64,000 bases of DNA from an uncultured delta proteobacterium (GTDB lineage: Bacteria; Desulfobacterota; BSN033; UBA1163): positions 699,294 to 763,293 of the forward strand of contig CAVXWK010000001.1 in assembly GCA_963765435.1 (NCBI GenBank). The letters are read 5' to 3'. Below, one piece after another: positions 1 to 64,000 of this stretch (positions are counted from its first letter, which is position 1; each line of letters opens with the position of its first letter). The position numbers and the translations under genes are program-made. The notes beneath the pieces were generated by a model that worked only from the letters and a program-made list of their open reading frames with translations, did no database searches and had not been told where the DNA came from.

Positions 1-116
1 TTCCCGGAAAGAATCATCTTCTTCAATTGATCGTAGACTCCTTCACTAAGCAAGGATCGCTTCACCTTCCTCGGGAATATCTCGCCAATGATTGTATCCG
101 GAATTTTATTCTTCAT
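1..116 (-). CDS. GntR-family transcriptional regulator, N-terminal part (partial, continues beyond window)
   Basis: rc translation MKNKIPDTIIGEIFPRKVKRSLLSEGVYDQLKKMILSG resembles GntR/FadR HTH N-terminus; ATG at 116-114. Confidence 0.45.
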   Translation of the reverse strand, partial: MKNKIPDTIIGEIFPRKVKRSLLSEGVYDQLKKMILSG

Positions 117-375
117 TCTTAAGTCCCCCTGTCTGACATAAGATCAGTCCGAATCTCTATTCTTCATACTGCCCTACCCTATTATTCCTTGGAACACCGT
201 ACAATGCAACCGCGTTCTGCTTCCGGAAGACACCAGAGTGTCCTGAAACAGCGTCCAAGTTTACTAAGATAGTAAGATGAAGTCAACGAAGATTTGGTAT
301 AAAAGACTCCCTTTAAGAACAAGAGAGTCGATGTGTATTGCAAAAACAGTTATTTTGGTGTAAAAAGCATCAAGA

Positions 376-1278
376 ATGGAAAGCAAAGATTTTTTGGATG
401 CAAAAGCTGTTGCCACGCTGACCATTGTGACTTTGCTTTGGGGGTTTAATTATGTTGCGATCAAATATTCAAACCAGGGTGTCTCCCCCATCTTTGCGTC
501 GACATTACGATCCGTCATTGCTTCCATTTGTGGGATATTCTACTGCTTCAGGCAGGAAGAGAAGCTATTCCACACGGATGTCATGCTCTTTCACGGAGTC
601 ATGGTGGGTCTTCTATTCGGAGCCGAGTTCGCTTGTATCTACTTGGGCCTGCTTTATACCAATGCGGCTCGCTCCGTCCTCTTTGTTTATCTGAGTCCCT
701 TTGTGGTAGCCATTGGGGCCCATTTCTTTCTTAAAGGGGATCGGTTGACCCTTCCAAAAATGGTAGGTCTTGTCTTGGCTTTTACGGGCATCTTCGTCGT
801 CTTCAGAGGTAGACCCAAAACAGCCAGGGCAGCCATGTTCCTGGGAGATGTTTTGCAGATCGCGGCCGCCGTCTTATGGGGAGCCACAACCCTTTACATC
901 AAGAGGTTCATGGCAAACAGGGTTGAACCTATTCACACCTTCCTCTATCAGCTTTTTTTCTCCATCCCCATCCTGCTCATCGTGAGTATCATCCTTGAGC
1001 CGAGGTGGATTGTCAAGATGGATCCTTATATCATCGCCTCTCTCCTCTATCAATCGATCATCATCGCCTTTATTACCTATTTGGTATGGTTTAAGCTCAT
1101 CCACAAATATCCGGTCAGCAGGCTCTCCGCTTTCACCTTTTTCACCCCTATCTTCGGGGTTCTTTTCGGTATTCTTCTTCTCCACGAAGAGCTCACCGTC
1201 TCTTTGATGATAGGCCTTCCCATGGTCTCCATGGGGATTTTTCTTGTGAACTGGAGAAAAAGAGGGATAGCCGTTTGA
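376..1278 (+). CDS. DMT/EamA-family membrane transporter
   Basis: 300-aa polytopic membrane protein with two EamA-like halves (WGFNYVAIK...). Confidence 0.8.
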   Translation: MESKDFLDAKAVATLTIVTLLWGFNYVAIKYSNQGVSPIFASTLRSVIASICGIFYCFRQEEKLFHTDVMLFHGVMVGLLFGAEFACIYLGLLYTNAARSVLFVYLSPFVVAIGAHFFLKGDRLTLPKMVGLVLAFTGIFVVFRGRPKTARAAMFLGDVLQIAAAVLWGATTLYIKRFMANRVEPIHTFLYQLFFSIPILLIVSIILEPRWIVKMDPYIIASLLYQSIIIAFITYLVWFKLIHKYPVSRLSAFTFFTPIFGVLFGILLLHEELTVSLMIGLPMVSMGIFLVNWRKRGIAV

Positions 1279-1292
1279 TGTGAGGTCCTCCT

Positions 1293-1907
1293 ATGCCCAC
1301 TGGAATATTTATTGCTCTCTTCGGTTATCTTTTAGGTTCGGTTCCTACGGGGCTTATTCTCACCAAGCTCTTCTCCAAGGTTGACCCGAGAAAGATAGGA
1401 AGCAAAAATATCGGTGCAACCAATATTTTCCGAACGGCGGGGGAGTTATTGGGCATCCTGACGCTGGTCGGAGATGTGTTAAAGGGGATGATCCCTGCCG
1501 TGATCGCCATGTATTGGGTTCTGGGGGATCAGTGGGGCCTTTCGCATCACACGTGGATAGCCATCGCCGGGTTGAGCGCATTTCTCGGCCATGTCTTCTC
1601 GATTTTTCTTGGATTTAAGGGAGGAAAAGGGGTGGCTACCGCTCTCGGGGTTTACCTCCCGATCTCAACCATCTCCGTTCTCATCGAATGCCTTCTCTTT
1701 GTGGGAATTGTGTGGAAGTGGAGGTTCATCTCGCTGGGGTCCATTGCTTGCGCAACAACTATCCCGATTCTGATTGCTTTTTTCAGAAACGATTCTCAGG
1801 CGTACTTCATCATAAGCGTTGTTATGGCCGGCGTGATTCTCTATCGGCACCAGTCAAATATCTCCAGGCTTCTGCAAGGGACGGAAAGCAAATGGAAAGC
1901 CAAATAG
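1293..1907 (+). CDS. plsY: glycerol-3-phosphate acyltransferase PlsY
   Basis: GSKNIGATN motif and PlsY-typical length (204 aa). Confidence 0.9.
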   Translation: MPTGIFIALFGYLLGSVPTGLILTKLFSKVDPRKIGSKNIGATNIFRTAGELLGILTLVGDVLKGMIPAVIAMYWVLGDQWGLSHHTWIAIAGLSAFLGHVFSIFLGFKGGKGVATALGVYLPISTISVLIECLLFVGIVWKWRFISLGSIACATTIPILIAFFRNDSQAYFIISVVMAGVILYRHQSNISRLLQGTESKWKAK

Positions 1908-1968
1908 AATGCGGATTGCGGAACTAAAGAAGACAGGATACTCTGATGTTCTGGTCCCCGCAGTTTCT

Positions 1969-2478
1969 TTACAGTTTCTTCAACGCGGCCCTGGTCCTTT
2001 TTTCCTTTTTTGAAAGTCTTCTTGCGAGTCCCTTTTTCTTAACTCCTTTCTCCTCTTCCTGCTCTTCTTCAATTCCCTCTTCGAATCTGCCAGAAGCGTG
2101 CTCCAGCTTCTCTTGAAATTGCTCCGATGGAATGACGGCGGCGCCCATTCGCTCTGCAAATTTTGATATATCCCGATCCGAAGTGATGACAATCGCGGCC
2201 GAACCTTTCTCTCTGACCAGCCGTTTGATCACCTCATCCGCCTTCTCCCCCATTCTGGAGTAGATGACCTCGATCCCTCGTTTGATCTCTCTTTGCTCCG
2301 TTGCCCAGCCTCCCAGCCATCCATCGAAAACCAACGTCATCGCGGAGGGTTTAAGTTTTTGGTAGCCTGAAAGTTGGTCGATAAGATGGTCGCGCTCCTG
2401 CCGGAGTTGAGCGGAATTGAGGCGGGTCAAGGAGTGAGCAACGTGGAGGAGATTATAGCCATCGATGAGGAGATGCAT
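1969..2478 (-). CDS. NYN-domain (YacP-like) predicted RNA-binding/ribonuclease protein
   Basis: N-terminus MHLLIDGYNLLH typical of YacP/NYN; Glu/Lys-rich tail. Confidence 0.7.
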   Translation of the reverse strand: MHLLIDGYNLLHVAHSLTRLNSAQLRQERDHLIDQLSGYQKLKPSAMTLVFDGWLGGWATEQREIKRGIEVIYSRMGEKADEVIKRLVREKGSAAIVITSDRDISKFAERMGAAVIPSEQFQEKLEHASGRFEEGIEEEQEEEKGVKKKGLARRLSKKEKRTRAALKKL

Positions 2479-2562
2479 GCCGATTGCGGATTGGCGATTG
2501 CGGAATGCGGAATAGATATTAGAAAATCCGAAATCCGCATTCCGAATTCCGTAATAGGGGTA

Positions 2563-3480
2563 TCAGAGATAATCCAGCCACTCCCGATAGTTCGGGTTTT
2601 TCCCTTTGACGATTTCAAAAAAGGCAGCTTGGAGCTCCTTGGTCACTGGGCCTGGCTTCCCATTTCCGATAAGACGATCATCGACCTCGCGGATGGGCGT
2701 CAACTCAGCGGCCGTCCCCGTAAAAAAGGCCTCCTCGGCCGTGTAAAGCTCATCTCGAGTAAATCGCTCCTCCAACAGGGTGATCTTCTTTGCCTTGGCG
2801 ATCTGAATCACAGAATCCCGGGTGATGCCGGAGAGAATGGAGGTGAGCGGCGTCGTTTTCACCATCCCGTTTTTTACCATGAAGATATTCTCTCCGCTGG
2901 CCTCGGAGACATAGCCCTCGGTATCGAGCATCAGAGCCTCGTCGTATCCCATCTTCGTGACTTCTCTCTTGGCCAGAACGGAGTTGACATAATTGCCGCA
3001 AATCTTCGCTTTGGTCATCATCACGTTGACATGGTGACGGGTGAAGGAGGAGACCTTTACCCGGATTCCCTTCTCTAAAGCTCCTTCTCCCAGATAGGCC
3101 CCCCATGACCATGTGATAATCGCCGCTTGGATCGGGTTATCCCCCGGATAAACCCCCATGAGCCCGTCTCCAATGAAGACGATTGGCCGGATATAACCTT
3201 CTCTCAATTGATTCACCCGCAATGTCTCTTTGCAAGCGTCTGAAATTTCTCTCTTGGAATAAGGGATTTTGATATCTCCGATCTGAGCCGAATCGAAGAG
3301 TCGATCGACATGCTCCCTTAATCTGAAGACTGCGGATTTCCCGTCATGACAGAGATAACATCGGATCCCTTCAAAGACAGCCAAGCCGTAATGAAGACTA
3401 TGCGTCAGGATGTGGACGTTGGCCTCTTCCCAAGGGATCAATTTCCCATTCATCCAGATTTTCGATACTTTCTCCACCAT
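2563..3480 (-). CDS. ilvE: branched-chain amino acid aminotransferase
   Basis: 305 aa; class IV aminotransferase motifs ([20 protein letters not shown]). Confidence 0.9.
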
Positions 3481-3674
3481 GAGCTGATCCCTCCATTAGA
3501 AATTACAAGTGCCGGGACGGTCTTTACGTTACGGCTAAGAAACCCGATCGATATAACCTCCAAGAAGTATCATTTTCTATCCTATTTTAGGTCAATTGTC
3601 AAAAGAAAGTTTACAAGTTCTCTCTACTATGTTAATTGTTAAGCCACTATCGAAGCACAGGCAGGAGGCCCAAA

Positions 3675-4619
3675 ATGGAAAGGACGTTGATTACAGGAGG
3701 AGCAGGATTTCTTGGCTCTCATCTCTGCGATTTTTTTATTGCTCAGGGACACGAGGTGATCTGTATGGATAACTTGATTAAGGCAGAAAACATTGAAAAT
3801 ATCGCTCCCCTCATGGGACATGAGAGATTCAAATTTATCAAATACGATGTAACCGAATATCTTCATGTGGAGGGGCGGCTCGACCATGTTCTCCACTTTG
3901 CATCCCTCGCCAGTCCAAAGGATTACCTGGATTATCCCATTCAGACGTTGAAAGTAGGGTCATTGGGCACTCATAAAGCACTCGGTTTGGCAAAGGAAAA
4001 GAAAGCAAATTTTCTCCTCGCCTCGACTTCTGAAGTCTATGGAGACCCCATGATCCATCCCCAGGCCGAATCGTATCCGGGAAACGTCGATCCTGTTGTG
4101 CCAAGAGGCGTCTATGACGAAGCCAAACGGTTTGCGGAAGCTATCACCATGGCCTACCATCGAACTCACGGTCTTCGAACTCGAATTGCGAGGATCTTCA
4201 ATACGTATGGTCCACGCATGAGGCTTGACGACGGAAGGGCCTTGCCCAACTTTATGGTTCAGTCATTGAAGGGAGAGGACCTCACGGTTTATGGAGCGGG
4301 CACGCAAACCCGAAGTTTCTGCTATGTGGACGACTTAATTGAGGGAATCAAAAGGCTTCTTGATTCCGACGAAGCAGAACCCGTCAACCTCGGAAACCCT
4401 GAGGAGATCACTGTGCTGGATTTCGCCAAAGAGATCATCCGCTTGACCGGAAGTAAGAGTCGGATCCTTTTCTGTCCCTTACCCCAGAATGACCCCAAAG
4501 TAAGACAGCCGGATATCACCAAGGCGAAGACGATATTAGGCTGGGAACCTAAAGTGAGCCGCCATGAAGGGTTGAAGAGGACGCTCCTTTATTTTAAGAA
4601 GAAGCTGCCTGGGGCTTAG
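3675..4619 (+). CDS. NAD-dependent epimerase/dehydratase (UDP-glucuronate decarboxylase/UDP-xylose synthase-like)
   Basis: [11 protein letters not shown] Rossmann motif; YDEAKR catalytic motif; RBS GGAGG upstream of ATG 3675. Confidence 0.85.
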
Positions 4620-5224
4620 ATTTTGGTCTCGGAACTGAGACGAAAAGTATCTCGCGCAGGAGGCAAGATGCTGATTTGAATCCTTTTTTGTAGGGTGGCC
4701 TTCGCAGTCTGAACTCCGGAAAGAATCTCCGAAAGATGCTCTTCTCCTTCAGCGAAACAAAACCTTAGCCTCTTGACCCATTCACCATGGAATGGGCTCC
4801 CACTGAGGTCCAAACAATTCGCGATCCCTTCGATGAGAACCTGGGCCATTTTGCCACAATTTACATTGGTGCCCTCTTCATAGGGTAGAGAAAGGCAGAC
4901 GTCAAATGCCTCGAGTCTCTTCACGATTTGCAAGAGGCGAGGAGGGACTTCCCTGAGGCGAAGATGGCCGTATTCCCTCATAGGCCCGAGGCCAAGTAGA
5001 AGGACCATCCGGGACATGACCCTTCCCTCCGAAGGGATCAAGATCGTTTCGTTCCAGTCACCGGACAGGTTCTTTTCAATCAAAAATCGGGAGAACTTTC
5101 CGTTGAACCTCCAATCGATCCAACCGCTCGAACCCCTAAGAGGCCTCTCATCCCTGAAGAATCCGCTGACAAGAAGATCGCACTCTTGAACATCAACCCT
5201 TTCTTTGGAGAGAATGATATCCAT
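4616..5224 (-). CDS. hypothetical protein, leucyl-aminopeptidase N-terminal-domain-like
   Basis: 202-aa ORF with pattern resembling Peptidase_M17_N stand-alone domain; weak. Confidence 0.45.
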
Positions 5225-5235
5225 CTTCCTTAACC

Positions 5236-5284
5236 TAACCCCCCTCTTTCCCCCCTTAATTTAACGGGGGATGAAGGGGGGTTA
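5236..5284. repeat. 48-bp double-hairpin palindromic element (copy A)
   Basis: TAACCCCCCTCTTTCCCCCCTTAATTTAACGGGGGATGAAGGGGGGTTA; near-identical copy at 16253-16302. Confidence 0.6.
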
Positions 5285-5324
5285 CATGAGAGAAAAACCG
5301 CCTCACCTTTCTCTTCTCCCCAGA

Positions 5325-5551
5325 GAGACTGTGTCACAATTTATAAAAGCCCGTCCCAAATAGGGCGGAAAAGGCGGTCGGGTGGAAAAGCTTTAGAGCG
5401 GCAACCTTTACGCGTGAAATTCAGACCTTGAAGATCCATGAGATGACTCCATTTTCCATAAGCACCCATTAGTCATTCCTAAAAGACCGCATTCTAAAGC
5501 ATTGAAACCCGACTGTCTCTTCCGCCAGGGCGGCGATTACGACACAGTCTC
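5325..5551. mobile_element. 227-bp MITE-like element with 11-bp terminal inverted repeats GAGACTGTGTC (copy 1)
   Basis: near-identical reverse-complement copy at 42061-42287; no ORF; flanked by CTCTCC...GGAGAG hairpin arms. Confidence 0.6.
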
Positions 5552-5564
5552 AGAGGAGAGGGAG

Positions 5565-6002
5565 TCAGGGTGAGGAGGATTTTGTGTCGATAGGTTTTTT
5601 GACAACCTCATTCTGTATTCGGTCCAAAATGCCGTTAATGAAATTTCCAGACTCCTCGGATCCATACCGTTTTCCGAGATCGATGGCTTCGTTGATGGTA
5701 ACTTTGGGAGGAATCTCTTCACAGTAGAGGAGTTCAAACAGAGCCATACGAAGGATATTTCGGTCGATCATGTTGATGCGATCTAAACGCCAATTTTCTA
5801 AGTATTGTTCGATCAGCCGATCTAACTCTCGACAGTGCTCCAAAACACCCAGGACAAGCCGTTTCAGAAAAGGATCCACCTCTTCTTGGGGTGAAAAATT
5901 TTCCTGAAATTGGGCGAGAGCCTTATTGGCATCTTCCTTCGTTATATTCAATTGATAAAGAACCTGGAGGGCAAACTCCCTCGATTTTCTTCTTCTCCCC
6001 AA
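5565..6002 (-). CDS. nusB: transcription antitermination factor NusB
   Basis: MGRRRKSREFALQVLYQ NusB N-terminus. Confidence 0.9.
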   Translation of the reverse strand: MGRRRKSREFALQVLYQLNITKEDANKALAQFQENFSPQEEVDPFLKRLVLGVLEHCRELDRLIEQYLENWRLDRINMIDRNILRMALFELLYCEEIPPKVTINEAIDLGKRYGSEESGNFINGILDRIQNEVVKKPIDTKSSSP

Positions 6003-6003
6003 A

Positions 6004-6483
6004 CTACCCTTTACCCTTTCCTATCTCCTTCAGGAGATTGGCCATTTCGATGGCTGACGTTGCCGCGTCAAAACCTTTGTTCCCGATTTTGGTCCCTGCC
6101 CTTTCAATCGCCTGTTCGATGGTATCGGTGATCAATACCCCGAAGGAGATGGGAACTTCACTTTCCAAGGTGAGACTGGCAATTCCTTTGGTGACTTCAT
6201 TAGCAATGTACCCAAAATGAGGGGTCGCTCCACGGATCACCGAACCCAAGCAGATGATGGCGTCGTATCCTCCGCTCTTGACCAACTTTTTGGCGGCAAG
6301 AGGAATCTCAAAGGCTCCTGGAACCCGAGCCACCGTGCAATCCCCCTCCTCTGCCCCGCTTCGCAGCAAGGCATCCATCGCCCCTTCAAGAAGTCGCTCG
6401 CCGATGAAGTCATTGAATCGGCTTAACACAATCCCGAATTTGAGTCCCTTTGCCGTCAGTTTTCCCTCGAAGGTCTTCACCAT
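6004..6483 (-). CDS. ribH: 6,7-dimethyl-8-ribityllumazine synthase
   Basis: [14 protein letters not shown] motifs. Confidence 0.9.
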
Positions 6484-6665
6484 TCGCTTCTCCTTTCAAC
6501 AACAAAATAACGTGACCGTGTCCCTGCCTACCGGCAGGCAGGCGTGCCGCGTGATTCGTGTCTCGTGACCCGCGAATCTTCCCCAACCCCTCCTGCGGGC
6601 TCCTTGTTTCATAATGCATAACTTGCAACTCAAAACTCATAACTCTTAATTCTTAACTCCCGGTT

Positions 6666-7877
6666 TTAGTCTCCCGATTTGATGGAAAGCAGATGCCCCA
6701 TCTTCTTCGCTTTGGCCTTGAGGTATTCAATATTTTCTTGATGGGGTTTTGTCTCGATGGCCACCCTCTCGACCACCTCGATGCCATATCCCTGCAGACC
6801 GATGATTTTTCGAGGATTGTTTGTCATCAGGCGAATCTTATGCAGACCAAGATCGGCGAGGATCTGAGCCCCGATTCCATAATCCCTCATATCGGCCTTG
6901 AATCCAAGAGCCTCATTCGCCTCCACCGTATCCTTACCCATGTCTTGGAGACAGTAGGCTCTCAGCTTATTGACCAGCCCGATTCCTCTGCCTTCCTGCC
7001 TCATATAGACGATGACCCCTTTTCCCTCTTTCTCCACCATGGCCATAGCTGTATGAAGTTGCTCCTCACAGTCACACCGCTTCGATCCGAACACATCCCC
7101 GGTCAGGCATTGCGAGTGAACTCTTACCAAGACAGTATCTTCAGGTTTGATGTCCCCCTTCACCAAGGCGATATGGTGATAGGGATCCACATCGTTCTCA
7201 TACGCGATGGCCGTAAATACACCCCCGTATTTTGTGGGGATGGTGGCTGTGACAATCCTCCGGACTAAGAACTCCTTACTCAGGCGATATTTGATCAAAT
7301 CGGCAATAGTGACGATCTTCAGTCCATGCTCTTCAGCAAAGGCCAGGAGGTCCGGCATCCTGGCCATGGTCCCGTCATCTTTCATGATCTCGCAGATCAC
7401 GCCTGCCGACTTCAACCCCGCCAATCTTGCTAAGTCGACCGATCCTTCGGTCTGGCCGGTTCGGACCAACACTCCACCCTGCATTGCTCTTAACGGAAAG
7501 ATGTGCCCGGGCGAGACCAAATCCTCGGGTTGGGTGCCTTCATCCACGGCCGTCAAGATAGTGGTTGCCCGGTCACCGGCCGAAATGCCCGTGGTCACGC
7601 CTTTGCGTGCATCGATCGAGACGGTGAACGCGGTCTGAAATCGTGAGGTGTTTTCAGAGACCATCATCGGGAGACGAAGCTCATTCAGCCTCTCGTCCGT
7701 CAATGAAAGACAGATCAGTCCCCTCCCGTATCTCGCCATGAAATTGATGGCCTCAGGCGTCACCTTCTCCGCTGCCATCGTGAGATCGCCTTCATTTTCC
7801 CGGTCTTCGTCGTCGACCAGGATCACCATCTTCCCGTGGCGAATGTCCTCTAACGCAGCTTCAATTCTATGAATCAT
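6666..7877 (-). CDS. ribBA: bifunctional 3,4-dihydroxy-2-butanone-4-phosphate synthase / GTP cyclohydrolase II
   Basis: [11 protein letters not shown] (DHBP synthase) and C-terminal GTP cyclohydrolase II domain. Confidence 0.9.
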
Positions 7878-7886
7878 TTGGACCTC

Positions 7887-8540
7887 TCAATCTCCTTTGA
7901 TAAAACCGTGCTCTATTAAGAAAGAACGATCCATTTCCCCCGATTTCTTATTTCCTTGGCCAATCAATTTTTCAACGTATTTTCCTAAGATGTCCGCTTC
8001 CAGGTTGACTCGATCCCCGGCTTTCTTATCCTTGAGCGTCGTTTTCTCAATCGTGTATGGAATCAAGGTTATTTGAACTTCCTCTCTCCAATGTTCATTC
8101 ACCGTCAGACTGATTCCGTCAATGGCGATGGATCCTTTTTGTACAACGTACCTTGATACGGGCTCGGGAATCTTTATCCTCAATTGAAAGAAATCCCTTT
8201 CCTTCCTCTTTTCAACAATCACCCCAATCCCATCAATGTGCCCGGTTACGATGTGACCTCCCAGGCGATCTGTCAGCCTCAGAGCCCTTTCAAGATTGAC
8301 TTGGTCCCCCTCCTTCAATTCTCCCAACACTGTTCTCTCAAGAGTCTCTTGGGAAAGATCAAGTTCGATCACCTGCTCCTTATTCCGAACGACGGTGAGA
8401 CAAACTCCATTTACATTAATACTATCACCGAGTTGCACTTCTGTCAAATGAGGTGGAAGTCCTATGGCCAACCTTTTTTCTTGCCCCTGGTATTCTACCC
8501 TCATCACTTTTCCTCTGCCCTCTATGATTCCGGTGAACAT
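7887..8540 (-). CDS. ribE: riboflavin synthase alpha subunit
   Basis: MFTGIIEG start; ATGA overlap with ribD stop; long upstream ORF extension judged non-coding. Confidence 0.85.
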   Translation of the reverse strand: MFTGIIEGRGKVMRVEYQGQEKRLAIGLPPHLTEVQLGDSINVNGVCLTVVRNKEQVIELDLSQETLERTVLGELKEGDQVNLERALRLTDRLGGHIVTGHIDGIGVIVEKRKERDFFQLRIKIPEPVSRYVVQKGSIAIDGISLTVNEHWREEVQITLIPYTIEKTTLKDKKAGDRVNLEADILGKYVEKLIGQGNKKSGEMDRSFLIEHGFIKGD

Positions 8541-9637
8541 TACTTTTTCCCCTGTTCTAAATAGCCCTCTAAGAGTATATCTTCTCCAATTCTTCTTGCT
8601 TTTATCTCCTTCAGAGGAATGGCTTCTTGAAGTTTGGATACACCTCTTCCTCCAAAGATTCCCGGTGCATGAGGGTCGCCGATCAGCTTGGGAGAAAGAA
8701 AGAGAAGAAGTTTGTCGATCAGACCTTCGTCGAGAAACGATCCATTGACCCGATTTCCTCCCTCGACCATAAGACTCACCATGCCGATCTCCCCCAATTT
8801 GGAAAGACATGACTTCAGATCGATTCTGCCCCCTTTGGATTCGAGGGTGAGGATCCGAACTCCTCTCTTTCCCAGTCTTTCTATTTTATCTTTAGGGGCT
8901 GACTCCGTTGCGACGATGATTACCTTTGTGGGAGAGTCTCCAAAGACTTTGGCCTCTTCCGGAACCTTCAATTGACTATCGAGAACAATCCGGTAGGGAT
9001 CTCTGCCCCCCTTGATTCGGGCTGTAAGCAACGGGTCATCTCCTAATATCGTCCCAATGCCCACAAGAACTCCATCGACCTGATCCCTCAATTTATGGAC
9101 GAAACGTCGTGAGGTCTCTCCGGAAATCCATTTGGAATTACCTTCCCGGGTTGCTATCTTTCCGTCCAGGGTAGCAGCGACCTTCAGAATCACAAAAGGC
9201 TCTTTTGCCGTGATATACTTACAGAAGGCTTCATTCAATTTCCGACATTCTTTCTCTAAAATTCCCACACGGACGCTGAGGCCCGCCTTTTTCAAAGTCT
9301 CGATCCCTTTTCCCTTTACCAACGGGTTGGGATCCTCGACGCCAATAGTCACGCTTTTGACACCCGCTTCAATCACTTGGGGAGCGCAGGGAGGAGTCTT
9401 TCCATAATGCGTGCACGGCTCCAGATTGATATAAAGGGTGGCTCCTTTCGCTTGTTCCCTTGCCCGTTGGAGTGCGATGATTTCGGCATGAGCCTCTCCT
9501 GCTCTCGCATGGTATCCTTCGCCGACCACGTTGCCATTTTTCACTAGAATGGCGCCGACCAAAGGATTGGGTGAAGTTCTTCCCCTCCCTTTCTCTGCGA
9601 GGCGGAGTGCTTTCCTCATCCAGTGTTCATCGTCCAT
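8540..9637 (-). CDS. ribD: bifunctional riboflavin deaminase/reductase RibD
   Basis: HAEIIAL...PCTHYGKTPPC deaminase motif plus reductase domain. Confidence 0.9.
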   Translation of the reverse strand: MDDEHWMRKALRLAEKGRGRTSPNPLVGAILVKNGNVVGEGYHARAGEAHAEIIALQRAREQAKGATLYINLEPCTHYGKTPPCAPQVIEAGVKSVTIGVEDPNPLVKGKGIETLKKAGLSVRVGILEKECRKLNEAFCKYITAKEPFVILKVAATLDGKIATREGNSKWISGETSRRFVHKLRDQVDGVLVGIGTILGDDPLLTARIKGGRDPYRIVLDSQLKVPEEAKVFGDSPTKVIIVATESAPKDKIERLGKRGVRILTLESKGGRIDLKSCLSKLGEIGMVSLMVEGGNRVNGSFLDEGLIDKLLLFLSPKLIGDPHAPGIFGGRGVSKLQEAIPLKEIKARRIGEDILLEGYLEQGKK

Positions 9638-9728
9638 ACATTTATTGAAAAAAATCGTGACAGTGGTTCGTGACTGTGACTGGTGCCTTAAATGATTTAC
9701 CCACCAGCCTCCTCACAAATCACCAACA

Positions 9729-10202
9729 CTATTTTTTCTTGGCCTCTTCCTTGTTCCCAAGCAGGTCCTTCAGCTCGTCAATAAATTCTTGAATATCCTT
9801 GAACTGCCTGTAGACAGAGGCAAAGCGCACATAAGCGACCCCGTCTAAACGATGGAGTTCCTCCATCACCCGCTCCCCGATCTCAGAGCTTTTTACTTCT
9901 CTTTCTCCTCTTTCCTGGAAATGAAGCTCCAGGCGATTAACAATCTTTTCGATCACGTTGATGCTGATCGGCCTCTTTTCGCAGGCCTTTTTTAGGCCGT
10001 TGAAGATTTTAAGGCGATTGAAAGGTTCTCTTCTCCCGTCCTTCTTGACGACCAGTGGTAGTGCGTCCTCCGCTCTCTCGCTGGTCGTGAACCGTTTATG
10101 GCAGCCGAGACACTCCCTCCTTCGTCGAATGGAGTCTTTGTCTTTTCCCAATCGGGAATCGACCACTTTGCTCTCAGGATGATTACAAAAAGGACATTTC
10201 AT
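9729..10202 (-). CDS. nrdR: transcriptional repressor NrdR
   Basis: MKCPFCNH...CLGC zinc ribbon and ATP-cone. Confidence 0.9.
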
Positions 10203-10738
10203 ATTTTTCGCCTAAACTTCTCAATTTTAATCCCTGACTCTTTTAGCATCTCTCTGGCCAGGGCATCCGCATAGCCGTCCTCATAAACGACGCTCTCAAT
10301 CCCGGCATTAATGATCATCTTCGAGCAAATCATACAAGGGTGGTTTGTGCAATAAAGGGTTGCTCCGCGGATTCCCACTCCATGGTAGGCCGCTTGGACA
10401 ATCGCATTCTGCTCGGCATGGAGGCCGCGGCAGAGTTCGTGTCGTTCCCCGGATGGGATTCCCTGCTTCTCGCGGAGGCAACCGATGTCTAGACAATGTT
10501 CCAGTCGGGAAGGAGCTCCATTGTAGCCGGTGGCCAAAATCTTCTTGTCTTTGACGAGAACAGCCCCTACCTGCCTTCGCAGGCAGGTTGACCGCTTGGC
10601 AACGAGATGGGTAATATCCATGAAATATTCTTCCCAGGAGGGTCGACGAAAGGAAAGCCTTTTTTTCTCTTTTGCTTTCAAGGGTGAGCCATTAGCGGAC
10701 GCTATACAGCCTTTCACGCATCCTGAAATCCGAAGCAC
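10199..10738 (-). CDS. dCMP deaminase (ComEB-like cytidine/deoxycytidylate deaminase)
   Basis: [11 protein letters not shown]...HAEQNAI...PCMICSK motifs; exact start uncertain (about 40-aa possible N-terminal extension). Confidence 0.8.
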
Positions 10739-10921
10739 GAAATCCTAAATTCGAAACAAATTCAAATAACCCAAGCATGAAGCCCAAGACTGGAAGGAGA
10801 GGGGGGTTGGAAATTTGGTCATTTGCATTTCGGACTTGTTTCGGATTGGTCCGAGACGGACGCTTTGCCCAATATTCGAATTTCGAATTTAACAAATCAC
10901 ATTGGGGAATATTGTTCAAAA

Positions 10922-11374
10922 TTACTCCTTAAACTTTTCTTTCTCAAGGGCCTCGATTTTTTCTAACCGTCTCTTGTGCCTGCCCCCGGCAAACGGGGTT
11001 TCCAACCAAACCTTCACGATTTCCTTTGCCAATTCCTTCCCGACGATTCGGCCACCGACGATGAGTATATTGGCGTCGTTATGCTCTCGACTACAACGGG
11101 AAGAGTAAAGATCGTTCGCCAGAGCCGCTCTGGTTCTCGGAAATTTATTGGCTACAATGGACATACCAATGCCGGTGCCGCAGACCAGGATCCCCTTTTC
11201 CAAATCCCCCCGAGAGACCTTCTCTGCTACCAGAACCCCAAAATCCGGATAATCCACTGAATCTTCGTTGAAGGTACCCATGTCGATGGGTTTGAAACCG
11301 AGGGATTTCAAAAAGGCCTTCAGCTCTTCCTTGAGCTCGAAGCCCCCATGGTCACAGGCCAAACCGATCTGCAT
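10922..11374 (-). CDS. rpiB: ribose-5-phosphate isomerase B
   Basis: MQIGLACDHGGFELK, LVCGTGIGMSIVANK. Confidence 0.85.
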   Translation of the reverse strand: MQIGLACDHGGFELKEELKAFLKSLGFKPIDMGTFNEDSVDYPDFGVLVAEKVSRGDLEKGILVCGTGIGMSIVANKFPRTRAALANDLYSSRCSREHNDANILIVGGRIVGKELAKEIVKVWLETPFAGGRHKRRLEKIEALEKEKFKE

Positions 11375-11377
11375 GCG

Positions 11378-12619
11378 TTATCCTTCAAATTTCTTGAAGA
11401 CGAGGGCGGCATTGGTGCCGCCAAACCCGAAGGCGTTGGACATGGCAATTCTCAATGGTTTTCGCCTTGCCACGTTGGGGACATAATCTAAATCACATTG
11501 TGGGTCGGGCTCCTCGTGGTTGAGGGTGGGCGGCATGATGCCATCCCGAATGGATAAAATGGTGAAAATGGCTTCAGTGCTTCCGGCCGCCCCTAAGAGA
11601 TGGCCGGTCATCGATTTGGTTGCACTCACGGGAACCTTTTTTGCATGGTCACCGAATACCTTTTTAATGGCAATCGTCTCGGTCAAGTCATTGAGCGGAG
11701 TGGAGGTCCCGTGGGCATTGATGTAGTCCACGTCCTCCGGCTTCAGCCCGGCATCCTTGATCGCCATCTTCATGCATCGTACTGCCCCATCGCCATCCGG
11801 GGATGGGGCAGTGATATGATAAGCGTCGCCTGTGTAGCCATAGCCTACCAGCTCCGCATAGATCTTTGCTTTCCGATTTAAGGCAAACTGTAATTCTTCT
11901 AAGACAAGAATTCCTGCACCCTCTGCTATCACAAAACCGTCGCGATTCTTCTCAAATGGCCGGCTGGCCTTCTGCGGTTCGTCGTTTCTCGTAGAAAGCG
12001 CCTTCATCGCATTGAACCCGCCGACGGTGAGTGGGGTGATGTTGGCTTCGGTCCCGCCTGCAATCATCGCCTCCGCATCCCCGTAAACAATGGCGCGAAA
12101 CGCATCTCCAATACAATGAGCTCCCGTCGCACAGGCGGTGACCACACACGTATTCGGCCCCTTGGGGCCAAACAGGATCGCAATCTGCCCAGAGGCCAAA
12201 TTGGCAATGAGCATCGGGATGAAGAATGGAGTAATTCGGCTCGGTCCTTTTTCCATAAGGACTTTGTGATATTTTTCGATGCTGGGCAATCCTCCCAAAC
12301 CCGTCCCCACGATCACGCCGATCTGTTCGGAGTTCTCGGGAGTGATAGCCAACCGGGCGTCGCCCAGGGCCTCCTTCGTGGCTGCAATGGCATAATGAAT
12401 GAAGAGATCCATTTTCTTGATCTCTTTCTTATCGATGTACAGTTCTGGGTTGAAGTTTCGCACCTCCCCCGCGATCTTCGTCTCAAATCCGTTTGAGTCG
12501 AACCGCGTGAGAGGACCGATGCCTGATTTTCCCTCACAGACATTCTTCCACGCCGTTTCGACTCCGATCCCGATGGGGATCACCAACCCTATTCCGGTGA
12601 CGACAACCCTTCTTCCCAA
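11378..12619 (-). CDS. fabF: 3-oxoacyl-[ACP] synthase II
   Basis: [11 protein letters not shown], active-site Cys context [22 protein letters not shown]. Confidence 0.9.
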
Positions 12620-12657
12620 AACCTCACACCTCCTTCGGCATGTGCCCGCCGAAACCC

Positions 12658-12894
12658 TTACTGCGTCACGTGGGCCTGAATATATTCAATGGCATCTCCA
12701 ACGGTGAGGATCTTCTCTGCCTCTTCGTCGGAGATCTCTATATTGTATTCCTCCTCCAGAGCCATGACCAATTCCACCAAATCGAGAGAATCCGCTCCTA
12801 AGTCGTCAACGAATTTGGCCTCTGGAGCCACCTCGTTTTCATTGACACCCAACTGCTCTACGATAATCTCTTTCACTCTCTTGTCAATAGACAT
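12658..12894 (-). CDS. acpP: acyl carrier protein
   Basis: LGADSLD phosphopantetheine-attachment motif; start at MSIDKRV (internal M of longer ORF). Confidence 0.9.
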
Positions 12895-12919
12895 GGAATC
12901 ACCTCCTTGTTTTGATTCG

Positions 12920-13675
12920 TCACATATAGATGCCACCGTTCACATTCAATACCTGACCGGTAATATAACTCGATTCTTCGCAAACGAGGAAAAGCACGGC
13001 TTCGGCTACGTCTTCGGGCTTCCCCAACCGCTCCATGGGGATGAGCTTCTTTAATTCCTCCTTCGCCTTTTCCGGAAGGGCATCGGTCATCGGCGTTTCG
13101 ATATATCCGGGCGCAATGGCATTGACGTTGATCCCTCTTTGCGCGTACTCCCTCGCAATGGTTTTGGTCAAACCGATGACGCCGGCCTTTGAGGCGGAGT
13201 AGTTCGCCTGTCCTGCATTCCCCATCTCCCCGACCACGGAGGCGATATTGACGATCTTGCCGCTTCGCTGTTTCGCCATGTGTCGAATGACCGTCTTGGT
13301 ACAGTTGAACGTTCCCTTCAGATTCACGCCAAGAACGGCATCCCAATCCTCCTCTGTCATTCTGAGGATGAGTTTGTCACGAGTAATGCCAGCATTATTC
13401 ACTAAAATATCGATCTTGGCAAGCTTTTCTATGATGGCCTCCACCATCCGCTCCACATCGCTCAGATTGGAGACGTCCACTCTGACCGCCGTCGCTTTTG
13501 GGCCAATCGCCCTAATCTCTTTTGCCGTCTCCTCGGCCTTCTCAAGATTGATGTCGGAGACAACGATATCGGCCCCGTTTCGAGCAAGAAGCAGGGCAAT
13601 CGCTCTCCCGATCCCCTGAGCCGCACCCGTCACCAAAGCCACTTTCCCCGTCAGCTTCAACCCTTCCTCCGTCAA
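12920..13675 (-). CDS. fabG: 3-oxoacyl-[ACP] reductase
   Basis: [27 protein letters not shown] motifs. Confidence 0.9.
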
Positions 13676-13928
13676 TCAAAAAATCGCAAAGGGCTCGCCG
13701 CATAGCGCAAAGCGTCAAACGGCGCTCAACTTGTTTGTCATCATATCATAATATGAAGAACCGTTGGATGCGCCACACTAGCGCAGTAAATCTAACACTT
13801 CTTTACAACAATAAAAGTTGTCCTTCCCGCGAAGGCGGGAATCCAGCTTATAAAGACTGGATTCCGGATCAAGTCCGGAATGACGGCGTCTGTAAAGCAA
13901 TTTACGGGCGCCACTTTAGCGCTGTGCG

Positions 13929-14849
13929 CTATGCTATGCTCTTTAGAGTCTTGAGGTCTTCTATGTTCTTCGTCTCCACACGACTATCGATCCGTTTCAT
14001 CAGACCTGAGAGAACTTTTCCAGGGCCCACTTCCAAGATCTGCTCAATCCCTTTTTCGATCATCTTCCTCATGGACTCTTCCCAGCGAACAGGGCTTGAT
14101 ACCTGAGCTATCAACAATTCCTTCACCCTATCTTTCGAGGTATTGGCCTCTGCCTCTACGTTCGTCACCACCGGGATCTTCAGATCGTTAACAGAAATCT
14201 CTTCCAACGCCTTCTCCAGACGCTCCGCTGCCGGTTTCATCAGAGGAGAATGAAACGGGGCGCTGACCGGAAGCAGGACCGCTTTCTTTCCATCCTGTTT
14301 TATTCTCTCAATGGCCCGCTCGACCGCTTTCGAATGACCGGCGATGACGATCTGACCCGGGCTATTAAAATTCGCAGGAGTGAGAACCTCGCCGGAGGAA
14401 ATCTCTTCGCAAAGTTTTTCTACCTGTTCCCTCTCCATACCGAGGACAGCTGCCATGGCCCCTTCTCCCACCGGCACGGCCTCCTGCATAAACTTCCCGC
14501 GGAGACGGACAATCTTCACGGCCTGCGAGAAGGCGAGCGCTTCGGAGGCGACCAAAGCGCTGTATTCTCCGAGGCTGTGCCCCGCTGCGAGCTGCGGGGC
14601 TACGCCTTTCTCCGCCTGAAGCACCTTGAGCGCGGCAACACTCGTTGTCAGCACGGCGGGTTGGGTATTTTCGGTCAGCCTTAGCGCTTCTTCAGGGCCC
14701 TTAAAACAGAGATCGGTTATGGAGAAATGAAGGGCATCATCCGCCTCCTCAAAAATCTCTCTCGCCACACTGAAATTTTCGAAGAGTTCCCTTCCCATTC
14801 CCACATATTGGGACCCTTGTCCAGGAAAGGTCAAAGCTGTCTTTTTCAT
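13929..14849 (-). CDS. fabD: malonyl CoA-ACP transacylase
   Basis: FPGQGSQYVGMG, GHSLGEYSAL motifs. Confidence 0.9.
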   Translation of the reverse strand: MKKTALTFPGQGSQYVGMGRELFENFSVAREIFEEADDALHFSITDLCFKGPEEALRLTENTQPAVLTTSVAALKVLQAEKGVAPQLAAGHSLGEYSALVASEALAFSQAVKIVRLRGKFMQEAVPVGEGAMAAVLGMEREQVEKLCEEISSGEVLTPANFNSPGQIVIAGHSKAVERAIERIKQDGKKAVLLPVSAPFHSPLMKPAAERLEKALEEISVNDLKIPVVTNVEAEANTSKDRVKELLIAQVSSPVRWEESMRKMIEKGIEQILEVGPGKVLSGLMKRIDSRVETKNIEDLKTLKSIA

Positions 14850-14976
14850 ATAGGATTTCTCGGTTAAGGTTAGGGTTAAGAAGCCCGTTTGGTCGAGAGG
14901 TTAAGTCATTTGTGCTGAACCTTTTACACTTAACCCCTTCACCAAGAACGAAACCGGCTTCCTCGCCCTCGCCGAC

Positions 14977-16146
14977 CTACGTTCCCTTCTTCCCTGCATA
15001 TTCCTTGCTCAATTCCAAACCGATGACATTCCGCTGGATCTGATTCGTCCCTTCGTAGATCTGGAGAATTTTTGCATCCCGCATCATCTTCTCCACGGGA
15101 TAATCCCTCATATACCCGTAGCCTCCGAAGACTTGAACCGCGTCGGTGGTCACTTTCATAGCCACATCACTGGCAAAGACTTTAGCCATTCCGGAGACCT
15201 TCGAAATCTCTTTGGGGTTTTCCGATTGATCGACATAGCGGGCGACCGAATAGACCAAGGCCCTCGCGGCCTCTACGAGAGTCGCCATATCGGCTAACAT
15301 GTGCTGAACCGCCTGGAAAGAAATGATCTTCTTTTCAAACTGCTCTCGTTCTCTGGCGTAACGGACCGCTTCATCGAGTGCCCCCTGGGCCAACCCGACA
15401 CCCTGAGCGCCCACCCCGGGTCGGGTCCGATCAAACGTCCTCATGGTGACGATAAATCCCATTCCTTCTTTTCCAATCAGATTTTCCTTGGGAACAAAAC
15501 AGTCCTGGAAGACGAGCTCCCGCGTCGCAGACGACCGGATCCCCATCTTCTTCTCTTTCTTCCCAAAATTGAAGCCCGGGGTTCCCTTCTCCACAATCAA
15601 AGCGCTCGCGCCTCTGGGACCTTTCGACCGGTCGGTCATCGCGATTACCGAGTAGGTTTCCGCCTCACCGCCGTTGGTAATCCACTGCTTCGTTCCGTTC
15701 AAAACATATCCTTCTCCCTTTCGCGTAGCAATGGTTCGGATAGAACCTGCGTCACTTCCCGCATCCGCTTCGGTCAACCCGAATGCAGCCAATTTCTTCC
15801 CTTTGGCAATGTCCGGCAGGTATTTTTTCTTCTGTTCAGGGCTTCCAAAAAGCAGGATGGGCATCGCGCCCAATCCGCTTGCGACGATACTGGTTGCGAT
15901 CCCGAGACAGACACGGCTCAATTCCTCTGCAACCAAACAATATTCTAAGATACCTCCTCCAAAACCGTCGTACTCCTCCGGCATGGAGACGCCCATGAGG
16001 CCCGCTTCCGCGCTGATCTTAACGATCTCCCACGGAAATTCCTCCTTCTCGTCCAATTCGGCGCGCGCGGGCAGCATTTTTTCCTGGGCGACCTTCCTTG
16101 CTAAATCCCGAATCATTTTTTGTTCTGGTGTGAGAAAATAATCCAA
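14977..16146 (-). CDS. acyl-CoA dehydrogenase (short-chain/butyryl-CoA dehydrogenase-like)
   Basis: full ACAD three-domain architecture (TEADAGSDAGS, QVFGGYGYMRDYPVEKMMRDAKILQIYEGTNQIQR). Confidence 0.85.
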   Translation of the reverse strand: MDYFLTPEQKMIRDLARKVAQEKMLPARAELDEKEEFPWEIVKISAEAGLMGVSMPEEYDGFGGGILEYCLVAEELSRVCLGIATSIVASGLGAMPILLFGSPEQKKKYLPDIAKGKKLAAFGLTEADAGSDAGSIRTIATRKGEGYVLNGTKQWITNGGEAETYSVIAMTDRSKGPRGASALIVEKGTPGFNFGKKEKKMGIRSSATRELVFQDCFVPKENLIGKEGMGFIVTMRTFDRTRPGVGAQGVGLAQGALDEAVRYAREREQFEKKIISFQAVQHMLADMATLVEAARALVYSVARYVDQSENPKEISKVSGMAKVFASDVAMKVTTDAVQVFGGYGYMRDYPVEKMMRDAKILQIYEGTNQIQRNVIGLELSKEYAGKKGT

Positions 16147-16252
16147 TCTTTTACCCTCTCTTTTCTATTTGAATTAAGCGAATCAAACCCCGCCCGTTAG
16201 GGCCACCGGGCCCAAAGCTTTCAATATATTGTGTGTGTCGCACCTTTCCTTG

Positions 16253-16302
16253 TAACCCCCCTCTGTTCCCCCCTTAAATTAAGGGGGGATGAAGGAGGGT
16301 TA
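16253..16302. repeat. 48-bp double-hairpin palindromic element (copy B)
   Basis: overlaps plsX stop codon, about 105 bp upstream of the acyl-CoA dehydrogenase start. Confidence 0.6.
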
Positions 16303-17355
16303 ACGTATCGATTTAACCTCCCCGTTCACCCGATCCGGTCGTTTTTGCCCCAGACGAAACAGATCCTCTTTCTCCTTAAGCTCTTCAATGACATGCTCGT
16401 TCAGTCTATTCTTGGCCAAGTTTGAGGCCAAGAGAATGGCATTCATGATCGCCTTGCCATTCGACGAACCATGGCAGATGAGGCAGTTGCCGTTAATCCC
16501 CAAGAGGGGCGCTCCTCCAACTTCTGCATAGTCAAGCCTCTTTTCCAGGCGACGAATCGCCCGCCCCATCAGGAAATAGGCCGCTTTCGCTCTAATATTA
16601 TCCTCTGCTTCCTGCTTGAGAATCGCGTGGATGGTCTCCCAGAGCCCTTCGCTTACCTTTAACGCCACATTTCCAACGAAACCGTCGCATACCATGACAT
16701 CCACTTCTCCGTTGTTGAGATCCCGGCCCTCCACGTAACCGACATAGTTCAAATCGGTCTCCGACAAAATATCATGCACCTCTCGCGTCAGCTCATTTCC
16801 TTTCCCTTCTTCCTCTCCGTTGCTCAACACGCCAATTCGAGGGCTTTCCTTTCCCAGGATATATTTTGCATAGGCATCCCCCATCATTGCAAACTGGACA
16901 AGATGAAAGGGTTTGCAATCCACCGTGCCGCCGGAATCAATGAGGACCGTGCTGCCTTTGGTGGTGGGATGGATCGTGGCAATAGCAGGCCGTTCCACGC
17001 CTTCCAATTTTTTCAAGATATACATCGCCAAACCCATGGCCGCTCCTGAATTTCCGGCGGAGACCACGCCGCTGGCCTGACCCTCTTTTGCCAGATCGAG
17101 GGCAACCTTGATCGAGGTATCTTTCATCCTCCGGATGACCGTCGACGGAGAGTCATGCATGGCAACCACGAATGGAGCATGGTGGATGTAGATCGCGAGT
17201 TTTGAGGTAGGGTATTTGGACAGTTCCTTGCTTACTTGATCCTCGTCCCCCACCAAAACCACCTTGACCCCGTATTCCTTTGCCGCTAAGACGGCTCCCT
17301 CCACAATCCCTTGAGGGGCAAAATCCCCTCCCATCGCATCGACCGCAATCTTCAT
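16300..17355 (-). CDS. plsX: phosphate acyltransferase PlsX
   Basis: MKIAVDAMGGD start, PlsX family. Confidence 0.9.
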   Translation of the reverse strand: MKIAVDAMGGDFAPQGIVEGAVLAAKEYGVKVVLVGDEDQVSKELSKYPTSKLAIYIHHAPFVVAMHDSPSTVIRRMKDTSIKVALDLAKEGQASGVVSAGNSGAAMGLAMYILKKLEGVERPAIATIHPTTKGSTVLIDSGGTVDCKPFHLVQFAMMGDAYAKYILGKESPRIGVLSNGEEEGKGNELTREVHDILSETDLNYVGYVEGRDLNNGEVDVMVCDGFVGNVALKVSEGLWETIHAILKQEAEDNIRAKAAYFLMGRAIRRLEKRLDYAEVGGAPLLGINGNCLICHGSSNGKAIMNAILLASNLAKNRLNEHVIEELKEKEDLFRLGQKRPDRVNGEVKSIR

Positions 17356-17510
17356 CTTACGTTTTCTCCTAACACCATCCTCTATGCCTTCCCCCGTTAG
17401 AAAGCCCCGCTATTCATAGCAGATCAATCCGGCTCCAGACCGAGGATGATATCAAAAAGACTTCGATTCCTCCTTAAAAGGTTGGGCATTTCCATCCTCT
17501 CTAACGGGGA

Positions 17511-17696
17511 TTACTTCTCTTCTTCCACCTTGATCACCTCTCTCCCTTTGTAAGTCCCACAATGGGGACAGACATGATGGGGGAGTAAAGGCTCATGACA
17601 TTGAGGACACAGAGAGACATTAGGAGCAGCCAGTTTATCATGGGCTCGACGTTGACCCCTTTTGGATGCTGATGTTCTCCTTTTCGGAACTCCCAT
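17511..17696 (-). CDS. rpmF: 50S ribosomal protein L32
   Basis: MGVPKRRTS...CPQCHE...CPHCG. Confidence 0.9.
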
Positions 17697-17797
17697 TCGA
17701 ACGTATCCTTTCTCATCCGTTGAAATTATTTTCAGATGTTAAATTAAGACTTTGGTCTAACGACCTTATCTTTTCCACATAACAGATTATGACGGCA

Positions 17798-18349
17798 TTA
17801 ATCAAGCTTTAATTTCTTAAGAGCCGAAAACCCTGATCCAAATTCCTCCTTTACGCATTCACAGGAAGAGAGATTTAGATCTTTTCCACATTTCGGGCAA
17901 AGCCCTTTGCATCCCTCCTGACAGACGGGCTGGTAGGGGATTTCCAAAAAAATCTGTTCGCAGGCGATCTCGGAAAGCTGAATTTCTCCTCCCTCGAAGA
18001 AACTCGACTCCATCTCCTCGCTCCCGACTTCGGTCTCTTCCTCAGAGGGAGCCTCTTTTAAGGGATGGAGCGTGAGCTCAAAGGTAGTGGCGAGAGGATA
18101 GGAGAATTCCTTCAAGCATCTTACACATTGGAATCGAAGAGTGACCTCGACCTTCCCCGTAATCAAGACCGATTGCCCCGCCTTCTGGATCTTTACCTCT
18201 GCCTGAAGCGGGGTCTCGAAGTCGAAGTCGATCCTTGAAAAGCCTTTCAGGTAGGCCAACAAGGTGGCCTTTTCTTCCTTCCACTGTAGATCCAGACCCT
18301 GTTCAGGAATTTCATCCAATTTCAAAGCAAACATTTGGTTTCCGCTCAT
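17798..18349 (-). CDS. yceD: DUF177/YceD-family protein (large-subunit accumulation protein)
   Basis: located upstream of rpmF; C-terminal CxxC...CxxC. Confidence 0.8.
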   Translation of the reverse strand: MSGNQMFALKLDEIPEQGLDLQWKEEKATLLAYLKGFSRIDFDFETPLQAEVKIQKAGQSVLITGKVEVTLRFQCVRCLKEFSYPLATTFELTLHPLKEAPSEEETEVGSEEMESSFFEGGEIQLSEIACEQIFLEIPYQPVCQEGCKGLCPKCGKDLNLSSCECVKEEFGSGFSALKKLKLD

Positions 18350-18542
18350 TTACGTCAAATTAAACAAATAAATATATAAAAAAAATTTTGTTTGTCAAGA
18401 GAAATTGGGATTTGGCGGAGTGCGAAGGTTTTGGTTTGAAAAAAAAACCTCAGTATGTTAACAAATTTGCAGATAGTCTCGCAAGGGTTTGTGGAAAAAA
18501 CTCACCGAGTTGGCCCAAAAGGTCTGTTGAGGAGGGAAAAAG

Positions 18543-20036
18543 ATGGAAGGAATGGATAAGATACCGAAAAAACCAATCAAGATAACGGATACGACCCTTC
18601 GGGATGGGCATCAGTCGACCTTGGCCACCCGGATGAGGACAGAGGATATGGTCCCTATAGCCGAGGGGCTCGACAAAGTGGGCTTCCATTCAGTAGAGAT
18701 GTGGGGAGGGGCTACCTTTGATGTCGCCCACCGGTTTTTGGGAGAGGATCCCTGGGAAAGGGTGAAAGTCCTGAAGAAACTCATGCCGCGAACTCCCTTC
18801 CAGATGCTTCTTCGGGGCCAGAATCTGGTCGCTTACCGGAACCACCCGGACGATCTGGTAGAGGCATTCGTCGAGAAATCGGCCGAGGTGGGCATTGACA
18901 TCTTCCGTTGTTTTGATGCGGTTAACGACGAGCGAAACTTTGAGACGGCCTTCAAGGTGATCAAGAAGGTCCGAAAGCATATTCAAGGGACGATCTGTTA
19001 TTCATTGACTGAGAGACGGATGGGAGGGCCGGTTTATAATCTCAGCTATTATCTGGAGAAGGCAAAGATATTGGAAGGATTGGGGGCGGATTCCCTCTGT
19101 ATCAAGGATATGGCAGGCTTGCTGGCTCCTTATGATGCTTACGAATTGGTTAAGGCTTTGAAGAAAACGATAAAGCTTCCTATTCAACTGCATACCCATT
19201 ATACGAGCGGGATGGCATCGATGACCTATCTAAAGGCGATTGAGGCGGGGGTGGATATCATCGATACGGCCCTGGCGCCTTTTGCACTCAGGTCTTCACA
19301 GCCTGCGGTGGAGCCGATTGTCGTGGCGTTGGAGGGGACGCCCTGGGATTCGAAGCTGGACCTGGACAAGCTCCTGAACCTCGGGAATTACATCGAAAGC
19401 ATTGCGCCAAAGTATCGGGAGTTCTTGGATACGACGAAGATGGCGGTGATTGATACGAGCGTGCTGAAACATCAGATACCCGGCGGGATGATCTCGAACA
19501 TGGTGAGCCAGCTCAAACAGCAGAAGGCCCTGAATCGGTTGGATGAGGTCTATTCCGAGCTTCCTCAAACGAGAAAAGACCTGGGTTATCCTCCGCTGGT
19601 CACCCCGACTTCCCAGATCGTGGGAGTCCAGGCGGTTCTCAATGTTCTGTTTGGACGCTATAAGATGGTCTCGAAGGAGACGCAGGACTACGTCTATGGC
19701 CTTTACGGAAGACCGCCGGTATCTATCCCTGATGAGATCAAAAAGTTAGTGCTTAAAGGTTATAAGAGGGGAAAGGAGCCTATTTCGTGCCGCCCTGCAG
19801 ATTTGATAGAGCCGGAGATGGAGAAAGTGAAAAAGGAGACAGAAGGCCTGGCGAAGGGTGTTTGTGATACGCTGATTTATGCGCTGTTTCCCCAAACCGG
19901 AAAAGAGTTCTTGAAATGGAAGTATGGGTTGGAGCCCATGCCGGACAAGGTGAAACCCAAAACCTTGGAAGATGTGAAAAAAGAAGACGAGGCTCTGGCC
20001 AAAGCTAAGGCAGAAACCCAGAAAAAGACAGGTTAG
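18543..20036 (+). CDS. carboxyltransferase subunit (pyruvate carboxylase subunit B / oxaloacetate decarboxylase alpha / transcarboxylase 5S-like), no biotinyl domain
   Basis: ITDTTLRDGHQS TIM-barrel carboxyltransferase motif; 497 aa ends without AMKM biotin-attachment motif. Confidence 0.8.
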   Translation: MEGMDKIPKKPIKITDTTLRDGHQSTLATRMRTEDMVPIAEGLDKVGFHSVEMWGGATFDVAHRFLGEDPWERVKVLKKLMPRTPFQMLLRGQNLVAYRNHPDDLVEAFVEKSAEVGIDIFRCFDAVNDERNFETAFKVIKKVRKHIQGTICYSLTERRMGGPVYNLSYYLEKAKILEGLGADSLCIKDMAGLLAPYDAYELVKALKKTIKLPIQLHTHYTSGMASMTYLKAIEAGVDIIDTALAPFALRSSQPAVEPIVVALEGTPWDSKLDLDKLLNLGNYIESIAPKYREFLDTTKMAVIDTSVLKHQIPGGMISNMVSQLKQQKALNRLDEVYSELPQTRKDLGYPPLVTPTSQIVGVQAVLNVLFGRYKMVSKETQDYVYGLYGRPPVSIPDEIKKLVLKGYKRGKEPISCRPADLIEPEMEKVKKETEGLAKGVCDTLIYALFPQTGKEFLKWKYGLEPMPDKVKPKTLEDVKKEDEALAKAKAETQKKTG

Positions 20037-20105
20037 AATTACTAGGGACCGTCATTCCGGACTTGATCCGGAATCCAGTCCTTTCAACCGAATTCCCGGT
20101 TTAGG

Positions 20106-20792
20106 TCAGGATGTGCTTATAGCAGCAGCCTGACTTTCTTCCTCGATATATTTTATTAAAATCTCGTAGATCTTGTCGTCAATCAGGCCAACTTTGTGAA
20201 GCCACGCCATGGCATCTGAAATCTTAAACAGGACATGCGGCTCAATCCGGGATGACCGGAGCCTCTGCTGACCCCCCTGCTCCCTATCCAAGAGTACGAC
20301 CAGCTCGTTCACCACACCTCCCTGGTCTCTGATCACCTCTGCCGTTTCAATGACGCTTTCACCCGTGGTGATGAGATCATCGATCACCAGGACCCGATCA
20401 TTACGTTCCAGAATTCCCTCAACCTTCTTCCTTACCCCGTGTTCTTTCCTGGCCTGCCGGTAGTAAATCAGGGGAATGCCTAATTTCTGGCTCACCACTG
20501 TTGCAAAAGGAACCCCCGCTGTCGGAACGCCCAGAATCTTATCGATTTTATCCTTCCCGATCTCGTTGAGAATGATTCGGGTCAAAGAATTGGCAATCCA
20601 GTCCATGGTGGTCGGGCTGGAAATAGTTTGCCTCAGATCGATATAGTATGGGCTTTTCTTCCCGGAAGCCAGGATGTAGTCACCAAACTTGATCGCATTG
20701 TTCTTGATCAGGAGAATCCCCACCTGCTTCATGAGGAAAAGCTTTTCCTCCGTCCAAACCATCTTTTCGATCTCTTCGAGTCGTAGAATCAT
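20106..20792 (-). CDS. pyrE: orotate phosphoribosyltransferase
   Basis: FGDYILASGKKSPYYIDLR and VLVIDDLITTG PRTase motifs; start at MILRL (an upstream M at 20828 also possible). Confidence 0.7.
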   Translation of the reverse strand: MILRLEEIEKMVWTEEKLFLMKQVGILLIKNNAIKFGDYILASGKKSPYYIDLRQTISSPTTMDWIANSLTRIILNEIGKDKIDKILGVPTAGVPFATVVSQKLGIPLIYYRQARKEHGVRKKVEGILERNDRVLVIDDLITTGESVIETAEVIRDQGGVVNELVVLLDREQGGQQRLRSSRIEPHVLFKISDAMAWLHKVGLIDDKIYEILIKYIEEESQAAAISTS

Positions 20793-20879
20793 GATTGATC
20801 TTTTATTAAACTTTTTTATGAAAGTCAAGAAAAATTAAGTGAGATTTCTGAAAAAGTGCAGAAATCTCTGATTACACTG

Positions 20880-21070
20880 ATTAGGAAACGATTACACCGA
20901 TCTAGTCCCCTTTCATCCCCTTTGTCAAAAGTGGGAAACCTCTCTCCTATTGGCAAACGGGAGAAGTCTCTCCACTCTCTTTACCGATACGGAGAAACCT
21001 CTCTCCCCCCTTCAGCAGAGGGGAAAAACCCCTCTCCTCCCTTTGGAAAAGGGAGGCTGGGAGGGATTTT
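20880..21070. repeat. cluster of 4-5 tandem degenerate 30-bp stem-loops (CCTCTCTCC-N-GGGAGAA type)
   Basis: gggaaacctctctcc / gggagaagtctctcc / ggagaaacctctctcc / ggggaaaaacccctctcctcc seen directly. Confidence 0.5.
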
Positions 21071-21105
21071 ACAAGATCGTTTCAAACGGTTAGGTTGACC
21101 AGAAA

Positions 21106-21276
21106 TCACTTGTCAAGAGGACCCCTTACACCGAGCACGTTCTTTGAGGCAACATGAGTGTAGATCATGGTGGTCTGGAGTTTTTGATAGCCGAGCAGTT
21201 CTTGACTCGTCCTGAAATCATATCCATTTTCAAGCAGGTATCCCGCAAACCGCTGTTCCAATGTATGGACAGAAAC
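21106..21276 (-). pseudogene. intI: integron-integrase (IntI-like tyrosine recombinase) C-terminal remnant B
   Basis: rc translation [56 protein letters not shown]; stop immediately upstream, no start codon. Confidence 0.6.
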
Positions 21277-21347
21277 CTATTTTGTTATCCCCGTTTGCTG
21301 CACTGCAGGCCTAAATGCCCGCTTTGACAGGGGGGGAAGTATTATGG

Positions 21348-21755
21348 TTAAAGCGGCTTTTTCATGTAAAGATTGTCAAGGGGGCTTTTTGGAATACTTA
21401 CCATATCTCTTATCACATGGGTGTAGATCATTGTGGTTTCAAGATGCTTATGACCCAGTAAACTCTGGATCTCCCTGATATTCACTCCGTTCATTAAAAG
21501 ATGTGTTGCGAAACTGTGTCTGAGGGTATGCACGGATGCGTGTTTCACAATGCCTGCCTTTTTCAGGGCCTCTTTTACAGCATTCTGAATCGCCTTCTCG
21601 CTTACATGGTGGCGTCTTATCTTTCCGCTTCTTGGGTCAACCGAGCGTTTTGATGAGGGGAAAACATACTGCCAGCCCCATTCTTTTGCGGCATTTGGAT
21701 ATTTGCGTTCCAGAGCATCTGGAAGGTAGACCTCCCCATGTCCTTCTGAATAGAC
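21348..21755 (-). pseudogene. intI: integron-integrase (IntI) C-terminal remnant A (N-terminal ~200 aa missing)
   Basis: [41 protein letters not shown] (IntI-specific patch) ...[12 protein letters not shown]...TTMIYTHV...SPLD; in-frame stop at 21756-58. Confidence 0.7.
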
Positions 21756-22171
21756 CTATTGTGAAAAAAAGGGGCTGATTTTAGGCTTAGAAGAGCAGTT
21801 TTGGGGTTGAAATCCCCCTGAGCAGGAATTCTATGGATGGCCATGGATACACGCAGAGTACCTGGAATTCCCTATAGCCCTAATTTTACCGATGAAAGTG
21901 GCGATTTAAGCCCAAAAAACACCTATTCCTGGAGCATATCTGATTGAATTTCAATAAGTTAGCTTGGTCCGACCCGAGCCGCAGAGCGGGGCATAAATAT
22001 TATTAGTCAATAGAAATACTTACTGAGGTTTCCACCATAAACACCACATCGCCGGGAATTGAGACTGGCCGATAAAAGCGAGACTGATGCAGTCCTCGGG
22101 TATGCCAAAGTGTCTGTCGGGACAGGCGTTACAAAGCACGATAAATTACTACTTGACAAGTTAGTTTACTA

Positions 22172-22939
22172 TTGGTATGTACTTTACCAATGGTAAACCA
22201 ACTTTTTATGAGTGTAGTCTTAAAACAAAAACATCAATCCCCTGGCCATTACAAGGAGGAACTTACATTGCTTCAGCAGGATAAACATAAAGCGGTCTGC
22301 CGTCAGAGAAGAGAAAGGGAAAAGAATCAACGTATTCAGAGTATCATTGACGCCGCCAGAAAAGTGTTCTCTTCAAAAGGTTATCTTAAATCGACCATGG
22401 ACGAAATCGCCATGGCCGCCGAGATAACCAAACCCACCATCTATTTACACTTTAAAACCAAGGACGATCTTTTATTAAGCCTCATGCAACCTTTGATTGA
22501 CGATATTCGGAACAGGCTGAAAATCGTTGAAGCAAAACTTCTGTCCGGGAAGATCAAAGACGGCCGCGGCCTGATCACCGGTATCTTCAGCGCCTTCTAT
22601 CACGGATATGAATCCTTGCCTGAAACATTTCGCATCGTTCAATTATTTCAGCAACGGGACCTGATAAGTGAACTAAGACCGGAAATCCGTTCTGCTTTGG
22701 ATGACAGGGGCCGGATCAACTTCGCTCTGTGCCGCCGTCTGCTGACAAAGGGCATGGAGAGGGGGTTGATCAAAAAGGTTGATATCTATGCGATGGCGGA
22801 TGTGATCTGGGCGTTGATGGTTGGCGTGATTCAACTGGAAGATTTTAAAGTCGATGACCAGAAGGGTCATAGATTGAAAAAAAACACGCTGGGTCTGGCA
22901 CAACGCCTGATTGTGGAAGCGCTGACCTGCGATACATAG
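22172..22939 (+). CDS. TetR/AcrR-family transcriptional regulator
   Basis: HTH region KSTMDEIAMAAEITKPTIYLHFKTKDDLL; start uncertain. Confidence 0.8.
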   Translation: MVCTLPMVNQLFMSVVLKQKHQSPGHYKEELTLLQQDKHKAVCRQRREREKNQRIQSIIDAARKVFSSKGYLKSTMDEIAMAAEITKPTIYLHFKTKDDLLLSLMQPLIDDIRNRLKIVEAKLLSGKIKDGRGLITGIFSAFYHGYESLPETFRIVQLFQQRDLISELRPEIRSALDDRGRINFALCRRLLTKGMERGLIKKVDIYAMADVIWALMVGVIQLEDFKVDDQKGHRLKKNTLGLAQRLIVEALTCDT

Positions 22940-22987
22940 AAAATATCATTTGAACAGGAAACAGGAGAAACAGAAAGGGAGAAACGA

Positions 22988-23086
22988 GGGGACGTTGTTG
23001 AAAGTTTACACTTTAGAATTTACTGAAATTCGATATTAGGTATGTTAGGCTAAGGCTGAAAAGGTGAACGTTTTCAACAACGTCCC
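22988..23086. repeat. 99-bp imperfect palindrome (16-bp perfect arms GGGACGTTGTTGAAA / TTTCAACAACGTCCC), possible attC-like site
   Basis: arms seen directly; right arm resembles 3' part of cassette repeats (TTTTTCAACAGTCCC at 28165). Confidence 0.4.
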
Positions 23087-23139
23087 TTTTTTCCTCTTCT
23101 CTACTACGGGTAATCAACGAAATAATAGGGAGAAGATCC

Positions 23140-23562
23140 GTGCTTATGAACTATAATGACACATTAAAAGAGCGTAGCCCATTTGTTAAATTTCTTGGAT
23201 TGCAAATAATCAAATTTGATAATGGATATTGCCACTCTAATTTGGAAATAAAAGACAATTTTTTGAATATCCATAAAGCTGTACATGGCGGGGTTATATA
23301 CTCCCTGGGAGATGTTGGGATGGGTGCTGCCCTGTATTCCACACTCAAAAAAGATGAAGAAGCATCAACCATCGAAATAAAAATAAACTATTTAAAACCA
23401 GCCTATAGCAAGATACTCGTCTGCGATGCAAAAGTCATTCAAAAAGGTAAAAGCATCGCCGTATTGGAGGCGGAAATACGAGCTGATGATATTTTAGTTG
23501 CAAAGGCCCTCGGTACTTATTCAATATTCAAAGCTAAAGATGATCCAAATATGCCACTTTAA
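23140..23562 (+). CDS. PaaI-family hotdog thioesterase
   Basis: VHGGVIYSLGDVGMGAA motif; very AT-rich gene. Confidence 0.75.
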   Translation: MLMNYNDTLKERSPFVKFLGLQIIKFDNGYCHSNLEIKDNFLNIHKAVHGGVIYSLGDVGMGAALYSTLKKDEEASTIEIKINYLKPAYSKILVCDAKVIQKGKSIAVLEAEIRADDILVAKALGTYSIFKAKDDPNMPL

Positions 23563-23637
23563 TAATTAATTTGGTTGCAATTTTAAAAAAAATAAAACAA
23601 GCTCTGATTTAGACAATAAATCGTTTACGAGCACAGC

Positions 23638-23830
23638 ATGACCCGTCCTCTTCGCATAGAACACCCTGGTGTCGTGTATCATGCTACCTCTCGCGGCAAC
23701 GAAAAGAAGAAAAGAAGGCCGTCGAGAGATATGCGTGCAGGCAGAGCGAGATTGCCCGGCACCTGAGTCTGCACGTCTCTCCTGTGAGCAATATTCTCCG
23801 TGTTAGAAATTGGCACCATAACAAAAGACC
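23638..23830 (+). pseudogene. remnant of IS200-like Y1 (REP-associated-type) transposase
   Basis: MTRPLRIEHPGVVYHATSRGN N-terminus then premature stop; downstream frame has EIARHLSLHVSPVSNILRV HTH-like piece. Confidence 0.45.
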
Positions 23831-23908
23831 TGTCCCAACTATACTATTATTTTTATCTTGGGTGAGCATTTGAAATAAAAAAAACTTGGAAAAAAGAGGA
23901 GGCCAGAC

Positions 23909-24373
23909 GTGGAGATTAAGAAGATATGCGTGTTAGGTGCGGGATTAATGGGTAACGGTATTGCTCAGGTTTGTGCTCAGGCGGGCTATGAAGTCAGCCT
24001 ACGGGATATCGAAAAGATGTTCCTCGATAACGGGATGAATACGATCAAGAAAAATCTGAGCCGCGAGGTTGCAAAAGGAAAGCGAACCCAAGAAGACGCA
24101 GATGCGATTCTGGGCAGAATAAAACCAACGCTCGATCTCAAGGAAGCCGCAAAAGATGCAGACATCATTATGGAAGTCGTGATTGAAGTCATGGATATCA
24201 AGAAAAAAGTCTATCAGGAACTGAAAGGAATTGTAAAACCTGATGGCCTTATTTTTAGCAATACATCCAGCTTGAGCATCACGGCGATGGCTGCAGCAAC
24301 GGACAGACCAGATAGATTCTATTGCAAAGAGTACAAAAGACGGGCTCTTGATCTCCGGGACAAAATGCTATAA
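23909..24373 (+). pseudogene. 3-hydroxyacyl-CoA (3-hydroxybutyryl-CoA) dehydrogenase, 3'-truncated
   Basis: ICVLGAGLMGNGIAQV NAD-binding N-terminal domain; sequence departs from family after SNTSSLSIT and stops; C-terminal domain absent. Confidence 0.6.
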
Positions 24374-25127
24374 CACGAATGCACCAAAGTCTAAATATAC
24401 CGTCCTTTATGGGACCGAGGATCCAACCGCCGATGATGCAGAAAATCCAATGTCTCAAAGCCTCATTCCTTTAAAAGATCCGACGATCACTGTAGAACGG
24501 GTTTTTATCCCAACCGTTCCAAAGGTTCATATTGGTAAAGAGACTTTCAAGGAAACACTTGTTCCCAATAAAAGAATACTCTGCGATGTGGGCAAGGGGA
24601 AATTCGGCCTGTTTGAAGGGCTTGCTGTCGAAAGGATAGGTATTGCCATATCCGCCGTCTGCCAGTGCTGGAGCTCTCTGATGCACGCTACAATCTATTC
24701 GAATTTGAGAAAACAGTTTGGCCAAGAGGTAAGCAGATTCCAGGGTGTAGGCTTCTTGCTGGCTGAATATTATGCAAAGGTTTCGACTATAACATTTGCT
24801 ACCCTTGCCTTCGCCCGGGGTTATGATGAAGCCGTTAAAAAGCACAAGGGCCATCTGCCTGATATACTCACTCAACAATATGTAATGGCTGCCTCGCAGA
24901 TGAAATATCAAGCAACACATCTTTCTGAACGATGCTGCTATGAGATGTGTAATATTATGGGCGGGAACGGCCTTAATGATAATACCTTAATGGATGACCT
25001 GATGGGTTTATCGCGAATCCAGGAGATAATAGGCGGATTCAGAGAGATTCAGCTTTCATATCATGATGGGCGCCATAAAAAAGATGTGGAGATTGATATA
25101 AACTATCCTTTGCTTATCCTATTCTAA
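24348..25127 (+). pseudogene. acyl-CoA dehydrogenase C-terminal fragment (N-terminal domain missing, degenerate)
   Basis: RIGIAISAV...FGQEVSRFQGVGFLLAEYYAKV ... GGNGLNDNTLMD resembles ACAD middle/C-terminal domains only. Confidence 0.5.
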
Positions 25128-25140
25128 GGAGGTTGATTCT

Positions 25141-26607
25141 ATGGCTTTAAAAACTAAGGAAGCATATTTTGAAAGTATCAGGCAATTGAATCTGCCCGTT
25201 TATGTAATGGGAGAGAAAGTTACAAACGTGGATCATCCCATGATCTGGCCTTCCATCAATAGCGTGGGAGTTACCTACGATCTTGCCCAGGATCCGCAAT
25301 ATGATGATCTGGCAACAGCCACATCGCATATCACGGGCAAAAAGATTAACCGTTTCTGTCATATCCATCAAAGTACGGAAGACCTGAGAAAGAAAATAAA
25401 ACTCCTCCGCCTGATGGGTCAAAAGACGGCGTCCTGCTTTCAGCGTTGTGCGGGTCTTGATGTGATGAATGCCCTCAATGCGACAACCTACGAAATGGAT
25501 GCGGATCTGAAAACGGAATATCATCAGAGATTTCTGAATTTTTTAAAGATCATACAGGAAGAGGATCTGGTCTGCGATGCGGCCATGACCGATGCGAAAG
25601 GAGATCGCTCCCTGCCTCCGAGCCAGCAGGCGGATCCTGACATGTATTTACATATCGTCAAGAAAGACGCCAAGGGCATTGTCGTGCGTGGTTGCAAAGC
25701 CCATCAAACCGGCGCTACCAATTCCCATTGGATAGCGGTGGTTCCCACCACAGCAATGAAAGAGGCGGATAAGGATTATACTGTTGCCTTTGTTACACCC
25801 TCTAACACTAAGGGGATCACCTATGTTTATGGCCGTCAGTCCTGCGACACGCGGAAGATAGAGGATGGTACCATCGATGTGGGAAACCTCAATTTTGGAG
25901 GACAAGAGGCATACATAATTTTTGATGATGTTTTCGTCCCCTGGGAGAATGTTCTCATGTGCGGCGAGACTGAGTATTCGGGGCGACTTGTTGAAATATT
26001 CGCTAATTACCACCGTACCAGCTATGGAGGTTGCAAGGTCGGCGTTGCCGATGTCCTAATCGGAGCTGCATCATTGATGACAGTATACAATGGTACGGCC
26101 AAAGCCTCCCATGTCAAGGACAAGCTGACAGAAATGGTTCACCTCGCCGAAACATGCCATGCGTGTGCGCTTGCCGCTCAATCCGAAGGAAGCCGTCACA
26201 GTTCCGGAGGCTATCTCGTGAACGGGTTATTGGCCAATGTCTGTAAACTCAATATTACCAGATTCCCTGCGGAGATTTCGCGTCTAACTCAGGATCTGGC
26301 GGGAGCTGTTATTGGGACAACTCCCTCGGAAAAGGATTTTGAGATACCCGGTGATGTCGGTAAACTCATGAAGAAGTATTTGAAAGGTCTGGCGGATGTT
26401 TCCTGGGAGGACAGGGTTCGCTGCATTCGGCTGATTGAGAACATCACGATGGGAACAGGAGCCGTAGCATTCTTTACGGAGTCGATTCATGGGGCTGGTT
26501 CCCCGCAGGCACAGAAAGTGATGATTTCCCGCTATAGCAATGTGAACATGAAAGAGAAAATGGCCAAAAAGATCGCGGGAATTCCAGACGACTCGGATAG
26601 TAAATAA
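25141..26607 (+). CDS. 4-hydroxybutyryl-CoA dehydratase/vinylacetyl-CoA isomerase-family (HpaB-like) protein
   Basis: 488 aa; family-typical length and motifs (recalled AbfD/HpaB fold). Confidence 0.7.
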   Translation: MALKTKEAYFESIRQLNLPVYVMGEKVTNVDHPMIWPSINSVGVTYDLAQDPQYDDLATATSHITGKKINRFCHIHQSTEDLRKKIKLLRLMGQKTASCFQRCAGLDVMNALNATTYEMDADLKTEYHQRFLNFLKIIQEEDLVCDAAMTDAKGDRSLPPSQQADPDMYLHIVKKDAKGIVVRGCKAHQTGATNSHWIAVVPTTAMKEADKDYTVAFVTPSNTKGITYVYGRQSCDTRKIEDGTIDVGNLNFGGQEAYIIFDDVFVPWENVLMCGETEYSGRLVEIFANYHRTSYGGCKVGVADVLIGAASLMTVYNGTAKASHVKDKLTEMVHLAETCHACALAAQSEGSRHSSGGYLVNGLLANVCKLNITRFPAEISRLTQDLAGAVIGTTPSEKDFEIPGDVGKLMKKYLKGLADVSWEDRVRCIRLIENITMGTGAVAFFTESIHGAGSPQAQKVMISRYSNVNMKEKMAKKIAGIPDDSDSK

Positions 26608-26787
26608 GAGGCAATCCGATTAAAAATTTTGGCCCGCACATAAAGATCAATCCCGCGACTTGGAATCCCCCGGCTCCGGCCGGAGGAGGAAAGCGCCGTG
26701 ACCCGCGGGAGGTCGCGATGTTTTAGGGAGCCTCCGGCTCCTGCCTGAGGGGGGCTCCACTTATAAATTAAGAGGAGGATTAGATAA

Positions 26788-27978
26788 ATGTCTAATGACG
26801 TAGTTGTGGCGGAAATGGGTAGGACAGCGGTGGGAAGGATGGGAGGTGGACTTGCCAATGTGCCATCCATCGAACTGGCCACCTTTATTATCTCTTCGAT
26901 TATGAAGAGGGTCAACTTCGATCCGGCGGAGATCAACGAAGTTATCCTGGGTAATGTGGAGAACCGGAGCAACGAAGCGTGTCTGGCCCGCTGGGCAGGT
27001 CAGCTGACCGGGTTGCCCGTCTCGGTAGTCGGATACGGCATCAACAAACTGTGCGGATCCAGTCTGAAGGCTTTGCATAATGCAGCGGATTCAATATTGG
27101 TCGGACGTAATGACGTAGTTCTGGCAGGCGGCGTGGAAAACATGTCCCAATACCGCTACGCCCTGAATAAAGCCAGGTTCGGGTACCGCATGGGAGACGA
27201 CATTCTGATAGATACCCTGATGCAGGTACTGGCGGATAATCCTGATCCGCAAAAACGGCCGGCGGCGCAAACAGCAGAAAATCTGGCTAAAATGTACAAA
27301 ATTACCCGGGAGGATCAGGATATTTTTGCCTACACAAGTCAGCAGAGAGCCATATCGGCGATCAAGGAAGGTAAGTTCAGAGAAGAGATCATTCCCATTG
27401 AGGCGAAAGTCAGCAAGAAAGAAACAAAAATCATTGATACGGATGAGCACCCCCGTGCGGAAACCACAGTGGAAGGACTCGCCAAGTTGTCCCCCATTAT
27501 TCCGAGCGGGACAGTTACGGCCGGCAATGCCTGCGGCATCAATGACGGGGCATCCCTCATGATGCTCATGAGTGAGAAGAAGGCCCAGGAGCTAAAGATG
27601 AAACCGATTGCCAAGATCAGAGGGTATGCGTCGGCTGGTGTCCCAATGCACATCTTCGGCATCGGTCCAGCCCCGGCTATAAGGGCTTCATTGAAAAGAG
27701 CGAACTTGAATCTGGGTGATATGGGGCTAATTGAGATCAATGAAGCGTTTGCCGCCCAGGTTATTGCCTGTGAAAAAGAACTGGGGCTGGACCACAACAT
27801 AGTCAACGCGGATGGCGGTGCCATCGCCTTGGGCCATGCCTTGGGCAACACGGGCACAAGGATCAGCATTACCCTTCTGAAAGAAATGGTCCGCAGAAAA
27901 TGCAAATACGGCGTCAGCAGTGCCTGCATCGGATCGGGATTGGGCATCGCCGTCGTTTGGGAGAACCTGAAATTATAG
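26788..27978 (+). CDS. acetyl-CoA C-acetyltransferase (thiolase)
   Basis: thiolase active-site contexts (NKLCGSSLKA, GNACGINDGAS, C-terminal CIGSGLG). Confidence 0.9.
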   Translation: MSNDVVVAEMGRTAVGRMGGGLANVPSIELATFIISSIMKRVNFDPAEINEVILGNVENRSNEACLARWAGQLTGLPVSVVGYGINKLCGSSLKALHNAADSILVGRNDVVLAGGVENMSQYRYALNKARFGYRMGDDILIDTLMQVLADNPDPQKRPAAQTAENLAKMYKITREDQDIFAYTSQQRAISAIKEGKFREEIIPIEAKVSKKETKIIDTDEHPRAETTVEGLAKLSPIIPSGTVTAGNACGINDGASLMMLMSEKKAQELKMKPIAKIRGYASAGVPMHIFGIGPAPAIRASLKRANLNLGDMGLIEINEAFAAQVIACEKELGLDHNIVNADGGAIALGHALGNTGTRISITLLKEMVRRKCKYGVSSACIGSGLGIAVVWENLKL

Positions 27979-28031
27979 AACAGTTCGCTAAAGGGAGTGA
28001 ACGGGTATTTGCAGGAATGGATGCAATGTAG

Positions 28032-28196
28032 AACTAACAGGGTCAGGTCTCAACAATCAACAAGGCTTTTTCACAAGTTAAGACCAGGCCAATTTCCAGA
28101 CCCCAAAGCCTTCACTGACAGAAAATAATTTTCTATTTTCGAACCGGCAGAAGAAGCGATTCTGAAAAGGCGACTTTTTCAACAGTCCCTTTACAT
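28032..28196. repeat. attC-like cassette-boundary repeat, family 1, copy 1
   Basis: about 150-bp imperfect repeat shared with 28785-28965 and 29575-29718; ends near GTTAAAA. Confidence 0.55.
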
Positions 28197-28212
28197 GTTA
28201 AAATAGATCTCC

Positions 28213-28386
28213 ATGAGTCTTACTGTCTTCAGAGAAAAAGGGTATAGATTTTATTTTCTTTCAAATGAAGAGAATAGAATCCATATCCACGTCACGTGCG
28301 AGGACGGAGAAGCTAAATTTAACATTGTTGAGGAGCATAGAGATGAAATCATTAAGGCGTCGCAAAAGCATTTCGGTAAGCGTTGA
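28213..28386 (+). CDS. DUF4160-family small protein
   Basis: MSLTVFREKGYRFYFLSNEENRIHIHVTCEDGEAKF matches DUF4160 pattern. Confidence 0.7.
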   Translation: MSLTVFREKGYRFYFLSNEENRIHIHVTCEDGEAKFNIVEEHRDEIIKASQKHFGKR

Positions 28387-28654
28387 AAATATAACCCCTC
28401 TTGGCATCTGGCTTTTTGTAAAAGAAACGGAATACTTTTTGAGCTATAAAGATTATCCTTATTTTATGGATCAAAGGTTGCGTTCCATACAAAATGTTCA
28501 GTTGCTTCACGGTTATCATTTATATTGGCCAGAATTGGATATTGATTTAGAAATTGATAACCTCGTAAATCCTCAAAAATACCCTCTGAAATCAAGCGCT
28601 ACAAAAAAGCGTCCGGCAACTCATTCAATGGGACGGCGAATAGCCTCCCGTTGA
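28343..28654 (+). CDS. DUF2442-family small protein (partner of DUF4160)
   Basis: MKSLRRRKSISVSVENITPLGIWLFVKETEYFLSY...LYWPELDIDLEID; overlaps upstream gene by 44 nt. Confidence 0.7.
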   Translation: MKSLRRRKSISVSVENITPLGIWLFVKETEYFLSYKDYPYFMDQRLRSIQNVQLLHGYHLYWPELDIDLEIDNLVNPQKYPLKSSATKKRPATHSMGRRIASR

Positions 28655-28784
28655 TTCTGTCGTTATACAATGGTTTGAAGGTCTTGGCAAACGGTGGTCT
28701 TCGCTACCATGAGCTGGCCGATGTCCAGCGCTGGGCGGAGTTTGTTAGGGTGAGGGGTCAGCCCTTGACGCAGGACAAATGGAA

Positions 28785-28965
28785 GCAAACAGGGTCAGGC
28801 CTCAAAAATCAACAAAGCTTCTTCAAAAGTTGAAACCAGGTCTTGGTACCAGACCCAAACATTTTCAACGACAGAGAATCATTTCCTATTTTTGATCCGG
28901 CAGAAGAAGCACTTCTTTAAAAAGCACCAATTTCTACAAGCTTGTTGCAAGGAAAATAGGTTGTT
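28785..28965. repeat. attC-like cassette-boundary repeat, family 1, copy 2
   Basis: shared core ...CATTTCCTATTTTTGATCCGGCAGAAGAAGCAC... Confidence 0.55.
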
Positions 28966-28982
28966 TCCAAAATGCACACAAT

Positions 28983-29282
28983 GTGCTACTATATAAGCGG
29001 ATGAAGTATATAAATTGGAATACGGAAAAAAGCCTGAGACTCAAGGAACTGAGAGGAATTTGTTTTGAGGATGTAGTGTACCATATTGAAAAAGGCGACG
29101 TTCTCGATGATTATGAGCATCCGAATCAAAAGCGATATTCAGGACAGCGGATAATGGTGATCGGCATAGACAACTATGCATACCTTGTCCCCTACGTTGA
29201 GGACATAGAAGAAATATTTCTGAAGACTATTATCCCGAGCGGGAAGGCTGCTGAAATTTATTTTGGGGGAAAAGCGAAATGA
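28983..29282 (+). CDS. BrnT-like (DUF497) type II toxin
   Basis: INWNTEKSLRLKELRGICFEDVV...DDYEH...QRIMVIGI pattern; followed by BrnA-like gene with 4-nt overlap. Confidence 0.6.
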   Translation: MLLYKRMKYINWNTEKSLRLKELRGICFEDVVYHIEKGDVLDDYEHPNQKRYSGQRIMVIGIDNYAYLVPYVEDIEEIFLKTIIPSGKAAEIYFGGKAK

Positions 29283-29557
29283 AAAACAGATTGGCGGAAG
29301 AAGAACAGGCAATATTGGACAGTTTTGAAAGAGGGGAATGGGTCCCAGTAAAGGCTCTTGCAAAACGGAAAAGAGAGCTAATCCGATACGCGAGAAACAC
29401 TTTAAAGAAAGATAAGAGATTGAACATCCGGATTTCCGAAAGAGACTTGAATGAACTGCAAAAAAAGGCAGTGAGCGAGGGATTGCCCTATCAGACATTT
29501 GTTTCCAGTATCATTCATAAATATGTTAACGGCAAACTAGTAGAGGCCAAGCGCTGA
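29279..29557 (+). CDS. BrnA-like ribbon-helix-helix antitoxin
   Basis: LNIRISERDLNELQKKAVSEGLPYQTFVSSIIHKYVNGKL typical BrnA/CopG antitoxin C-terminus. Confidence 0.7.
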   Translation: MKNRLAEEEQAILDSFERGEWVPVKALAKRKRELIRYARNTLKKDKRLNIRISERDLNELQKKAVSEGLPYQTFVSSIIHKYVNGKLVEAKR

Positions 29558-29574
29558 TTAAGAAGATCAAGTCC

Positions 29575-29718
29575 CGAAGATCAAGGTTCTTCAAAAGTTG
29601 AGACCAAGTTTCGTGACCAGACCCGGGGACTTCCAATGACAGAGAATCATTTCCTATTTTTGATCCGGCAGAAGAAGCACCTTTTAAAAAAGTGACCTTT
29701 TCTACAAGCTCGTTGGAT
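29575..29718. repeat. attC-like cassette-boundary repeat, family 1, copy 3 (ends in GTTGGAT core)
   Basis: GTTGGAT at 29712-29718 fits GTTRRRY 6 bp before the SDR start codon. Confidence 0.55.
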
Positions 29719-29723
29719 GGCCC

Positions 29724-30596
29724 TTGCGTAGAAACTGGATGGTGCACACCGTGCAAACACTTAGGAATCAGGTGATTTTAGTTACAGGTGCCACCGATGG
29801 CCTGGGGAAGCGAGTTGCCCGCGACTTGGCTGCGCGAGGGGCGACAGTTCTCCTGCACGGGCGCAGCCGGGAGAAGGGAGAAGCCACCCTTCAGGAAATC
29901 CGGGAAGCCACCGGTAACCAGAAGCTCAATTACTACAACGCCGACTTCTCCTCACTCGATGCAGTCCGACAGCTCTCCGAGGAGATACAGACTGACCAGG
30001 AGCGTCTCGATGTGCTCATTAATAATGCTGGCATTGGAGCGGGGTTGCGTCAGTCCCGGCGAGAGAAAAGTGCGGACGGCTACGAGTTACGCTTCGCTGT
30101 CAACTACTTAGCCCCCTTCCTCCTGACGCAACGGCTGCTGCCTTTGCTCCGCCGGTCGGCCCCTGCCCGTATCGTCAACGTCGCTTCAGCCGGCCAGCGG
30201 CCCATTGACTTTGACAATGTGATGCTGGAGGATGGGTACGATGGTCTGAGGGCATACCGACAGACCAAACTTGCGCTAGTGATGTTCACGTTCGATCTCG
30301 CTGAGGACTTGAGGAAAACCGGCATTACGGTCAACAGTCTTCACCCTGCAACCCTCATGAGCACAAGAATGGTGCTTGAGACCGATTACTTCGGGGGCCC
30401 GATCAGCACCGTAGAGGAGGGGGCGCATGCGGTAGAATACCTTGCTACGTCGTCCGAGCTCACTGGTGTGACTGGCGAATACTTTGACGGGAAGCAGCGG
30501 ACGCGTGCTAACGCTCAGGCCTATGACAAGGAGGCACGGCGGCGGTTGCGGATATTGAGCGAGCAACTTACTATAGCGAACGACATAGAAAAGTAG
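29724..30596 (+). CDS. short-chain dehydrogenase/reductase (SDR) family oxidoreductase
   Basis: VTGATDGLGK, NNAGI, Y...K SDR motifs; GC-rich relative to neighbours. Confidence 0.8.
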   Translation: MRRNWMVHTVQTLRNQVILVTGATDGLGKRVARDLAARGATVLLHGRSREKGEATLQEIREATGNQKLNYYNADFSSLDAVRQLSEEIQTDQERLDVLINNAGIGAGLRQSRREKSADGYELRFAVNYLAPFLLTQRLLPLLRRSAPARIVNVASAGQRPIDFDNVMLEDGYDGLRAYRQTKLALVMFTFDLAEDLRKTGITVNSLHPATLMSTRMVLETDYFGGPISTVEEGAHAVEYLATSSELTGVTGEYFDGKQRTRANAQAYDKEARRRLRILSEQLTIANDIEK

Positions 30597-30600
30597 TCAT

Positions 30601-30665
30601 TGCGAGGAGCGAAGCGACGTGGCAATCCCGCGAGATTGCTTCACTTCGTTCGCAATGACATGTTG
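30601..30665. repeat. imperfect palindrome (attC-like) downstream of the SDR cassette
   Basis: GTCATTGCGA...TCGCAATGAC outer arms with inner GCAATC-CCGCG-AGATTGC palindrome. Confidence 0.4.
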
Positions 30666-30723
30666 AGGATGTCAACTTATTTTTGTCGTTCGTTATAAGC
30701 TCAGGGAAAAGTGGAAGGAATAT

Positions 30724-30939
30724 ATGAAATATATGGTGGTTATTGAAAAAGGGAAGTCAAGTTTCGGTGCTCATGTTCCCGATCTGCCTGGATGTATAGC
30801 GGTAGGAAAAAGCCGAGAAGAAGTCCTCGAGCTTATCAAAGAGGCGATAGAGTTACATATCGAATCTCTTCGAGAATCGGGGAAGGAAATACCTTCTCCG
30901 TCGTCAGTTGGTGAATACGTGGAAGTAAAGGCAGCTTAG
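30724..30939 (+). CDS. HicB-family antitoxin (UPF0150), no adjacent HicA
   Basis: MKYMVVIEKGKSSFGAHVPDLPGCIAVGKSREE typical HicB N-terminus. Confidence 0.7.
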   Translation: MKYMVVIEKGKSSFGAHVPDLPGCIAVGKSREEVLELIKEAIELHIESLRESGKEIPSPSSVGEYVEVKAA

Positions 30940-30946
30940 TACACCA

Positions 30947-30989
30947 TTACAACGGACGCTGTACCTCCCGGTGAGCCATACCGTTGGGC
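30947..30989. repeat. short attC-like site (TTACAAC ... GTTGGGC)
   Basis: inverse-core-like TTACAAC and core-like GTTGGGC bracket a CAACGG/CCGTTG stem. Confidence 0.45.
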
Positions 30990-31058
30990 TATCAAGCTCG
31001 CTGGAGCAGGCAGCCTAAACCCAAAGGGTGTTGAGAATAAAAAAGGAGGGGAAATACG

Positions 31059-32942
31059 ATGATGATGTTAGAAACGATAGAATGGTTTGCTTCAATTGTC
31101 GGTGGTTTTATTGCTCTGATACTTTTTCTTCGCGGCTTTTGTTTGATCAGGGCCTATCAAGTCGGCATCCTGACTAAAAACATGTTCGGCAAAAAAATGC
31201 CCGAAGGACAAATCATCGCGCGTCATGGGCAAGTAGGGATTCAGGCGAAGACGTTGATGCCGGGGCTCTACTGGAGGCTGCCTATCATCTGGTCATTTAG
31301 AAAAGTTCCGGTCGTGACGATAGATATCGGCAGTATCGGTATTGTCGAATCGATTGACGGAGAAGCACTTCCTAAAGGGAGAGTGTTAGCCGACGAAGCC
31401 GAGTGTAATCAATTTCAAGATGCAGAGATGTTCTTAGCCAACCATGGGAAGAAGGGACCGCAAGTTGGAATTCTGCGTCCGGGTACCTACCGGATCAACA
31501 CGATACTGTTCAATATTGCCAAAGCCCCTGCAGTAAAAATAGCTGAGAATACCATTGGTGTCGCCGTTGCTAAAGATGGCATTCCCCTACCGACAGGCTA
31601 TATCATCGCTCCGAAGGCTAAAAATGATGACGGTACCGAAGCAGACCACAAATCTTATCAAAATGGCCAGCTCTTTATCGACAGCAAAGGATACCGGGGA
31701 CCACAGTTGGATACCCTGCAGCCGGGGATATATTACATCAATCCGAACTTATTTGATATTAAAATTGAAGAGGTAGCCGAGGTCCTTCCGGGATATGTCA
31801 CAGTGATCAGGTCGAACGTGGGACTAGAGCTTGAGAGGGCACCCGAAGGTCCCGATCGATCTACCGGGGAAGGAAAACTCTGTGGTCCGATCCATGAAGA
31901 TGTTGAGAAAATACTGATAACCGACAAATATACTCGCGGCATTTGGAGAGAGCCGATAGCACCAGGAAAATATAATCTGAATGCGATTGCTTTCACAGCC
32001 TATCAAGTACCTACTTCCGCCGTGACCATCGATTGGGCATCCGAGGGAAGAATCGGGACGGAGGTAAAGGGAATTAAACCAACCGAGGCTAAGGCTGCCG
32101 GGGTCCTGTACAGTTTCGATCCCTTGAAGGTGACTTCTAAAGATGGCTTTCAACTGGAAGTCAATGTCCGAATGGTGATTCGAATTCAACCGGGCAATGC
32201 GGCCTACATCATCGCGAGATTCGGGTCCGTGGCCAATCTGATTGATCAAATCGTACATCCGTTGATTGATTCATCTTTCAGGAATAAAGCCGGCGAGAAG
32301 AAAGCGATTGACTTTTTCCAGAGCCGGACGGACTTACAGACCGAAGCGCTGTTACACGCCAAAGAAAGATTTTCCGAGTACAACGTAGAGGCTCAAAACT
32401 TACTCATTGCCTATATCGATATCCCTAAGGATTTGCTGGACACTCAAACCAAGAAGGAGATTGCCAATCAGCAGCAAGCCCAGTATGACCAGGAGGCACT
32501 CGCTCAGGAAAAACGCATTGCGGTCATGGAGAAATCGTCCCGGGCGGATAAGCAGAAAGATGTTATTGATGCAAAATTATCTATCGATATCAATAATGAC
32601 AGGGCTGAGGCCAGAGTTAAGGAAGCCGACGGCATCAGGCGCTCTGTGATTCTCCAGGCTCAAGGGACTAAAGAATCCACGATACTGGTGGCTGACGGCA
32701 ATTCTTACAAAAGCAAGATTGAGGGCGACGGTGTCGCCGCTGCCTACAATGTCCAGAAAGAGGCCATTGGTCAGCAGAATGTAGCGATCATCAAACTCAT
32801 TCAGGAGATAGCGGCCGGTAAAATTCAGATCGTGCCACAGATTCTGGTTGGGGGTGGGGATGCTTCAGCGGGCGGCAACCTGTTCAATGCATGGTTAGCT
32901 CAAATGCTTTCACAAAAAGTACCGAAACAGGAGGGAAAATAG
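31059..32942 (+). CDS. flotillin-like SPFH/band-7 membrane protein (YqiK/FloT-like)
   Basis: N-terminal TM helix, SPFH-like core, coiled-coil Q/E/A-rich region and flotillin-type C-terminus (KIQIVPQILVGGGDAS...NLFNAWLAQM). Confidence 0.6.
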   Translation: MMMLETIEWFASIVGGFIALILFLRGFCLIRAYQVGILTKNMFGKKMPEGQIIARHGQVGIQAKTLMPGLYWRLPIIWSFRKVPVVTIDIGSIGIVESIDGEALPKGRVLADEAECNQFQDAEMFLANHGKKGPQVGILRPGTYRINTILFNIAKAPAVKIAENTIGVAVAKDGIPLPTGYIIAPKAKNDDGTEADHKSYQNGQLFIDSKGYRGPQLDTLQPGIYYINPNLFDIKIEEVAEVLPGYVTVIRSNVGLELERAPEGPDRSTGEGKLCGPIHEDVEKILITDKYTRGIWREPIAPGKYNLNAIAFTAYQVPTSAVTIDWASEGRIGTEVKGIKPTEAKAAGVLYSFDPLKVTSKDGFQLEVNVRMVIRIQPGNAAYIIARFGSVANLIDQIVHPLIDSSFRNKAGEKKAIDFFQSRTDLQTEALLHAKERFSEYNVEAQNLLIAYIDIPKDLLDTQTKKEIANQQQAQYDQEALAQEKRIAVMEKSSRADKQKDVIDAKLSIDINNDRAEARVKEADGIRRSVILQAQGTKESTILVADGNSYKSKIEGDGVAAAYNVQKEAIGQQNVAIIKLIQEIAAGKIQIVPQILVGGGDASAGGNLFNAWLAQMLSQKVPKQEGK

Positions 32943-32948
32943 ATAAAA

Positions 32949-33275
32949 ATGAAAAAGTGTCCCTTCTGCGCTGAAGTTATTCAAGACGCCGCGATAAAGT
33001 GTAAACACTGCGGTGAGTTTCTGGATGCTTCCACCCCCCGGCGCTTTGCAGAAAAAAAGATGCAATGGTATTTCCGAAAATCCTTTATTATCATTGCAGT
33101 CCTCTCAGTGGGGCCTCTGGCCTTGCCCCTGATTTGGTGGCGGCCACAAACGACGCGGGCATGGAAGATCGGACTCACGATAGGAATCCTTGTTCTCAGT
33201 TGGATATTGTTCCAAACGACGATGGAATCCCTTCGCACAATCAAGGAGTATTACAAGCTAATCCAAGGACTATGA
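32949..33275 (+). CDS. zinc-ribbon (CPFC...CKHC) membrane protein, hypothetical
   Basis: N-terminal C4 zinc ribbon then two predicted TM helices; 7 nt after the flotillin stop. Confidence 0.5.
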   Translation: MKKCPFCAEVIQDAAIKCKHCGEFLDASTPRRFAEKKMQWYFRKSFIIIAVLSVGPLALPLIWWRPQTTRAWKIGLTIGILVLSWILFQTTMESLRTIKEYYKLIQGL

Positions 33276-33405
33276 AATGATCTACCGGTAGAACAAGTCA
33301 GTAAACACCGACCGGGCTTACGTCGCGGCTTTATGTAAGTGTGCATGGTCTTGTAATTTATTACAAATTGGTAGTTCTTCGGGTATGACGCCCGGCGGGT
33401 TACCT

Positions 33406-33469
33406 CCGCGTTGAGGCTGTAGAAAAAGCCAATCTCGACCGAATCCGGTGAGTTGGATGAAAACGCGCC
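33406..33469. repeat. repeat family 2, copy a (CGCGTTGAGGCTGTAGAAAAA...GGTGAGTTGGATGAAAACGCG)
   Basis: about 65 bp, 85-90% identical to 34292-34358; CGCGTT...AACGCG termini. Confidence 0.55.
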
Positions 33470-33583
33470 GTCTCAGGATGCTTTATATATGAGCATCTCA
33501 TACCGGGAGGGGTCAAGATCCCCCAAAAACCACCCCCTCATTGTAACGGTGAGCTTTCTCTAAAGGCTCTTATCATTTTGCTC

Positions 33584-33616
33584 TTGACAATAGTAAACAA
33601 ATTGTTTACTATTGTC
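33584..33616. promoter_or_regulatory. sigma70-like promoter inside a 15-bp-arm perfect palindrome (putative HigA operator)
   Basis: TTGACA-17nt-TACTAT; GACAATAGTAAACAA|TTGTTTACTATTGTC ends 2 bp before higB ATG. Confidence 0.5.
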
Positions 33617-33618
33617 CA

Positions 33619-33900
33619 ATGATCAAGTCGTTCCGTTGTCGTGAAACCCAAAAAATATTTCATCGACAATTTTCCAGAAAGTTTCCACAGGACATCCAGC
33701 AACGTGCTTTTATGAAACTTAATGCGATTGATGCGGCAACTCGGCTTGAAGATTTAGGTCTACCGTCACCAAACCGACTTCAGGCTTTGAAAGGGGAACG
33801 TAAAGGGCAATGGAGCATTCGTATTAACGATCAGTGGCGTATTTGTTTTGAATGGCGTAATGGTAATGCAGAAATGGTGGAAATCGTCGATTATCACTGA
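33619..33900 (+). CDS. higB: HigB-like (RelE/ParE superfamily) killer toxin
   Basis: MIKSFRCRETQKIFHRQFSRKFP...ALKGERKGQWSIRINDQWRICFEW typical HigB. Confidence 0.75.
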   Translation: MIKSFRCRETQKIFHRQFSRKFPQDIQQRAFMKLNAIDAATRLEDLGLPSPNRLQALKGERKGQWSIRINDQWRICFEWRNGNAEMVEIVDYH

Positions 33901-33910
33901 GGAGGTTGAC

Positions 33911-34213
33911 ATGAACAAGAAGCGTATTTCTCCAGTACACCCTGGGTTATATCTAAAAGAGTTGCTTGACGAGTTGAAGTTGTCGCAATACCGACTCGCC
34001 CGGGAGTTGGGTGTGCCCGCTATGCGTATCAATCACGTTGTGAATGGTAAACGTCCGGTAACAGCGGAGCTTGCTTTGCGCCTGGGGCGCTATTTCGGGC
34101 AAAACCCGCGTTATTGGATAAACCTACAAAGTCGGTATGATATGGATATTGCCGAAGATGCGCTGTCCGAACAGGTAGCGCGTGAAGTACGTCCCATGAT
34201 GGCAGCCGTTTGA
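33911..34213 (+). CDS. higA: HigA antitoxin (XRE-family HTH)
   Basis: ISPVHPGLYLKELLDELKLSQYRLARELGVPAMRINHVVNGKRPVTAELALRLGRYFG; RBS GGAGG before ATG 33911. Confidence 0.75.
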   Translation: MNKKRISPVHPGLYLKELLDELKLSQYRLARELGVPAMRINHVVNGKRPVTAELALRLGRYFGQNPRYWINLQSRYDMDIAEDALSEQVAREVRPMMAAV

Positions 34214-34291
34214 TCTCAATAACAATGTTCATTGCTTCATTCGAATGGCATGGCCTAACATGGCGCGCCGAACATTCCGGCTCTGGGTGAC

Positions 34292-34358
34292 CCGCGTCGT
34301 TGAGGCTGTAGAAAAATTCAATCTGGTCCGAATCCGGTGAGTTGGATGAAACCGCGCC
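34292..34358. repeat. repeat family 2, copy b
   Basis: see 33406-33469. Confidence 0.55.
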
Positions 34359-34443
34359 CTCAATTCGATGCTTCTGAGTTAAAAACAGGTTGACACCTTC
34401 CTTTCACGTACATATAATCCTTTCATCTATAGAACAAACTTAA

Positions 34444-35729
34444 GGCAACCTCTAAAAATGTGAATTTTGAAAGTTAGAAATTCGTTGAATCGAATTCAGA
34501 GAAAATGTTAAGCACAAAACCCAATCGTTCATCTTACGAAACCTATTTGAACCGATCTTTTGATCGCTTGTTAACGATCCTACCGGGTCATTTTGCCCGG
34601 TGGATATACTCGGGGGACTCATGTCCCCACCACCACGCAGTAGCGATCCAAATTGTAAGCCAGATTCCTCAAACCAACCTTGGCCTTGACCCGGACCAGG
34701 CCAATGGCCCGTACAATCAGCCTTCCCGCTCGCTTCGCCTGCACCCCAAAGACATGTTCCACACGACTCCGAATTCGGGAACGCGTTCGGTTCCCCTGAG
34801 CCTCTCGGTCCGTCAGTGTCTTGTGCCTGCATCCTTTACGCTGAAGATGCTCCCGATACTTCCGTTTCTTCAACTCCTTGAGCTTTTCCTCCGAACGGTA
34901 CGCCGAGTCTGTCCACACATCTCGACTGCTGTTATCCTCATCCAGAAGATCCTCAAAGACCTGACTGTCATGAACCGACGCGGGCGTCACTTCATAACTG
35001 CGAATCAGTTTATGTTTCACATCCACATCGATATGATTCTTATAACCGTAGTAGTTCTGGCCATTCTTCTTGGTCCAGCGGGCATCCGTATCCTTCTGCC
35101 GCTTCTTCTGTTCGCTCCAGTCTTCTGGAATCTCTCCTTGCTTGATTCGCTTATTCTCTTCCCGACTGTTCCGCTGTTTCGGCACAGCAACGATACTGGC
35201 GTCCACAATCTGCCCTTTCCGGGCCGAGAAGCCTTGTTCGCAAAGATACGTTTCAAATTGCTCAAAGGCTTTCTCAATCACCCCGGCTTCGGTCAATTGC
35301 TCCCGAAACAACCAGATGGTCTTAGCGTCCGGAACGTCATCTCCCAAAGACAAATCCAAGAATCGCATAAACGAGAGACGATCCCGAATCTGAAACTCTG
35401 CTTGCTCGTCCGACAGATTGTACAGCGATTGAAGAATCAGCACCTTGAACATCAACACAACCTCAAAGGGTTTTCGACCCGCACTGGATTTGCGCTCTTT
35501 GTCTCGCACCGCTTCCAGCAGAGGTCGAAATCGGCCCCAGTCCACCATTGTCTGAATCCTGGGGAGCGGGTCACCGCCCTTGTCCAACTGTTTAAAACGT
35601 ATCTGCCAATCCAACAAACCGGTCTGCATCATCTGTTTTCCTCCTGCCTCGTTTTTGGTGACCGTAACATACTGGTTGTTAGATTGGTAGAGTGTTGATA
35701 GTAAATTTAGCTAATTTTTAGAGGAACCC
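34444..35729 (-). mobile_element. IS5-family insertion sequence (IS5 group), 16-bp imperfect IRs GGCAACCTCTAAAAAT, 4-bp TSD TTAA
   Basis: IRs and flanking TTAA at 34440-43 and 35730-33 seen directly. Confidence 0.8.
34619..35632 (-). CDS. IS5-family DDE transposase
   Basis: 337 aa, KKNGQNYYGYKNHIDVD...TPASVHDSQ motif. Confidence 0.85.
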   Translation of the reverse strand: MMQTGLLDWQIRFKQLDKGGDPLPRIQTMVDWGRFRPLLEAVRDKERKSSAGRKPFEVVLMFKVLILQSLYNLSDEQAEFQIRDRLSFMRFLDLSLGDDVPDAKTIWLFREQLTEAGVIEKAFEQFETYLCEQGFSARKGQIVDASIVAVPKQRNSREENKRIKQGEIPEDWSEQKKRQKDTDARWTKKNGQNYYGYKNHIDVDVKHKLIRSYEVTPASVHDSQVFEDLLDEDNSSRDVWTDSAYRSEEKLKELKKRKYREHLQRKGCRHKTLTDREAQGNRTRSRIRSRVEHVFGVQAKRAGRLIVRAIGLVRVKAKVGLRNLAYNLDRYCVVVGT

Positions 35730-35762
35730 TTAAGAAGGATTTTAGCTGTAAAAGAAAGACGA

Positions 35763-36017
35763 ATGATGGAAGGCAACCATGAAAGAATTCTTAACCCCTG
35801 GATATTCATCTGGACTAAACCACGAGCAACAATTCAACAGATAGTCGACACGAATCCAGGGAAATTGGTTGTACTCTTGGCCGCCATCGACGGTTTCTCG
35901 GGAGTACTGAACAATGCGAGCCTGAGGAATCTTGGAGACAAATATGACTGGCCCATCATCTTTGCCATCGCCGCAGTTGCTGGGGCAATTGGGGGAATAA
36001 TAGGTTTGTATGACCCC
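35763..36017 (+). pseudogene. Yip1-family membrane protein, 5' part (gene interrupted by IS3 element)
   Basis: ILNPWIFIWTKPRATIQQIVDTNP...; reading frame resumes at 37282 after removal of IS plus one CCC copy. Confidence 0.6.
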
Positions 36018-36047
36018 TGATGTCAATAGTGGACACGAAGCGCTCTC

Positions 36048-36908
36048 TCATGCTGCAAGTTGCCTTGTATAGAACTGCCGCTCATAGACAACCGGAGAAA
36101 GGTACCCCAGCCGTGCTTGCCGTCTTTGCCGATTGTAGAATACCTCGATGTATTCCGTGATCTCCCGGATGGCCTGCTCTCTCGTCTTGAAGCGACAGTG
36201 ATGGACAAGCTCATTCTTGAGCGTACCCCAGAAGCTCTCCATGGGAGCATTGTCGTAGCAGTCGCCCTTCCTGCTCATAGATGCTCTCATCTTGAACTGA
36301 TCCACCAGCTTCCGGTATTCATGGGCGCAGTACTGACTCCCACGATCCGAATGGTGAATCAGGCCTGCTCCGGGCCGTTTGGCTGCCACGGCTCTGAACA
36401 GAGACTGGCTCACCAGGTTCTTGGTGAGACGATTGCCCATGGCATATCCAACGATTTCTCCCGTGCAGAGGTCCTTATGCCCTGCCAGATAGAGCCAGCC
36501 TTCTTCTGTGGGGATATAGGTAATGTCGCTGACCCAAACCTCGTTCGGCGTCGTTGCCTTAAACTGCTGATTGAGCAGATTCTGTGCCACAGGCAGAGCA
36601 TGCTTCGAATCCGTGGTGGCCTTGAACTTCCTCTTCTGCTTACACCGTAACCCAAGCTTCTTCCTGATCCGTCTGATCCGGCAGATCCCGACCTTTACAC
36701 CCTGTTCTTTGAGCTCATGCTGTAATCTCTCTGGACCGCACGTCTCACGGGTCCTCTTGTGGGCGGCTTTTATCTCTACTTCCAGCCTTCCCTCTTCCAG
36801 GACACGTTTGGAAGGCTTGCGCCTGAACCATTGGTAATAACCGCTCTTGGATACACGCAGAATACGGCACATCATCCCAATACAATACTTGAATCGCATT
36901 GCTTTCAT
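36048..36908 (-). CDS. IS3-family transposase OrfB (DDE integrase core)
   Basis: SDITYI...HSDRGSQY...DNAPMESFWGTLK motifs. Confidence 0.85.
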   Translation of the reverse strand: MKAMRFKYCIGMMCRILRVSKSGYYQWFRRKPSKRVLEEGRLEVEIKAAHKRTRETCGPERLQHELKEQGVKVGICRIRRIRKKLGLRCKQKRKFKATTDSKHALPVAQNLLNQQFKATTPNEVWVSDITYIPTEEGWLYLAGHKDLCTGEIVGYAMGNRLTKNLVSQSLFRAVAAKRPGAGLIHHSDRGSQYCAHEYRKLVDQFKMRASMSRKGDCYDNAPMESFWGTLKNELVHHCRFKTREQAIREITEYIEVFYNRQRRQARLGYLSPVVYERQFYTRQLAA

Positions 36909-37222
36909 GATCGCGTACCTGGCAGCGACTCCTTCGCAAAGTACACGGCCGCTTTTTTTAATATGTCTCGCTCCATCCTGGCTTCTGCCAGTTCACGCTT
37001 CACCCGGGCAAGCTCCATCTCTATTTCCGTAAGCGGCCTCTGGTGCTTTCCAACCTCCTTAAGCTTGCCTTCTCTGCTCGCCTTAACCCAGTACCGTATT
37101 GTCGAGGCCGCAACCGATAACCGACGCCCCACCTCCGGTATCTTTAATCCGCCTTCTGTTACGAGCTTCACTGCTTCCTCTCGAAGTTCCTTCGTGTAGA
37201 TTGCTCTCGGAATCCTTTCCAT
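36905..37222 (-). CDS. IS3-family transposase OrfA (HTH)
   Basis: 105 aa helix-turn-helix, overlaps orfB start; frameshift site likely. Confidence 0.8.
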   Translation of the reverse strand: MERIPRAIYTKELREEAVKLVTEGGLKIPEVGRRLSVAASTIRYWVKASREGKLKEVGKHQRPLTEIEMELARVKRELAEARMERDILKKAAVYFAKESLPGTRS

Positions 37223-37281
37223 TCTGACACCTCCGTCTTTAGTATTTTACCTCAACTTTGGTGTCCACAAAAGTCATCTTA

Positions 37282-37680
37282 CCCCAGTACTTAGCTGGTG
37301 CGCTGATTCGTTGGACAGGAAAGTGGATTGGTGGACAAGCCCCTTCCCAAAACATTCGGGCTGCGATTGCGTGGTCTAGTGTCCCAACAATATGGGCATT
37401 AATACTCTGGATACCTCAACTTGTACTATTTGGTCAGGAACTGTTCACAACTGAGACACCAAGAATACATGCGAGCCCGTCTCTGGGGTTTATATCGCTA
37501 GGTTTTGTTGCGATTCAATTAATAATTGCGATATGGGCAATCGTTGTATTTCTGAAGTGCTTAGGGCAAGTTCAAGGATTTTCAGCCTGGAGAGCGCTTG
37601 GGAATACAACTCTGGGGGCTCTGGTTATCGTGGTCCCGATTGCAATAATTGCAATTATTGTCGTGTGTATAGCTCGATAA
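37282..37680 (+). pseudogene. Yip1-family membrane protein, 3' part
   Basis: continues ...QYLAGALIRWTGKW... in frame with 35763-36017 when IS3 is excised. Confidence 0.6.
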
Positions 37681-37821
37681 TTTTTCGTTATATACGACTC
37701 TTCGGCTAGCGACAGCTTCCAGTTGACAGTTGATCCGCTTCGGTCCACGGCATAAACGGAACCTGGCCGATAGGCATCTATCTATCACAATATTAGCACT
37801 AACAAACTATGGAGGTCTGAG

Positions 37822-38454
37822 ATGACACAAGCTGCTACGGAAGCCCTGAGGATACTTCGCGACGGAAGTTTGTTCCAATGGTACCTTATTACTCTATTCG
37901 CCCTAACGGTGTACGTCTATGCGGCGGAGGTTGAACGGAAAAATTGGAGCCTCGTATTCGCCGGATTAGCTTTTTGGGGAATGGACTGGTTCAACGAGAT
38001 CTGGAACGGCCTGGTATTCCACTTCACCCAGTACGCCCCTGTATGGGGCGCTCCGGGCAAAACAGCCTTCCTAATCCTGATCGGGCTGAACATCGAAATC
38101 TGCTTCATGTTCGCGATTGCAGGAATCGCCTTTTCAAAGATGCTTCCTGCCGACAAGAAACTCAAAATTCTGGGACTTCCGAACCGTCTGGCCTTCGCTA
38201 TCGTTAACTCGATCTTTTGCGTCCTCGTGGAGATGGTGCTGCATTCAGTTGGTGCATTGACCTGGGATTACTCATGGTGGGGTGTGAGAGCACCGTGGCT
38301 GATATTTTTGATCGGCTATTTGCCATTTTTTCTGGTCGCGTTCTGGGTGTTTGATATGGACAGTTTCCGGAAGAAGGCTACCACGGTGGGTGTTATCTAT
38401 GCTTTCGACATTATCTGTCTTATCGTATTTCTGGGAATATTGAAGTGGATCTGA
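37822..38454 (+). CDS. hypothetical polytopic membrane protein
   Basis: 210 aa, 5-6 predicted TM helices, no recognised family. Confidence 0.5.
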   Translation: MTQAATEALRILRDGSLFQWYLITLFALTVYVYAAEVERKNWSLVFAGLAFWGMDWFNEIWNGLVFHFTQYAPVWGAPGKTAFLILIGLNIEICFMFAIAGIAFSKMLPADKKLKILGLPNRLAFAIVNSIFCVLVEMVLHSVGALTWDYSWWGVRAPWLIFLIGYLPFFLVAFWVFDMDSFRKKATTVGVIYAFDIICLIVFLGILKWI

Positions 38455-38567
38455 TGAATTAGGGAACGATCTGCGTTCCTCCCCTTCCCTCTAATGCGTC
38501 GTCAGCGCACTCAAGACAGGTGATAATCGCCTTCTCTCCGAGGGCGATCACCATTTTTTTCATCAGA

Positions 38568-39497
38568 TCATCGTTTCCCCAAGATCATGGCGAGCAAAGC
38601 CATTCTTACAAAGACACCGTTTTTCACCTGCCTGAAATAGGCTGCTCCTGGATAGGCATCCACTTCCGGCCTGATCTCGTCCACTCTTGGAAGCGGGTGA
38701 AGAATGGTGATCTTCTTTTTAAGCTCTTTCAGGAATTTTTCATCGATGACGTAATAGCCCTTCACCCGCTCGTATTCGGAAAGATTCTCAAAACGCTCCT
38801 TTTGAATCCGCGTCATGTAGACGAGAGCGCTTTCAGAGGCTGCTTTCCGGAAATCCTCTGTCTCTTCGATCTCAATCCCTTTTTGTTTGAGACTGGAGAC
38901 GATTTCCTCCGGCATCCGAAGGCTGTTGGGTGAAACAAAATAGAGCCGCGCTTGAAAGAGGGACAAAAGCTCGACCAGTGCGTGGACCGTCCGGCCGTTC
39001 TTTAAATCGCCCACCATGGAGACTGCCAAATTCTTGAGCGAGCCCAATTCTTTATGAATCGTATAAATATCAAGGAGGGCTTGAGTGGGGTGCTGCCCTG
39101 CCCCATCGCCTGCATTGATGACAGGAATCGGAGCTGCCTCGGCTGCTTCTTTGGCCGATCCGATGCGCGGATGGCGGATGACGATGGCATCTGCATACTG
39201 GGAGACCGTCCTGGCTGTATCCGCAACGGTCTCACCTTTCGCCGCCGACGAGCTCTCTGCCGATGCCATGCTGATCACCCCTCCGCCCAAACGCTGCATG
39301 GCCGTCTCAAAGGAGAGTCGGGTCCGGGTGCTTGGCTCGAAGAAAAGCGTCGCCAAAATCTTCCCTTTCAAAAGAGTTAAAGAGTCCTTTTTCTTGAGTT
39401 CCTTCTCAAAATCGGACGCAATTCTAATGATCCCTTCGACATCCTTCTTTGAAAATTGATTTCCATGAAGGATATCCTTTCCTTTAAGGCTACCCAT
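38568..39497 (-). CDS. pyrB: aspartate carbamoyltransferase catalytic subunit
   Basis: STRTRLSFE, HPLPR motifs. Confidence 0.9.
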   Translation of the reverse strand: MGSLKGKDILHGNQFSKKDVEGIIRIASDFEKELKKKDSLTLLKGKILATLFFEPSTRTRLSFETAMQRLGGGVISMASAESSSAAKGETVADTARTVSQYADAIVIRHPRIGSAKEAAEAAPIPVINAGDGAGQHPTQALLDIYTIHKELGSLKNLAVSMVGDLKNGRTVHALVELLSLFQARLYFVSPNSLRMPEEIVSSLKQKGIEIEETEDFRKAASESALVYMTRIQKERFENLSEYERVKGYYVIDEKFLKELKKKITILHPLPRVDEIRPEVDAYPGAAYFRQVKNGVFVRMALLAMILGKR

Positions 39498-39603
39498 CTT
39501 GTCCCCCTTCCGCTTTCTTGATTACATTCAAAATTTTTATCACCCTCTCCCTCACCCTCCCCCGTCGAGGGGGAGGGATTGGGTGTGTCCTGCCCATCGA
39601 ATT

Positions 39604-40911
39604 TTAGGAATTTTCGCCTGTGATGATTCCATCTCTTGCCACAATTCGTCCTGCGACAATTGTCAGTATTGCTTTTCCTTGAAGCTCCCAGCCATTAAAA
39701 GGACAATTTCTACCCTTGGAATAAAAGCGATTGACGTCCACCCTCCATTTCCAATCCAGATCGATCAAGGTCAGGTCCGCTTTAGCTCCTGGTCTGAGGC
39801 TGCCAACTCCCAGTACCTCGAGCCCAAAAATCTCGGCTGGGATGATCGTCATCTTTGCAATTGCTTGATTCAATGTCAAGATACCCGGATGCACCAGATA
39901 AGTTAAGACCAGGCCCAGCGTTGTCTCCAGGCCGATCACGCCGAAGGGAGCTTGATCCCAGGATCTGTTCTTCTCTTCGGGCGAATGAGGGGCATGGTCG
40001 CTCGCAATAATGTCAATAGTGCCGTTGGCAAGCCCTGCCCTCAAAGCCTCCACATCTCCTTCCGATCTCAATGGTGGATTTACTTTTGCGTTCGGTCCGA
40101 TTTCCTGGGCCATTTTCTCCGTCAGCAGAAGATGCTGCGGGGTCGCCTCTGCTGTCACATTGACTCCCCGTTTTTTCGCATCGGCAATGAGCTCTACCGA
40201 CCTGGCAAGGCTCACATGTGAGATGTGAAGCCGTGCTCCCGTTTTCTCGGCCAATTCGATATCTCGCTCGATAAACCCGGCTTCGGAGGTATAAGGATTC
40301 GCGCCCGGTGAAGCATACGGCATTTGGGGAGAGGAGGAGAGGATTCTTTGCCTGTAGAGTGAAGATTCTTCACAGTGTGGACTGACCAGGATTCCGCATT
40401 CCTTGCCTTTGACAAGTGCGCTTCGCATGAGCCTCCGGCTTGGAACGGGATTCCCATCGTCAGAAATCGCTCTGGCCCCGGCTTCTTTCAGTTTGGCAAT
40501 ATCCGTCAGCCTGTAGCCCATCGTTCCCTTAGTAATGGCTGACTTCGAGTAGAAATTAATGACGCTGTTCTTCTCTGCAATATTCAGTAAACGACAAAGC
40601 CGCGCAGGCGTATCTATCGGAGGAGCGGTGTTGGGCTCTGCTATGACGCTGGTGAATCCGCCGGCTGCGGCGGCCGATGAGCCGGTGTGAAGGTCTTCTT
40701 TATACTCCTGACCGGGCTCTCTGAAGTGGACGTGAGCGTCCACTAAGCCCGGTACAAGCAGCTTTCCGCTTGCGTCAATTATCGTAGCATCCGGAGCTAT
40801 AATATTCTCAGCAATCTCACTTATTTTCCCGTCATCAATCAAGACGTTGGATACCCGAGGGCCCGCTAACTCCGCAGCGATTAAGCTGGCTTTCTTAATA
40901 AGGAGTTTCAT
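39604..40911 (-). CDS. pyrC: dihydroorotase
   Basis: VDAHVHFREPG metal-binding motif, 435 aa. Confidence 0.85.
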   Translation of the reverse strand: MKLLIKKASLIAAELAGPRVSNVLIDDGKISEIAENIIAPDATIIDASGKLLVPGLVDAHVHFREPGQEYKEDLHTGSSAAAAGGFTSVIAEPNTAPPIDTPARLCRLLNIAEKNSVINFYSKSAITKGTMGYRLTDIAKLKEAGARAISDDGNPVPSRRLMRSALVKGKECGILVSPHCEESSLYRQRILSSSPQMPYASPGANPYTSEAGFIERDIELAEKTGARLHISHVSLARSVELIADAKKRGVNVTAEATPQHLLLTEKMAQEIGPNAKVNPPLRSEGDVEALRAGLANGTIDIIASDHAPHSPEEKNRSWDQAPFGVIGLETTLGLVLTYLVHPGILTLNQAIAKMTIIPAEIFGLEVLGVGSLRPGAKADLTLIDLDWKWRVDVNRFYSKGRNCPFNGWELQGKAILTIVAGRIVARDGIITGENS

Positions 40912-41016
40912 AGGTTAACTCAAGGGTTCCAGGGTTCGAGGGTTCTAGGGTACGAGTGGAATTTCATGAATTTATGCCTTCGCTTGGCCACTTGATTCCT
41001 TGACCCCTTGAACCCT

Positions 41017-41949
41017 CTACATAATCAGCGCCAAAAGGGCTTTTTGGGCATGGAGCCTGTTCTCTGCCTGGTCGAAGATAACGCTATTTTGCGAATCGGC
41101 CACTTCGTCCGTCACCTCTTCTCCCCGGTGGGCCGGCAAACAGTGCATGAAAAGATAATCCTCTCTTGCTTCTTTGACTAGCTTGGCGTTGACCTGGTAG
41201 GGTTTTAAAATTTTCACCCTTTTTTCGCGCTCCTTTTCCTTACCCATACTGGTCCATACATCCGTATAAACAATATCGGCTCCTCTCACAGCCTCCTTCG
41301 GATCATTCGTTACCTTCACCTTGCAACCGCTTCTTTTCCCCTCTTCCCTCGCCTCGGAGACCACCTGTGAATTAGGCTCATATCCTTTCGGACATCCAAG
41401 GGCGATATCCATTCCTACCTTGGAGCAGCCGTAGAGCAGGGAGTGGGCTACATTGTTGGCGTCGCCGACATAGGCAAGCCTCAATCCTGAAAACCGTCTC
41501 TTCTTCTCGTAAATGGTGAAAAGGTCAGATAAGCCTTGGCAGGGATGCGTGAAGTCTGAAAGCCCGTTGATCACTGGCACTTTGGAATATCTTACCAGAT
41601 CGATGATGGTCTGATGAGCAAAGACCCTTGCCATAATTCCGTTCACATAACGGGAGAGAACTTGAGCTGTATCAGCAACGGTCTCCCCGCGGCCTAATTG
41701 CAGATCGCTGGCATTCAGATAGAGCGCATAACCTCCGAGTTGCCACATTCCCACTTCAAAGGAAACCCTTGTTCGCGTGGACGGCTTCTCAAAGATCATC
41801 GCCAGCGTTTTCCCCTTTAAAAGAGGATGTTCCTCTCCGCGAAGCAATTGAGATTTCAATAGTTCCGCCGTCTTTAGGATCTGCTCAATTTCCTCCCTGG
41901 TTAAATGGAAAAGGCTATCTAACGATCTTCCTTTTAAGTTTACTGCCAT
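41017..41949 (-). CDS. argF: ornithine carbamoyltransferase
   Basis: STRTRVSFE, HCLPAHRGEE motifs. Confidence 0.9.
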   Translation of the reverse strand: MAVNLKGRSLDSLFHLTREEIEQILKTAELLKSQLLRGEEHPLLKGKTLAMIFEKPSTRTRVSFEVGMWQLGGYALYLNASDLQLGRGETVADTAQVLSRYVNGIMARVFAHQTIIDLVRYSKVPVINGLSDFTHPCQGLSDLFTIYEKKRRFSGLRLAYVGDANNVAHSLLYGCSKVGMDIALGCPKGYEPNSQVVSEAREEGKRSGCKVKVTNDPKEAVRGADIVYTDVWTSMGKEKEREKRVKILKPYQVNAKLVKEAREDYLFMHCLPAHRGEEVTDEVADSQNSVIFDQAENRLHAQKALLALIM

Positions 41950-42060
41950 GCTTCCCTATTCGACCTCCTCCACTATTAATCAAACATTTCCATTCATAAT
42001 ACCTTAACGCCTTTGTCCTGTCCATAATGAATCCACCCTCACCCCGGCCCTCTCCATCAA

Positions 42061-42287
42061 GAGACTGTGTCGTAATCGCCGCCCTGGCGGAAGAGACAGT
42101 CGGGTTTCAATGCTTTCGAATGCGGTCTTTTAGGAATGACTAATCGGTGCTTATGGAAAATGGAGTCATCTCATGGATCTTCAACGTCTGAATTTCACGC
42201 GTAAAAGGTTGCCGCTCTAAAGCTTTTCCACCCGACCGCCTTTTCCGCCCTATTTGGGACGGGCTTTTATAATTGTGACACAGTCTC
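42061..42287. mobile_element. 227-bp MITE-like element (copy 2, inverted relative to copy 1)
   Basis: reverse complement of 5325-5551 with only a few mismatches. Confidence 0.6.
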
Positions 42288-42375
42288 CAAGGGAGAGGGA
42301 GAACCGGATCGAGTCAATTCTATTTTTGGGATTAAAATTTGGGATTAAAATTGGCCTTGACTTCTACTCATTGAT

Positions 42376-42651
42376 TTGATAGTTATCACTGTCAATAAGA
42401 ACTATTCAAAGGGGGTGATGATGGTGTCGAATATACTCGGGATCATTGTTGGAGTTGTGGTGATCATCATTGGTTTGATCTTACTGATCACCTGGTGGGG
42501 CATGTTCATCAAGGGGCTGATGGCAGTCGTCCCCATCCTGCTGGTTTTGATCGGTCTCGGTGTTCTCGTCTATTTCATCAGTGAGATCAAGTCAAAATTG
42601 GAAGTGGGGAAAGAAGAAGCTGCAGCTTCGGGTGAGAAAAAACCCGAATAG
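42376..42651 (+). CDS. small hypothetical membrane protein
   Basis: two TM helices; start could be MMVSNIL at 42418. Confidence 0.4.
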   Translation: MIVITVNKNYSKGVMMVSNILGIIVGVVVIIIGLILLITWWGMFIKGLMAVVPILLVLIGLGVLVYFISEIKSKLEVGKEEAAASGEKKPE

Positions 42652-42880
42652 AACGGAATAATACATTGAAACGGATCATGGAAGACGGATTCGGAGAGGT
42701 GCTCCGAATCCGTCTTTCGTTTTTCATCCCTTCAGGTTGCCTTTCCTCCACTGCCAAAGTTATTTTGAGATTCTCCCCTGGCAGCTTAAGAAAGCACATC
42801 CTTGCGTTGAAATCCTGCACCAGCGGTTCGAACCCGTTTTACCCAACCCGGAAATTTCGCGAATCTTTCCGATTTTTCCT

Positions 42881-43921
42881 TTAGGCCTTTACATGGAGAA
42901 TAAGTTTCTTGCCGCATTCACAGCAGTAGTTTGAATAGATGCCATTTTCCGTCCGGCAATGTTTGCAGATATTCACTTGATTCAGCGAAATAGTATTGAT
43001 CAAGTGGAAGACCATATAGGTAACTAATGCAGAAAAGGTCCACACGGCAACGAATATCCAGGCCAGCTCAGAAGTGATAAAGTTTTGGATCAAAAAAGAC
43101 ACAAAGTAAGAAAAGATTGTTCCCGTCAAGAACAGGGTCAGGAATATTTTAGTAAATCGTCTTCCCTTGAACCACATGTACGGAATCGTAAAGCTCGCCA
43201 GGGAGATGAGAAAGGACGTGATGCACCAGGTTTGAAATTGGTTTCTAAAACTTGTGAGCAAGGTCCCCAATGTTGTTAACATTTCCTCAAAGTTGACTTT
43301 TAGGTCGACAAGGGACGCAGATTCTCTCTCAAAGTAACGGAAAATCGGTAACAGCCTCTCCAGGGAGAAGAACCATAGGCAAACAGTCCCTATGATTAGG
43401 GCCATTCCGAGGGTTATGTATGAGATGTTCTCGAGGTATTTACTCAACAGATAAACTTCAAGGCCCCGATTGTAGACTTCGAATTTTTTCGTCTCCCTTA
43501 TGAAAACCAAAGATGAGATAATAGATGCCGAGACCCCGAACCCGAGAAAAATTAATCCGATAGATAGAAACATCCAAGGAAGATCCTCCCTGAAAAATAC
43601 GCCAGCCGCGTCGCCATGATAAAAAACGTACGGCCAGACCGTCTTCAAAATAACGGCGATGCATAAAATAAGCGCAATATAAGCAAGTGGTTTTGCAACC
43701 TTATTCCCTTTTTCTTCAGCCGACCGGCCCACCTGTTCATGGAATTCCCTTGCAAATGCGTTTTTCTCGTAAACAAGTCTTGTAAAAATTCTATTGATCC
43801 ATTTTTGTCGAATGAGACGCCATGCAAAGAATCCCAGGACCGATATCAAGATGAAGGGGAGTGTAACCTCGGCCAGCAGGAGGACAGCAATGATCAGAGA
43901 CATTACAAAATGATATACCAT
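42881..43921 (-). CDS. hypothetical polytopic membrane protein with C-terminal C4 zinc ribbon
   Basis: 346 aa, multiple TM helices, CKHC...CCECG at C-terminus. Confidence 0.5.
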   Translation of the reverse strand: MVYHFVMSLIIAVLLLAEVTLPFILISVLGFFAWRLIRQKWINRIFTRLVYEKNAFAREFHEQVGRSAEEKGNKVAKPLAYIALILCIAVILKTVWPYVFYHGDAAGVFFREDLPWMFLSIGLIFLGFGVSASIISSLVFIRETKKFEVYNRGLEVYLLSKYLENISYITLGMALIIGTVCLWFFSLERLLPIFRYFERESASLVDLKVNFEEMLTTLGTLLTSFRNQFQTWCITSFLISLASFTIPYMWFKGRRFTKIFLTLFLTGTIFSYFVSFLIQNFITSELAWIFVAVWTFSALVTYMVFHLINTISLNQVNICKHCRTENGIYSNYCCECGKKLILHVKA

Positions 43922-44809
43922 TTGAACTGCTCACAATGGATTTAGCGCATACCTATGGTTAAACATGCATAAGGTAAGGAGCATTTTTTGTGCCAGAAAT
44001 AATCCGCCTATCACCACTTGATTTTATTGAGTAATTCAATTGTAATGGTTGGAAGGAGAAGGCCGGATTTTGAACAATATGTCGCTTTCATTTACATTTT
44101 TGGGATACCGGAAAACTGTTGAATTTTAATGGCATCGGGGAAACGGTGGCTCCGTTCTATCGCCAATTGTTCTTGTCTCTCGAAATTCAATGCTTCCTGG
44201 TATTCAGACCTCTGGATGTGATTACTCTGAGGTTTCGCCCTGAGGCCTTCTCACCGGGTGTCCGTGCAGCGCCTGTGCCGCGCCGTCTCGCCCAAGCTTA
44301 CCGGGAGGACGAGGGATTCGGGATGATATCATTTATAAAATTCGTTATTATTGAGACATGAAAAAACTGCAACCGGGTGACAAGATCATCAAGGTTGATA
44401 AAGAGTTGGGAATTGCCTGGATCCTGCTTCCTCCTGATGCAACCCTGGGAGGATTTCAAGGCATCTCACCCCGGATCATAGATGAAAAAAAATTCGTTTC
44501 TGCGAAGAAGAAGTCGGAGGAAAAAGAATCCTGATGTTCGGCTGCCCTACTTTTCTTTCTTTCCAATGACGGCCTCGCATCCCCATTTACAATCTTCTCT
44601 TCCAAATTCGGTCAACTGAGGGTGGTGACAATCGATCTGCCGTAAATTTCTCTTTAGGATTCGACCTTTCTGTGAAACAATGTCCCATTCTACCATGACG
44701 GCCGTCTTTTCTCCCCTTCCGGGACACTTGATCGACTTCCATTCTCTCTCTATTTTCTGTTCCAAGCCTTCCTCCTTTCCCCGACTGGAGACCCTTCGAG
44801 ACCCCTCGT

Positions 44810-45466
44810 CTAATGCTTTAATCTCTCCTCCTTCTTCTCTTGGGCCCCGCTGTCCAAAACACCTCCATGAATAACAATTCCGTCGGGATCGGTACTGATC
44901 GCTTTGAGATAACAACGCTCTGCCTTCGCCGCTTCTCCTATTTGCTCGTAGCACTCTCCCATTAAATTAAGGGCATCTTTAAAAGTCGGCAAAAATTGGA
45001 TGACCTCTTCCAGGGTGTTGATGGCAGCATGATATCGCTGCAATTTCCAAAAACACATTGCCAGCCAGTAGTGACCTTGGTAATGCTTCGGGTTCGCCCG
45101 GATTACCTTTTCATAATAGGGGATAGCGATTTCAAACATGGACCGGCGATAATAAAGCCCTCCCAAGTTTAAGAAAACGGGAATGCTATTCGGATCTCTT
45201 CTCAATATCTCTTTATACGCCCTGACCGCCCTCCTCAAAAAATCGGCCCGGTCATAAGCATTAGCCTTCCCAAAAAGGTAATTGGTCTTAATCTCTCGCG
45301 GGGAGAGGGGCTCCCATGCCAGATCCTTAAGGAGAATCCAAAGAACCGGAACCATGTAAAGAAAATATTTTAGCCTCTTTAGCACGCTCTTTCCCTCTGC
45401 GGATACAAATGTAACAGATAAAATCGCAATTACCAAATCCCGATTTTCAAATCCCCTCATTACCAA
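44810..45466 (-). CDS. TPR-repeat protein
   Basis: tetratricopeptide repeat pattern (AIPYYEKVIRANPKHYQGHYWLAMCFWKLQRYHAAI...). Confidence 0.6.
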   Translation of the reverse strand: MVMRGFENRDLVIAILSVTFVSAEGKSVLKRLKYFLYMVPVLWILLKDLAWEPLSPREIKTNYLFGKANAYDRADFLRRAVRAYKEILRRDPNSIPVFLNLGGLYYRRSMFEIAIPYYEKVIRANPKHYQGHYWLAMCFWKLQRYHAAINTLEEVIQFLPTFKDALNLMGECYEQIGEAAKAERCYLKAISTDPDGIVIHGGVLDSGAQEKKEERLKH

Positions 45467-45599
45467 AGGGGGAATCCGACTCTGATCCCCATTTCCCCTG
45501 CCTTCGCGCCTCCCCTTAACCGTACTGGTACAGAGCAGGCCCTGAACCTAGCATGGTACAGGGCAGGCAGGCACCAGGGGAGAGTGCTGTGAAAGGGGG

Positions 45600-46694
45600 T
45601 TATACATTAAAGCGGAAATGGACGATATCCCCGTCTCGGATGAGATAATCTTTTCCCTCAGAACGAAGGAGTCCCTTTTCTCTCGCCGTATGCTCAGAGC
45701 CACAGGTCACGAAATCGGGAAAGGAAATGACTTCTGCGCGAATGAACCCTCTTTCCATGTCCGTGTGGATCTTGCCGGCGGCCTTAGGGGCCGGAGTTCC
45801 TTTGGGCACGGTCCAGGCCCTGAGCTCAGAGCTAACCGTTGTGTAAAACGTGACGAGGGATAAGATCTCATATCCGACTTCAATTAATCGTTCAAGGCTT
45901 GAGCCCTCCAGACCCAGCTCTTTTCTGAACTCCTCTCTCTCCTCCTCTTTCAATTCTGCAACCTCCGCCTCGAGATCACCGCAGATGACGACCACTTTAT
46001 TTCCTTCTTTTTGTGCCCAGTCCGTGATCGTCTTCAAACAGGTCCCCTCCCCCTTGAGCTCTTTTTGGTCAACATTGGCAACGTAAAAAACCGGTTTTGC
46101 AGTGAGAAGGTGGAGATCAAAGAAGATCGTCTCTTTTTCTCCGGCCATGTGGAGGGTCCCCGCCCTCCGGCCCTGGTTCAAAACGGTTTGAACCTCTTGG
46201 TAAACCTCCAACTCCAAAGTGGCCTCCTTGGCACCCACCCTATGCATCTTCTCCGTTTTCGTCATTTTCTTCTCTAAAGTCTGAAGGTCTGCTAAAATAA
46301 GCTCGGTATTAACGACTTCGATATCCCTCACCGGGTCGATCGAACCGAAGTCATGGGCCACATTTTCGTTGTTGAAGCAACGAACGGTGTGGGCAACGGC
46401 ATCCACATTTCGTATGTGATCCAGAAACTGATTGCCCAGCCCCTCTCCTTTGCTTGCCCCTTTGACCAATCCAGCAATATCGAAAAACTCAAGGGTGGTG
46501 GGAATCGTTTTTTTAGGGTGGATCAGCTTGGCAATCCTTTCCAGCCTTTGATCCGGCACGGGGACAATGCCAATGTTCGGGTTGATCGTGCAGAAACGGT
46601 AACTCGCTACCTCTGCGCCGGCCGCAGTCAGCGCATTGAATAACGTGGACTTCCCCACGTTTGGAAGACCCACAATGCCGCACCGAAAACCCAT
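45600..46694 (-). CDS. ychF: ribosome-binding ATPase YchF
   Basis: GIVGLPNVGKST P-loop, TGS C-terminus; start at MGFRCGIVG. Confidence 0.9.
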   Translation of the reverse strand: MGFRCGIVGLPNVGKSTLFNALTAAGAEVASYRFCTINPNIGIVPVPDQRLERIAKLIHPKKTIPTTLEFFDIAGLVKGASKGEGLGNQFLDHIRNVDAVAHTVRCFNNENVAHDFGSIDPVRDIEVVNTELILADLQTLEKKMTKTEKMHRVGAKEATLELEVYQEVQTVLNQGRRAGTLHMAGEKETIFFDLHLLTAKPVFYVANVDQKELKGEGTCLKTITDWAQKEGNKVVVICGDLEAEVAELKEEEREEFRKELGLEGSSLERLIEVGYEILSLVTFYTTVSSELRAWTVPKGTPAPKAAGKIHTDMERGFIRAEVISFPDFVTCGSEHTAREKGLLRSEGKDYLIRDGDIVHFRFNV

Positions 46695-46996
46695 TGACAC
46701 CCCTCTTTTTGAACCCCAAACCCGAAACCCTAAGCTCTAGATAAACTCAAATATCCCTGCCTACCGCACCCTCTTCTACTGAAGTGGGCAAGGGCGTTTG
46801 TGATTTTGATGGTTCGCCAGTGACCAACCCGTTATGCAAAATTTATTTAGAATTTGCAGTTTATCGTTTCGAGTTTAAGTTTCTTATGGATTTCCGCCTT
46901 TATATTTGTATAATAAAACTGAGAGGAAATAAAGCATTTAATGGGTTGAGCATTCCTGCCGGCAGGGAGGTCAACGTGAAGCAGCAAAATCGTATC

Positions 46997-47851
46997 ATGA
47001 TAGAGACAGCCTGCGTCATCGCGAGAAAAACCCGTTCGAAGGGGGTCTTGCTTTATGCGGATATGATCGAAGACTATGAAGCCTTGGCCAAGATCGGCCA
47101 GGAAAAACGGGTTGATCTGATTCTCGCCATCAAGGATGAATCCTATTTTCGGGAAGCTGCCTCGGTTTTTGAGAAAGTACTTCAGATCCCCGATGTCCCC
47201 CTGGGTCGAATCAATCAAATGAAAATGGCCATCATCCAAGCCCTCTCAAAGGGTCTGGTCAAAAAGGGAGATAAATGGGTCTGCCTCTCCGGAATCCCTC
47301 AAACGAAAGTCCTGGATAACCTCATCATCCTCGAATTCGGAAAAGAGTTCGAACTCGTCTCTTCCGCCGATCTTCCTGTGATTTCAGAGATTGTGAGGCC
47401 GGAAGTTTTCGAGACTGTTTTACGCCTCGCTTTGGAAATCTCTATAGAAGGAAAAGAAGGGAGAAAACCTGTTGGGACGATCTTTGTCCTCGGGAAGCAT
47501 GAAGAGGTTCTCAAATTCTCACACCCCATGGTGATCAATCCCTTTCAGGGATATCCCGAAGAAGAACGAAATATTTTGGATCACCGGCTGAAAGAAACCG
47601 TCAAGGAATTTTCCTCCATCGACGGGGCATTCATTCTCCGCGAAGACGGGATCATCTTGGCAGCAGGCCGCCATCTGGATGCCTCGGGGGAAAATATCGA
47701 AATTCCCCTGGGTCTTGGAAGTCGGCATCGAGCCGCCGCCGGGATTACCAGTCTGACCGACGCCCTTGCCATCGTCATTTCTGAGGAGACGGGAGGAGTA
47801 CGCATCTTTCACCATGGAAAAATCTTTATGGAGATTGAAAAAGGTGAATGA
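46997..47851 (+). CDS. DAC (diadenylate cyclase)-domain protein with unknown N-terminal domain
   Basis: DGAFILREDGIILAAGRHL...RHRAAAGITSLTDALAIVISEETGGVRIFHHGK DAC motifs; no TM segment; start uncertain (ORF opens at 46784). Confidence 0.6.
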   Translation: MIETACVIARKTRSKGVLLYADMIEDYEALAKIGQEKRVDLILAIKDESYFREAASVFEKVLQIPDVPLGRINQMKMAIIQALSKGLVKKGDKWVCLSGIPQTKVLDNLIILEFGKEFELVSSADLPVISEIVRPEVFETVLRLALEISIEGKEGRKPVGTIFVLGKHEEVLKFSHPMVINPFQGYPEEERNILDHRLKETVKEFSSIDGAFILREDGIILAAGRHLDASGENIEIPLGLGSRHRAAAGITSLTDALAIVISEETGGVRIFHHGKIFMEIEKGE

Positions 47852-47858
47852 TCCCGTC

Positions 47859-48443
47859 TTAGGAAACGGGGGAGAGGGGAATTTTTTTCTGAAACTGATT
47901 CATCGCCTTTTCAAGCCCTTCCAAGAGCATGGTCCTCAGACCTTCTGCTGCCCGGCAAAGGACTTGATCTAAATGGGACTGCTCAACGTCATCAAAGACA
48001 TCCAGGACATACTCGGCGGGGTCCATCCCTTCGGGAGGTCTGCCAATGCCAACCTTCAGCCTTAGAAAGTTATTTCCACCCATGCACTCAATGACGGAAC
48101 GTACCCCCTGATGTCCTCCATCCCCTCCTCTTCGTTTAAAACGAAGCCTTCCAAAGGGAAGGTCCAAATCGTCGTGAACGACAACCAGATCCTCCACATG
48201 AAGGTGGAAGAAATCCGCTGCCTTTTTGACCGCTTCTCCACTCCGATTCATGAAGGTCATTGGCTTAGCCAGGACAACCTTCTCAGAATCGATACAGCCT
48301 GTTTCATAGAGGGATCTGAAGCGTTTGGTACGGATAGAAAGGTGGCTTATTTTGGCGAGACGATCCACTACCTGAAACCCAATATTGTGCCTGCTCGTTC
48401 GATACGCAGTTCCAGGATTGCCCAGTCCTACGATGATCTTCAC
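47859..48443 (-). CDS. pth: peptidyl-tRNA hydrolase
   Basis: MKIIVGLGNPG...HNIGF motifs. Confidence 0.9.
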   Translation of the reverse strand: MKIIVGLGNPGTAYRTSRHNIGFQVVDRLAKISHLSIRTKRFRSLYETGCIDSEKVVLAKPMTFMNRSGEAVKKAADFFHLHVEDLVVVHDDLDLPFGRLRFKRRGGDGGHQGVRSVIECMGGNNFLRLKVGIGRPPEGMDPAEYVLDVFDDVEQSHLDQVLCRAAEGLRTMLLEGLEKAMNQFQKKIPLSPVS

Positions 48444-48449
48444 ATTCGG

Positions 48450-49106
48450 TTATTCTTTTTCCTCCTCTCCCTCCTCCTTCTTTTCCTCTACCTCAGCCCC
48501 TTCAACAGCCTCCGGAGCCACTGCTTCCACAACCTTCTCCTCCGCCACAGGGGGTACGACTGTGGCGATGGTAAAGTTAGTCTCCGAAATAATTTTCGCT
48601 TTCTCCACTCTAATATCTTCGACATGAATCGAATCACCAATCTTCAGGAGGCTCACGTCAACATCAATGCTCTTAGGAATATCACCGGGGAGGCACTGAA
48701 CTTGGATCTCCCTTCGGACCTGCTCAAGGATCCCTCCCACCTTGGTCCCCTCAGGTTTCCCGACCAGATGAACCGGGACCTCCACGGTGACCATCTCGTC
48801 CATAGCCACCTCGTAAAAATCCGTGTGCAAGGTCGCCCTTTGGAGAGGATCGATTTGAATGTCTTTCAGCATCACCACCTTGCGATCCGACTGAGCTCCC
48901 TTTCGGATGTCAAGGTCAATCAAGACATTCTCCCCTGCCTCTGTTTGAAGAGCCTTCGTCAATTCCTTAGAATCGATCACCAAAGGGATGGTTTGGGATC
49001 GCGGTCCATAAAATATGGCAGGGATCATGCCCTTCGACCGGAGTTTCTTTGCCTTTTCCTTTCCAACCCCTTCTCGAATCTCAGCTGTCAGCACGGGTCT
49101 TTCCAT
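48450..49106 (-). CDS. rplY: 50S ribosomal protein L25/general stress protein Ctc
   Basis: L25 N-terminal beta-barrel plus acidic/Glu-rich C-terminal tail. Confidence 0.85.
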   Translation of the reverse strand: MERPVLTAEIREGVGKEKAKKLRSKGMIPAIFYGPRSQTIPLVIDSKELTKALQTEAGENVLIDLDIRKGAQSDRKVVMLKDIQIDPLQRATLHTDFYEVAMDEMVTVEVPVHLVGKPEGTKVGGILEQVRREIQVQCLPGDIPKSIDVDVSLLKIGDSIHVEDIRVEKAKIISETNFTIATVVPPVAEEKVVEAVAPEAVEGAEVEEKKEEGEEEKE

Positions 49107-49128
49107 GGGTCACTCCTTATCCTGTGAT

Positions 49129-50103
49129 TTAAACAAAAAGACAACTTACTGATTCATCTTCATAAATTCTGCGAATAGCGTCAGCCAGGAGACTGGAGAT
49201 CGAGACGACTTTAATTTTTGGACATGCCTTGGCTTCCCCCCGGAGGGGAATGGTATCCGTGACGATCATTTCGACAATGGGTGATTCAGAGATGATCTTC
49301 ACAGCCTTTCCCGAGAGGACAGGATGCGTGCAGCAGGCATAGACGGCCTTCGCCCCGTTCTCGATCAGGGCATAGGCCGCCCGCACCAATGTCCCCCCTG
49401 TATCCACCATGTCGTCAACCAAGAAGGCTGTCATACCGCTCACATCTCCGATGATATTCATCACCTGCGAGACATTGGGAGAATCTCTTCGTTTGTCGAT
49501 GATCGCCAAGGAAGCGTCTAACCTTTTTGCAAAAGCGCGAGCCCTTTCCACTCCTCCTGCATCCGGCGATACCATGACGATATCGTTTCTGACCTGCTTC
49601 ATATGTTCTAACAGCACCGGGGCAGCAAATAAGTGGTCCACCGGAATATTGAAAAAGCCCTGGATTTGACCGGCGTGAAGGTCAACGGTAAGAATTCGAG
49701 AAGCTCCTGCGGTCGTGATCAAATCTGCAACCAGTTTGGCAGAGATGGGGGCTCGAGGAAGAACTTTACGATCCTGCCTCGCATAACCGTAGTAAGGCAC
49801 CACGGCGGTAATTCTTTCCGCAGAGGCTCTCTTCAGGGCGTCGATTAAGATAAGAAGCTCCATGAGATTGTCATTCACAGGAGACGAAATGGACTGGATC
49901 ACGAAAACGTCCATTCCTCGGACGCTCTCATCAATCTCAACATGAATCTCTCCGTCGCTGAAAGTGCTCACCACAGATTTGCCAAGGGGGGTCCCCAACT
50001 GGTCACAAATCTTCGTCACCAATTCATTATTCGAATTCCCCGTGAATATCTTCAACCAGCTCAAATCCTGGCCGGTGGCGGCCACGGACTTATTCTTGCT
50101 CAT
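49129..50103 (-). CDS. prs: ribose-phosphate pyrophosphokinase
   Basis: PRPP synthase motifs ([18 protein letters not shown]). Confidence 0.9.
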
Positions 50104-50202
50104 ATGAGCCTCAGTGCCTCGAAGGTGGAAAGTCGAAGGTGGTAGGTCGTTTTACAATTTTCCATAACCACCATCTACCTGCAATTCTCCACGCTCTAAA
50201 TG

Positions 50203-50277
50203 TGGCTGGGGTGGGAGGATTCGAACCTCCGAGTCCAGGTTCCAAAGACCTGTGTCTTACCGCTTGACGACACCCCA
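50203..50277 (-). tRNA. tRNA-Gln (anticodon TTG)
   Basis: rc folds as cloverleaf: acceptor UGGGGUG/CACCCCA, anticodon loop CUUUGGA, T-arm GGUUCGAAUCC, 3' GCCA. Confidence 0.8.
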
Positions 50278-50560
50278 ATCTTTGAACAAACAATGTCAAA
50301 TTTCAAAGGCCAAATTTCAAATGAAATCCGAAGTTCAAAGGACAAAGAAGAAAGCTTCCTGCACGTTATTCAGTCATTCCGAAAATCCGTTACTCAAAAA
50401 TATCTTTGAGGCCTTGAGCTTTGACATTCATTTGACATTCGAATTTTGAAATTTGAACTTTAAGATTAAAATTAGGTTACTTGCTCTTCTGAATCTCCTT
50501 CTGCTTAAACGACGGATTCGATCCTCTTCCGGGTTCGGCTATTCAGAGAGCCAGCAGTCG

Positions 50561-51526
50561 TCATACAGTGAGGCTATGTGTTCTAAAAACGGCCCAGCCT
50601 TTCTTCTCGGCCATTCTTCTTATCTTTTCATAGGCCGCCGTTGAAATACTCTCCCTCTCGAAAAGGCCAAAAACCGTGGGGCCACTCCCCGTCATCAAAG
50701 CGCCCAGGGCTCCCGCAGAAAAAAGAATTTTTTTCATGATTCCAATCTGAGGATATTTTTTGCCAACCACTGTTTCTAAGTGATTCAGAAGAATGCGAGA
50801 AATTCCTTCAGGATTTTTCAAAAACCTATGAAGACTAAGATGAAATTGCCGATTTGTCAACCTTTCGGCTACCCAGCCTGAGGGCTGGTCCTTGCTCAAG
50901 GTTGACCCTGAGCGGCGCTTCTCCATCCCATTATGAAAACTGAGGTTTTCCGCGGTCGAACGGGTCAATACGAAATTTTGGTAAGCCCATCGCGTTGAGA
51001 CCTCAAAATTCGGATAGATAAGAACATACCATAGATCGGGAAGCTCTACCTTTTTCAACTGTTCGCCGATCCCTGAACCAATAGCCGGGCCCTTCGAAAG
51101 GAAAAAAGGAACATCTGCCCCGATTTCCAGTCCCATTGCCAACAAGTCCTTTTTAGGGAGGCCCATTTCTAAAAGTTGATTCAATGCCTTCAACGTCGTG
51201 GCTGCGTTACTACTTCCGCCTCCGAGCCCAGCACCAAGAGGAATTCTTTTCTCAATCTCAATATGAATACCCTCTTTATAAGTGGATGCTTTAAGCATAG
51301 ACTGAGCGGCCTTGTAGACCAGATTGTTTTTTCCGGTGGGGAGCTTGGGATGATCTGTCGCAATCGAAACCCCTCTTTTTTTTCTCAGGGAGAAATGGAG
51401 GGTATCGTGGAGACTGATCTTTTGGAAGATTGTCCTCAGCTCGTGATAACCATCTTCCCGTCTTCTCAGGATTTCCAATCTTAGGTTGACCTTTGCCGGA
51501 GATTCCAAACTGAGCGAATTATTCAT
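50561..51526 (-). CDS. ispE: 4-diphosphocytidyl-2-C-methyl-D-erythritol kinase
   Basis: KVNLRLEILRRREDGYHEL, PLGAGLGGGSSNAA GHMP-kinase motif. Confidence 0.8.
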   Translation of the reverse strand: MNNSLSLESPAKVNLRLEILRRREDGYHELRTIFQKISLHDTLHFSLRKKRGVSIATDHPKLPTGKNNLVYKAAQSMLKASTYKEGIHIEIEKRIPLGAGLGGGSSNAATTLKALNQLLEMGLPKKDLLAMGLEIGADVPFFLSKGPAIGSGIGEQLKKVELPDLWYVLIYPNFEVSTRWAYQNFVLTRSTAENLSFHNGMEKRRSGSTLSKDQPSGWVAERLTNRQFHLSLHRFLKNPEGISRILLNHLETVVGKKYPQIGIMKKILFSAGALGALMTGSGPTVFGLFERESISTAAYEKIRRMAEKKGWAVFRTHSLTV

Positions 51527-51673
51527 ATCGACCCAATTCCATGATAGGAAAGTCCTTCTTTTTTTTCAAGTGGTTTTTGAGGGTTAAATTTGAGGACAAA
51601 ATATGCAGGATGTCGCTCGTTCGATGCCTCGGCTCAGGAGATAACTCTGGACCGCTTGGCGCGACCGAATGGA

Positions 51674-51874
51674 TCAATCGTCATGCAGTTGGATGGATTC
51701 TGTCGGGCATTGGTTCACGCAGGCCCAGCACTCGATACAATCTTCAGGGTGGATAGGGGTTGATCTATCCTCTTCGACTTCATAGACTTCGCTTGGACAG
51801 ATCTCAATGCAGTTTCCACAGCCATTGCATTTGTCTCGATCAACGATAGGATACATGATTGCTTCAAACTCCAA
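51674..51874 (-). CDS. 4Fe-4S ferredoxin
   Basis: two CxxCxxCxxxCP motifs (CNGCGNCIEICP, CIECWACVNQCP). Confidence 0.65.
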   Translation of the reverse strand: MEFEAIMYPIVDRDKCNGCGNCIEICPSEVYEVEEDRSTPIHPEDCIECWACVNQCPTESIQLHDD

Positions 51875-52019
51875 ATTTCAAATTACAAATCCCAAGTAAA
51901 TTCAAGACACAAATGCCACCCCTCTCCCCCGAATTGAGAGAGAGGAAGTGGCAAGGCTTGTTCGAAACTCCGCTGGTGAGGTCTTGACAAAAAGAGGAAC
52001 CGGTTTTCTTTGAGGCTTC

Positions 52020-52256
52020 TTAAACCGTCTCTACGCTTTTTACCTCTGGGACCTGCTGTTTGAGCACTTTCTCAACACCCATCTTCAAAGTCATCTGGGA
52101 CATGGGACAACCACCGCAAGCACCGGTCAATCTGACCCGAACCACTCCATCCACCACATCGATCAATTCGATGTCCCCGCCATCGGCTTGAAGCGCCGGC
52201 CGGATCTTCTGTAACGCCTTTTCGACATTCTCTTTCATTCCGTTTTCACCTCCCAT
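52020..52256 (-). CDS. NifU-like (Nfu-type) Fe-S cluster assembly protein
   Basis: DGGDIELIDV...GACGGCP motif. Confidence 0.75.
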   Translation of the reverse strand: MGGENGMKENVEKALQKIRPALQADGGDIELIDVVDGVVRVRLTGACGGCPMSQMTLKMGVEKVLKQQVPEVKSVETV

Positions 52257-52283
52257 TCATTGTTCTGTAATTATAACATATTA

Positions 52284-53828
52284 CCTGAAAAAAGCGTGAA
52301 AAGTGATGCTTCAGATTGAGAAACCTTTAAACACTGGGGATTGTGCCCACCCATTTCTGAAAAAATTTACAAATTGGTTGAAATTTATAATGGTTTCATC
52401 TCTCTTATCTTCTGGAGGATATGATCCAAAGTTTGTTTTGAGATATACTCGCTGGGTAATTTGAGAACGTTCCGGTGCTGCGACTTTACCAATCTCGCAG
52501 GTAGGACTAAAAATTCTGTCCGAATGGTCTCCAAGGTTGCATTCTGAAATCTTGAAGGTAGACAGAGTCTCTTGAACCAATTGACCAGATTGTAGGCAAA
52601 CAGTAAGAGATGGAAATAGAACTGATTGGCCTGAAAACTGTTTGTAGGAATCTTGGCCAAAGCATAACTTTCTTTGAGCTCCCTGATAGTGACTTCGATC
52701 GCTGCCCTGGGCCGATAAAAATACCAAATCTCTTCTGCCCTGAGAGGGAGATTGGTGACAAAGACCTGATAGCTGTAACGCTTCAAAGTGAAAAGCGTCA
52801 GTTGTTCGGAGTCTTTCTCGGGAAGGGGACGGCGGATGACCACAAAACGATGAGACTCCTTCCACCGGAAAGGTTTGTAGAAGAACTCGGCTGCTCCCCA
52901 GTTTCTCTTGAACCGGTAATAACGAAGATTCCCTATTTTGTTTTTGATCGGTCGGGTCATCTTGGCTACGATGACATAGCCAATGCCCTCTTGATCCAGA
53001 GGCTCGATAAATTTGTGATCGAAAAAACCGGAATCGGCTCGTACTCGAATTCGATAGATACCAGGGGGAACCTTTCGGAGACATTGTTTGAAGAATTCTG
53101 TTGCACCTGAAGAGGTATAAGCGTTTCCAGGTCTTAAGAGACCATGCCAAAAGTCTCTGGAATGATATTCGAAACAAAGCAATGGATGGTAAGAACGAGC
53201 CCCTCTTTTGTGAGGATTGTAGCCGACTTCGGCTCCTTCGATAAGCTTGCCATAAAGAGTGAGGACGGAGGAATCCAAATCGAACAGAAGGCTGGTCCGA
53301 GGTTTGGGTAGATAGAACATTTTCAGCCTTAAGTGGTCGTGGACTTTGGTGATGCTCTGAACGACCTGAGGATTGACTCGTTTGAGGAATCGCCTTAAAC
53401 TGCTGGCATAAGGAAATTTCTTTAAGCCGATGATCTGTTGAAACGCGCCATTGCCTTGCAGGATTTTGGTTTTGCTTAGGCGATGGATTCCAGCAATCAA
53501 AGCATAAAGGATGGCTAGGATTAACTCTACAGGATGATAATAACTGGAACGCTGGAGGAAAGAGACCTGTTTTTGCAAATACCATTTTAATCTCAGTTTT
53601 TTGCAAAACTGATGAATAAGGAAGATACCCCCAAAGTGAGTCAGGTTGCGCTCTCCAAGGGAGATATGTAAAATTCTCAGACCTTTTGGCATCGGGCACA
53701 ATGTTCCCTTTTAGGGAAGGTTCTGCCGTAGAAGCTTTATCAAGATTATATAGCGTCTCCATAAGGTTTTAAAGGCCTATCCGCTTGTATGGTGGTAAAG
53801 GAAATATCATTTTCACGCTTTTTTCAGG
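52284..53828 (-). mobile_element. IS1380-family insertion sequence with about 22-bp IRs and 5-bp TSD TATTA
   Basis: CCTGAAAAAAGCGTGAAAAG ... CTTTTCACGCTTTTTTCAGG termini; TATTA at 52279-83 and 53829-33. Confidence 0.8.
52385..53701 (-). CDS. IS1380-family DDE transposase
   Basis: 438 aa; GYNPHKRGARSYHPLL, RADSGFFD, VFVTNLPL blocks like ISEcp1/IS1380 transposases. Confidence 0.8.
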   Translation of the reverse strand: MCPMPKGLRILHISLGERNLTHFGGIFLIHQFCKKLRLKWYLQKQVSFLQRSSYYHPVELILAILYALIAGIHRLSKTKILQGNGAFQQIIGLKKFPYASSLRRFLKRVNPQVVQSITKVHDHLRLKMFYLPKPRTSLLFDLDSSVLTLYGKLIEGAEVGYNPHKRGARSYHPLLCFEYHSRDFWHGLLRPGNAYTSSGATEFFKQCLRKVPPGIYRIRVRADSGFFDHKFIEPLDQEGIGYVIVAKMTRPIKNKIGNLRYYRFKRNWGAAEFFYKPFRWKESHRFVVIRRPLPEKDSEQLTLFTLKRYSYQVFVTNLPLRAEEIWYFYRPRAAIEVTIRELKESYALAKIPTNSFQANQFYFHLLLFAYNLVNWFKRLCLPSRFQNATLETIRTEFLVLPARLVKSQHRNVLKLPSEYISKQTLDHILQKIREMKPL

Positions 53829-53961
53829 TATTACTCTCTGCTAACAAACAAAATTATTGATTTTATTGACTTTTACAATGGAGGGTGGGGAATTTAATCC
53901 GTCTGCCAGTCGTATAGGTCTCCGAGTTCGGTTTCGGATTCCCAACTTCAAACTTTAACCT

Positions 53962-54897
53962 TTATCCTTTCAACTCCAAATATTTCTCGACAGCACAGGC
54001 AGCGGTCGCTCCGTCTCCCACTGCCGTGGCGATTTGACGCACCAACTTTTTCCTGCAATCGCCGGCGGCGAAAATACCTTTCACAGAGGTTTCTCCATTC
54101 CCAGCAGTAAGAACGTATCCCTCCTCATCCGTTTCGACCAGACCTTTCAAAAACTGGGTTCTGGGCAAAAGCCCAACAAATAGAAAAACACCTTGTATAT
54201 CGTGCTCGGTTACTTCTCCAGATTTTAGATTTTTTACACGAATCGACTGAACGGTTTGACCTCCTTTTATCTCTTGTATGACTGAATTCCAGAGCATTTT
54301 GATCTTTGGATTTGCAAATACTCTCTCCTGATAAATTTTTGTTCCTCGAAGCGCTTCCCTTCGATGGATAATGGTCACCTCCTTGACGAACTTCGTGAGA
54401 TAAAGGGCCTCCGTAAGCGCAGAATCCCCTCCTCCCACAACAACGATTTGGTTGCCTTGGAAAAAAGCCCCATCACACGTGGCACAATAAGAGACGCCTT
54501 TGCCGGCGAACTCTTTTTCCCCGGGAACCCCCAAGTTCCGGTATTCTGTCCCGGTACAAATAATGAGAGCATCAGCAAGATAGGTTCCCTCTTCGGTCTT
54601 AATAACCTTCTTATCCCCTTCCAGCTTGACCTCCACAACATATTGGGAAACGATTTCTAACCCAAACCGCTTTGCCTGCTCCTCCATCAAACGACTTAGC
54701 TCATCTCCTGCGATCCCGTGCGGGAAGCCAGGATAGTTCTCTACGAGCTCTGTGGTGGTCATCTGACCTCCCAAAAGACCGTTATCGATGAGGACGCTAC
54801 GCAGCCTTGACCTGGATGTGTAGAGACCCGCCGTGAGGCCTGCAGGTCCCCCCCCAACGATAATAACATCATAAGTCTTTCTCGCTCCCCCCTCCAT
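53962..54897 (-). CDS. trxB: thioredoxin-disulfide reductase
   Basis: VIIVGGGPAGLTA, CATCDG redox-active motif; start at MEGGARK. Confidence 0.85.
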   Translation of the reverse strand: MEGGARKTYDVIIVGGGPAGLTAGLYTSRSRLRSVLIDNGLLGGQMTTTELVENYPGFPHGIAGDELSRLMEEQAKRFGLEIVSQYVVEVKLEGDKKVIKTEEGTYLADALIICTGTEYRNLGVPGEKEFAGKGVSYCATCDGAFFQGNQIVVVGGGDSALTEALYLTKFVKEVTIIHRREALRGTKIYQERVFANPKIKMLWNSVIQEIKGGQTVQSIRVKNLKSGEVTEHDIQGVFLFVGLLPRTQFLKGLVETDEEGYVLTAGNGETSVKGIFAAGDCRKKLVRQIATAVGDGATAACAVEKYLELKG

Positions 54898-55084
54898 CCA
54901 TGCCTCCTTATTTGTAGGATAAATGCAGGATAGGACATCGATGGCTGCTTTGTCAATGAATAGGAAGGAGATTTGAGAATTAGTACTTGACATGCAAGGG
55001 GGGCTTGCTATATTCTCACGAAATTAGCGGCCTCTTATGGTGAATGGAGACGCTAAAATACCATAAAAGCAGAGGAGGCAAATT

Positions 55085-55621
55085 ATGAGCAAAAGAGTAC
55101 GGCATGGGAGTGTAGTGGCAATGTTGCTTGTGGCAGGGGCATGTATGATTTCCCTCGTATTTTCTCCGTCTATCACTTTAGCGAAAGATAAGGAATTCGT
55201 CTATGATAAGGCTCCCGCTTTCTCCGTTACCTATCCTTCGAGTTGGTCAGTGGATCGCGAAAACCCCTGGAAGGTAATGTTCCGAGTAGAAGCGTCTGCG
55301 AAAATCCCTGTAATGGATATTCAGGTCCTCGATATTCCTAAGGGGGTGGCTCTGGCGGATATTGGAAAATATTACAAGAAGGCGATATTGGACAAGGAAC
55401 AGAAGGTAGATTCTGAAATCGTCTCGGATCAGATGAAAGCCCTGAAGGACGGGACTAAAGTTAATGAAATTGTACTGAAATATAAATATCAAGGGTGGCT
55501 GGATTTGCAGGCTACCATTGTATCCGCCTATAAGGATAATAAGTGGGTATACGTTTGTATTAACGATTCATCATACAACGACCCCTTGAGAAATGTTCTT
55601 TACAGTCTGAAGTTTAAATAG
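55085..55621 (+). CDS. hypothetical secreted protein
   Basis: N-terminal signal peptide; no recognised domain. Confidence 0.5.
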   Translation: MSKRVRHGSVVAMLLVAGACMISLVFSPSITLAKDKEFVYDKAPAFSVTYPSSWSVDRENPWKVMFRVEASAKIPVMDIQVLDIPKGVALADIGKYYKKAILDKEQKVDSEIVSDQMKALKDGTKVNEIVLKYKYQGWLDLQATIVSAYKDNKWVYVCINDSSYNDPLRNVLYSLKFK

Positions 55622-55872
55622 TCGATTAAGGCCATGAATATCGGGCCTGACTTGCAAACCCGATATTCACGGCCTTGAGAATAAGACGTCCTCCTTCTCC
55701 GTAGATCGGTCATTCTGCCTTTCTTTTTATTCCCAACCCATTAATAATTTACCCACACCCGGGTCGGTCCATTTTCCACCAAGAATGCCTTACCAGGAAA
55801 CCATGAGCTTGACAATTAGGAATTGTGAAAGATAGATTAAACCCTTATAATTTAAGTCGAAGGGAGGAAGAT

Positions 55873-56292
55873 ATGGAAAGGACACTGTCTATTGTGAAGC
55901 CGGATGGCATCCAGAAACATCTGATCGGTGAGGTCATTAAACGCTTTGAAAATAGTGGGCTGAAGGTGATCGGTCTCAAAATGATTTCGATGAATAGGAA
56001 AGAGGCGGAGGGATTTTACGCCGTCCACCGAGGCAAACCTTTTTTCGAAAGCCTGACCACTTTCATGTCTTCGGGACCTTCGGTGGTCATGGTCCTTCAA
56101 GGGGAGGGGGCGATTTCAAAGACACGGGAGTTGATGGGTGCCACTGATCCTAAACAAGCAAAGGAAGGAACTCTGCGGCGCCAGTTTGCTACCAATATTG
56201 AAAAAAACGTGGTGCACGGTTCCGATGCGCCTGAAACAGCTGCCTTTGAAATCAAATACTTCTTTAATTCTCTGGAGATCTTTGATTATTGA
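55873..56292 (+). CDS. ndk: nucleoside diphosphate kinase
   Basis: MERTLSIVKPDG..., NVVHGSD motifs. Confidence 0.9.
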   Translation: MERTLSIVKPDGIQKHLIGEVIKRFENSGLKVIGLKMISMNRKEAEGFYAVHRGKPFFESLTTFMSSGPSVVMVLQGEGAISKTRELMGATDPKQAKEGTLRRQFATNIEKNVVHGSDAPETAAFEIKYFFNSLEIFDY

Positions 56293-57321
56293 ATGGAAAA
56301 AGTTGATTTAAAGAATTTAAGCCCCTCTGAACTCAATGAATTCCTTAAATCCTTTGGCAAAGAACGCTACCGAAGTATCCAGATTCTGAGGTGGCTCTAC
56401 CAGAAGGGTGTTCAATCCTTCGATGAGATGACCAATCTTTCCAAAAGATTCCGCCGGGAGTTGAGCCAGGCCAGCTTTATTTCAACCCTCTGCCCGCTGC
56501 GCGTAGAACAGGCCAGCGATGGAACAAGAAAATTCTTATTTCAACTCGAAGACGGAAACCGAATCGAAAGCGTTCTGATTCCCGATAAGGCACGCCTCAC
56601 CCTTTGCCTTTCGACTCAGGTGGGATGTGCCTTCGGGTGTCGATTCTGTCTGACCGGAAAGATAGGATTGAAACGAGATCTCAGTGTCCCAGAGATCGTC
56701 AATCAAATTCTGGCGGTCAGAAGAACGCTGCCTCAAAAAAGAGCCATAACCAATATCGTCTTGATGGGAATGGGGGAACCCCTTGCCAATTACGATCATT
56801 CATTGAAGGCGATCGCGCTGATGACCCACCCTGATGCGTTTAAGTTCTCCTCGAGAAGAGTCACCCTTTCAACCGTCGGTCCCCTTCCCCAGTTGGAACG
56901 GCTGTCGAAAGAAAAGATCTCATTTCGTCTCGCCATCTCCCTCAACGCGACAGAGGAAGAGACTCGAAGTTATCTCATGCCCGTCAACCGTCTTTACCCG
57001 TTGCGTAAGGTGTTAGCATTATGCAAGCGTTTTCCTCTCACGCCAAGAACTCGCATTACCTTTGAATATGTCCTCGTGGAAGGGATGAATGATTCTTCCC
57101 AGGATGCCAAAAGACTATTAAGAATATTAAAAGGCATTCCCTCCAAGGTCAATCTCATCCCGCTCAATGAAGCCCCAGAAATCCCTTTTAAAAAGCCTTC
57201 GGAAGAAAGCGTCAAACGGTTTCAGGAAATTTTAATGGAGGGAGGGATCACAGCCATTGTCCGAACGAGCAAAGGGAGAGAGATTTCAGCGGCTTGCGGT
57301 CAACTCCACGGAAAGGGGTGA
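56293..57321 (+). CDS. rlmN: 23S rRNA/tRNA (adenine-C2)-methyltransferase RlmN (radical SAM)
   Basis: CAFGCRFCLTG radical-SAM motif, RlmN length. Confidence 0.9.
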   Translation: MEKVDLKNLSPSELNEFLKSFGKERYRSIQILRWLYQKGVQSFDEMTNLSKRFRRELSQASFISTLCPLRVEQASDGTRKFLFQLEDGNRIESVLIPDKARLTLCLSTQVGCAFGCRFCLTGKIGLKRDLSVPEIVNQILAVRRTLPQKRAITNIVLMGMGEPLANYDHSLKAIALMTHPDAFKFSSRRVTLSTVGPLPQLERLSKEKISFRLAISLNATEEETRSYLMPVNRLYPLRKVLALCKRFPLTPRTRITFEYVLVEGMNDSSQDAKRLLRILKGIPSKVNLIPLNEAPEIPFKKPSEESVKRFQEILMEGGITAIVRTSKGREISAACGQLHGKG

Positions 57322-57376
57322 TGATTGATTTTTGGCCGGCGTAGGGTTAACATGAACCTTAATTTGATCGAGGAGG

Positions 57377-58246
57377 ATGCGAATGTCAGAAAAGATCGTT
57401 GGGGTGATTGGCGGATCAGGTCTCTACGAAATGGAGGGTCTTGAAAAGGTCCAAACCGTTGCCATAAAGACCCCGTTCGGAGACCCGTCGGATTCGTTCG
57501 TTGTGGGGGTTCTCGAAGGGGTTAGAGTCGCCTTTTTGCCGAGGCATGGAAAAGGCCATCGCATCCAGCCCTCTTCGCTAAACTTTAGGGCAAATATCTA
57601 CGGAATGAAAAAGCTGGGTGCTCAGTGGATCGTCGGCGTCAGTGCGGTGGGATCTATGAAGGAATCGATTCACCCCGGAGATATGGTGATCCCGAATCAA
57701 TTCATCGATCAGACAAAGGGTCGTCCGAGCACCTTCTTCAGCGGCGGGATCGTGGCTCACATCAGTTTTGCCGATCCGGTTTGTCCCGTTCTAAGCCAGA
57801 TCCTGTGCGACGCCGGAAAGGGGGTCGGCGCGACCGTCCATAAAGATGGAACGTATCTTTGTATTGAGGGACCCCAATTTTCAACGCGCGCTGAATCGAG
57901 GCTTTTCCGGACTTGGGGTGTGGACGTCATCGGCATGACCAACCTCCCCGAGGCGAAACTGGCTCGGGAAGCTGAAATCTGTTATTCCACCATCGCCTTT
58001 GCAACCGATTACGATTGCTGGCACGAGGCGGCGGGAGACGTTTCCATTGGTGAGGTCTTGAGAATTCTATCCCAGAGCACGAAGATAGCAAAAAACGCGA
58101 TTCGACAGGCAATCAAACATCTTCCTGACAAAAGAGAATGTGTTTGTGCCAGTGCTTTACAACATGCCCTGATCACCGGCAAAAAGTATATCCCCGAGAA
58201 AACAAAAAAAGATTTAGAACCAATTATAGGAAAATATATCCGTTGA
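57377..58246 (+). CDS. mtnP: S-methyl-5'-thioadenosine phosphorylase
   Basis: IGVIGGSGLY, PNP/MTAP family motifs. Confidence 0.85.
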   Translation: MRMSEKIVGVIGGSGLYEMEGLEKVQTVAIKTPFGDPSDSFVVGVLEGVRVAFLPRHGKGHRIQPSSLNFRANIYGMKKLGAQWIVGVSAVGSMKESIHPGDMVIPNQFIDQTKGRPSTFFSGGIVAHISFADPVCPVLSQILCDAGKGVGATVHKDGTYLCIEGPQFSTRAESRLFRTWGVDVIGMTNLPEAKLAREAEICYSTIAFATDYDCWHEAAGDVSIGEVLRILSQSTKIAKNAIRQAIKHLPDKRECVCASALQHALITGKKYIPEKTKKDLEPIIGKYIR

Positions 58247-58305
58247 GGACGAAACCCCCTCACCCCATCCCTCTCCCCCGATGGGGAGAGGGGAGGGTAA
58301 GGGGA

Positions 58306-58800
58306 ATGAATTTTGTTGCAGATCGCATGCTGGGAAAATTGGCCAAGCAGTTGAGGATGCTTGGCTATGATACGATTTATTATCGAGGAGAAGAGGCCTA
58401 TCGTTTGATAAAATTGGCGCGCGGGGAAGGTCGAGTCATCCTGACCCGAAACACCAAACTTCTCCCCAAGACATCGGAGGACCGGATCGTCAGAATCACA
58501 GAGGATAGACCTTCTCTTCAGATAAGGGAGCTCATTCAAAAGGGTTATATTTCACTGAGCGAGGACAACCTTCTTTCCAGGTGCCTTTTGTGCAACGTCC
58601 TTCTCGATGACATCCCGCGGGAGGAAGCCGAGGGGAAGGTCCCGGACTTTATCTTTTACCAACAGAAGGAATTTTACCGATGTCCACGATGTCTCAGAAT
58701 CTACTGGCAAGGTTCCCATCAGGAGAATATGCTAAAGAGAATTGAGGAATTGAGAAATTTGGGAACAAGCACCAAATCACAAGCACCAAGCATCAAATAA
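58306..58800 (+). CDS. Mut7-C RNase-domain (DUF82) protein
   Basis: MNFVADRMLGKLAKQLRMLGYDT...ILTRNTKL pattern plus C-terminal CxxC...CPRC. Confidence 0.6.
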   Translation: MNFVADRMLGKLAKQLRMLGYDTIYYRGEEAYRLIKLARGEGRVILTRNTKLLPKTSEDRIVRITEDRPSLQIRELIQKGYISLSEDNLLSRCLLCNVLLDDIPREEAEGKVPDFIFYQQKEFYRCPRCLRIYWQGSHQENMLKRIEELRNLGTSTKSQAPSIK

Positions 58801-58912
58801 ATTCCAATGACCAAAATTCGAAACTACGAACAAAACAGTTTTGGCCATTTGGAAATTGGAGATTGAAGTTTGTTTGGGATTTGGGATTTGTAATCTGGAA
58901 ATTAAATAGGCG

Positions 58913-59500
58913 ATGCGCATTATCAGTGGGACATCGAGGGGACGGAAATTAGTGACGCCGAGGGACCAGTCCCTTCGCCCTACCTCTGATCGGGTGAAGG
59001 AATCCATCTTTGACATCCTTCAAGACGACCTGGAGGGAAAAATCGTTCTCGATCTTTTCGCGGGCACAGGAAATTTAGGGATCGAAGCCCTGAGCCGAGG
59101 GGCGAGGAGGGCCATCTTTGTAGAAAAGGGACGGCAGGCCTTACGACTCATTCAAAGAAATCTCACCCAAGTCGGATTGGAAGAAAGATCAGAAATCCTT
59201 CCAAAAGATGTGAGCAGGGCGATTGGAATCCTCAAACAGAGAGGAGAATGTTTCGATTTGATCATGATGGACCCTCCGTATGAGAGGGGGCTGATCCAGA
59301 GCACCTTGATGAAATTAAATTTCAATCCGATTTATCACTCGGATTCCATCCTGGTCATCGAGCACAACCGGCGTGAGCCCCTTCCCCACGTCCTGGACGG
59401 ATGGAATCTCGTTCGCCAGCGGCGGATTGCAGACACCATGATCTCTATTCTAACCCCTCAGAAAGGGGATCATAAAACCGAGGTCGCTACGGAATCCTAA
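58913..59500 (+). CDS. rsmD: 16S rRNA (guanine966-N2)-methyltransferase
   Basis: MRIISGTSRGRKL, DLFAGTGNLGIEALSRGA, DPPY motifs. Confidence 0.85.
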   Translation: MRIISGTSRGRKLVTPRDQSLRPTSDRVKESIFDILQDDLEGKIVLDLFAGTGNLGIEALSRGARRAIFVEKGRQALRLIQRNLTQVGLEERSEILPKDVSRAIGILKQRGECFDLIMMDPPYERGLIQSTLMKLNFNPIYHSDSILVIEHNRREPLPHVLDGWNLVRQRRIADTMISILTPQKGDHKTEVATES

Positions 59501-59548
59501 ACCCCCTTCCTACCTAACGACAGGTCGTCACCCATGAGGAGGTGTGAA

Positions 59549-60100
59549 ATGGCGAGGAACAAGAAAGAAGAGTTTAAGAATACGGCAAACGTGGCCATCT
59601 ATCCAGGCTCCTTTGACCCCATCACCTACGGTCATATCGACATCGTCGAAAGAGCTCTTGTGATCTTTGACAAAGTGATCATTGCCATCGCAGAAAATGA
59701 AGAAAAACGTCCGCTCTTCTCCGTTGAAGAACGCCTTGAAATGGTGAAAGAGATCTTTAAAGATACGCCTAATGTCATCGTGGATAGTTTCAAGGGCCTT
59801 CTCGTCAACTACGTGGCGAAGACCAATGCCAAGGTGAGCTTACGGGGTCTCCGTGCGACCTCCGACTTCGAATATGAATTTCACATGGCCTCGATGAATC
59901 GAAGCCTCAGCACCCAACTGGATACCCTTTTCATGATGACCAGCAAGGACTATTTCTTCGTCTCCTCCAGAACCATCAAAGAGGTCGCCAGATTAGGGGG
60001 CGGCGTGGAAGGATTGGTTCCAGACCTCGTCGTCACGCGATTAAGAGAAAAGTTCAGACTCCCGGTCACAAAAAGAAAACAAATCGGCTGGGACGATTAG
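59549..60100 (+). CDS. coaD: phosphopantetheine adenylyltransferase
   Basis: AIYPGSFDPITYGHIDI motif. Confidence 0.9.
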   Translation: MARNKKEEFKNTANVAIYPGSFDPITYGHIDIVERALVIFDKVIIAIAENEEKRPLFSVEERLEMVKEIFKDTPNVIVDSFKGLLVNYVAKTNAKVSLRGLRATSDFEYEFHMASMNRSLSTQLDTLFMMTSKDYFFVSSRTIKEVARLGGGVEGLVPDLVVTRLREKFRLPVTKRKQIGWDD

Positions 60101-60125
60101 AGCAGGACGGGGTTTTTGGGTGGGC

Positions 60126-61598
60126 TCAGGAATATTTCTTTAAAATATGTTGGGCCGCTGCTAATCCGCTAAAGACCTCTCCTCCCAAACCCAGATAGGG
60201 GAAATTCTCCTTTCCAACGAAGTAAACGCCTTTCGACATTCTCACTGGAACCACTCCCTGCCTCCAATTAAAATTGGAAGTGGCCTCGTAAAGAAAGTGT
60301 GGATAAGACCACCTGGGAACATGGTCACTGGCCCATTGGAAATCAACAAACTCGGTGTAATCCTCAAGGTAGGGAAAGAGATGGTATAAATGTCTCATTA
60401 CTCCTTGTTGGTAATCAGCCAGAGGGGTTTGTCCCCATTTTCCCACATCCATCAAGCTTTCAACAGTAAGGGCTCTCTTCCCCTCCGGCGCCCTAGTTTT
60501 GTCCCCTTTTGGGCTAAGGGAAAGGAGCACGACATTGCCATCCTCGTAGGGTTTTCCAAGGTCCAAAATGGAGATAACAAGATTTTCCATGCCAACCGGA
60601 ATCACTTTCTCATGGACCCCTAGGAATAACGGAATCGTCTTATATAACGGTCTGATTTTCTTCTCCCATTTTATGAATTCCTTCCTTCTTTTCCCAAGAA
60701 AGGGTGAACTGCGATGAAGAGGAAAATTAATGACAAGGAATTGAGATCGAAATACGGCAGGGTTTCCTTCCAAGGTCAGGGTGCACTCCTTCCGCCAGCC
60801 GAAATCTATCTGCTTCACTCTGTCGATTTCCTCAACCCTTCCTCCGGCTCGCAAAAATTGATTTAAAATTTCTTTTTCAAGCTTCTCTGCATCGATATCC
60901 GAATTCAATTCGCTCGTCCCATCGAATAAAACCTGAGTGGCTAAGGAGAGAGGAAATCGGTCTGAATAAAAATTCCCCCGGGAGATCAGCTGAAGTTGAA
61001 TGAATTCTCTAAACTCCCTCGAAAACAGACAGAGCTTCTTGTCAACTCCTTCCTCTGGTAGGGGGTCGAATGGAAAAACCTTTGCGATTAAAGAACGCTG
61101 CCGAAACGGGAAAAAGGCGGGCGAATTTTTCTTCCAATTCTCCTTTTGCAAAAGGTGCTGGATTTGACCCAGCTCATCATAAAATGCCTCAATCTGAACG
61201 ACCTCTCCTGGAAATTCCCTCTTCCATTCCCTTTGGCACAAGGAGCGCTGAGGGAAAATGTCAACCCTCGCCTTGGGGAGAACGACTTGAAAGGTGGGCC
61301 TCTGCCTTGATTTGCCTGAAGGTGCCTTGGCCTCCTTGCCATCTTCTCGGGTTCCCATCAACAAAGAGAGGTTTAATGCCTGAGAAATTTTTCTAACCAG
61401 GTTCGGCTTTAAAGAGTTTTCTGAAAAGTTTGAGAAAGGGATGAAATGGTATCCCCTTGTCGAATAGGAGGGTTGGTATCCTTTTTCTCTGATCAATAAC
61501 ACAGAACGATTATTTTTTGAGAGGAGGGTTCCGGCCACCAGACCAGCCAACCCGGAGCCTAATACGATCACCTCTCGCTCATTTCCCAACCATTTCAC
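60126..61598 (-). CDS. NAD(P)/FAD-dependent oxidoreductase (phytoene-dehydrogenase-like), function unknown
   Basis: N-terminal VIVLGSGLAGLVAG Rossmann motif; 490 aa. Confidence 0.55.
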   Translation of the reverse strand: MKWLGNEREVIVLGSGLAGLVAGTLLSKNNRSVLLIREKGYQPSYSTRGYHFIPFSNFSENSLKPNLVRKISQALNLSLLMGTREDGKEAKAPSGKSRQRPTFQVVLPKARVDIFPQRSLCQREWKREFPGEVVQIEAFYDELGQIQHLLQKENWKKNSPAFFPFRQRSLIAKVFPFDPLPEEGVDKKLCLFSREFREFIQLQLISRGNFYSDRFPLSLATQVLFDGTSELNSDIDAEKLEKEILNQFLRAGGRVEEIDRVKQIDFGWRKECTLTLEGNPAVFRSQFLVINFPLHRSSPFLGKRRKEFIKWEKKIRPLYKTIPLFLGVHEKVIPVGMENLVISILDLGKPYEDGNVVLLSLSPKGDKTRAPEGKRALTVESLMDVGKWGQTPLADYQQGVMRHLYHLFPYLEDYTEFVDFQWASDHVPRWSYPHFLYEATSNFNWRQGVVPVRMSKGVYFVGKENFPYLGLGGEVFSGLAAAQHILKKYS

Positions 61599-61721
61599 CG
61601 GGCCTTAAACCCCTCTCCTCGTGACATTGGCCAATACCAATGGACGAATGGTCATGTTAACGGAACAAAACATCATGAGAATGGTGGAGATGACGAAAGC
61701 TAAAACGTTGGAAAATGAAGG

Positions 61722-62774
61722 TCAGGCAAATTCAATCGTCTCTTGTTCCCTTTCTGCTCTTCCCACTTCGCCGATGATAAAGGCTTTCTCGCCAAAGGAA
61801 CGAACCCTGGCTATGATGTCATCGACTTCTTTCGATCGGACGATGAGGATCATTCCAATCCCGTTATTAAAGGTACGGAGCATCTCCTCCTCAGAAATGT
61901 TTCCCATTTCCTTTAGAAAGGAGAAGATTGGAGGGATATCCCATGATCCTTTTCGGACAATCGCCTTGCAGCCCTTAGGGATGATTCGCGGAAGGTTCCC
62001 GGTGATGCCTCCACCCGTGATGTGGGCAATGCCAACAACATTGAAATCTCGTGCGAGGTTGAGGACGGCCTTGACGTAAATTCGAGTCGGTCGGAGCAGC
62101 TCTTCACCCAAAACCTCTCCGATCTCTTCCACGCGTTTTTCCAAGTCTAATTTAAGCTGATCCAGAACCAATTTTCTAACCAACGAAAACCCGTTGCTGT
62201 GAAGACCGCTGGAGGCGATTCCAATCAATCTGTCCCCCACGGTCACCCCCGATCCGTCAATCACTTGGGAATCCTCTACAATGCCTACGGCGAAACCAGC
62301 CAGATCGTATTCTCCTTTTTTATAGAATCCCGGCATTTCAGCCGTCTCACCGCCAATGAGAGAGCATTCGGCCTCAATGCATCCTTTGACAATACCCGAG
62401 ACCACCTTCATCGTTTTTTCAGGGTCCAGTTGAGAGGAAGCAAAATAATCGAGGAGGAAAAGGGGTTTTGCCCCGCTCACCACGATATCATTGACACACA
62501 TGGCCACCAGATCAATCCCGACCGTATCATGGCGATCCATCAAGAAGGCGATCTTCAGCTTCGTCCCTACCCCGTCGGTCGAGGAGACGAGAATCGGCTT
62601 CTTATAGCGTTCCAAATTGAGAGAGACACACCCCGCAAAACCGCCAATCTTGGTCAATACCTCAGGCCGGAATGTAGATTCCACCATCGGTTTGATCGCC
62701 TGAACAAAGGCATCTCCCTTTTCAATATCAACCCCTGCGTCTCGATAGGACCACTTCTTCATCGTTCTCCTCAT
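61722..62774 (-). CDS. purM: phosphoribosylformylglycinamidine cyclo-ligase
   Basis: YRDAGVDIEKG, AIR-synthase N/C domains. Confidence 0.9.
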   Translation of the reverse strand: MRRTMKKWSYRDAGVDIEKGDAFVQAIKPMVESTFRPEVLTKIGGFAGCVSLNLERYKKPILVSSTDGVGTKLKIAFLMDRHDTVGIDLVAMCVNDIVVSGAKPLFLLDYFASSQLDPEKTMKVVSGIVKGCIEAECSLIGGETAEMPGFYKKGEYDLAGFAVGIVEDSQVIDGSGVTVGDRLIGIASSGLHSNGFSLVRKLVLDQLKLDLEKRVEEIGEVLGEELLRPTRIYVKAVLNLARDFNVVGIAHITGGGITGNLPRIIPKGCKAIVRKGSWDIPPIFSFLKEMGNISEEEMLRTFNNGIGMILIVRSKEVDDIIARVRSFGEKAFIIGEVGRAEREQETIEFA

Positions 62775-63362
62775 CAGAAGCAGAATGTTTTTACATTAAT
62801 CGATACCCTCTAAAATGTCAACCCTTTGACCTGAGCGTGTTGACCTAAGCCCTTTGACCTAAGCGAGAGAGGGTCTTAATCCATTTGCCTCCGTTTCGGA
62901 AGAGCCTGCCCTTCTCTCCGGAAAGGGGCAGAGTCGAGGGATTATCGGATAGCATGCGTTTTGAGCGTGCCTATGGAGAACCTTGCCGCGGTTCTTAAAG
63001 TTGCTTGCACAAAAGAACTATTGGGGTTTATTCATCTTTTATATTTTTTAAGACAGATTTTCTCTTGACAAAAAATCAATGTTTTGTTATTTGATAAAAA
63101 TAGCATTGGGTGGGATTTCGTTCTAATTTAAAATCCTCTCCTCATTCACAAAAAATTGGAAAAATTATCGTTCGGACTCTTTGCCAAGAGACGGAAACAA
63201 ATCCCATAAGGGTGAGGGTATTCATTCTTTGTTTAGTAAACGAACGGCCACAAACTGGAAAACCGCCCTTCCCTCCATCTATTTTTTCTTCCCTCTTAGG
63301 ATCAAGAAAATCTCTCAGGAACCGCCGGGCACAAGCCGCACCGCATCGGCAAGGAGCGCTTA

Positions 63363-64000
63363 ATGGTCGTCGCCAAAGAAGTTCAACTTCAAGTCAAAAA
63401 CCTTTATATGGCTTTCGGAGGTATCCAGGCCCTGACGGATGTAAACCTGGAGGTAAAGAAAGGTGAGATTTTTTCCATCATTGGACCTAATGGAGCTGGC
63501 AAGACAGTCCTCCTGAATTGCATCAATGGCCTTTACCATCCCCAAAGAGGCCGAATTGAATTTGAAGGAAAGGATATCACTCGATTGAGGCCCTATCAAA
63601 GGGCGAAGATGGGAATCTCAAGGACGTTCCAAAAGCTTGAACTCTTTAAAGGGGCAACCGTGCTCGATAACATCCGACTGGGTCGTCATATTCATCTCAC
63701 GTCAGGATTGATCAGCAGTTCCATTTATTTTGGGAAAACGGCTCGGGAGGAAATTGAGCATCGGGATTTCATTGAGAGGGAGATCATCGATCTTCTGGAG
63801 ATAGAGTCTATCCGCGATAAGATGGTGGGGATGCTTCCCTACGGACTTCAAAAGCGGGTCGAATTGGCACGTGCCCTGGCACTCAACCCTAAGATCATTC
63901 TACTGGATGAACCGCTTGCAGGTCTGAATTTAGAAGAAGTTGAGGATATGGCTCGATTTATTTTGGATATTAACGAAGAAGAGCGCTGGCAGGCGACCTG
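63363..64000 (+). CDS. ABC transporter ATP-binding protein (LivG-like), 3'-partial
   Basis: Walker A GPNGAGKT, ABC signature LPYGLQKRVELARAL, Walker B ILLDEP; runs off window end. Confidence 0.8.
   Translation, partial: MVVAKEVQLQVKNLYMAFGGIQALTDVNLEVKKGEIFSIIGPNGAGKTVLLNCINGLYHPQRGRIEFEGKDITRLRPYQRAKMGISRTFQKLELFKGATVLDNIRLGRHIHLTSGLISSSIYFGKTAREEIEHRDFIEREIIDLLEIESIRDKMVGMLPYGLQKRVELARALALNPKIILLDEPLAGLNLEEVEDMARFILDINEEERWQAT

What the first reader, a model, noticed from the sequence alone, without database searches (positions are those of the whole stretch)
5325..5551. 227-bp MITE-like element present twice, near-identical, in inverted orientation, inside CTCTCC/GGAGAG hairpin contexts
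Copies at 5325-5551 and 42061-42287 differ at only a few positions. Each carries 11-bp terminal inverted repeats GAGACTGTGTC...GACACAGTCTC and has no ORF. Both are embedded between C-rich and G-rich arms (…CTCTCC(CC) | element | (GG)GAGAGGG…) that resemble this genome's REP-like hairpins, which suggests insertion into REP hairpins. A Y1/RAYT-type transposase remnant elsewhere in the window (23638-23830) belongs to a class that could mobilise such elements.
Basis: seen in the sequence. Interest (0 to 1): 0.6.

Follow-up and report, generated by a model that had tools for sequence, protein, structure and literature searches.

The report
Hairpin-loop-seeking MITE of an IS1182-family transposon
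The two 227-bp copies are a small non-coding hitch-hiker transposon (MITE) whose ends match those of an IS1182-family insertion sequence that inserts at the centre of short DNA hairpins; this is a new example of a known kind of element, not a new system.

Summary
Two 227-bp copies (5325-5551 +, 42061-42287 -) differ by 3 substitutions and 2 one-base indels. Both have perfect 11-bp terminal inverted repeats (TIRs; 14 of 16 bp), no ORF over 42 aa and no Rfam match. Each is flanked by a 3-bp target duplication (AGA; CAA) inside the loop of a CCTCACC..CTCTCC / GGAGAG..GGTGAGG host hairpin.

The mobiliser is not a Y1/RAYT enzyme. The same 16-bp TIR (GAGACTGTGTCRYAAT) bounds 1.70-1.75-kb elements in metagenomes. 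These encode a 477-482-aa transposase that scores 367 bits on NCBIfam 'IS1182 family transposase' (cut-off 270). Transposase homologues found by protein search alone carry the same TIR.

The TIR also bounds more than 150 other MITE-like elements of 117-285 bp, in Thermodesulfobacteriota and MAGs labelled as five other groups (Acidobacteriaceae/Korobacteraceae, Nitrospira, Elusimicrobiota, Bacteroidota, Dehalococcoidia). About 60-65% have perfect 3- or 4-bp duplications (control 2%). About 59% lie between complementary arms (control 2%).

Palindrome targeting by IS1182-family elements and an IS1182-linked MITE (MITEPye1) are already published. No precise empty site was found, and no autonomous copy was shown in this genome.

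The parts
5325..5551 (+). MITE copy A, 227 bp. TIRs are GAGACTGTGTCACAAT and ATTACGACACAGTCTC. The whole element folds as one long imperfect hairpin.
   Evidence: sequence, alignment, TIR search. (RNA fold -84.3 and -90.6 kcal/mol, z -7.4 and -6.1). (no ORF over 42 aa). (no Rfam hit).
5322..5324 (.). Left copy of the 3-bp target-site duplication AGA of copy A.
   Evidence: systematic scan.
5552..5554 (.). Right copy of the 3-bp target-site duplication AGA of copy A.
5301..5321 (.). Left arm (CCTCACCTTTCTCTTCTCCCC) of the host hairpin split by copy A. On the nusB-sense (-) strand the reconstructed hairpin is followed by UUUUUCUCUC, so it looks like the intrinsic terminator of nusB.
   Evidence: reconstruction and fold (-26.6 kcal/mol when empty; the host stem still closes the structure when occupied, -122 kcal/mol).
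5555..5575 (.). Right arm (GGAGAGGGAGTCAGGGTGAGG) of the host hairpin split by copy A.
42061..42287 (-). MITE copy B, 227 bp, inverted relative to copy A. It lies 112 bp upstream of the aspartate/ornithine carbamoyltransferase-family gene at 41017-41949 (-).
   Evidence: The same insertion is present in other assemblies of the organism.
42058..42060 (.). Left copy of the 3-bp target-site duplication CAA (+ strand) of copy B.
42288..42290 (.). Right copy of the 3-bp target-site duplication CAA of copy B.
42033..42057 (.). Host hairpin arm (+ strand CCACCCTCACCCCGGCCCTCTCCAT) split by copy B.
   Evidence: fold of the reconstructed empty site (-27.6 and -35.0 kcal/mol).
42291..42310 (.). Host hairpin arm (+ strand GGGAGAGGGAGAACCGGATC) split by copy B.
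58256..58305 (.). Unoccupied paralogous target: CCCCCTCACCCCATCCCTCTCCCCCGATGGGGAGAGGGGAGGGTAAGGGG. It is the same two-tier palindrome with an intact 4-nt loop.
   Evidence: -40.6 kcal/mol.

Best explanation
The two copies are members of a MITE family. A MITE is a non-coding, non-autonomous DNA transposon. A DDE transposase of an IS1182-family insertion sequence mobilises it in trans by recognising the shared 16-bp ends, GAGACTGTGTC(G/A)(Y)AAT. This IS group selects short GC-rich palindromes, such as REP-like hairpins and terminator stems. It joins its ends symmetrically about the dyad axis, so that 3 nt (odd loops) or 4 nt (even loops) of the loop are duplicated on either side. Copy A landed in the loop of the terminator-like hairpin after nusB. 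Copy B landed in a similar hairpin upstream of a carbamoyltransferase-family gene. The MITE is itself a long hairpin, so the host stem still closes the structure. Shown: the element anatomy, the target duplications, the hairpin context, the family-wide statistics, and autonomous IS1182-family elements with identical ends. Inferred: trans-mobilisation, recognition of structure or dyad symmetry, and any effect on termination.
For: (1) Anatomy. (2) A genome-collection scan for TIR-N(190-220)-TIR returned 65 loci, against about 1 expected by chance (my estimate for 596 Gb). Most are Thermodesulfobacteriota; others are MAGs labelled Acidobacteriaceae/Korobacteraceae, Nitrospira, Elusimicrobiota, Bacteroidota and Dehalococcoidia. 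Of the 74 elements extracted from those loci, locus L003 and the window, 26 including both window copies form one homologous family with conserved arms. (3) Target duplications: 42 of 72 elements have a perfect 3- or 4-bp duplication. In an independent metagenome sample, 65.5% have a duplication of 3 bp or more (control 2.2%) and 58.6% lie between 6 or more complementary pairs (control 1.8%). (4) Autonomous partners: L146, L130, L143, L169 and L184 are 1.70-1.73-kb elements with the same TIR and a 477-482-aa ORF. The L146 ORF scores 367 bits on NF033551, IS1182 family transposase (cut-off 270), and matches Pfam DUF772, DDE_Tnp_1 and DDE_Tnp_1_6. (5) Independent check: homologues found by protein similarity alone sit in 1734- and 1721-bp elements with the same TIR, inside CTCCCCC/GGGGGGAG and CCTCTCCCC/GGGGAGAGGG hairpins. 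These are P0102 (NCBI MBM4322740.1, named IS1182 family transposase) and P0058. Both TIR variants of the window MITE (..ACAAT and ..GTAAT) occur on autonomous copies. (6) Named IS1182-family elements share the TIR core xAGACyGTGTxxxAA. The ISPpu20-family copy on pWW53 duplicates the 5-nt loop TTAAT of the hairpin AAAAACCCGCC/GGCGGGTTTTT, and a Paracoccus marcusii copy duplicates GATC at a palindrome centre. (7) Dyad centring: in 44 of 66 scorable insertions the duplication is equidistant from both stems. All 13 scorable 4-bp duplications sit in even-length loops, and 40 of 53 scorable 3-bp duplications sit in odd-length loops. (8) Literature: IS1272 and other IS1182-family members target inverted repeats, and the published model includes a 'loop duplicated' outcome (PMC5678879). 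MITEPye1 is an IS1182-linked MITE with 4-bp direct repeats (PMC11578231).
Against: No autonomous copy was shown in the window or in the window's own genome; only 64 kb could be read. The MITE shares only the terminal 16-18 bp with the sampled full-length elements, so it is not demonstrably a deletion derivative of them. No precise empty site was recovered. Relatives with 92-96% identical NusB have an unrelated 63-bp nusB spacer that lacks both the host hairpin and the MITE. About a third of elements lack a perfect duplication, and several have inverted rather than direct flanks (L030, L038, L046, L130). The interior of the family is more conserved than mobilisation would need, and it shows 14 stem pairs with compensatory changes. 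Selection on a hairpin (DNA or RNA) therefore cannot be excluded.
Confidence: 0.88

Rival explanations
1. One reading: the element is a REP/REPIN-like unit mobilised by a Y1 (RAYT or IS200-type) transposase, a remnant of which lies at 23638-23830.
For: The element is palindromic and sits among REP-like hairpins. The ORF at 23638 begins MTRPLRIEHPGVVYHATSRGN, which from memory resembles the N-terminus of Y1-type transposases.
Against: The element has terminal inverted repeats and 3-4-bp target duplications, which HUH/Y1 elements do not make. Identical ends bound DDE IS1182-family elements. No Y1_Tnp or RAYT HMM match was found for the remnant.
Confidence: 0.02
2. The conserved interior encodes a functional structured RNA or a regulatory hairpin, for example a processing or terminator module or an antisense regulator of the transposase. 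Under this reading the element persists for that function and its mobility is secondary.
For: Both strands fold far better than shuffles. In 14 non-redundant family members, 49 consensus pairs include 14 with both-sided compensatory changes. On the aligned strand, G-U pairs (41) outnumber A-C pairs (5). Blocks such as GGCGGTCGGGTGGAAAAGNTTTAGRGCGG are conserved across many MAGs. Copy A extends a terminator-like hairpin.
Against: There is no Rfam match. The two window copies have opposite orientations relative to local transcription. The G-U excess comes from about 3 inherited positions, so it is not statistically independent. Other families with the same TIR have unrelated interiors. Arm-arm covariation can also arise from templated repair within palindromes. 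No expression data are available.
Confidence: 0.08
3. The element is mobilised by a REP-targeting transposase of another family. The closest candidate is the IS3 family, as for IS1397, ISKpn1 and ISPsy8, which also give 3-4-bp duplications in REP loops.
For: The duplication length and the loop targeting resemble the IS3-family cases described in PMC1525189.
Against: The ends are GAGAC..., not the TG...CA typical of the IS3 family (from my knowledge of that family). Every full-length element found with these ends encodes an IS1182-family transposase, not OrfA/OrfB with an rve domain.
Confidence: 0.02

Closest known systems
MITEPye1 of Paracoccus yeei, with its IS1182-family partner ISPye18 (PMC11578231)
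   Same: It is small (159 bp) and ORF-less, folds into a long stem-loop and lies in intergenic regions. It is flanked by short direct repeats (4 bp). Its TIRs match those of an IS1182-family IS that is presumed to mobilise it in trans.
   Different: The host phylum and sequence differ, and copy number is low (1-3). The passages I read do not mention hairpin-loop targeting. Our transposase group is at most 36% identical to the plasmid-borne alphaproteobacterial IS1182-family transposases found.
IS1272 and other IS1182-family insertion sequences that target palindromes (PMC5678879; ISPpu20-family copy on pWW53)
   Same: They have a DDE transposase of the same NCBIfam family and about 16-bp TIRs with the related core xAGACyGTGTxxxAA. 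Their targets are inverted repeats or stem-loops of varied sequence. The pWW53 copy duplicates exactly the loop of a terminator hairpin.
   Different: New IS1272 insertions replaced the stem-loop and left no duplication. The group here leaves the stem intact and duplicates 3-4 nt of the loop, which corresponds to 'pathway c' of the published model. The window holds only the non-autonomous derivative.
REP-targeting insertion sequences IS1397, ISKpn1 and ISPsy8 (IS3 family) and ISRm22 (PMC1525189)
   Same: They insert specifically into REP-type palindromes. ISPsy8 gives 3-bp direct repeats. ISRm22 inserts exactly at the palindrome axis.
   Different: They belong to different transposase families (rve OrfAB; IS4-type) with different ends. 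Each is tied to the REP sequence of one species, whereas this TIR group is found in several distinct hairpin classes in MAGs of several phyla.
REPINs with RAYT
   Same: They are palindromic, intergenic, multi-copy, non-coding repeats.
   Different: REPINs have no TIR-plus-duplication anatomy and are linked to a Y1 transposase. Neither feature fits here.

Membership tests
MITE (non-autonomous class II element) | Small size and no transposase ORF | tested here: met
   The element is 227 bp and its longest internal ORF is 42 aa.
MITE (non-autonomous class II element) | Terminal inverted repeats | tested here: met
   Perfect 11-bp TIRs, 14 of 16 over 16 bp. Family-wide conservation stops sharply after position 16.
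MITE (non-autonomous class II element) | Target-site duplications flanking the copies | tested here: met
   AGA and CAA in the window. In the wider family, 58% of 72 and 65.5% of 87 elements have a duplication of 3 bp or more, against about 2% in controls.
MITE (non-autonomous class II element) | Several copies at unrelated loci | tested here: met
   Two loci in the window. A third left flank appears in assembly GCA_052143695.1. Contigs of other assemblies break inside the element. The homologous family is present in 15 or more MAGs.
MITE (non-autonomous class II element) | Autonomous element with matching ends | tested here: met
   Seven intact 1.70-1.73-kb elements from different contigs with the same 16-bp TIR encode an IS1182-family transposase; L204 (1745 bp) is a decayed copy. 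None was shown in this organism's own genome.
MITE (non-autonomous class II element) | Filled versus precise empty site (evidence of insertion) | tested here: inconclusive
   Relatives with 92-96% identical NusB lack the whole hairpin-plus-MITE block and have an unrelated 63-bp spacer. Only a paralogous unoccupied hairpin was found.
IS1182 family (for the partner element) | Transposase matches the family model above its curated cut-off | tested here: met
   NF033551 at 367.2 bits against a cut-off of 270. Pfam DUF772, DDE_Tnp_1 and DDE_Tnp_1_6 also match. NCBI names homologue MBM4322740.1 an IS1182 family transposase.
IS1182 family (for the partner element) | Ends related to those of named family members | tested here: met
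   GAGACTGTGTCGCAAT compares with CAGGCTGTGTGAAAAC (ISPpu20-family copy, pWW53) and CAGACCGTGTGAAAAC (Paracoccus, Sphingomonas). This is a comparison by eye of three elements, not a statistical test.
IS1182 family (for the partner element) | Preference for palindromic targets (described for some members) | tested here: met
   for this group, and for the pWW53 copy. Literature: PMC5678879.
REP / REPIN-RAYT system | Associated Y1 (RAYT) transposase gene | tested here: not met
   No Y1_Tnp or RAYT match for 23638-23830. Full-length elements with these ends carry a DDE gene.
REP / REPIN-RAYT system | No TIR-plus-duplication anatomy; short tagged palindromes of 20-40 bp | tested here: not met
   The element is 227 bp with TIRs and 3-bp duplications.
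Known structured RNA (Rfam) | Covariance-model match | tested here: not met
   The only gathering-level hit in the window is a tRNA at 50206-50277. Nothing overlapping the element scored better than E = 7.4 in the permissive scan (one chance-level whalefall-1 hit at 5513-5577, 11.4 bits against a gathering score of 37).

The most novel reading that the evidence does not exclude
The transposase of this IS1182 subgroup may choose targets by dyad symmetry or cruciform structure rather than by sequence. It would then integrate exactly on the axis of almost any short GC-rich hairpin, with a 3- or 4-bp stagger set by whether the loop length is odd or even. Its MITEs are long hairpins themselves, so they would extend terminator or REP stems rather than destroy them. 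Such a low-cost 'safe harbour' strategy could explain why one 16-bp end sequence has seeded many unrelated MITE families across several phyla, including nested self-insertions.
Probability: 0.4. Interest if true: 0.5.

Novelty: new member of a known kind. Interest (0 to 1): 0.3.

Why it matters
For annotation, this explains a repeat that breaks assemblies of this Syntrophaceae-like lineage and creates spurious small ORFs. It also corrects the presumed mobiliser from a Y1/RAYT enzyme to a DDE IS1182-family transposase. For mobile-DNA biology, the family offers a large natural data set of more than 150 insertions in several hairpin classes and phyla. That set could be used to study how IS1182-family transposases pick palindromic targets, a property that the papers I read mention with little sequence-level documentation. 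The rule linking loop parity to duplication length, and the possible sparing of terminators, can both be tested directly.

Tried and rejected
Rfam gave nothing for the element at gathering or at permissive threshold.

Full-text search for the TIR sequence returned only unrelated primer hits.

blastn of the element against PLSDB plasmids gave no match.

A scan of IMG/VR for the TIR gave 22 solo matches with no partner end, which I judged to be chance.

I looked for an autonomous copy in the 65 genome loci by relaxed TIR pairs and by multi-copy ORF clustering. None was found; the long pairs in L065 and L057 enclose ordinary genes.

I looked for MITE-to-IS homology beyond the TIR. Only the terminal 16-18 bp are shared.

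I looked for an empty site using identical and 90-99% identical NusB and carbamoyltransferase proteins. The results were occupied sites, contig breaks in the MITE, or relatives lacking the whole block.

I tested strand-specific G-U bias as evidence for an RNA. The bias is real in counts but rests on about 3 inherited columns, so I rejected it as evidence.

IS3-family and IS5/IS1031-type parents, which I considered from the duplication length and the 'GAG' ends, were dropped once full-length elements were found.

Full report
**Observation.** The window holds two 227-bp copies of one element, at 5325-5551 (+) and 42061-42287 (-). They differ by three substitutions and two single-base indels. Each ends in the perfect 11-bp inverted repeat GAGACTGTGTC...GACACAGTCTC. 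Exact matches to that 11-mer occur only at these four ends; allowing one mismatch there are 6 matches against 0.63 expected by chance. No internal ORF exceeds 42 aa. Rfam has no match for the element at gathering or permissive threshold. The whole element folds as one long imperfect hairpin on either strand (z -7.4 and -6.1).

These are AGA (5322-5324 and 5552-5554) and CAA (42058-42060 and 42288-42290). Outside the duplications lie complementary arms of a two-tier host palindrome, CCTCACC..CTCTCC / GGAGAG..GGTGAGG. An intact, unoccupied hairpin of the same design with a 4-nt loop lies at 58256-58305.

**Host and local context.** YchF and NusB homologues place the organism among uncultured Syntrophaceae-like Thermodesulfobacteriota. 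Copy A lies between nusB (5565-6002, -) and a Peptidase_M17_N-like gene. With the element and one AGA removed, the nusB-sense strand folds into a GC-rich hairpin followed by UUUUUCUCUC, which looks like an intrinsic terminator. With the element present, the host stem still closes a roughly 150-pair hairpin ahead of the same U-run. Copy B lies 112 bp upstream of an aspartate/ornithine carbamoyltransferase-family gene.

Other assemblies of the same organism carry both insertions, and their contigs often end inside the element, as expected for a dispersed repeat. In GCA_052143695.1, copy B is joined to a different left flank (GTTCCTCCCCCTTCAA). This is either an assembly chimera or recombination through a further copy.

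**Family.** A scan of one genome per species for TIR-N(190-220)-TIR returned 65 loci, where I estimate about one by chance. Most are Thermodesulfobacteriota MAGs (Smithella, Syntrophaceae, Syntrophorhabdus, Desulfobacteraceae). Others are labelled Acidobacteriaceae/Korobacteraceae, Nitrospira, Elusimicrobiota, Bacteroidota and Dehalococcoidia. The ends are conserved over exactly 16 bp, GAGACTGTGTC(G/A)(Y)AAT, and conservation stops at position 17.

The interiors fall into many unrelated families. Of the 74 elements extracted from these loci, L003 and the window, 26 including both window copies form one homologous family, found only in MAGs labelled Deltaproteobacteria, Thermodesulfobacteriota or Syntrophorhabdus. 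This family has strongly conserved arm blocks and a variable centre. Some other families are built from GTCATKCCGG...CCGGMATCCAG-type hairpin modules. These also serve as insertion targets, which produces nested copies (L005, L024, L061).

**Insertion signature.** In the genome set, 42 of 72 elements have a perfect 3-bp (33) or 4-bp (9) duplication abutting the ends. An independent metagenome sample was selected on one end only and yielded 88 elements. Of the 87 with enough flanking sequence to score, 65.5% have a duplication of 3 bp or more and 58.6% lie between 6 or more complementary pairs. Position-shuffled controls give 2.2% and 1.8%.

Among 66 insertions with a perfect duplication and a clean stem, the duplication is equidistant from both stems in 44. 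All 13 scorable 4-bp duplications sit in even-length loops, and 40 of 53 scorable 3-bp duplications sit in odd-length loops. Integration is therefore centred on the dyad axis. This parity statement is equivalent to saying the offsets are symmetric, and it depends on how I defined the stems.

A minority of elements have inverted rather than direct flanks (L030, L038, L046, L130). I attribute this speculatively to templated 'perfecting' of long quasi-palindromes.

**Autonomous partner.** The metagenome scan recovered elements of 1702-1745 bp bounded by the same 16-bp ends (L146, L130, L143, L169, L184; L204 is a decayed copy). The intact ones carry one 477-482-aa ORF. The L146 protein scores 367 bits on NCBIfam NF033551 'IS1182 family transposase' (cut-off 270) and matches Pfam DUF772, DDE_Tnp_1 and DDE_Tnp_1_6.

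As an independent test I searched by protein. More than 6000 homologues exist, many on contigs of about 1.7-2 kb. Two of them were chosen without reference to DNA ends. P0102 (NCBI MBM4322740.1, named IS1182 family transposase) sits in a 1734-bp element and P0058 in a 1721-bp element. Both elements have the same TIR and lie inside CTCCCCC/GGGGGGAG and CCTCTCCCC/GGGGAGAGGG..GGGTGAGGG hairpins. The two TIR variants of the window MITE (..ACAAT..GTAAT) both occur on autonomous copies. The MITE shares only the terminal 16-18 bp with these elements.

**Relation to known elements.** Plasmid-borne elements annotated IS1182 family (one named as ISPpu20 family) are at most 36% identical in protein, but their ends are visibly related. 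They read CAGGCTGTGTGAAAAC on the ISPpu20-family copy of pWW53 and CAGACCGTGTGAAAAC in Paracoccus and Sphingomonas. The pWW53 copy duplicates the 5-nt loop TTAAT of the terminator-like hairpin AAAAACCCGCC/GGCGGGTTTTT. The Paracoccus copy duplicates GATC at a palindrome centre.

The literature already reports that IS1272 and other IS1182-family members target inverted repeats, and it models an outcome in which only the loop is duplicated (PMC5678879). It also describes an IS1182-linked MITE, MITEPye1 (PMC11578231). REP targeting is known for IS3, IS110, IS4, IS256 and IS5 family elements (PMC1525189).

**What remains open.** I found no precise empty site. Lineages with 92-96% identical NusB have an unrelated 63-bp nusB spacer. 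A lineage with 96% identical NusB (L232) has the orthologous copy A with mutated ends, so that insertion is not recent. I could not test whether the window's genome holds an autonomous copy. A full-length element does occur in a sibling sample of the same ENA series, ERZ25039515.

The family's arms show 14 stem pairs with compensatory changes, and G-U pairs outnumber A-C pairs on one strand. The latter rests on about three inherited columns. The former can also arise through arm-to-arm repair. A functional RNA or DNA hairpin is therefore possible but not shown.

The claimed RAYT remnant at 23638-23830 has no HMM support and plays no part in this explanation.

**Verdict.** Insertion into REP-like hairpin loops is well supported. 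The mobiliser is an IS1182-family DDE transposase, not a Y1/RAYT enzyme. This is a new member, and a broad and well-populated subgroup, of a known kind. It is of modest interest beyond annotation, mainly as material for studying palindrome-centred target choice.

Noticed in passing
window 5234-5287 and 16251-16304: A second small palindromic repeat of about 50 bp, GTAACCCCCCTCT.TTCCCCCCTTAA.TTAAGGGGGGATGAAGGRGGGTTAC, occurs twice at about 85% identity. The first copy lies next to MITE copy A. It is absent, together with the MITE, from the nusB spacer of related lineages.
   Followed up: partly
window 13852-13886 and 20049-20083 (also 13830-13848): Hairpins of the GTCATTCCGG..CCGGAATCCAG class occur as a 35-bp inverted pair at 97% complementarity. 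In other genomes the same class is both a target of MITEs with this TIR and an internal building block of them (L005, L010, L041, L048).
   Followed up: partly
window 21106-21548 (- strand), next to CTCTCC-type repeats at 20900-21070: Two adjacent C-terminal fragments (51 and 66 aa) match the end of integron integrase and XerC/D models (TIGR02249, E 3e-14 and 1.5e-22, far below the full-length cut-off). They look like decayed tyrosine-recombinase genes beside a cluster of small palindromes.
   Followed up: partly
window 23638-23830: A short ORF begins MTRPLRIEHPGVVYHATSRGN, followed after a frameshift by an HTH-like stretch. It looks from memory like a heavily deleted Y1-type transposase, but no Pfam or NCBIfam match supports that.
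   Followed up: yes
window 28036-29720: Three tandem units about 750-770 bp apart share segments of 53-138 nt at 75-87% identity (repeat families D1, D2, D5). They are probably tandem paralogous small genes with conserved upstream regions.
   Followed up: no
window 33409-33472 and 34298-34361: A 64-nt direct repeat at 91% identity, 889 bp apart, flanks the region before the 397-aa ORF at 34505-35698, which has no Pfam match.
   Followed up: no
L211 2600-2700 (GCA_052143695.1 JBKQSF010000053.1): Copy B has the window's right flank but a different left flank and different upstream genes (an alcohol dehydrogenase and a PIN-domain gene). This is either an assembly chimera or a rearrangement through another MITE copy.
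   Followed up: partly
L232 2008-2343 (ERZ25039467 contig_1748): This is an orthologous copy A in a lineage whose NusB is 96% identical. Both ends are mutated (GGGACTGTGTC and GAGACAGTCTC), which indicates an old, decaying insertion.
   Followed up: partly
L005 410-712, L024 2087-2443, L061 7139-7474: MITEs with this TIR are inserted into the GAAA loop of a hairpin module inside another MITE with the same TIR, giving nested self-targeting.
   Followed up: partly
L030, L038, L046, L130 element flanks: The 3-4 nt on either side of the element are reverse complements of each other rather than direct repeats (for example CCCCTTCA|..|TGAAGGGG). The palindrome therefore runs uninterrupted from the host stem into the TIR. 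Possible causes are blunt insertion at a loopless palindrome or later quasi-palindrome correction.
   Followed up: no
metagenome loci L091-L210: The commonest element with this TIR in metagenomes is about 130-139 bp (29 of 88), not the 227-bp type of the window. Further modes lie at about 141, 155 and 240-249 bp.
   Followed up: partly

What the first reader, a model, noticed from the sequence alone, without database searches (positions are those of the whole stretch)
14977..16146. Acyl-CoA dehydrogenase occupies the fabH position in the plsX-fabD-fabG-acpP-fabF cluster
Gene order on the minus strand is yceD-rpmF-plsX-ACAD-fabD-fabG-acpP-fabF. The ketoacyl-ACP synthase III gene, normally between plsX and fabD, is absent from the window. 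It is replaced by a complete butyryl-CoA-dehydrogenase-like ACAD, which is catabolic, inside a biosynthetic operon. A 48-bp palindromic element lies just upstream of it.
Basis: partly seen in the sequence, partly recalled or inferred. Interest (0 to 1): 0.5.

Follow-up and report, generated by a model that had tools for sequence, protein, structure and literature searches.

The report
Conserved acyl-CoA dehydrogenase inside fatty-acid-synthesis operon
A flavoenzyme normally linked to fat breakdown sits inside the fat-making operon of this uncultured anaerobe and of relatives in at least three phyla, usually with an electron-bifurcating-type flavoprotein partner, which makes it a candidate for a new kind of enoyl reductase in bacterial fatty acid synthesis rather than a substitute for fabH.

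Summary
The minus-strand order is yceD-rpmF-plsX-ACAD-fabD-fabG-acpP-fabF-rpiB. The ACAD is complete, and the 64-kb window holds no fabH. Three independent assemblies show the same arrangement.

The reading that the ACAD replaces fabH is not supported. Of 80 species-level plsX loci, 26 carry an orthologue of this ACAD (64-98% identity) in the same operon. In 13 of those 26, fabH lies directly in front of it. In 12 it is accompanied by etfB-etfA, whose products are closest to CarDE and other electron-bifurcating Etfs.

Other lineages hold the enoyl-ACP reductase FabK, or a FabL-like SDR, between fabH and fabD. The ACAD is as conserved as FabF and AcpP. It forms a tight clade separate from canonical butyryl-CoA dehydrogenases, and it lacks their helix-E insertion.

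My best reading, at about 0.4 and from context only, is an Etf-dependent enoyl-thioester (enoyl-ACP) reductase of FAS II. The window's lineage has lost etfBA and fabH from the cluster. I found no literature on this arrangement.

The upstream palindrome is a repeated REP-like insertion, not an ACAD-specific signal.

The parts
18371..18398 (-). Sigma-70-like promoter match (TTGACA-16-TATATT, 11 of 12) upstream of yceD. Candidate start of the operon.
   Evidence: This is a consensus match only.
17798..18349 (-). yceD (DUF177), first gene of the cluster.
   Evidence: PF02620, E 3e-30
17511..17696 (-). rpmF (ribosomal protein L32).
   Evidence: PF01783
16300..17355 (-). plsX (phosphate acyltransferase).
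   Evidence: PF02504, E 6e-111
16253..16302 (.). About 50-nt palindromic REP-like element in the plsX-ACAD spacer. It starts at the plsX stop codon.
   Evidence: Second copy at 5236-5286. Absent from the same spacer in L001.
14977..16146 (-). The ACAD: 389 aa, FAD acyl-thioester dehydrogenase of a distinct clade associated with the fab operon. Catalytic Glu365 lies in YEGT. It has no Bcd-type helix-E insertion.
14850..14976 (.). 127-bp ACAD-fabD spacer that forms a long imperfect hairpin. It is an insertion relative to L001, where ACAD and fabD overlap by ATGA.
13929..14849 (-). fabD (malonyl-CoA:ACP transacylase).
13855..13886 (.). 32-nt REP-like piece (CGTCATTCCGGACTTGATCCGGAATCCAGTC) in the fabD-fabG spacer. 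It is repeated exactly, in inverted orientation, at 20049-20080.
12920..13675 (-). fabG (3-oxoacyl-ACP reductase).
12658..12894 (-). acpP (acyl carrier protein, 78 aa from the ATG).
11378..12619 (-). fabF (KAS II).
10922..11374 (-). rpiB, the conserved last gene of the syntenic block.

Best explanation
**Proposal.** The gene encodes a functional FAD-dependent acyl-thioester dehydrogenase/reductase. It belongs to a distinct, tightly conserved clade that is an integral part of the type II fatty-acid-synthesis operon in several anaerobic lineages: Thermodesulfobacteriota, Nitrospirota, Ca. Schekmanbacteria and others. It does not replace FabH.

**Mechanism (inferred).** It most likely works in the reductive direction, like Bcd, CarC or AcrC. 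It would reduce the trans-2-enoyl thioester made in each elongation round, most probably enoyl-ACP, and so fill the enoyl reductase step of FAS II.

**Electron supply (inferred).** Electrons would come from NADH through an electron-bifurcating-type EtfBA. That would allow ferredoxin to be co-reduced. In relatives this Etf is encoded directly downstream. In the window's lineage etfBA and fabH have left the cluster and must be encoded elsewhere.

**Shown:**
- the gene and its intact catalytic apparatus
- its operon membership
- its conservation and clade structure
- its Etf partner in relatives
- the equivalence of its slot to that of FabK or a FabL-like SDR

**Inferred:**
- the direction of catalysis
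- an ACP-bound substrate
- bifurcation
- the existence of an Etf elsewhere in this genome
For: 1. **Synteny.** 26 of 80 species-representative plsX loci carry the orthologue between plsX or fabH and fabD or fabG. Five further contigs do so too.
2. **Translational coupling.** 4-bp overlaps with fabD (L001, L003, L004, L009, L019) or fabG (L039) follow from the ORF coordinates; the ATGA itself was read in L001.
3. **Conservation.** In every locus the ACAD is as conserved as FabF and AcpP, and more conserved than PlsX and FabD. An example across phyla is 67% against 64, 68, 55 and 51%. That is the behaviour of a core housekeeping enzyme that co-evolves with FAS.
4. **Partner.** etfB-etfA accompanies it in 12 GTDB loci. 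EtfA and EtfB match CarE and CarD over their full length, including the 2x[4Fe-4S] domain (E 7.5e-124 and 4.9e-79). The next matches are other bifurcating Etfs. Non-bifurcating Etfs score only 1e-45 and 1e-26.
5. **Sister lineage.** L018 and L091 have the window's exact context plus etfBA between ACAD and fabD.
6. **Slot.** Other lineages, some within Nitrospirota, carry FabK between fabH and fabD (TIGR03151, 512 and 484 bits against a cut-off of 453) or a FabL-like SDR. No locus has both an ACAD and one of these.
7. **Closest relatives.** The nearest solved or curated relatives are ACADs that run reductively with Etf: Bcd of A. fermentans and C. difficile (54% identity), and AcrC.
8. **Not a canonical C4 enzyme.**
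   - The clade is separate from the Bcd clade.
   - It lacks the one-residue helix-E insertion of 1BUC, 4L1F and 5OL2.
   - It has Ala/Ser and Val/Ala where MCAD has Gln95 and Glu99.
   - From my recollection of published ACAD structures, these features predict a deeper acyl pocket.
9. **No butyrate-pathway genes.** No crt, hbd or thl genes accompany it in any fab cluster.
Against: - There is no biochemical evidence of any kind.
- No etfBA lies in the 64-kb window or within 10 kb in 11 related loci.
- A search with the sister lineage's EtfA did not reveal a copy on this genome's 2.97-Mb contig. Only the top 120 hits are listed, so this is inconclusive.
- I could not test whether ACAD-bearing genomes lack FabI, FabK, FabL or FabV.
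- A 72%-identical clade member sits outside any fab cluster (pmbA-ACAD, next to rrf2-cydAB).
- By sequence the enzyme resembles CoA-dependent ACADs, not the known carrier-protein-dependent ones.
- Ordinary ACAD/Etf pairs do not run in reverse (preprint 10.1101/2024.07.05.601840).
- The pocket-depth argument rests on an alignment plus structural literature I recall from memory. I could not retrieve that literature.
Confidence: 0.4

Rival explanations
1. It is an ordinary short- or medium-chain acyl-CoA dehydrogenase, or a crotonyl-CoA reductase, of central CoA-ester metabolism. It happens to be parked in the fab operon and acts only on CoA esters, with no role in fatty acid synthesis.
For: - The best solved matches are CoA-dependent Bcds.
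- All sources annotate it as butyryl-CoA dehydrogenase.
- One 72%-identical clade member lies outside any fab cluster.
- The window also encodes crotonyl-CoA-type enzymes: an AbfD-like protein and a thiolase.
Against: - Its position inside the operon is kept across at least three phyla, with translational coupling to fabD or fabG.
- Its conservation tracks the FAS core.
- No crt, hbd or thl genes lie nearby in any cluster.
- It falls outside the Bcd clade and lacks the Bcd helix-E insertion.
- It reaches no curated NCBIfam equivalog cut-off.
Confidence: 0.25
2. It acts as an acyl-ACP dehydrogenase (with or without isomerase activity) for anaerobic unsaturated-fatty-acid synthesis. It would be the ACAD-fold counterpart of Helicobacter FabX: it re-oxidises a saturated acyl-ACP to trans-2-enoyl-ACP and so feeds a cis-3 branch.
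For: - It is embedded in the FAS operon.
- There is precedent for a flavoenzyme that backtracks in FAS II (FabX, PMC8626469).
- ACADs that act on carrier-protein-bound acyl groups exist (4IRN, MbtN).
- The pocket is predicted to be deeper than in Bcd.
Against: - The associated Etf is of the NADH-using bifurcating type typical of reductive systems.
- The slot matches that of enoyl reductases, not FabA, FabM or FabX.
- There is no sequence affinity to the known ACP-dependent ACADs.
Confidence: 0.15
3. It supplies primers. It would make butyryl-CoA or another saturated short acyl-CoA from the enoyl-CoA as a starter for FAS. It would thus be an adjunct to FabH, or a functional replacement for it in lineages without fabH in the cluster. 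This is the nearest version of the first reader's idea.
For: - It lies adjacent to fabH in 13 loci.
- It has Bcd-like sequence.
- An acetyl-CoA synthetase gene follows etfA in L028; L038 has an untested 631-aa ORF at the same place.
Against: - The ACAD is retained unchanged where fabH is absent from the cluster: the window lineage, L018, L039 and L091.
- An ACAD cannot perform a Claisen condensation.
- It lacks the C4-type helix-E insertion.
- No thiolase, hbd or crt genes that would make crotonyl-CoA lie in the clusters.
Confidence: 0.1
4. It is an artefact: a misassembly, a chimeric contig or a recent insertion of a foreign gene with no function.
For: REP-like insertions flank the gene in this genome.
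Against: - Independent assemblies are identical.
- 11 related species-level genomes share the order.
- Identity of 82-98% across the lineage indicates purifying selection.
- GC content (0.53) is in line with its neighbours.
Confidence: 0.01

Closest known systems
Butyryl-CoA dehydrogenase of the electron-bifurcating Bcd-EtfAB complex (Acidaminococcus fermentans 4L1F; Clostridioides difficile 5OL2)
   Same: - It is the best solved match: E 3e-121 and 1e-120, 54% identity.
- It has the same three-domain ACAD fold and the catalytic Glu in YEGT.
- In relatives it is paired with an etfB-etfA of the bifurcating type.
   Different: - It forms a separate clade and lacks the helix-E one-residue insertion.
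- It has Trp instead of Phe at MCAD position 166, and TEA instead of TEP in the conserved loop.
- In 12 of 13 members it is neutral to basic (pI 6.9-8.8; L018 5.8) against about 5 for Bcd.
- It sits in a FAS II operon rather than a crt-bcd-etf-hbd operon.
- This genome has no adjacent etf.
Caffeyl-CoA reductase-Etf complex CarCDE of Acetobacterium woodii (6FAH)
   Same: - The Etf subunits next to the ACAD in relatives match CarE and CarD over their full length, including the N-terminal 2x[4Fe-4S] ferredoxin domain of CarE.
- CarC is an ACAD that works reductively. It matches the window ACAD at E 1e-94.
   Different: - Substrate and context differ: phenylacrylate respiration against a fatty-acid-synthesis operon.
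- The ACAD is closer to Bcd than to CarC.
Acryloyl-CoA reductase AcrC (Clostridium propionicum), NCBIfam NF042972
   Same: It is the best curated family hit, and it is a reductive ACAD that works with an Etf.
   Different: The score is 445 bits against a cut-off of 640, so the window ACAD is not a member.
Known enoyl-ACP reductases FabI, FabL, FabV (SDR-type) and FabK (FMN TIM barrel)
   Same: - The operon position is the same as FabK in L056, L064 and L077, and as the FabL-like SDR in L071 and L076.
- The proposed reaction is the same.
- Like FabK, it is a flavoprotein.
   Different: - The fold and cofactor arrangement are unrelated.
- It would need an external electron carrier (Etf).
- No activity data exist.
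Carrier-protein-dependent ACADs (prolyl-ACP dehydrogenase 4IRN, TcsD 6CXT, MbtN)
   Same: They have the ACAD fold and act on thioesters tethered to a carrier protein. This shows the fold can accept ACP-bound substrates.
   Different: - They are only distantly related (E ~1e-57; MbtN model 70 of 700 bits).
- They work oxidatively in secondary metabolism.
Helicobacter pylori FabX
   Same: It is a flavoenzyme that acts on acyl-ACP within FAS II (PMC8626469).
   Different: It has a different fold (FMN/[4Fe-4S], FabK-like). It is a dehydrogenase/isomerase, not a reductase.

Membership tests
Acyl-CoA dehydrogenase superfamily (ACAD) | Three domains: N-terminal alpha, middle beta, C-terminal alpha (PF02771, PF02770, PF00441). 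| tested here: met
   all three domains match end to end, at E 5e-38, 2.5e-26 and 1e-51.
Acyl-CoA dehydrogenase superfamily (ACAD) | A catalytic base Glu in the C-terminal Y-E-G-T motif (MCAD Glu376), and FAD-contacting Thr136 and Thr168. | tested here: met
   Y/E/G at MCAD 375-377 and T136, S142, T168 are invariant in all 13 members of the clade. This is Glu365 in the window protein.
Canonical butyryl-CoA dehydrogenase (Bcd) of Bcd-EtfAB | Groups with characterised Bcds (1BUC, 4L1F, 5OL2). | tested here: not met
   the NJ tree puts the fab-linked clade on a separate branch. Identity is 48-54%, against at least 64% within the clade.
Canonical butyryl-CoA dehydrogenase (Bcd) of Bcd-EtfAB | A one-residue insertion in helix E that makes the pocket shallow. 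I recall this feature from the M. elsdenii BCD structure paper and did not retrieve it here. | tested here: not met
   the insertion is present in 1BUC, 4L1F, 5OL2C and 5LNX. It is absent in all clade members, as in MCAD.
Canonical butyryl-CoA dehydrogenase (Bcd) of Bcd-EtfAB | Encoded next to etfB-etfA of the bifurcating type. | tested here: not met
   - Window: no Etf in 64 kb.
- Relatives: the feature is met in 12 GTDB loci and in L083, L084, L088 and L091.
Canonical butyryl-CoA dehydrogenase (Bcd) of Bcd-EtfAB | Sits in a butyrate-pathway context (crt, hbd, thl). | tested here: not met
   the flanking genes are plsX/fabH and fabD/fabG only.
NCBIfam curated ACAD equivalogs (AcrC, cyclohexane-1-carbonyl-CoA DH, Gcd, FadE and others) | Score above the curated cut-off. 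| tested here: not met
   the best score is 444.9 bits against a cut-off of 640. No model reaches its cut-off.
FabH / KAS III | ACP_syn_III and ACP_syn_III_C domains, thiolase fold. | tested here: not met
   the gene has ACAD domains only; there is no FabH-like sequence anywhere in the window.
Enoyl-ACP reductases (FabI, FabK, FabL, FabV) | Sequence membership in one of the four known families. | tested here: not met
   the fold is different. Any relation would be functional analogy only.
Enoyl-ACP reductases (FabI, FabK, FabL, FabV) | Catalyses NAD(P)H-dependent reduction of trans-2-enoyl-ACP. | not testable with these tools
   This needs an enzyme assay or complementation of fabI(Ts).
Enoyl-ACP reductases (FabI, FabK, FabL, FabV) | Encoded within the fab operon between fabH and fabD in some lineages (positional criterion). 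| tested here: met
   FabK occupies this slot in L056, L064 and L077, and a FabL-like SDR in L071 and L076. ACAD(-etfBA) occupies it in 26 loci. No locus has both.
Carrier-protein-dependent ACADs (MbtN, prolyl-PCP DH, TcsD, FkbI type) | Sequence affinity to the known members. | tested here: not met
   4IRN 5.6e-57 and 6CXT 1.9e-57, against 3e-121 for Bcd. MbtN 69.8 of 700 bits, RedW 260 of 650 bits.
Carrier-protein-dependent ACADs (MbtN, prolyl-PCP DH, TcsD, FkbI type) | Binds ACP rather than CoA. | tested here: inconclusive
   12 of 13 clade members are neutral to basic (pI 6.9-8.8; L018 5.8) against about 5 for Bcds, and they have clade-specific conserved Arg28, Lys117, Arg178 and Arg303. 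I did not map these residues onto a structure.

The most novel reading that the evidence does not exclude
The fab-operon ACAD, together with a CarDE-like EtfBA, is a previously unrecognised class of enoyl-ACP reductase. It would reduce enoyl-ACP with NADH while co-reducing ferredoxin by flavin-based electron bifurcation. Strict anaerobes would then recover low-potential electrons in every elongation cycle of fatty acid synthesis. In the window's lineage the ACAD would work with an Etf encoded elsewhere.
Probability: 0.3. Interest if true: 0.85.

Novelty: new variant of a known kind. Interest (0 to 1): 0.6.

Why it matters
**Energetics.** Enoyl reduction is the most exergonic step of fatty acid synthesis, and every known bacterial enoyl-ACP reductase simply dissipates that energy. 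An ACAD/Etf module in the FAS II operon of energy-limited anaerobes would be the first case of energy conservation inside lipid biosynthesis.

**Classification.** It would add a new, structurally unrelated class to FabI, FabK, FabL and FabV. That matters for genome annotation, because these genes are now all labelled as catabolic butyryl-CoA dehydrogenase. It also matters for metabolic models of syntrophs and Nitrospirota, and for reasoning about FabI-targeted inhibitors.

**If the reductase idea is wrong.** A housekeeping ACAD that co-evolves with FabF and AcpP across phyla still points to an undescribed step in anaerobic lipid synthesis.

**Testability.** The hypothesis can be tested directly by complementation and by in vitro assays.

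Tried and rejected
1. **Locating fabH, etfBA or a canonical enoyl reductase elsewhere in the genome.** This was not possible.
   - Loci extend only 10 kb to either side.
   - A search with the sister lineage's EtfA, looking for hits on the 2.97-Mb contig, found none among the 120 listed. This is inconclusive.
   - One apparent coincidence of contig length (P0503 and P0071, both 12,156 bp) turned out to be two different contigs.
2. **The palindrome as an ACAD-specific regulatory element.** Rejected. It has a second copy 11 kb away. It is missing from the same spacer in a near-identical relative. No T-tract follows it.
3. **Membership in the known acyl-ACP dehydrogenases.** Rejected on sequence.
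4. **Membership in any curated NCBIfam ACAD equivalog.** None reaches its cut-off.
5. **True FabI, FabK, FabH or Etf in the window or in the flanks of ACAD-bearing loci.** None was found, apart from the Etfs and FabHs already described.
6. **Literature.** Ten full-text searches combined enoyl-ACP reductase, ACAD, Etf, bifurcation, fab operon, plsX/fabH/fabD and Nitrospirota. None found a description of an ACAD/Etf module in a FAS II operon. The search meant to verify the Gln95/Glu99 pocket literature also found nothing, so that point rests on memory.
7. **Misassembly.** Rejected.
8. **Structure prediction.** Not run. The tool returns no coordinates, so neither pocket depth nor surface charge could have been measured.
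Full report
**1. What is in the window**

The minus strand between 10.9 and 18.4 kb carries nine genes:
- yceD (17798-18349)
- rpmF (17511-17696)
- plsX (16300-17355)
- a 389-aa acyl-CoA dehydrogenase, ACAD (14977-16146)
- fabD (13929-14849)
- fabG (12920-13675)
- acpP (12658-12894)
- fabF (11378-12619)
- rpiB (10922-11374)

Each was confirmed by Pfam. The ACAD has all three ACAD domains end to end. It starts at a TTG preceded by GAGAGGG.

A strong sigma-70-like match lies upstream of yceD. No terminator-like site on the coding strand falls in any spacer.

tblastn with FabH, EtfA, EtfB and FabK proteins from related loci finds nothing in the 64 kb. A recalled E. coli FabI finds only FabG-level similarity.

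The protein is identical to one from a MAG with a 2.97-Mb contig. The same gene order and spacer lengths occur in an NCBI MAG and in two independent Logan assemblies. The organism is an uncultured Thermodesulfobacteriota (Syntrophaceae-like) bacterium.

**2. The palindrome**

The element upstream of the ACAD is about 50 nt (16253-16302). It begins at the plsX stop codon and folds into a long hairpin.
- A second copy lies at 5236-5286 (93% identity).
- In L001, whose PlsX is 99% identical, the plsX-ACAD spacer is only 31 bp, and ACAD and fabD overlap by ATGA.
- In the window both spacers are 127-153 bp and hold hairpin elements.
- The fabD-fabG spacer holds a further 32-nt REP-like piece, repeated exactly at 20049-20080.

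These are small repeated palindromic insertions, not ACAD-specific signals.

**3. Is the ACAD a stand-in for fabH? No**

I fetched 80 plsX loci from species-representative genomes, chosen without regard to the ACAD. I classified the genes downstream of plsX.

| Group | Loci | Order downstream of plsX |
|---|---|---|
| Window's family-level lineage (PlsX 77-99%) | L001-L010, L015 | ACAD-fabD, as in the window where the contig extends that far; no fabH or etf within 10 kb |
| Other loci with an ACAD orthologue (64-75% identity) | 15 loci | ACAD in the same operon; four arrangements, listed below |

The arrangements in the second group are:
- plsX-fabH-ACAD-fabD (L019)
- plsX-fabH-ACAD-fabG (L012)
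- plsX-ACAD-etfB-etfA-fabD (L018)
- plsX-ACAD-fabG-acpP-fabF-etfB-etfA (L039)
- plsX-fabH-ACAD-etfB-etfA-fabD-fabG-acpP-fabF, or that order as far as the contig or local variants allow, in eleven Nitrospirota MAGs

Look-ups of individual proteins, with precomputed Pfam calls, gave the same picture:
- three more Nitrospirota-type contigs
- a Thermodesulfobacteriota MAG, L091: yceD-rpmF-plsX-ACAD-etfB-etfA-fabD-fabG-acpP-fabF-rpiB, with the same divergent carboxylase gene upstream as in the window
- a Candidatus Schekmanbacteria contig...etfA-fabD-fabG-acpP-fabF

So fabH and the ACAD coexist side by side in 13 of the 26 ACAD-bearing GTDB loci. plsX-fabD without fabH also occurs in lineages that have no ACAD (L027, L032, L060). 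The window's lineage is best read as a derived state in which fabH and etfBA have left the cluster.

**4. What kind of ACAD it is**

The best solved matches are the butyryl-CoA dehydrogenases of the bifurcating Bcd-EtfAB systems: 4L1F at E 3e-121 and 5OL2_C at 1e-120, both about 54% identical. Carrier-protein-dependent ACADs are far weaker (about 1e-57).

No curated NCBIfam equivalog is reached. The best is acryloyl-CoA reductase AcrC, at 445 bits against a cut-off of 640.

The fab-linked proteins form a tight clade of 64-98% identity. In a library clustered at 50% identity, the next full-length representatives are only 53-56% identical. An NJ tree places the clade apart from the canonical Bcd clade.

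Features of the clade:
- All members keep the catalytic Glu (YEGT) and the FAD-contact residues.
- All lack the one-residue helix-E insertion shared by 1BUC, 4L1F, 5OL2 and 5LNX.
- They have Ala/Ser and Val/Ala at the positions of MCAD Gln95 and Glu99.
- They have Trp at MCAD position 166, and a TEA instead of a TEP loop.
- In 12 of 13 members they are neutral to basic (pI 6.9-8.8; L018 5.8) where Bcds are about pI 5.

From my memory of the ACAD structural literature, the helix-E insertion makes the Bcd pocket shallow, and small residues at positions 95 and 99 deepen it in VLCAD. I could not retrieve those papers. If the recollection is right, these features predict acceptance of chains longer than C4.

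**5. The partner in relatives**

The EtfA next to the ACAD carries an N-terminal 2x[4Fe-4S] domain.
- EtfA matches CarE of the caffeyl-CoA reductase-Etf complex over its whole length (E 7.5e-124).
- EtfB matches CarD (E 4.9e-79).
- All the next-best hits are bifurcating Etfs: 4KPU, 7KOE, 7QH2 and 5OL2.
- Non-bifurcating Etfs score 1e-45 and 1e-26.

**6. Evidence for a role in fatty acid synthesis**

- **Position.** It is kept across at least three phyla. By ORF coordinates, 4-bp overlaps to fabD or fabG occur in six loci; the ATGA was read directly in L001.
- **Conservation.** In every locus the ACAD is as conserved as FabF and AcpP, and more conserved than PlsX, FabD or YceD. In Nitrospirota L030 the values are ACAD 67, FabF 64, AcpP 68, FabG 63, PlsX 55 and FabD 51%.
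- **Slot.** Between fabH and fabD, other lineages carry the enoyl-ACP reductase FabK (L056 and L064 above the TIGR03151 cut-off; L077 by Pfam). Others carry a FabL-like SDR (L071 and L076, below cut-off). Some of these lineages are within Nitrospirota. No locus combines an ACAD with one of these.
- **Neighbours.** No butyrate-pathway genes accompany the ACAD.

**7. Mechanism proposed**

The enzyme would be the enoyl-thioester reductase of FAS II, most probably acting on enoyl-ACP. It would run reductively like Bcd, CarC or AcrC. Electrons would come from NADH through a bifurcating-type Etf, which could co-reduce ferredoxin.

The gene, the clade, the operon membership, the Etf type and the slot equivalence are shown. 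The direction of catalysis, the ACP substrate, bifurcation and the existence of an Etf elsewhere in this genome are inferred. I put this at about 0.4.

**8. Evidence against, and rivals**

- There is no biochemistry.
- No etf lies near the gene in the window's lineage.
- I could not test whether canonical enoyl reductases are absent.
- A 72%-identical clade member is encoded away from any fab cluster (pmbA-ACAD, next to rrf2-cydAB).
- Sequence affinity is to CoA-dependent enzymes.
- Ordinary ACAD/Etf pairs do not run in reverse (10.1101/2024.07.05.601840).

The rivals are:

| Rival | Confidence |
|---|---|
| Plain CoA-level Bcd-like enzyme that is merely co-located | 0.25 |
| FabX-like acyl-ACP dehydrogenase for anaerobic unsaturated fatty acids | 0.15 |
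| Primer supply for initiation | 0.1 |
| Artefact | 0.01 |

**9. Comparison with what is known, and novelty**

The protein is a member of the ACAD superfamily. It is not a member of the canonical Bcd group, of any curated equivalog, of the carrier-protein-dependent ACADs, or of any known enoyl-ACP reductase family.

Ten full-text searches found no description of an ACAD/Etf module in a FAS II operon. All database names for these proteins are generic, such as butyryl-CoA dehydrogenase or AidB-like.

I rate it a new variant of a known kind: known parts (ACAD plus bifurcating Etf) in a new, conserved biosynthetic context.

For this particular window the finding is weaker than in relatives, because the Etf is missing from the cluster. 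The window did nevertheless lead to a widespread and apparently undescribed association. Interest is 0.6.

Noticed in passing
window 16253-16302 and 5236-5286: Two copies (93% identical) of a roughly 50-nt near-perfect palindrome: TAACCC(C/T)CC...CCCCCCTTAA(T/A)TTAAGGGGGG...GGGGGGTTA. Each forms a long hairpin, and each lies in an intergenic spacer on the minus-strand gene side. It is absent from the orthologous spacer of a relative whose PlsX is 99% identical. It looks like a REP/MITE-like mobile element.
   Followed up: partly
window 14850-14976; L008 4902-5020; L009 13159-13187; L026 9754-9793: The ACAD-fabD spacer is a 127-bp insertion that forms a long imperfect hairpin (GGGGTTAAGT...ACTTAACCTC core). 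Pieces of it recur in the fab-cluster spacers of related genomes.
   Followed up: partly
window 13855-13886 and 20049-20080: An exact 32-nt inverted duplicate, CGTCATTCCGGACTTGATCCGGAATCCAGTC, containing a TCCGGA-N5-TCCGGA hairpin. One copy lies in the fabD-fabG spacer. The other lies between two convergent genes. It is another REP-like repeat family.
   Followed up: partly
window 23909-25127: Two apparently truncated genes: a 154-aa ORF with only the NAD-binding half of a 3-hydroxyacyl-CoA dehydrogenase, overlapping a 259-aa ORF with only the C-terminal domain of an ACAD. They sit next to an intact AbfD/HpaB-like gene (25141-26607), a thiolase (26788-27978), a TetR regulator and a 4HBT thioesterase. 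The same truncated calls appear in the NCBI MAG, so this is not a sequencing error peculiar to the window. It may be the remnant of a deletion in a crotonyl-CoA pathway operon.
   Followed up: partly
window 21106-21548 and 36048-37222: Two short fragments of tyrosine-recombinase C-termini, and a pair of overlapping minus-strand ORFs (105 and 286 aa) that look like an IS3-type orfA/orfB but were not scanned against any family library. They suggest mobile-element activity near the fab cluster.
   Followed up: no
L032 5952-9615 and L037 3046-6676: In two other Thermodesulfobacteriota (one is Ca. Tharpella) a different ACAD sits directly upstream of rpmF-plsX-fabD, in the place of yceD. It is long (573 aa), only 33-35% identical to the window ACAD, and is preceded by its own etfB-etfA. 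This is a second, independent juxtaposition of ACAD/Etf with the fab cluster.
   Followed up: partly
L028 16237-18204; L038 15675-17570: In one Nitrospirota locus (L028) an acetyl-CoA synthetase gene, confirmed by Pfam, follows etfA and precedes a divergent FabD-like acyltransferase (42% identity). L038 has an untested 631-aa ORF at the same place.
   Followed up: no
protein P0254 (562 aa, from the representative library): A natural fusion of a related ACAD (48% identity) with a C-terminal EtfA-type FAD-binding domain. This is an independent hint that this branch of ACADs works in tight association with Etf.
   Followed up: no
L081 10001-11161 / L082 4199-5359: A clade member 72% identical to the window ACAD is encoded outside any fab cluster. 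It lies after pmbA and is convergent with rrf2-cydBA, among housekeeping genes (mutS, alaS, recA).
   Followed up: partly

Follow-up and report, generated by a model that had tools for sequence, protein, structure and literature searches.

Two integron-integrase 3' fragments of different lineages, head to tail beside pyrE: a probable record of replacement and later deletion

About one third of the integron integrase genes (intI) in genomes are pseudogenes, in which a stop, a frameshift, or a large deletion has inactivated the gene (Nemergut et al. 2008, PMC2426708), and it is accepted that an integron can become a degenerate element by losing its intI (Cury et al. 2016, PMC4889954). IntegronFinder distinguishes complete integrons, In0, CALINs, and CALINs with an intI pseudogene nearby, and 15 of 279 CALINs have such a pseudogene no more than 10 kb away (PMC4889954). 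In the 64-kb stretch of DNA from an uncultured delta proteobacterium that was analyzed here (the window), two truncated integrase genes, hereafter A and B, lie head to tail next to pyrE (Table 1), which raises the question of how two such remnants came to stand side by side. The original prediction read them as two integron integrases that had decayed independently, and as a sign of repeated integron acquisition and erosion at this locus.

Table 1. Positions in the window of the integrase remnants and of the features around them.
Feature	Position (nt)	Strand	Basis
pyrE (orotate phosphoribosyltransferase)	20106–20792	-	Pfam Pribosyltran in identical NCBI contig; homologues
Strain-specific 17.7-kb insertion between pyrE and OTCase-pyrC-pyrB	20829–38567		gene order of relatives; Pfam on ORFs; blastn synteny
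G/C-run palindromic short repeats (GGGAGG...CCTCCC type), three 28-nt copies	20856–21100		repeat search (family D4)
Remnant B, last ~75 codons of a B-type integron integrase	21109–21340 (start about 21333–21340)	-	translations; TIGR02249; tblastn
Junction of the A stop and the first recognizable B codons (around 'HP' after RRHH of intact B-type genes)	21341–21350	-	blastn with L002; alignment A1
Remnant A, last 135 codons of an A-type integron integrase	21351–21755	-	translation; TIGR02249; tblastn
Non-coding stretch at the place expected for attI, Pc, and the ~315 absent codons of A	21756–22171		six-frame translation; tblastn; Rfam; blastn
Sole attC-like site, marginal	28611–28668	+	R1, 15.2 bits, E 0.38, filters off
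OTCase	38568–39497		Pfam on window ORFs; blastn synteny
pyrC	39604–40911		Pfam on window ORFs; blastn synteny
pyrB	41017–41949		Pfam on window ORFs; blastn synteny

The two remnants were found as predicted, in tandem, N-terminally truncated and both on the minus strand, and for both the best profile was the NCBIfam model TIGR02249 ('integron integrase'). Remnant A matched positions 189–315 of its 315 positions (E 6.9e-57, 193 bits), against only 81–88 bits for the XerA (archaeal), XerD, and XerC models, and also matched Pfam PF00589 (E 5.9e-23). Remnant B matched positions 259–314 (E 1.1e-16, 61 bits), with XerD not far behind (50 bits, 3e-13). Judged by these E-values, a chance resemblance is excluded, and both remnants fall below the curated full-length cut-off of the model (265 bits) because both are fragments. 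Neither is a Xer or phage integrase: the Xer models score far lower for A, in which the IntI-specific patch (ALER..YP...W.W.YVFP...DPR...RRHH, here with WGWQYVFP) is present, together with an IYTHV motif. Annotation pipelines name both stumps 'tyrosine-type recombinase/integrase' genes.

The translation of A agrees with the original prediction in that it keeps the patch and the C-terminal catalytic region and starts right after a stop, an in-frame TAG at 21756–21758, with recognizable IntI homology from about 21749 down to a TAA at 21348–21350. Its truncation is larger than first estimated: by tblastn, A corresponds to aa 316–448 of 448 in full-length relatives, with up to 89% identity (L003), and these relatives measure 430–450 aa, including an N-terminal extension of ~110 aa, so that ~315 residues are missing and not ~200. 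The 135-codon frame is uninterrupted and all catalytic residues of the C-terminal part are in place, but these are HxxR, H, and Y only, the N-terminal domains as well as the first catalytic Arg and the Lys being gone. The closest relatives are intI genes in MAGs of Thermodesulfobacteriota/Deltaproteobacteria (L002–L006, 81–90% identity), followed by those of Nitrospirota, Omnitrophota, and others. Pairwise dN/dS between A and L002–L006 is 0.05–0.10, equal to the values among those full-length genes, with a dS of ~0.7 to L002, while the lineage-specific changes in A (three synonymous, five non-synonymous) are too few for interpretation. Since the frame is intact and its dN/dS is that of full-length genes, we favor an apparently recent truncation, relative to the divergence of A, over a frame that is still under selection. 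Some A-type genes of relatives are damaged too, that of L005 by an in-frame stop and that of L006 by a 3' frameshift, which agrees with the pseudogene rate of one third given above for intI (PMC2426708).

Remnant B ends at a TGA (21106–21108). The 51-codon ORF at 21106–21261 is only part of it, as homology in the same frame goes on upstream past an in-frame TAG (21277–21279); its extent is thus ~75 codons rather than 51–56, and the gap to A is about 10–15 nt rather than 86 nt. The catalytic box is ruined, with HTLEQRF replacing HTLRHSF (HTLRHSFA box) and LLGY replacing LLGH. Because of the in-frame TAG and these several radical changes, B is judged to be older and dead for longer than A. As it starts just past the patch region, the patch cannot show in B; in its closest relative (L088), the frame extends upstream through the patch (IDPRT..RRHH), reading IDPRTLIVRRHH. 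B is assigned to IntI mostly on its 79% identity to the B-type protein P0121 (L088), on the patch upstream in L088 and on full-length relatives (L095, L097), while the profile margin counts less. The B-type clade, which also has full-length members in L100, L102, and others, is marked by the tail pattern ...[STK]KN[VI]LGV[RK]SPLD; the A-type signature, MNGVNIRE...RDM..P.SPLD, is found in A.

Over their last 56 residues, A and B are 49% identical at the aa level. They come, on these comparisons, from two different IntI lineages, because A is up to 89% identical to A-type proteins, B matches those (aa 363/372–440 of the full-length relatives, tblastn) with only 42–51% identity and is far closer to P0121, and full-length B-type genes exist in their own right; this bears out the prediction that B is a second, different IntI C-terminus. 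Divergence after a partial tandem duplication at the 3' end of a single integrase gene, which would account for two copies of the same C-terminal part head to tail on one strand, is refuted by this lineage assignment, by the low A-B identity next to the 89% and 79% to relatives of each type, and by the separate A-type and B-type signatures, and is left with hardly any probability. Two further ideas were dropped. An origin of the A-type from the B-type by acquisition of a new 3' module at codon 366 is contradicted by the N-terminal parts, which are no more alike than the tails, and similarity has no step at that codon (48% overall vs. ~60% in the tail). The impression from the first protein search (top 120 matches for A, 9 for B) that all close relatives are short did not hold either, as the loci that were fetched contain full-length genes of both types, and the short matches stemmed from genes cut at contig ends, from ORFs in pseudogenes, and from an effect of the word index.

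The rest of an integron was sought throughout the window. No N-terminal IntI piece was found in the 64 kb with eight full-length IntI proteins as queries (tblastn, word size 2, E up to 10); fragments A and B alone were recovered, and all other matches had E above 0.29. The 416 nt upstream of A, where the original prediction had placed possible N-terminal motifs, an attI or a Pc promoter, contain no ORF, no IntI homology in any frame, no Rfam match, no blastn match in the fetched loci, and no promoter-like site above chance; at their right end begin a TetR gene and a palindromic operator-like site. No attI or Pc was recognizable there, the 5' ends of both genes being missing. A structured RNA or intron splitting the gene was not found: Rfam at gathering thresholds returned only a tRNA elsewhere, and in E-value mode on 20800–23200 only noise. 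In the related loci, an R''/L''-L'/R' pattern for attC matched 87 times on the expected strand upstream of intI vs. 13 times downstream. The alignment of 39 of the sites from related loci has strong covariation (87% of the cells in paired columns are paired, vs. 64% in shuffles), and the covariance model built from it (R1) recovers 40 sites in 15 related loci, all upstream of intI and on the opposite strand, with 17–54 bits. In the 64-kb window, R1 with filters off detected no credible array; its one marginal site lies where a DUF2442 ORF has its 3' end, and is on the strand on which an intI of the minus strand would have its cassettes. A simple pattern scan (R''/R' + L''/L') gave 5 matches in the window vs. 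3–8 in shuffles, hence no enrichment, and an energy-based hairpin scan was too insensitive for attC. Sites picked by eye at 28806–28948 and 30948–30990 did not score with R1 and are not called attC, and neither did the 135–165-nt direct repeats at 28036–28200, 28788–28952, and 29583–29720.

Nowhere at the locus is the complete tyrosine-recombinase set (R, K, HxxR, H/W, Y) present in one full-length protein. Neither fragment is predicted to make a recombinase, and a present function is not expected: the N-terminal domains of A are gone together with its first catalytic Arg and its Lys, the frame of B is broken by a stop and its catalytic residues are mutated, and no recombination sites adjoin either fragment. 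With no N-terminal piece, recognizable attI or convincing attC array in the window, both can be regarded as dead. That the fragments are still in use, the 135-codon A frame or a peptide from the 51-codon B ORF modulating full-length IntI elsewhere, or the tails serving as a reservoir for the swapping of C-termini, is very improbable. The intact frame and low dN/dS of A would fit such a use, as would the short B-type tail ORFs with intact catalytic motifs in several samples (P0123–P0127) and a hybrid C-terminus in the integrase of L049. However, recent truncation explains the low dN/dS equally well, the B of the window has a stop and has lost its catalytic residues, no promoter signal rises above chance, and the fragments are without most of the catalytic domain and all of the DNA-binding domains.

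The remnants form the pyrE-proximal edge of the strain-specific insertion (Table 1), which splits a pyrB-pyrC-OTCase-pyrE cluster. Behind them, the insertion contains a TetR/thioesterase/HpaB/thiolase (acyl-CoA) cluster with pseudogenes and with a fusion of an Hbd N-terminus and an acyl-CoA dehydrogenase C-terminus, and further on toxin-antitoxin-like small genes, an SDR, HicB, a Band-7 protein, and an IS3-family transposase. Positions 11348–31713 of the window are 100% identical to a 29,191-nt NCBI MAG contig (JBKQSF010000056.1), which is probably a separate assembly because it is shorter than the 64-kb window. PyrE homologues with 86–95% identity are abundant, and in relatives pyrB-pyrC-OTCase precede pyrE with a spacer of 54 nt (L176) or ~270 nt (L180, L181), with one or two extra genes (L177, L182), or with three unrelated genes (L175). 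An integrase trace was found in 2 of about 9 sampled pyrE loci of relatives, with no array left.

In L175, which is syntenic with the window on both sides (78–84% nt identity), a 24-codon B-type tail occupies the same place upstream of pyrE and is 81% identical over 80 nt to positions 21101–21180 of the window, an identity similar to that of the flanking housekeeping DNA. Eleven of the 15 differences between the two tails are at third codon positions (counted on alignment A5). Since the tail is in the same place and its differences are mostly in third positions, it is plausible that a B-type integrase stood at pyrE in both lineages and was functional during much of their separate history, and B looks like the older resident of the locus. 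The L175 tail is joined to a different upstream sequence ('X', ~115 nt), which also precedes B tails in L082–L086, joined at different codons and in unrelated genomic contexts; because 'X' recurs in this way, orthology of the L175 tail with the B of the window is plausible but unproven.

The junction between A and B was also found elsewhere. A single blastn HSP to L002 (Thermodesulfobacteriota MAG130; 80.6% over 635 nt) spans positions 21114–21743 of the window and runs across A, the junction, and B; in L002, the A-type intI is nearly complete, with an N-terminal extension ORF (1432–1665) and a main ORF (1753–2727) apparently separated by a frameshift, and the B remnant then follows. L005 shares the first ~40 nt past the A stop (window to 21306) and then enters another gene, while L003 and L006 diverge from the window at the A stop or shortly beyond. 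In L103, a metagenome contig that was retrieved with a B-type protein as search seed, a complete A-type intI (2883–4190) and its stop are followed by a B tail (4212–4430) that begins within a few codons of the B start in the window and has an in-frame TAG of its own. L023 (Nitrospiraceae) retains only the last ~15 B codons, MASKNILGVRSPLDK*, 40 nt past the intI stop, and in L117, from a GC-rich lineage, intI is followed by a decayed second tail with its start near the same codon. In total, 5–6 of 173 examined loci have intI with a second tail, and the flanks beyond the B stop codon differ in every composite locus. No pyrE, oadA, TetR cluster or other synteny with the window was found near intI in the 80 intI loci searched, and the loci with a shared junction or a second tail have no pyrE, oadA or TetR cluster nearby. 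The A-stop/B-start junction is thus not private to this locus, and because it is common to L002 and partly to L005, with the same architecture in L103 and a vestige in L023, B must be taken to have been reduced to a stump, with a whole A-type gene in front of it, by the time A was cut down here. An attC-like or terminator structure at the junction was considered and rejected: the imperfect stem CCGCTTTAAC/GTCAAAGCGG of the window is, by eye, not conserved in L002, L005 or L103.

Our preferred reading, with a probability of about 0.65, is that A and B are non-functional 3' fragments of intI genes from two lineages and that they record a replacement followed by a deletion. First, a B-type integron would have occupied the variable spot between OTCase and pyrE, the 3' end of its intI facing pyrE, in a Thermodesulfobacteriota-like group. 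An A-type platform would then have taken the place of all sequence upstream of roughly codon 366 in the B-type gene, as the shared junctions suggest, giving a complete A-type intI followed, within ~10 nt of its stop, by the last ~75 B codons. This composite may have arrived ready-made or may have been rebuilt through a crossover inside the B tail, because it exists elsewhere with A nearly full-length. Finally, a later deletion or rearrangement, which is seen only as its resulting state, would have stripped A of its first ~315 codons, along with attI, Pc, and whatever cassettes lay next to it, and would have joined codon 316 of A to unrelated DNA upstream of the TetR-regulated gene cluster. The event that truncated A left no recognizable signature at the locus. 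Against this reading, L002, L103, and L023 are MAG or metagenome contigs without synteny here, from which the direction and number of transfers cannot be read.

The history in the original prediction, two integrons acquired in succession beside pyrE with each integrase decaying in place independently, is in our judgment rather unlikely. Part of it stands: two IntI lineages are present, what lies upstream of pyrE varies, and a B tail is found there in a relative (L175) as well. Independent decay does not, since B was already a stump where the junction is shared with L002 and L005, in which A is (nearly) full-length and pyrE absent, and two independent deletions ending within ~10 nt of the A stop would be a coincidence.

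Replacement followed by deletion has, for its part, to accommodate the divergence of the B tails. The tail of the window is ~70% identical to that of L002, with identities of 0.74/0.84/0.51 at codon positions 1/2/3, whereas a single inherited dead tail would be expected to diverge evenly over codon positions and to a level near that of the silent sites of A (third-position identity 0.70); as the two differ mainly at third positions, such a tail fits badly. The B of the window is also a mosaic, closest to L002 near the junction (0.69) and, further on, 94–96% identical to the tails of L082 and L094 over a 50-nt stretch vs. 78% to L002. In the integrase of L049, the C-terminus switches from A-type to B-type at LLGH. 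These patterns suggest, with a modest probability, exchange within the B tail, either by conversion from functional B-type genes or by a crossover of an incoming A gene and B stump with a resident B-type gene, which would move the composite to a new locus while keeping the distal tail and flank of the resident; the grading is modest because the segments are short and the sample is small. One ancient junction followed by neutral decay is too simple because of the mosaic B, and crossovers or conversion in the tail, or repeated formation of the junction, are needed in addition.

Taken further, the same patterns could reflect a recurrent, directed process, in which A-type platforms carry the B tail as a homology arm or use a site near codon 366 of B-type intI; we regard this as possible but doubtful. 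The corollary, that resident B-type integrons are repeatedly replaced through recombination in the tail and that the composite is rebuilt in each host, with a tail that is part donor and part resident, is tentative to the same degree. In favor are the same architecture with nearly the same B start codon in the window and L002, in L103, and in the GC-rich L117, the coding-like divergence of the tails and the mosaic B, the flanks that differ past the B stop in all cases together with a resident B tail in the syntenic L175, and the hybrid in L049, according to which A and B sequences do recombine. On the other side, only 5–6 of the 173 loci have the arrangement, the compared segments are 50–240 nt long and the mosaic signal is statistically weak, the A-B identity of 65–80% is low for RecA-dependent exchange, there is no attC-like site at the junction, and in no case are both donor and recipient states shown. 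It is accordingly improbable, if worth stating, that the B tail behind A-type genes is not passive debris but travels along as a homology arm or is targeted repeatedly by recombination. If so, an incoming A-type platform would displace a resident integron by crossing over with its B-type intI in the conserved final ~200 nt, with occasional swapping of integrase C-termini as in L049 and with the composite of A gene and B tail rebuilt in every host. Integron platforms would then turn over by homologous exchange between integrase genes, which could explain why a conserved junction is combined with a distal tail that resembles a recently functional, host-specific allele.

Under the preferred reading of replacement and deletion, the remnants are wreckage, and their value is that of a dated record of an integron site at pyrE that was occupied, overwritten, and gutted. 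Should the arrangement of gene and foreign tail prove systematic, it would be new with respect to the replacement of chromosomal integron platforms and the exchange of C-termini between lineages. The integron beside ilvD in Xanthomonas is sedentary and chromosomal, holds a fixed position at a housekeeping locus, and has an inactivated integrase in many strains. The remnants are similar to it in that they adjoin a biosynthetic gene and have no active integrase, but only 2 of about 9 pyrE loci have an integrase trace and there is no array. Phage 21, which integrates in icd, brings its own copy of the 3' end of the target gene and displaces the original end. By analogy only, an intact gene with a foreign 3' end and a 3' stump downstream resembles the composite; in phage 21, however, the gene becomes a hybrid and its stump is separated from it by the inserted element, at whose far end it is found, whereas at this locus A is foreign over its whole length and the stump comes directly after it.

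As with the intI pseudogenes and 'pseudo-integrons' described earlier (PMC2426708), the integrase genes have been inactivated here too, and A- and B-type proteins have an N-terminal extension about as long as the one reported there, a likeness in size alone. Unlike in those pseudogenes, remnants of two lineages stand head to tail, and their junction recurs elsewhere behind a nearly complete gene. The locus fits none of the IntegronFinder categories, as it has no intact intI (neither In0 nor complete) and fewer than two credible attC sites (not a CALIN). Pseudogenized integrases are well known, and the sole unusual feature is the recurrent combination of intI and a foreign C-terminal tail with a mosaic B; no reports of head-to-tail intI remnants of two lineages with a recurring junction were found in the literature searched.

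The repeat block between the remnants and pyrE (Table 1) spans the interval from the B stop to the pyrE promoter region and forms terminator-like hairpins. It is absent at the same place in L175, relative to which it amounts to an insertion of ~205 nt (alignment A5). Similar repeats are found at the contig ends of L178 and L179.

Full-length integrase proteins of both lineages, A-type and B-type (related loci L002-L030 and L095-L174, e.g., L003 9365-10708), carry an N-terminal extension of ~110 aa (ILPEFQ.FL....DWQ.KQAE..). An IntI clade that is ~120 aa longer through gene fusion has been described (Nemergut et al. 2008, PMC2426708); the extension found here is similar to that addition in size and may correspond to it. 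The protein P0129 joins an N-terminal extension to the last 24 residues, and its point of fusion, LQTTM, coincides with that of L175, the syntenic relative with a B-type tail upstream of pyrE. The C-terminus of the L049 integrase is A-type as far as LLGH (nucleotide identity of 72-78% to A and 60-68% to B) and B-type beyond it (68-78% to B, 49-63% to A). The B-type tails of L175 and L082-L086 are directly adjoined on their upstream side by a sequence designated X, found in unrelated genomic contexts and joined to B at varying codons.

Features of the insertion beside pyrE and of related loci (window positions unless a locus is named)
Feature	Location	Strand	Remarks
Hairpin, then T-run	20841-20868	minus	immediately upstream of promoter-like TTGACT of pyrE
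Short-repeat block	20856-21100		between B stop and pyrE; palindromic, G/C runs (GGGAGG..CCTCCC), ~28-nt units
Further repeats of this type	L178 1-110; L179 1-30; L003 16819-16854; L006 8050-8091; L014 10531-10566
42-codon ORF	23638-23766
Gene fusion	23909-25127		3-hydroxyacyl-CoA dehydrogenase (N-terminal 154 codons) to acyl-CoA dehydrogenase (C-terminal two thirds)
Three direct repeats	28036-28200, 28788-28952, 29583-29720		135-165 nt, 75-87% identical
Palindrome (GTCATTGCGAGGAGCGAAGCGACG...CGTTCGCAATGAC)	30597-30660		long, imperfect; immediately after SDR gene
tRNA-Ser(aga) call	33498-33597	minus	ARAGORN; 100 nt
IS3-family transposase (rve, HTH_21)	36048-36908	minus	near OTCase-proximal end of 17.7-kb insertion
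Chimeric integrase C-terminus	L049 3695-3862
Sequence X	L175 6673-6785; L082 5874-5985; L083-L086		AT-rich, ~115 nt, 87-88% identical

Between the B stop and pyrE, the units of the short-repeat block form terminator-like hairpins, and relative to L175 the block amounts to a ~205-nt insertion. Similar repeats were found at contig ends in the closest relatives, and six-frame translation of such G/C runs yields spurious peptides of the 'PLSKGG..' type, which are frequent in MAG annotations. The hairpin preceding pyrE is retained in L175 (6925-6955) and may act either as a pyrE-insulating terminator or as an attenuator that responds to pyrimidines.

Each of the three direct repeats is followed by a small gene or gene pair, namely DUF4160/DUF2442, a toxin/CopG-antitoxin-like pair, and an SDR. 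The repeats were not recognized by the attC model (R1, built from 39 sites of related loci); L005 has a related copy at 3483-3568, within the cassette region on the upstream side of its intI. The palindrome is of a repeat type that is widespread in environmental genomes.

Besides the integrases, several more pseudogenes were observed in the island. The dehydrogenase fusion looks like two genes joined through a deletion. The 42-codon ORF, which had no Pfam match, resembles the beginning of an IS200/REP-type transposase. The tRNA call was not reported by Rfam at the gathering threshold and is probably either spurious or based on a degenerate tRNA within the island. The IS3-family transposase is a candidate agent of the island's rearrangements.

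What the first reader, a model, noticed from the sequence alone, without database searches (positions are those of the whole stretch)
22172..27978. AT-rich block of butyrate/4-hydroxybutyrate-type genes with two decayed ORFs
Between the intI remnants and the cassette array lies a compositionally distinct block, markedly AT-rich against about 50% elsewhere. It encodes a TetR regulator, a PaaI thioesterase and an N-terminal-only 3-hydroxyacyl-CoA dehydrogenase fragment (stops after the NAD-binding domain) that overlaps a C-terminal-only acyl-CoA dehydrogenase fragment. It also encodes an apparently intact 4-hydroxybutyryl-CoA dehydratase-family enzyme and a thiolase. This looks like a laterally acquired catabolic module undergoing pseudogenisation. 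A 99-bp palindrome at 22988-23086 after the TetR gene could be another attC-like site.
Basis: partly seen in the sequence, partly recalled or inferred. Interest (0 to 1): 0.55.

Follow-up and report, generated by a model that had tools for sequence, protein, structure and literature searches.

The report
Butyrate-type operon broken by one deletion
A six-gene fatty-acid/4-hydroxybutyrate operon in a sulfate-reducer-like bacterium lost 1,100 bases joining two neighbouring genes, leaving two dead fragments that drift neutrally while the downstream genes stay conserved; this is ordinary gene decay.

Summary

**Deletion.** Close relatives (L008, L010, L020) carry the intact operon TetR-PaaI-Hbd(285 aa)-ACAD(434 aa)-AbfD-thiolase. 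The window lacks 1,100 nt of it:
- 447 nt of the hbd 3' end
- a 133-nt spacer
- 520 nt of the ACAD 5' end

The junction is at 24319|24320, not 24348-24373, and is out of frame.

**Not an assembly error.** The junction is identical in four 100%-identical assemblies and in five diverged alleles from other samples.

**Later lesions.**
- A +1 T frameshift at 25054-25056, shared only with L027.
- A 66-nt intergenic deletion.

**Selection.** The fragments show 26 nonsynonymous to 10 synonymous changes, as expected under neutrality. abfD shows 9:18, which indicates purifying selection (Fisher p=0.004).

**"Markedly AT-rich" is overstated.** The block is 46.4% GC against 48.2% for the window, about 1 SD low. 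The thiolase gene is 52%.

**The 99-bp palindrome is not attC-like.** It is one copy of a roughly 118-nt dispersed intergenic repeat. Its core-site polarity is the wrong way round, and a T-tract follows the hairpin.

**Verdict.** Real but ordinary, low interest.

The parts
21986..28023 (+). The 6-kb module shared with relatives that carry it in another genomic context
   Evidence: Blastn against L008, L010 and L020 gives 95-98% identity from 21986 to 28023 only. The sole interruptions are indels and the 1,100-nt deletion. In L008 the left boundary abuts the end of an IS3-like remnant.
22164..22198 (.). 14-bp-arm palindrome GTTTACTATTGGTA-N7-TACCAATGGTAAAC, a candidate TetR operator; a TTGACA hexamer lies at 22153-22158
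   Evidence: One search reports the stem. One search finds both perfect half-sites only here in 64 kb. The operator role is inferred, not tested.
22208..22939 (+). TetR-family regulator, intact. The start is uncertain: 22172 TTG, 22190 ATG or 22208 ATG.
   Evidence: Pfam TetR_N E = 1.1e-16. The weak best NCBIfam hit is FadR-type. It is called as 243 aa in L008 and L011.
22979..23096 (+). About 118-nt palindromic dispersed repeat (core 22988-23086) followed by T6. It looks like an intrinsic terminator or MITE/REP element and is not attC.
   Evidence: Searches show the hairpin. L008 has two copies, and 11 metagenome loci carry it, including non-module contexts and tandem pairs.
23140..23562 (+). 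PaaI/4HBT hotdog thioesterase, intact ORF, 36% GC
   Evidence: Pfam 4HBT E = 2e-14. TIGR00369 E = 3e-19. GC.
23626..23858 (+). Remnant of a RayT/Y1-transposase-derived mini-element. Its left inverted repeat was lost in a window-specific 66-nt deletion at 23625|23626.
   Evidence: The N-terminal peptide matches short ORFs annotated RayT / PF01797.
23909..24373 (+). hbd' pseudogene ORF. Codons 1-137 (to 24319) are true Hbd sequence; the last 17 codons are out-of-frame ACAD sequence.
   Evidence: Full-length L008 Hbd is 285 aa with PF00725.
24319..24320 (.). Deletion junction ...GATAGATTC|TATTGCAAAG.... It removes L008 positions 9421-10520 (1,100 nt) and shares only 1 nt of microhomology.
   Evidence: The junction is identical in window, L011, L024, L025, L026 and L027.
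24320..25127 (+). 'acad pseudogene, corresponding to codons ~174-434 of a 430-434-aa ACAD. The reading frame is open from 24276 and the first start codon is at 24348.
   Evidence: One search gives the alignment to P0001 (93% identity, 430 aa). One search shows DNA homology to L007 starting at 24315. One search gives the PDB ACAD alignment from residue 150.
25054..25056 (+). +1 T insertion (TT to TTT) that frameshifts the last 15 codons of 'acad. The native stop would be at 25099-25101.
   Evidence: It is shared only with L027 and is absent from L011, L025, L026, L007, L008 and L020.
25141..26607 (+). abfD, 4-hydroxybutyryl-CoA dehydratase / vinylacetyl-CoA isomerase, intact
   Evidence: PDB 1U8V E = 2e-184 over residues 3-481. 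The CFQRC and HRxSYGGC motifs are conserved. dN/dS is about 0.10.
26788..27978 (+). Thiolase (acetyl-CoA C-acyltransferase), intact
   Evidence: Thiolase_N and Thiolase_C match over full length. TIGR01930 E = 4e-125, above its cutoff. dN/dS is about 0.10.
21348..21713 (-). intI pseudogene, C-terminal third only, including the IntI-specific ALERKYP...W.WQ.VFP region
   Evidence: TIGR02249 positions 201-315 of 315, E = 1e-51, below the full-length cutoff. Translation.
21106..21261 (-). Second, different intI C-terminal remnant
   Evidence: TIGR02249 positions 267-314, E = 3e-14.

Best explanation
The block is an accessory, TetR-headed short-chain acyl-CoA operon: TetR, PaaI thioesterase, Hbd, a divergent ACAD, AbfD and thiolase. 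It sits in a variable island beside two dead integron-integrase genes.

In an ancestor of this strain, one illegitimate-recombination deletion of 1,100 nt removed three things:
- the hbd 3' end, including the catalytic His region and the C-terminal domain
- the hbd-acad spacer
- the first ~173 codons of acad

The remainders were joined out of frame. Both fragments are dead and have since drifted neutrally. This sublineage then added a +1 frameshift near the acad 3' end and a 66-nt intergenic deletion.

abfD and the thiolase gene are still intact and under purifying selection, so the module is partly decayed rather than wholly dead.

The palindrome after TetR is a copy of a dispersed hairpin repeat. 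It probably acts, at most, as a terminator.

Shown: the gene identities, the deletion, its inheritance and the substitution patterns. Inferred: the pathway role, the operator, the terminator function and lateral origin.
For: **Intact operon in relatives.** L008, L009 and L010 carry the same order with Hbd at 285 aa and ACAD at 434 aa. L020 does too.

**Breakpoints.** Base-level mapping shows 1,100 nt missing and 1 nt of microhomology.

**Independent recovery.**
- Four other assemblies are 100% identical across the region.
- Five diverged alleles from other samples carry the same junction.

**Second lesion.** The +1 T insertion is found only in the window and L027.

**Substitution pattern**.
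- hbd' plus 'acad show 26 N : 10 S, consistent with the neutral expectation (binomial p = 0.42).
- abfD shows 9 N : 18 S (p = 8e-7 against neutral). Fisher p = 0.004.
- With L007 as the close outgroup, 'acad in the deletion lineage shows 10 classifiable N: 1 S (plus one unclassified codon), against 6:9 in intact lineages.
- Changes hit family-invariant columns: in GGSRQIQ, S to F is private to the window and Q to E is shared with L027, giving GGFREIQ; R to P in ENRMSQ is fixed in all deletion alleles.

**Downstream genes are intact.**
- AbfD aligns full length to 1U8V with the Fe-S ligand motifs.
- Thiolase matches over full length.
- Both have dN/dS of about 0.10 against L008.
Against: - No read-level or expression data were available.
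- hbd and acad also show higher N:S than abfD and thl in the intact lineages (14:13 against 27:65). Part of the contrast therefore reflects generally weaker constraint on the 5' genes.
- Substitution counts are small.
- The hbd' ORF keeps a good ribosome-binding site and start codon, so a truncated peptide could still be made.
- Purifying selection on abfD within the deletion clade alone rests on few polymorphisms (4 N : 5 S).
Confidence: 0.9

Rival explanations
1. The hbd'-'acad fusion is an assembly or sequencing artefact, and the genome really carries full-length genes.
For: The source is a metagenome-assembled genome. The +1 T lies in a short homopolymer.
Against: - The lesion is a 1,100-nt gap, not an indel.
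- The same junction appears in an NCBI MAG, three Logan assemblies at 100% identity and five diverged alleles from JGI, NCBI, Logan and ENA samples.
- The +T is also present in the independent ENA assembly L027.
Confidence: 0.02
2. The truncated products are functional. Examples would be a 154-aa Rossmann NAD-binding protein or a C-terminal ACAD module, or the deletion was selected because removing Hbd and ACAD rewires flux through AbfD and thiolase.
For: - The deletion allele persists in at least six diverged strains.
- hbd' keeps its SD sequence and start codon.
- abfD and thl remain constrained.
Against: - The hbd fragment lacks the HFFNP His region and the whole C-terminal domain.
- 'acad lacks about 173 N-terminal residues and has no SD sequence before its first start codon.
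- The fragments' N:S of 26:10 fits neutrality.
- A later frameshift and hits at invariant residues occurred in 'acad.
Confidence: 0.07
3. The block is a giant integron cassette, or a set of cassettes, and the 99-bp palindrome is one of its attC sites.
For: - It lies directly downstream of intI remnants.
- Small toxin-antitoxin-type genes separated by a repeated ~190-nt element follow it, and their content differs between strains.
Against: - The palindrome arms read GTTGTTG...CAACAAC, the opposite order to R''(..AAC)...R'(GTT..).
- It has no unpaired central spacer.
- It lies inside the conserved module.
- Other copies sit in unrelated intergenic contexts.
- The module's left boundary in L008 is an IS end.
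- A simple R''/R' hairpin scan found no attC-like site in or flanking the block.
- The ~190-nt repeats do not fold as a single hairpin.
Confidence: 0.04

Closest known systems
Clostridial/4-aminobutyrate-type AbfD-Hbd-thiolase chemistry (AbfD of Clostridium aminobutyricum, PDB 1U8V; Hbd of C. butyricum, PDB 4KUG family)
   Same: - AbfD matches at E = 2e-184 with the Fe-S ligand motifs.
- The hbd fragment matches Hbd at E ~ 1e-35 to 5e-37.
- The enzyme set would link 4-hydroxybutyryl-CoA or crotonyl-CoA to acetyl-CoA. This rests on established knowledge of these families.
   Different: - The block has no crotonase, CoA-transferase or 4-hydroxybutyrate dehydrogenase.
- It adds a TetR, a PaaI thioesterase and a divergent ACAD.
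- Hbd and ACAD are inactivated here.
Unitary pseudogenes formed by intra-operon deletion in bacterial accessory regions
   Same: - A single illegitimate deletion with minimal microhomology produces an out-of-frame fusion.
- Secondary frameshift and missense changes follow, with neutral N:S.
   Different: Nothing is unusual here. The only notable point is that the allele is widespread, in six diverged strains, while the flanking genes stay constrained.
Degraded chromosomal integron (CALIN / intI-pseudogene class of Cury et al. 2016, PMC4889954)
   Same: intI pseudogenes carrying the IntI-specific region lie next to an array of small accessory genes. That paper found intI pseudogenes near 15 of 279 CALINs.
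   Different: Canonical attC sites were not demonstrated here. The block itself is not delimited by attC-like sites.
ACADs whose catalytic Glu sits at the IVD/LCAD position (the arrangement engineered in the MCAD E376G/T255E mutant, PDB 1EGC)
   Same: The family has VERIG aligned to the 255-equivalent Glu, and IIGG where MCAD has YEGT.
   Different: - The proteins are ~430 aa with an extra N-terminal extension.
- The nearest named relatives are Asgard archaeal, at 54-58% over the full-length alignment and 57-63% by BLASTP local identity.
- The substrate is unknown.
- The copy in this window is a fragment.

Membership tests
attC recombination site (for palindrome 22988-23086) | Outer core sites in the order 5'-R''(RYYYAAC) ... 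R'(GTTRRRY)-3' | tested here: not met
   The arms are GGGGACGTTGTTGAAAG ... CTTTTCAACAACGTCCC, so GTT precedes AAC on both strands. The flanks carry no GTTRRRY.
attC recombination site (for palindrome 22988-23086) | Imperfect hairpin with an unpaired central spacer and extrahelical bases between the R and L boxes | tested here: not met
   The fold is a ~22-bp near-perfect stem with one small bulge and a ~50-nt loop whose sequence is conserved.
attC recombination site (for palindrome 22988-23086) | Sits at a cassette boundary, so presence/absence polymorphism breaks at the site | tested here: not met
   The palindrome is internal to the module conserved between contexts. Additional copies occur in unrelated intergenic sites and as tandem pairs.
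attC recombination site (for palindrome 22988-23086) | Scores with the IntegronFinder attC covariance model | not testable with these tools
   The model is not available here. Rfam has no match at E <= 1.
3-hydroxybutyryl-CoA dehydrogenase (Hbd) | Complete N-terminal NAD domain including the catalytic His (HFFNP region), plus the C-terminal PF00725 domain | tested here: not met
   Only profile positions 1-133 of 180 of 3HCDH_N are present and PF00725 is absent. The alignment stops at residue 135-138 of 282-302. L008 Hbd continues IGAHFFNPV....
Acyl-CoA dehydrogenase | N-terminal alpha domain, middle beta domain and C-terminal alpha domain in one reading frame | tested here: not met
   Only Acyl-CoA_dh_1 scores. 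The alignment starts at residue ~150-174 of full-length proteins. The 3' end is frameshifted.
4-hydroxybutyryl-CoA dehydratase (AbfD) | Full-length HpaB_N plus HpaB fold with the [4Fe-4S] ligand motifs (Cys99, Cys103, His292, Cys299 of 1U8V) | tested here: met
   Matches 1U8V at E = 2e-184 over residues 3-481. ASCFQRC and YHRxSYGGCK are aligned and conserved. Activity was not tested.
Thiolase | Thiolase_N plus Thiolase_C over full length, scoring above the curated cutoff | tested here: met
   Pfam profiles match 1-260/260 and 2-122/123. TIGR01930 scores 417.8 bits against a 240.55 cutoff.
Integron integrase (IntI) | Full-length tyrosine recombinase with the IntI-specific insertion near patch III | tested here: not met
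   Only model positions 201-315 and 267-314 are present, with scores of 176 and 53 against a cutoff of 265. These are pseudogenes that do retain the IntI-specific motif.
Laterally acquired island | Atypical composition relative to the host genome | tested here: inconclusive
   GC is 46.4% against 48.2%, about 1.1-1.4 SD low. Only PaaI (36%) is clearly atypical. Only 64 kb of the host genome was available.
Laterally acquired island | The same segment at high identity in a different genomic context, bounded by mobile-element remnants | tested here: met
   21986-28023 is 95-98% identical to L008, L010 and L020 with unrelated flanks. An IS3-like end and RayT-type mini-elements sit at the boundaries.

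The most novel reading that the evidence does not exclude
The 6-kb operon may be a unit moved between genomic contexts by the hairpin-type repeats around it. In all three contexts its right end is followed within about 20 nt by the same GGGTCAGGTCT motif. That motif is the terminal inverted repeat of RayT/Y1-transposase-derived mini-elements. Such mini-elements, and a ~118-nt palindromic repeat, are embedded in the module. On this reading, Y1-transposase-associated repeats rather than integron recombination delivered the operon into a dead integron platform.
Probability: 0.08. Interest if true: 0.45.

Novelty: new member of a known kind. Interest (0 to 1): 0.15.

Why it matters
The value is mainly practical.
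- **Annotation.** Two ORFs that NCBI names as ordinary 3-hydroxyacyl-CoA dehydrogenase and acyl-CoA dehydrogenase family proteins (MGO8989302.1 and MGO8989301.1) are dead fragments. They should not be counted in metabolic reconstructions of this Thermodesulfobacteriota-like MAG.
- **Population genetics.** The locus is a clean natural example of an operon decaying in steps. A dated order of lesions is visible across strains, and selection is retained on the remaining genes.
- **Scope.** It opens no new mechanism.

Tried and rejected
- **Rfam.** At gathering thresholds and at E <= 1 over 20800-31100, nothing relevant matched.
- **attC scan.** A home-made R''/R' hairpin scan of 20-46 kb found only coding-sequence chance hits and the 30575-30694 palindrome. 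That palindrome turned out to be a MITE with a TA duplication, not an attC.
- **~190-nt repeats.** Folding them as attC gave no single hairpin.
- **GTDB genome scan with the intact ACAD.** It returned only one Asgard locus without the operon, so no named close relative was obtained.
- **ACAD neighbourhoods.** In L005, L006 and L012 the ACAD stands alone, which gave no functional clue.
- **RayT-like remnant.** Pfam and NCBIfam on the fragment were uninformative because it is too short. A protein search was needed instead.
- **TetR operator.** A search for further copies of the half-site in the block found none.
- **Literature.** A search for this operon in Syntrophales-like bacteria found nothing specific.

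Full report
**Observation**

- TetR at 22172/22208-22939.
- A PaaI/4HBT hotdog thioesterase at 23140-23562.
- A 154-aa ORF at 23909-24373 that matches only positions 1-133 of the 180-position 3HCDH_N profile.
- A 259-aa ORF at 24348-25127 that matches only the ACAD C-terminal domain.
- A full-length HpaB/AbfD-family protein at 25141-26607.
- A full-length thiolase at 26788-27978.

Against solved structures, the hbd fragment aligns to residues 1-135 of Hbd proteins of 282-302 aa. The ACAD fragment aligns from about residue 150 to the end of 380-396-aa ACADs.

AbfD matches Clostridium aminobutyricum AbfD (1U8V) at E = 2e-184 over residues 3-481. The Cys-x3-Cys and His...Cys cluster-ligand motifs are conserved.

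**Composition**

The window averages 48.2% GC and the block 46.4%. Same-size sliding windows have an SD of 1.6-1.8%, and 8% of non-overlapping windows are at least as AT-rich.

The low values come from 22172-26000 (43.6%), above all PaaI (36%, GC3 33%) and the intergenic repeats. The thiolase gene is 52%. "Markedly AT-rich" is therefore an overstatement, and composition alone does not mark the block as foreign.

**What happened to hbd and acad**

A protein search with the ACAD fragment found full-length relatives of 430-434 aa. These include P0001 at 93% identity (alignment).

Contigs encoding the close relative P0159 (L008, L009, L010) carry the complete operon. The order is TetR(243)-PaaI(140)-Hbd(285, with PF00725)-ACAD(434)-AbfD(488)-thiolase(396).

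The window matches L008 at 95-98% identity from 21986 to 28023, except that L008 9421-10520 is absent.

At base level the window reads ...GACAGACCAGATAGATTC|TATTGCAAAGAG.... The left part matches L008 hbd and the right part matches L008 acad, with only a single C shared at the junction.

The deletion is 1,100 nt:
- 447 nt of the hbd 3' end
- the 133-nt spacer
- 520 nt of the acad 5' end

Because 1,100 is not a multiple of three, hbd' runs 17 codons into out-of-frame acad sequence and stops at 24373. The real junction is 24319|24320.

The lost hbd part includes the IGAHFFNPV segment that follows the breakpoint in L008. In this family that segment carries the catalytic histidine (established knowledge of HAD/Hbd enzymes). 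The whole C-terminal domain is also lost.

**Not an artefact**

The region is 100% identical in an NCBI MAG and three independent Logan assemblies.

More tellingly, the 154-aa product exists as seven allelic variants, all with the same junction tail. I fetched the DNA of five diverged alleles: L011, L024, L025, L026 and L027. They come from JGI, NCBI, Logan and ENA samples and are 98.5-99.5% identical to the window. All have the identical junction.

**Later decay**

The window's acad 3' end reads IQLSYHDGRH.... Intact relatives read IQLHIMMGAIRKMWRLI*.

The cause is one extra T at 25054-25056. It is shared only with L027, so it postdates the deletion.

The window also lacks 66 nt of the PaaI-hbd spacer that L011 and L008 retain.

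**Selection**

Against L008, abfD and thl have dN/dS of about 0.10.

Changes in or leading to the six deletion alleles were polarised with L008, L020 and L007.
- hbd' plus 'acad show 26 nonsynonymous and 10 synonymous changes. This is indistinguishable from the neutral expectation of 78% nonsynonymous (p = 0.42).
- abfD shows 9:18 (p = 8e-7 against neutral).
- The contrast between the two gives Fisher p = 0.004.

With L007 (97.5% identical, intact) as the closest outgroup, 'acad in the deletion lineage shows 10 classifiable nonsynonymous changes (plus one unclassified codon) to 1 synonymous. Intact lineages show 6:9.

Several changes hit family-invariant positions. R to P in ENRMSQ is fixed in all deletion alleles. 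In GGSRQIQ, S to F is private to the window and Q to E is shared only with L027.

One caveat applies. Even in intact lineages the 5' genes have higher N:S than abfD and thl. PaaI is odd, with 8-10 nonsynonymous and no synonymous changes.

**Context and lateral origin**

- Upstream of 20.8 kb the window holds housekeeping genes: riboflavin synthesis, plsX/fabD/fabG/fabF, rpmF and pycB.
- At 21106-21713 lie two different IntI C-terminal remnants. One retains the IntI-specific ALERKYP..W.WQ.VFP region.
- Downstream are toxin-antitoxin-type small genes separated by a ~190-nt repeat. Their content differs from the sister strain L011.

The module appears in L008 and L020 in an unrelated neighbourhood. 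There, its left edge abuts the terminus of an IS3-like remnant. Its right edge is followed by a RayT-derived mini-element.

Synonymous divergence from L008 is 0.055 for TetR, hbd and acad but 0.16-0.17 for abfD and thl. The module is therefore itself mosaic.

Together this supports an accessory, horizontally mobile segment. It does not support composition as the evidence for that, and it does not establish direction or mechanism.

The organism is a Thermodesulfobacteriota-like MAG. Cluster-mates are named Smithellaceae, Desulfomonilia and Thermodesulfobacteriota. It was not found among the GTDB representatives by the ACAD scan.

**The palindrome**

22988-23086 is a genuine hairpin, but it fails the attC criteria set out in Cury et al. 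2016 (PMC4889954).
- The arms carry GTTGTTG...CAACAAC, the reverse of R''(..AAC)...R'(GTT..).
- There is no unpaired central spacer.
- The element is internal to the conserved module.

It is about 118 nt long and repeated.
- L008 has a second copy 1.5 kb upstream, outside the module.
- An exact-arm search of metagenomes found 11 loci.
- Some of those copies are 96-98% identical and lie away from the module.
- Others are 76-81% identical copies, some of them tandem pairs, beside unrelated genes.

On the + strand the stem is followed by TTTTTT. The most economical reading is a MITE/REP-like repeat that can serve as a terminator after TetR (inference).

A better regulatory candidate lies upstream of TetR. 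This is the perfect 14-bp-arm palindrome at 22164-22198, next to a TTGACA hexamer, and it is unique in the window.

**Verdict**

It can now be stated precisely: one inherited 1,100-nt deletion plus later small lesions, with the downstream genes still under selection.

The AT-richness and attC suggestions do not hold up.

This is ordinary accessory-genome decay. Its main use is to correct the annotation of two "enzymes" that NCBI names as normal proteins.

Noticed in passing
window 22979-23096; L008 6468-6590 and 8013-8135; L014, L021; L015-L019, L022, L023: A ~118-nt palindromic repeat with a conserved loop sequence is dispersed in metagenomes. Some copies are 96-98% identical and others 76-81%, sometimes as tandem pairs ~140 nt apart, beside unrelated genes. 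It has no Rfam match.
   Followed up: partly
window 23626-23858; L008 8686-8952 and 14234-14498: A ~265-nt mini-element encodes the first ~24 aa (MTRPLRIEYPGAVYHVTSRGN) and an HTH tail of a RayT/Y1-transposase-like gene. It is bounded by inverted repeats GGGTCAGGTCTTTTGT. A protein search found 90 relatives, all only 33-99 aa, some annotated RayT / PF01797. The same GGGTCAGGTCT motif follows the module's right end in the window, L008 and L011.
   Followed up: partly
window 30574-30696: A 120-nt near-perfect palindrome (-31.9 kcal/mol) containing a CATTGCGAGGAGCGAAGCGACG-type core is absent from sister strain L011. It is flanked by a duplicated TA, so it looks like a MITE insertion. It replaces the last codons of the short-chain dehydrogenase gene.
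   Followed up: partly
window 28018-28214, 28772-28966, 29544-29722; L011 7870-8044: Three copies of a 180-195-nt repeat (75-80% identical) separate toxin-antitoxin-type small genes, and the genes between them differ in L011. The repeats end in GTT(A/G)(G/C)AT-like motifs. They do not fold as one attC hairpin, so their relation to integron attC sites is unresolved.
   Followed up: partly
window 21106-21261(-) and 21348-21713(-): Two different integron-integrase C-terminal remnants, roughly half identical to each other by eye, lie side by side. No N-terminal half was found for either.
   Followed up: partly
window 24320-25127; P0001-P0120; L012: The ACAD belongs to a ~430-aa family whose named relatives are overwhelmingly Asgard archaea (Promethearchaeota, Lokiarchaeia, Hodarchaeota) at 49-63% identity. 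The family has Glu at the IVD/LCAD catalytic position and Gly where MCAD has Glu376. In archaeal and other contigs it is not next to AbfD.
   Followed up: partly
window 23140-23562: PaaI thioesterase is 36% GC. It shows 8-10 nonsynonymous and 0 synonymous differences among window, L011, L008 and L020, unlike every other gene in the block.
   Followed up: no
window 22211-27978 vs L008: Synonymous divergence is about 0.055 for TetR, hbd and acad but 0.16-0.17 for abfD and thiolase. This implies recombination within the module.
   Followed up: no
L008 7904-8012: Intact-operon relatives carry 109 extra nt between TetR and the palindrome. These translate to ...LTEAESKILLSAYGIPV, which from memory resembles the start of ADP-forming acyl-CoA synthetases. 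The segment is absent in the window and L011.
   Followed up: no
window 20900-21060: There is a run of short GGAGAGG/CCTCTCC-type repeats (three ~28-nt units) between the phosphoribosyltransferase gene and the intI remnants.
   Followed up: no
window 33498-33597(-): ARAGORN calls a 100-nt tRNA-Ser(aga), but Rfam's tRNA model does not report it at gathering threshold. It is probably a false positive or a remnant.
   Followed up: no
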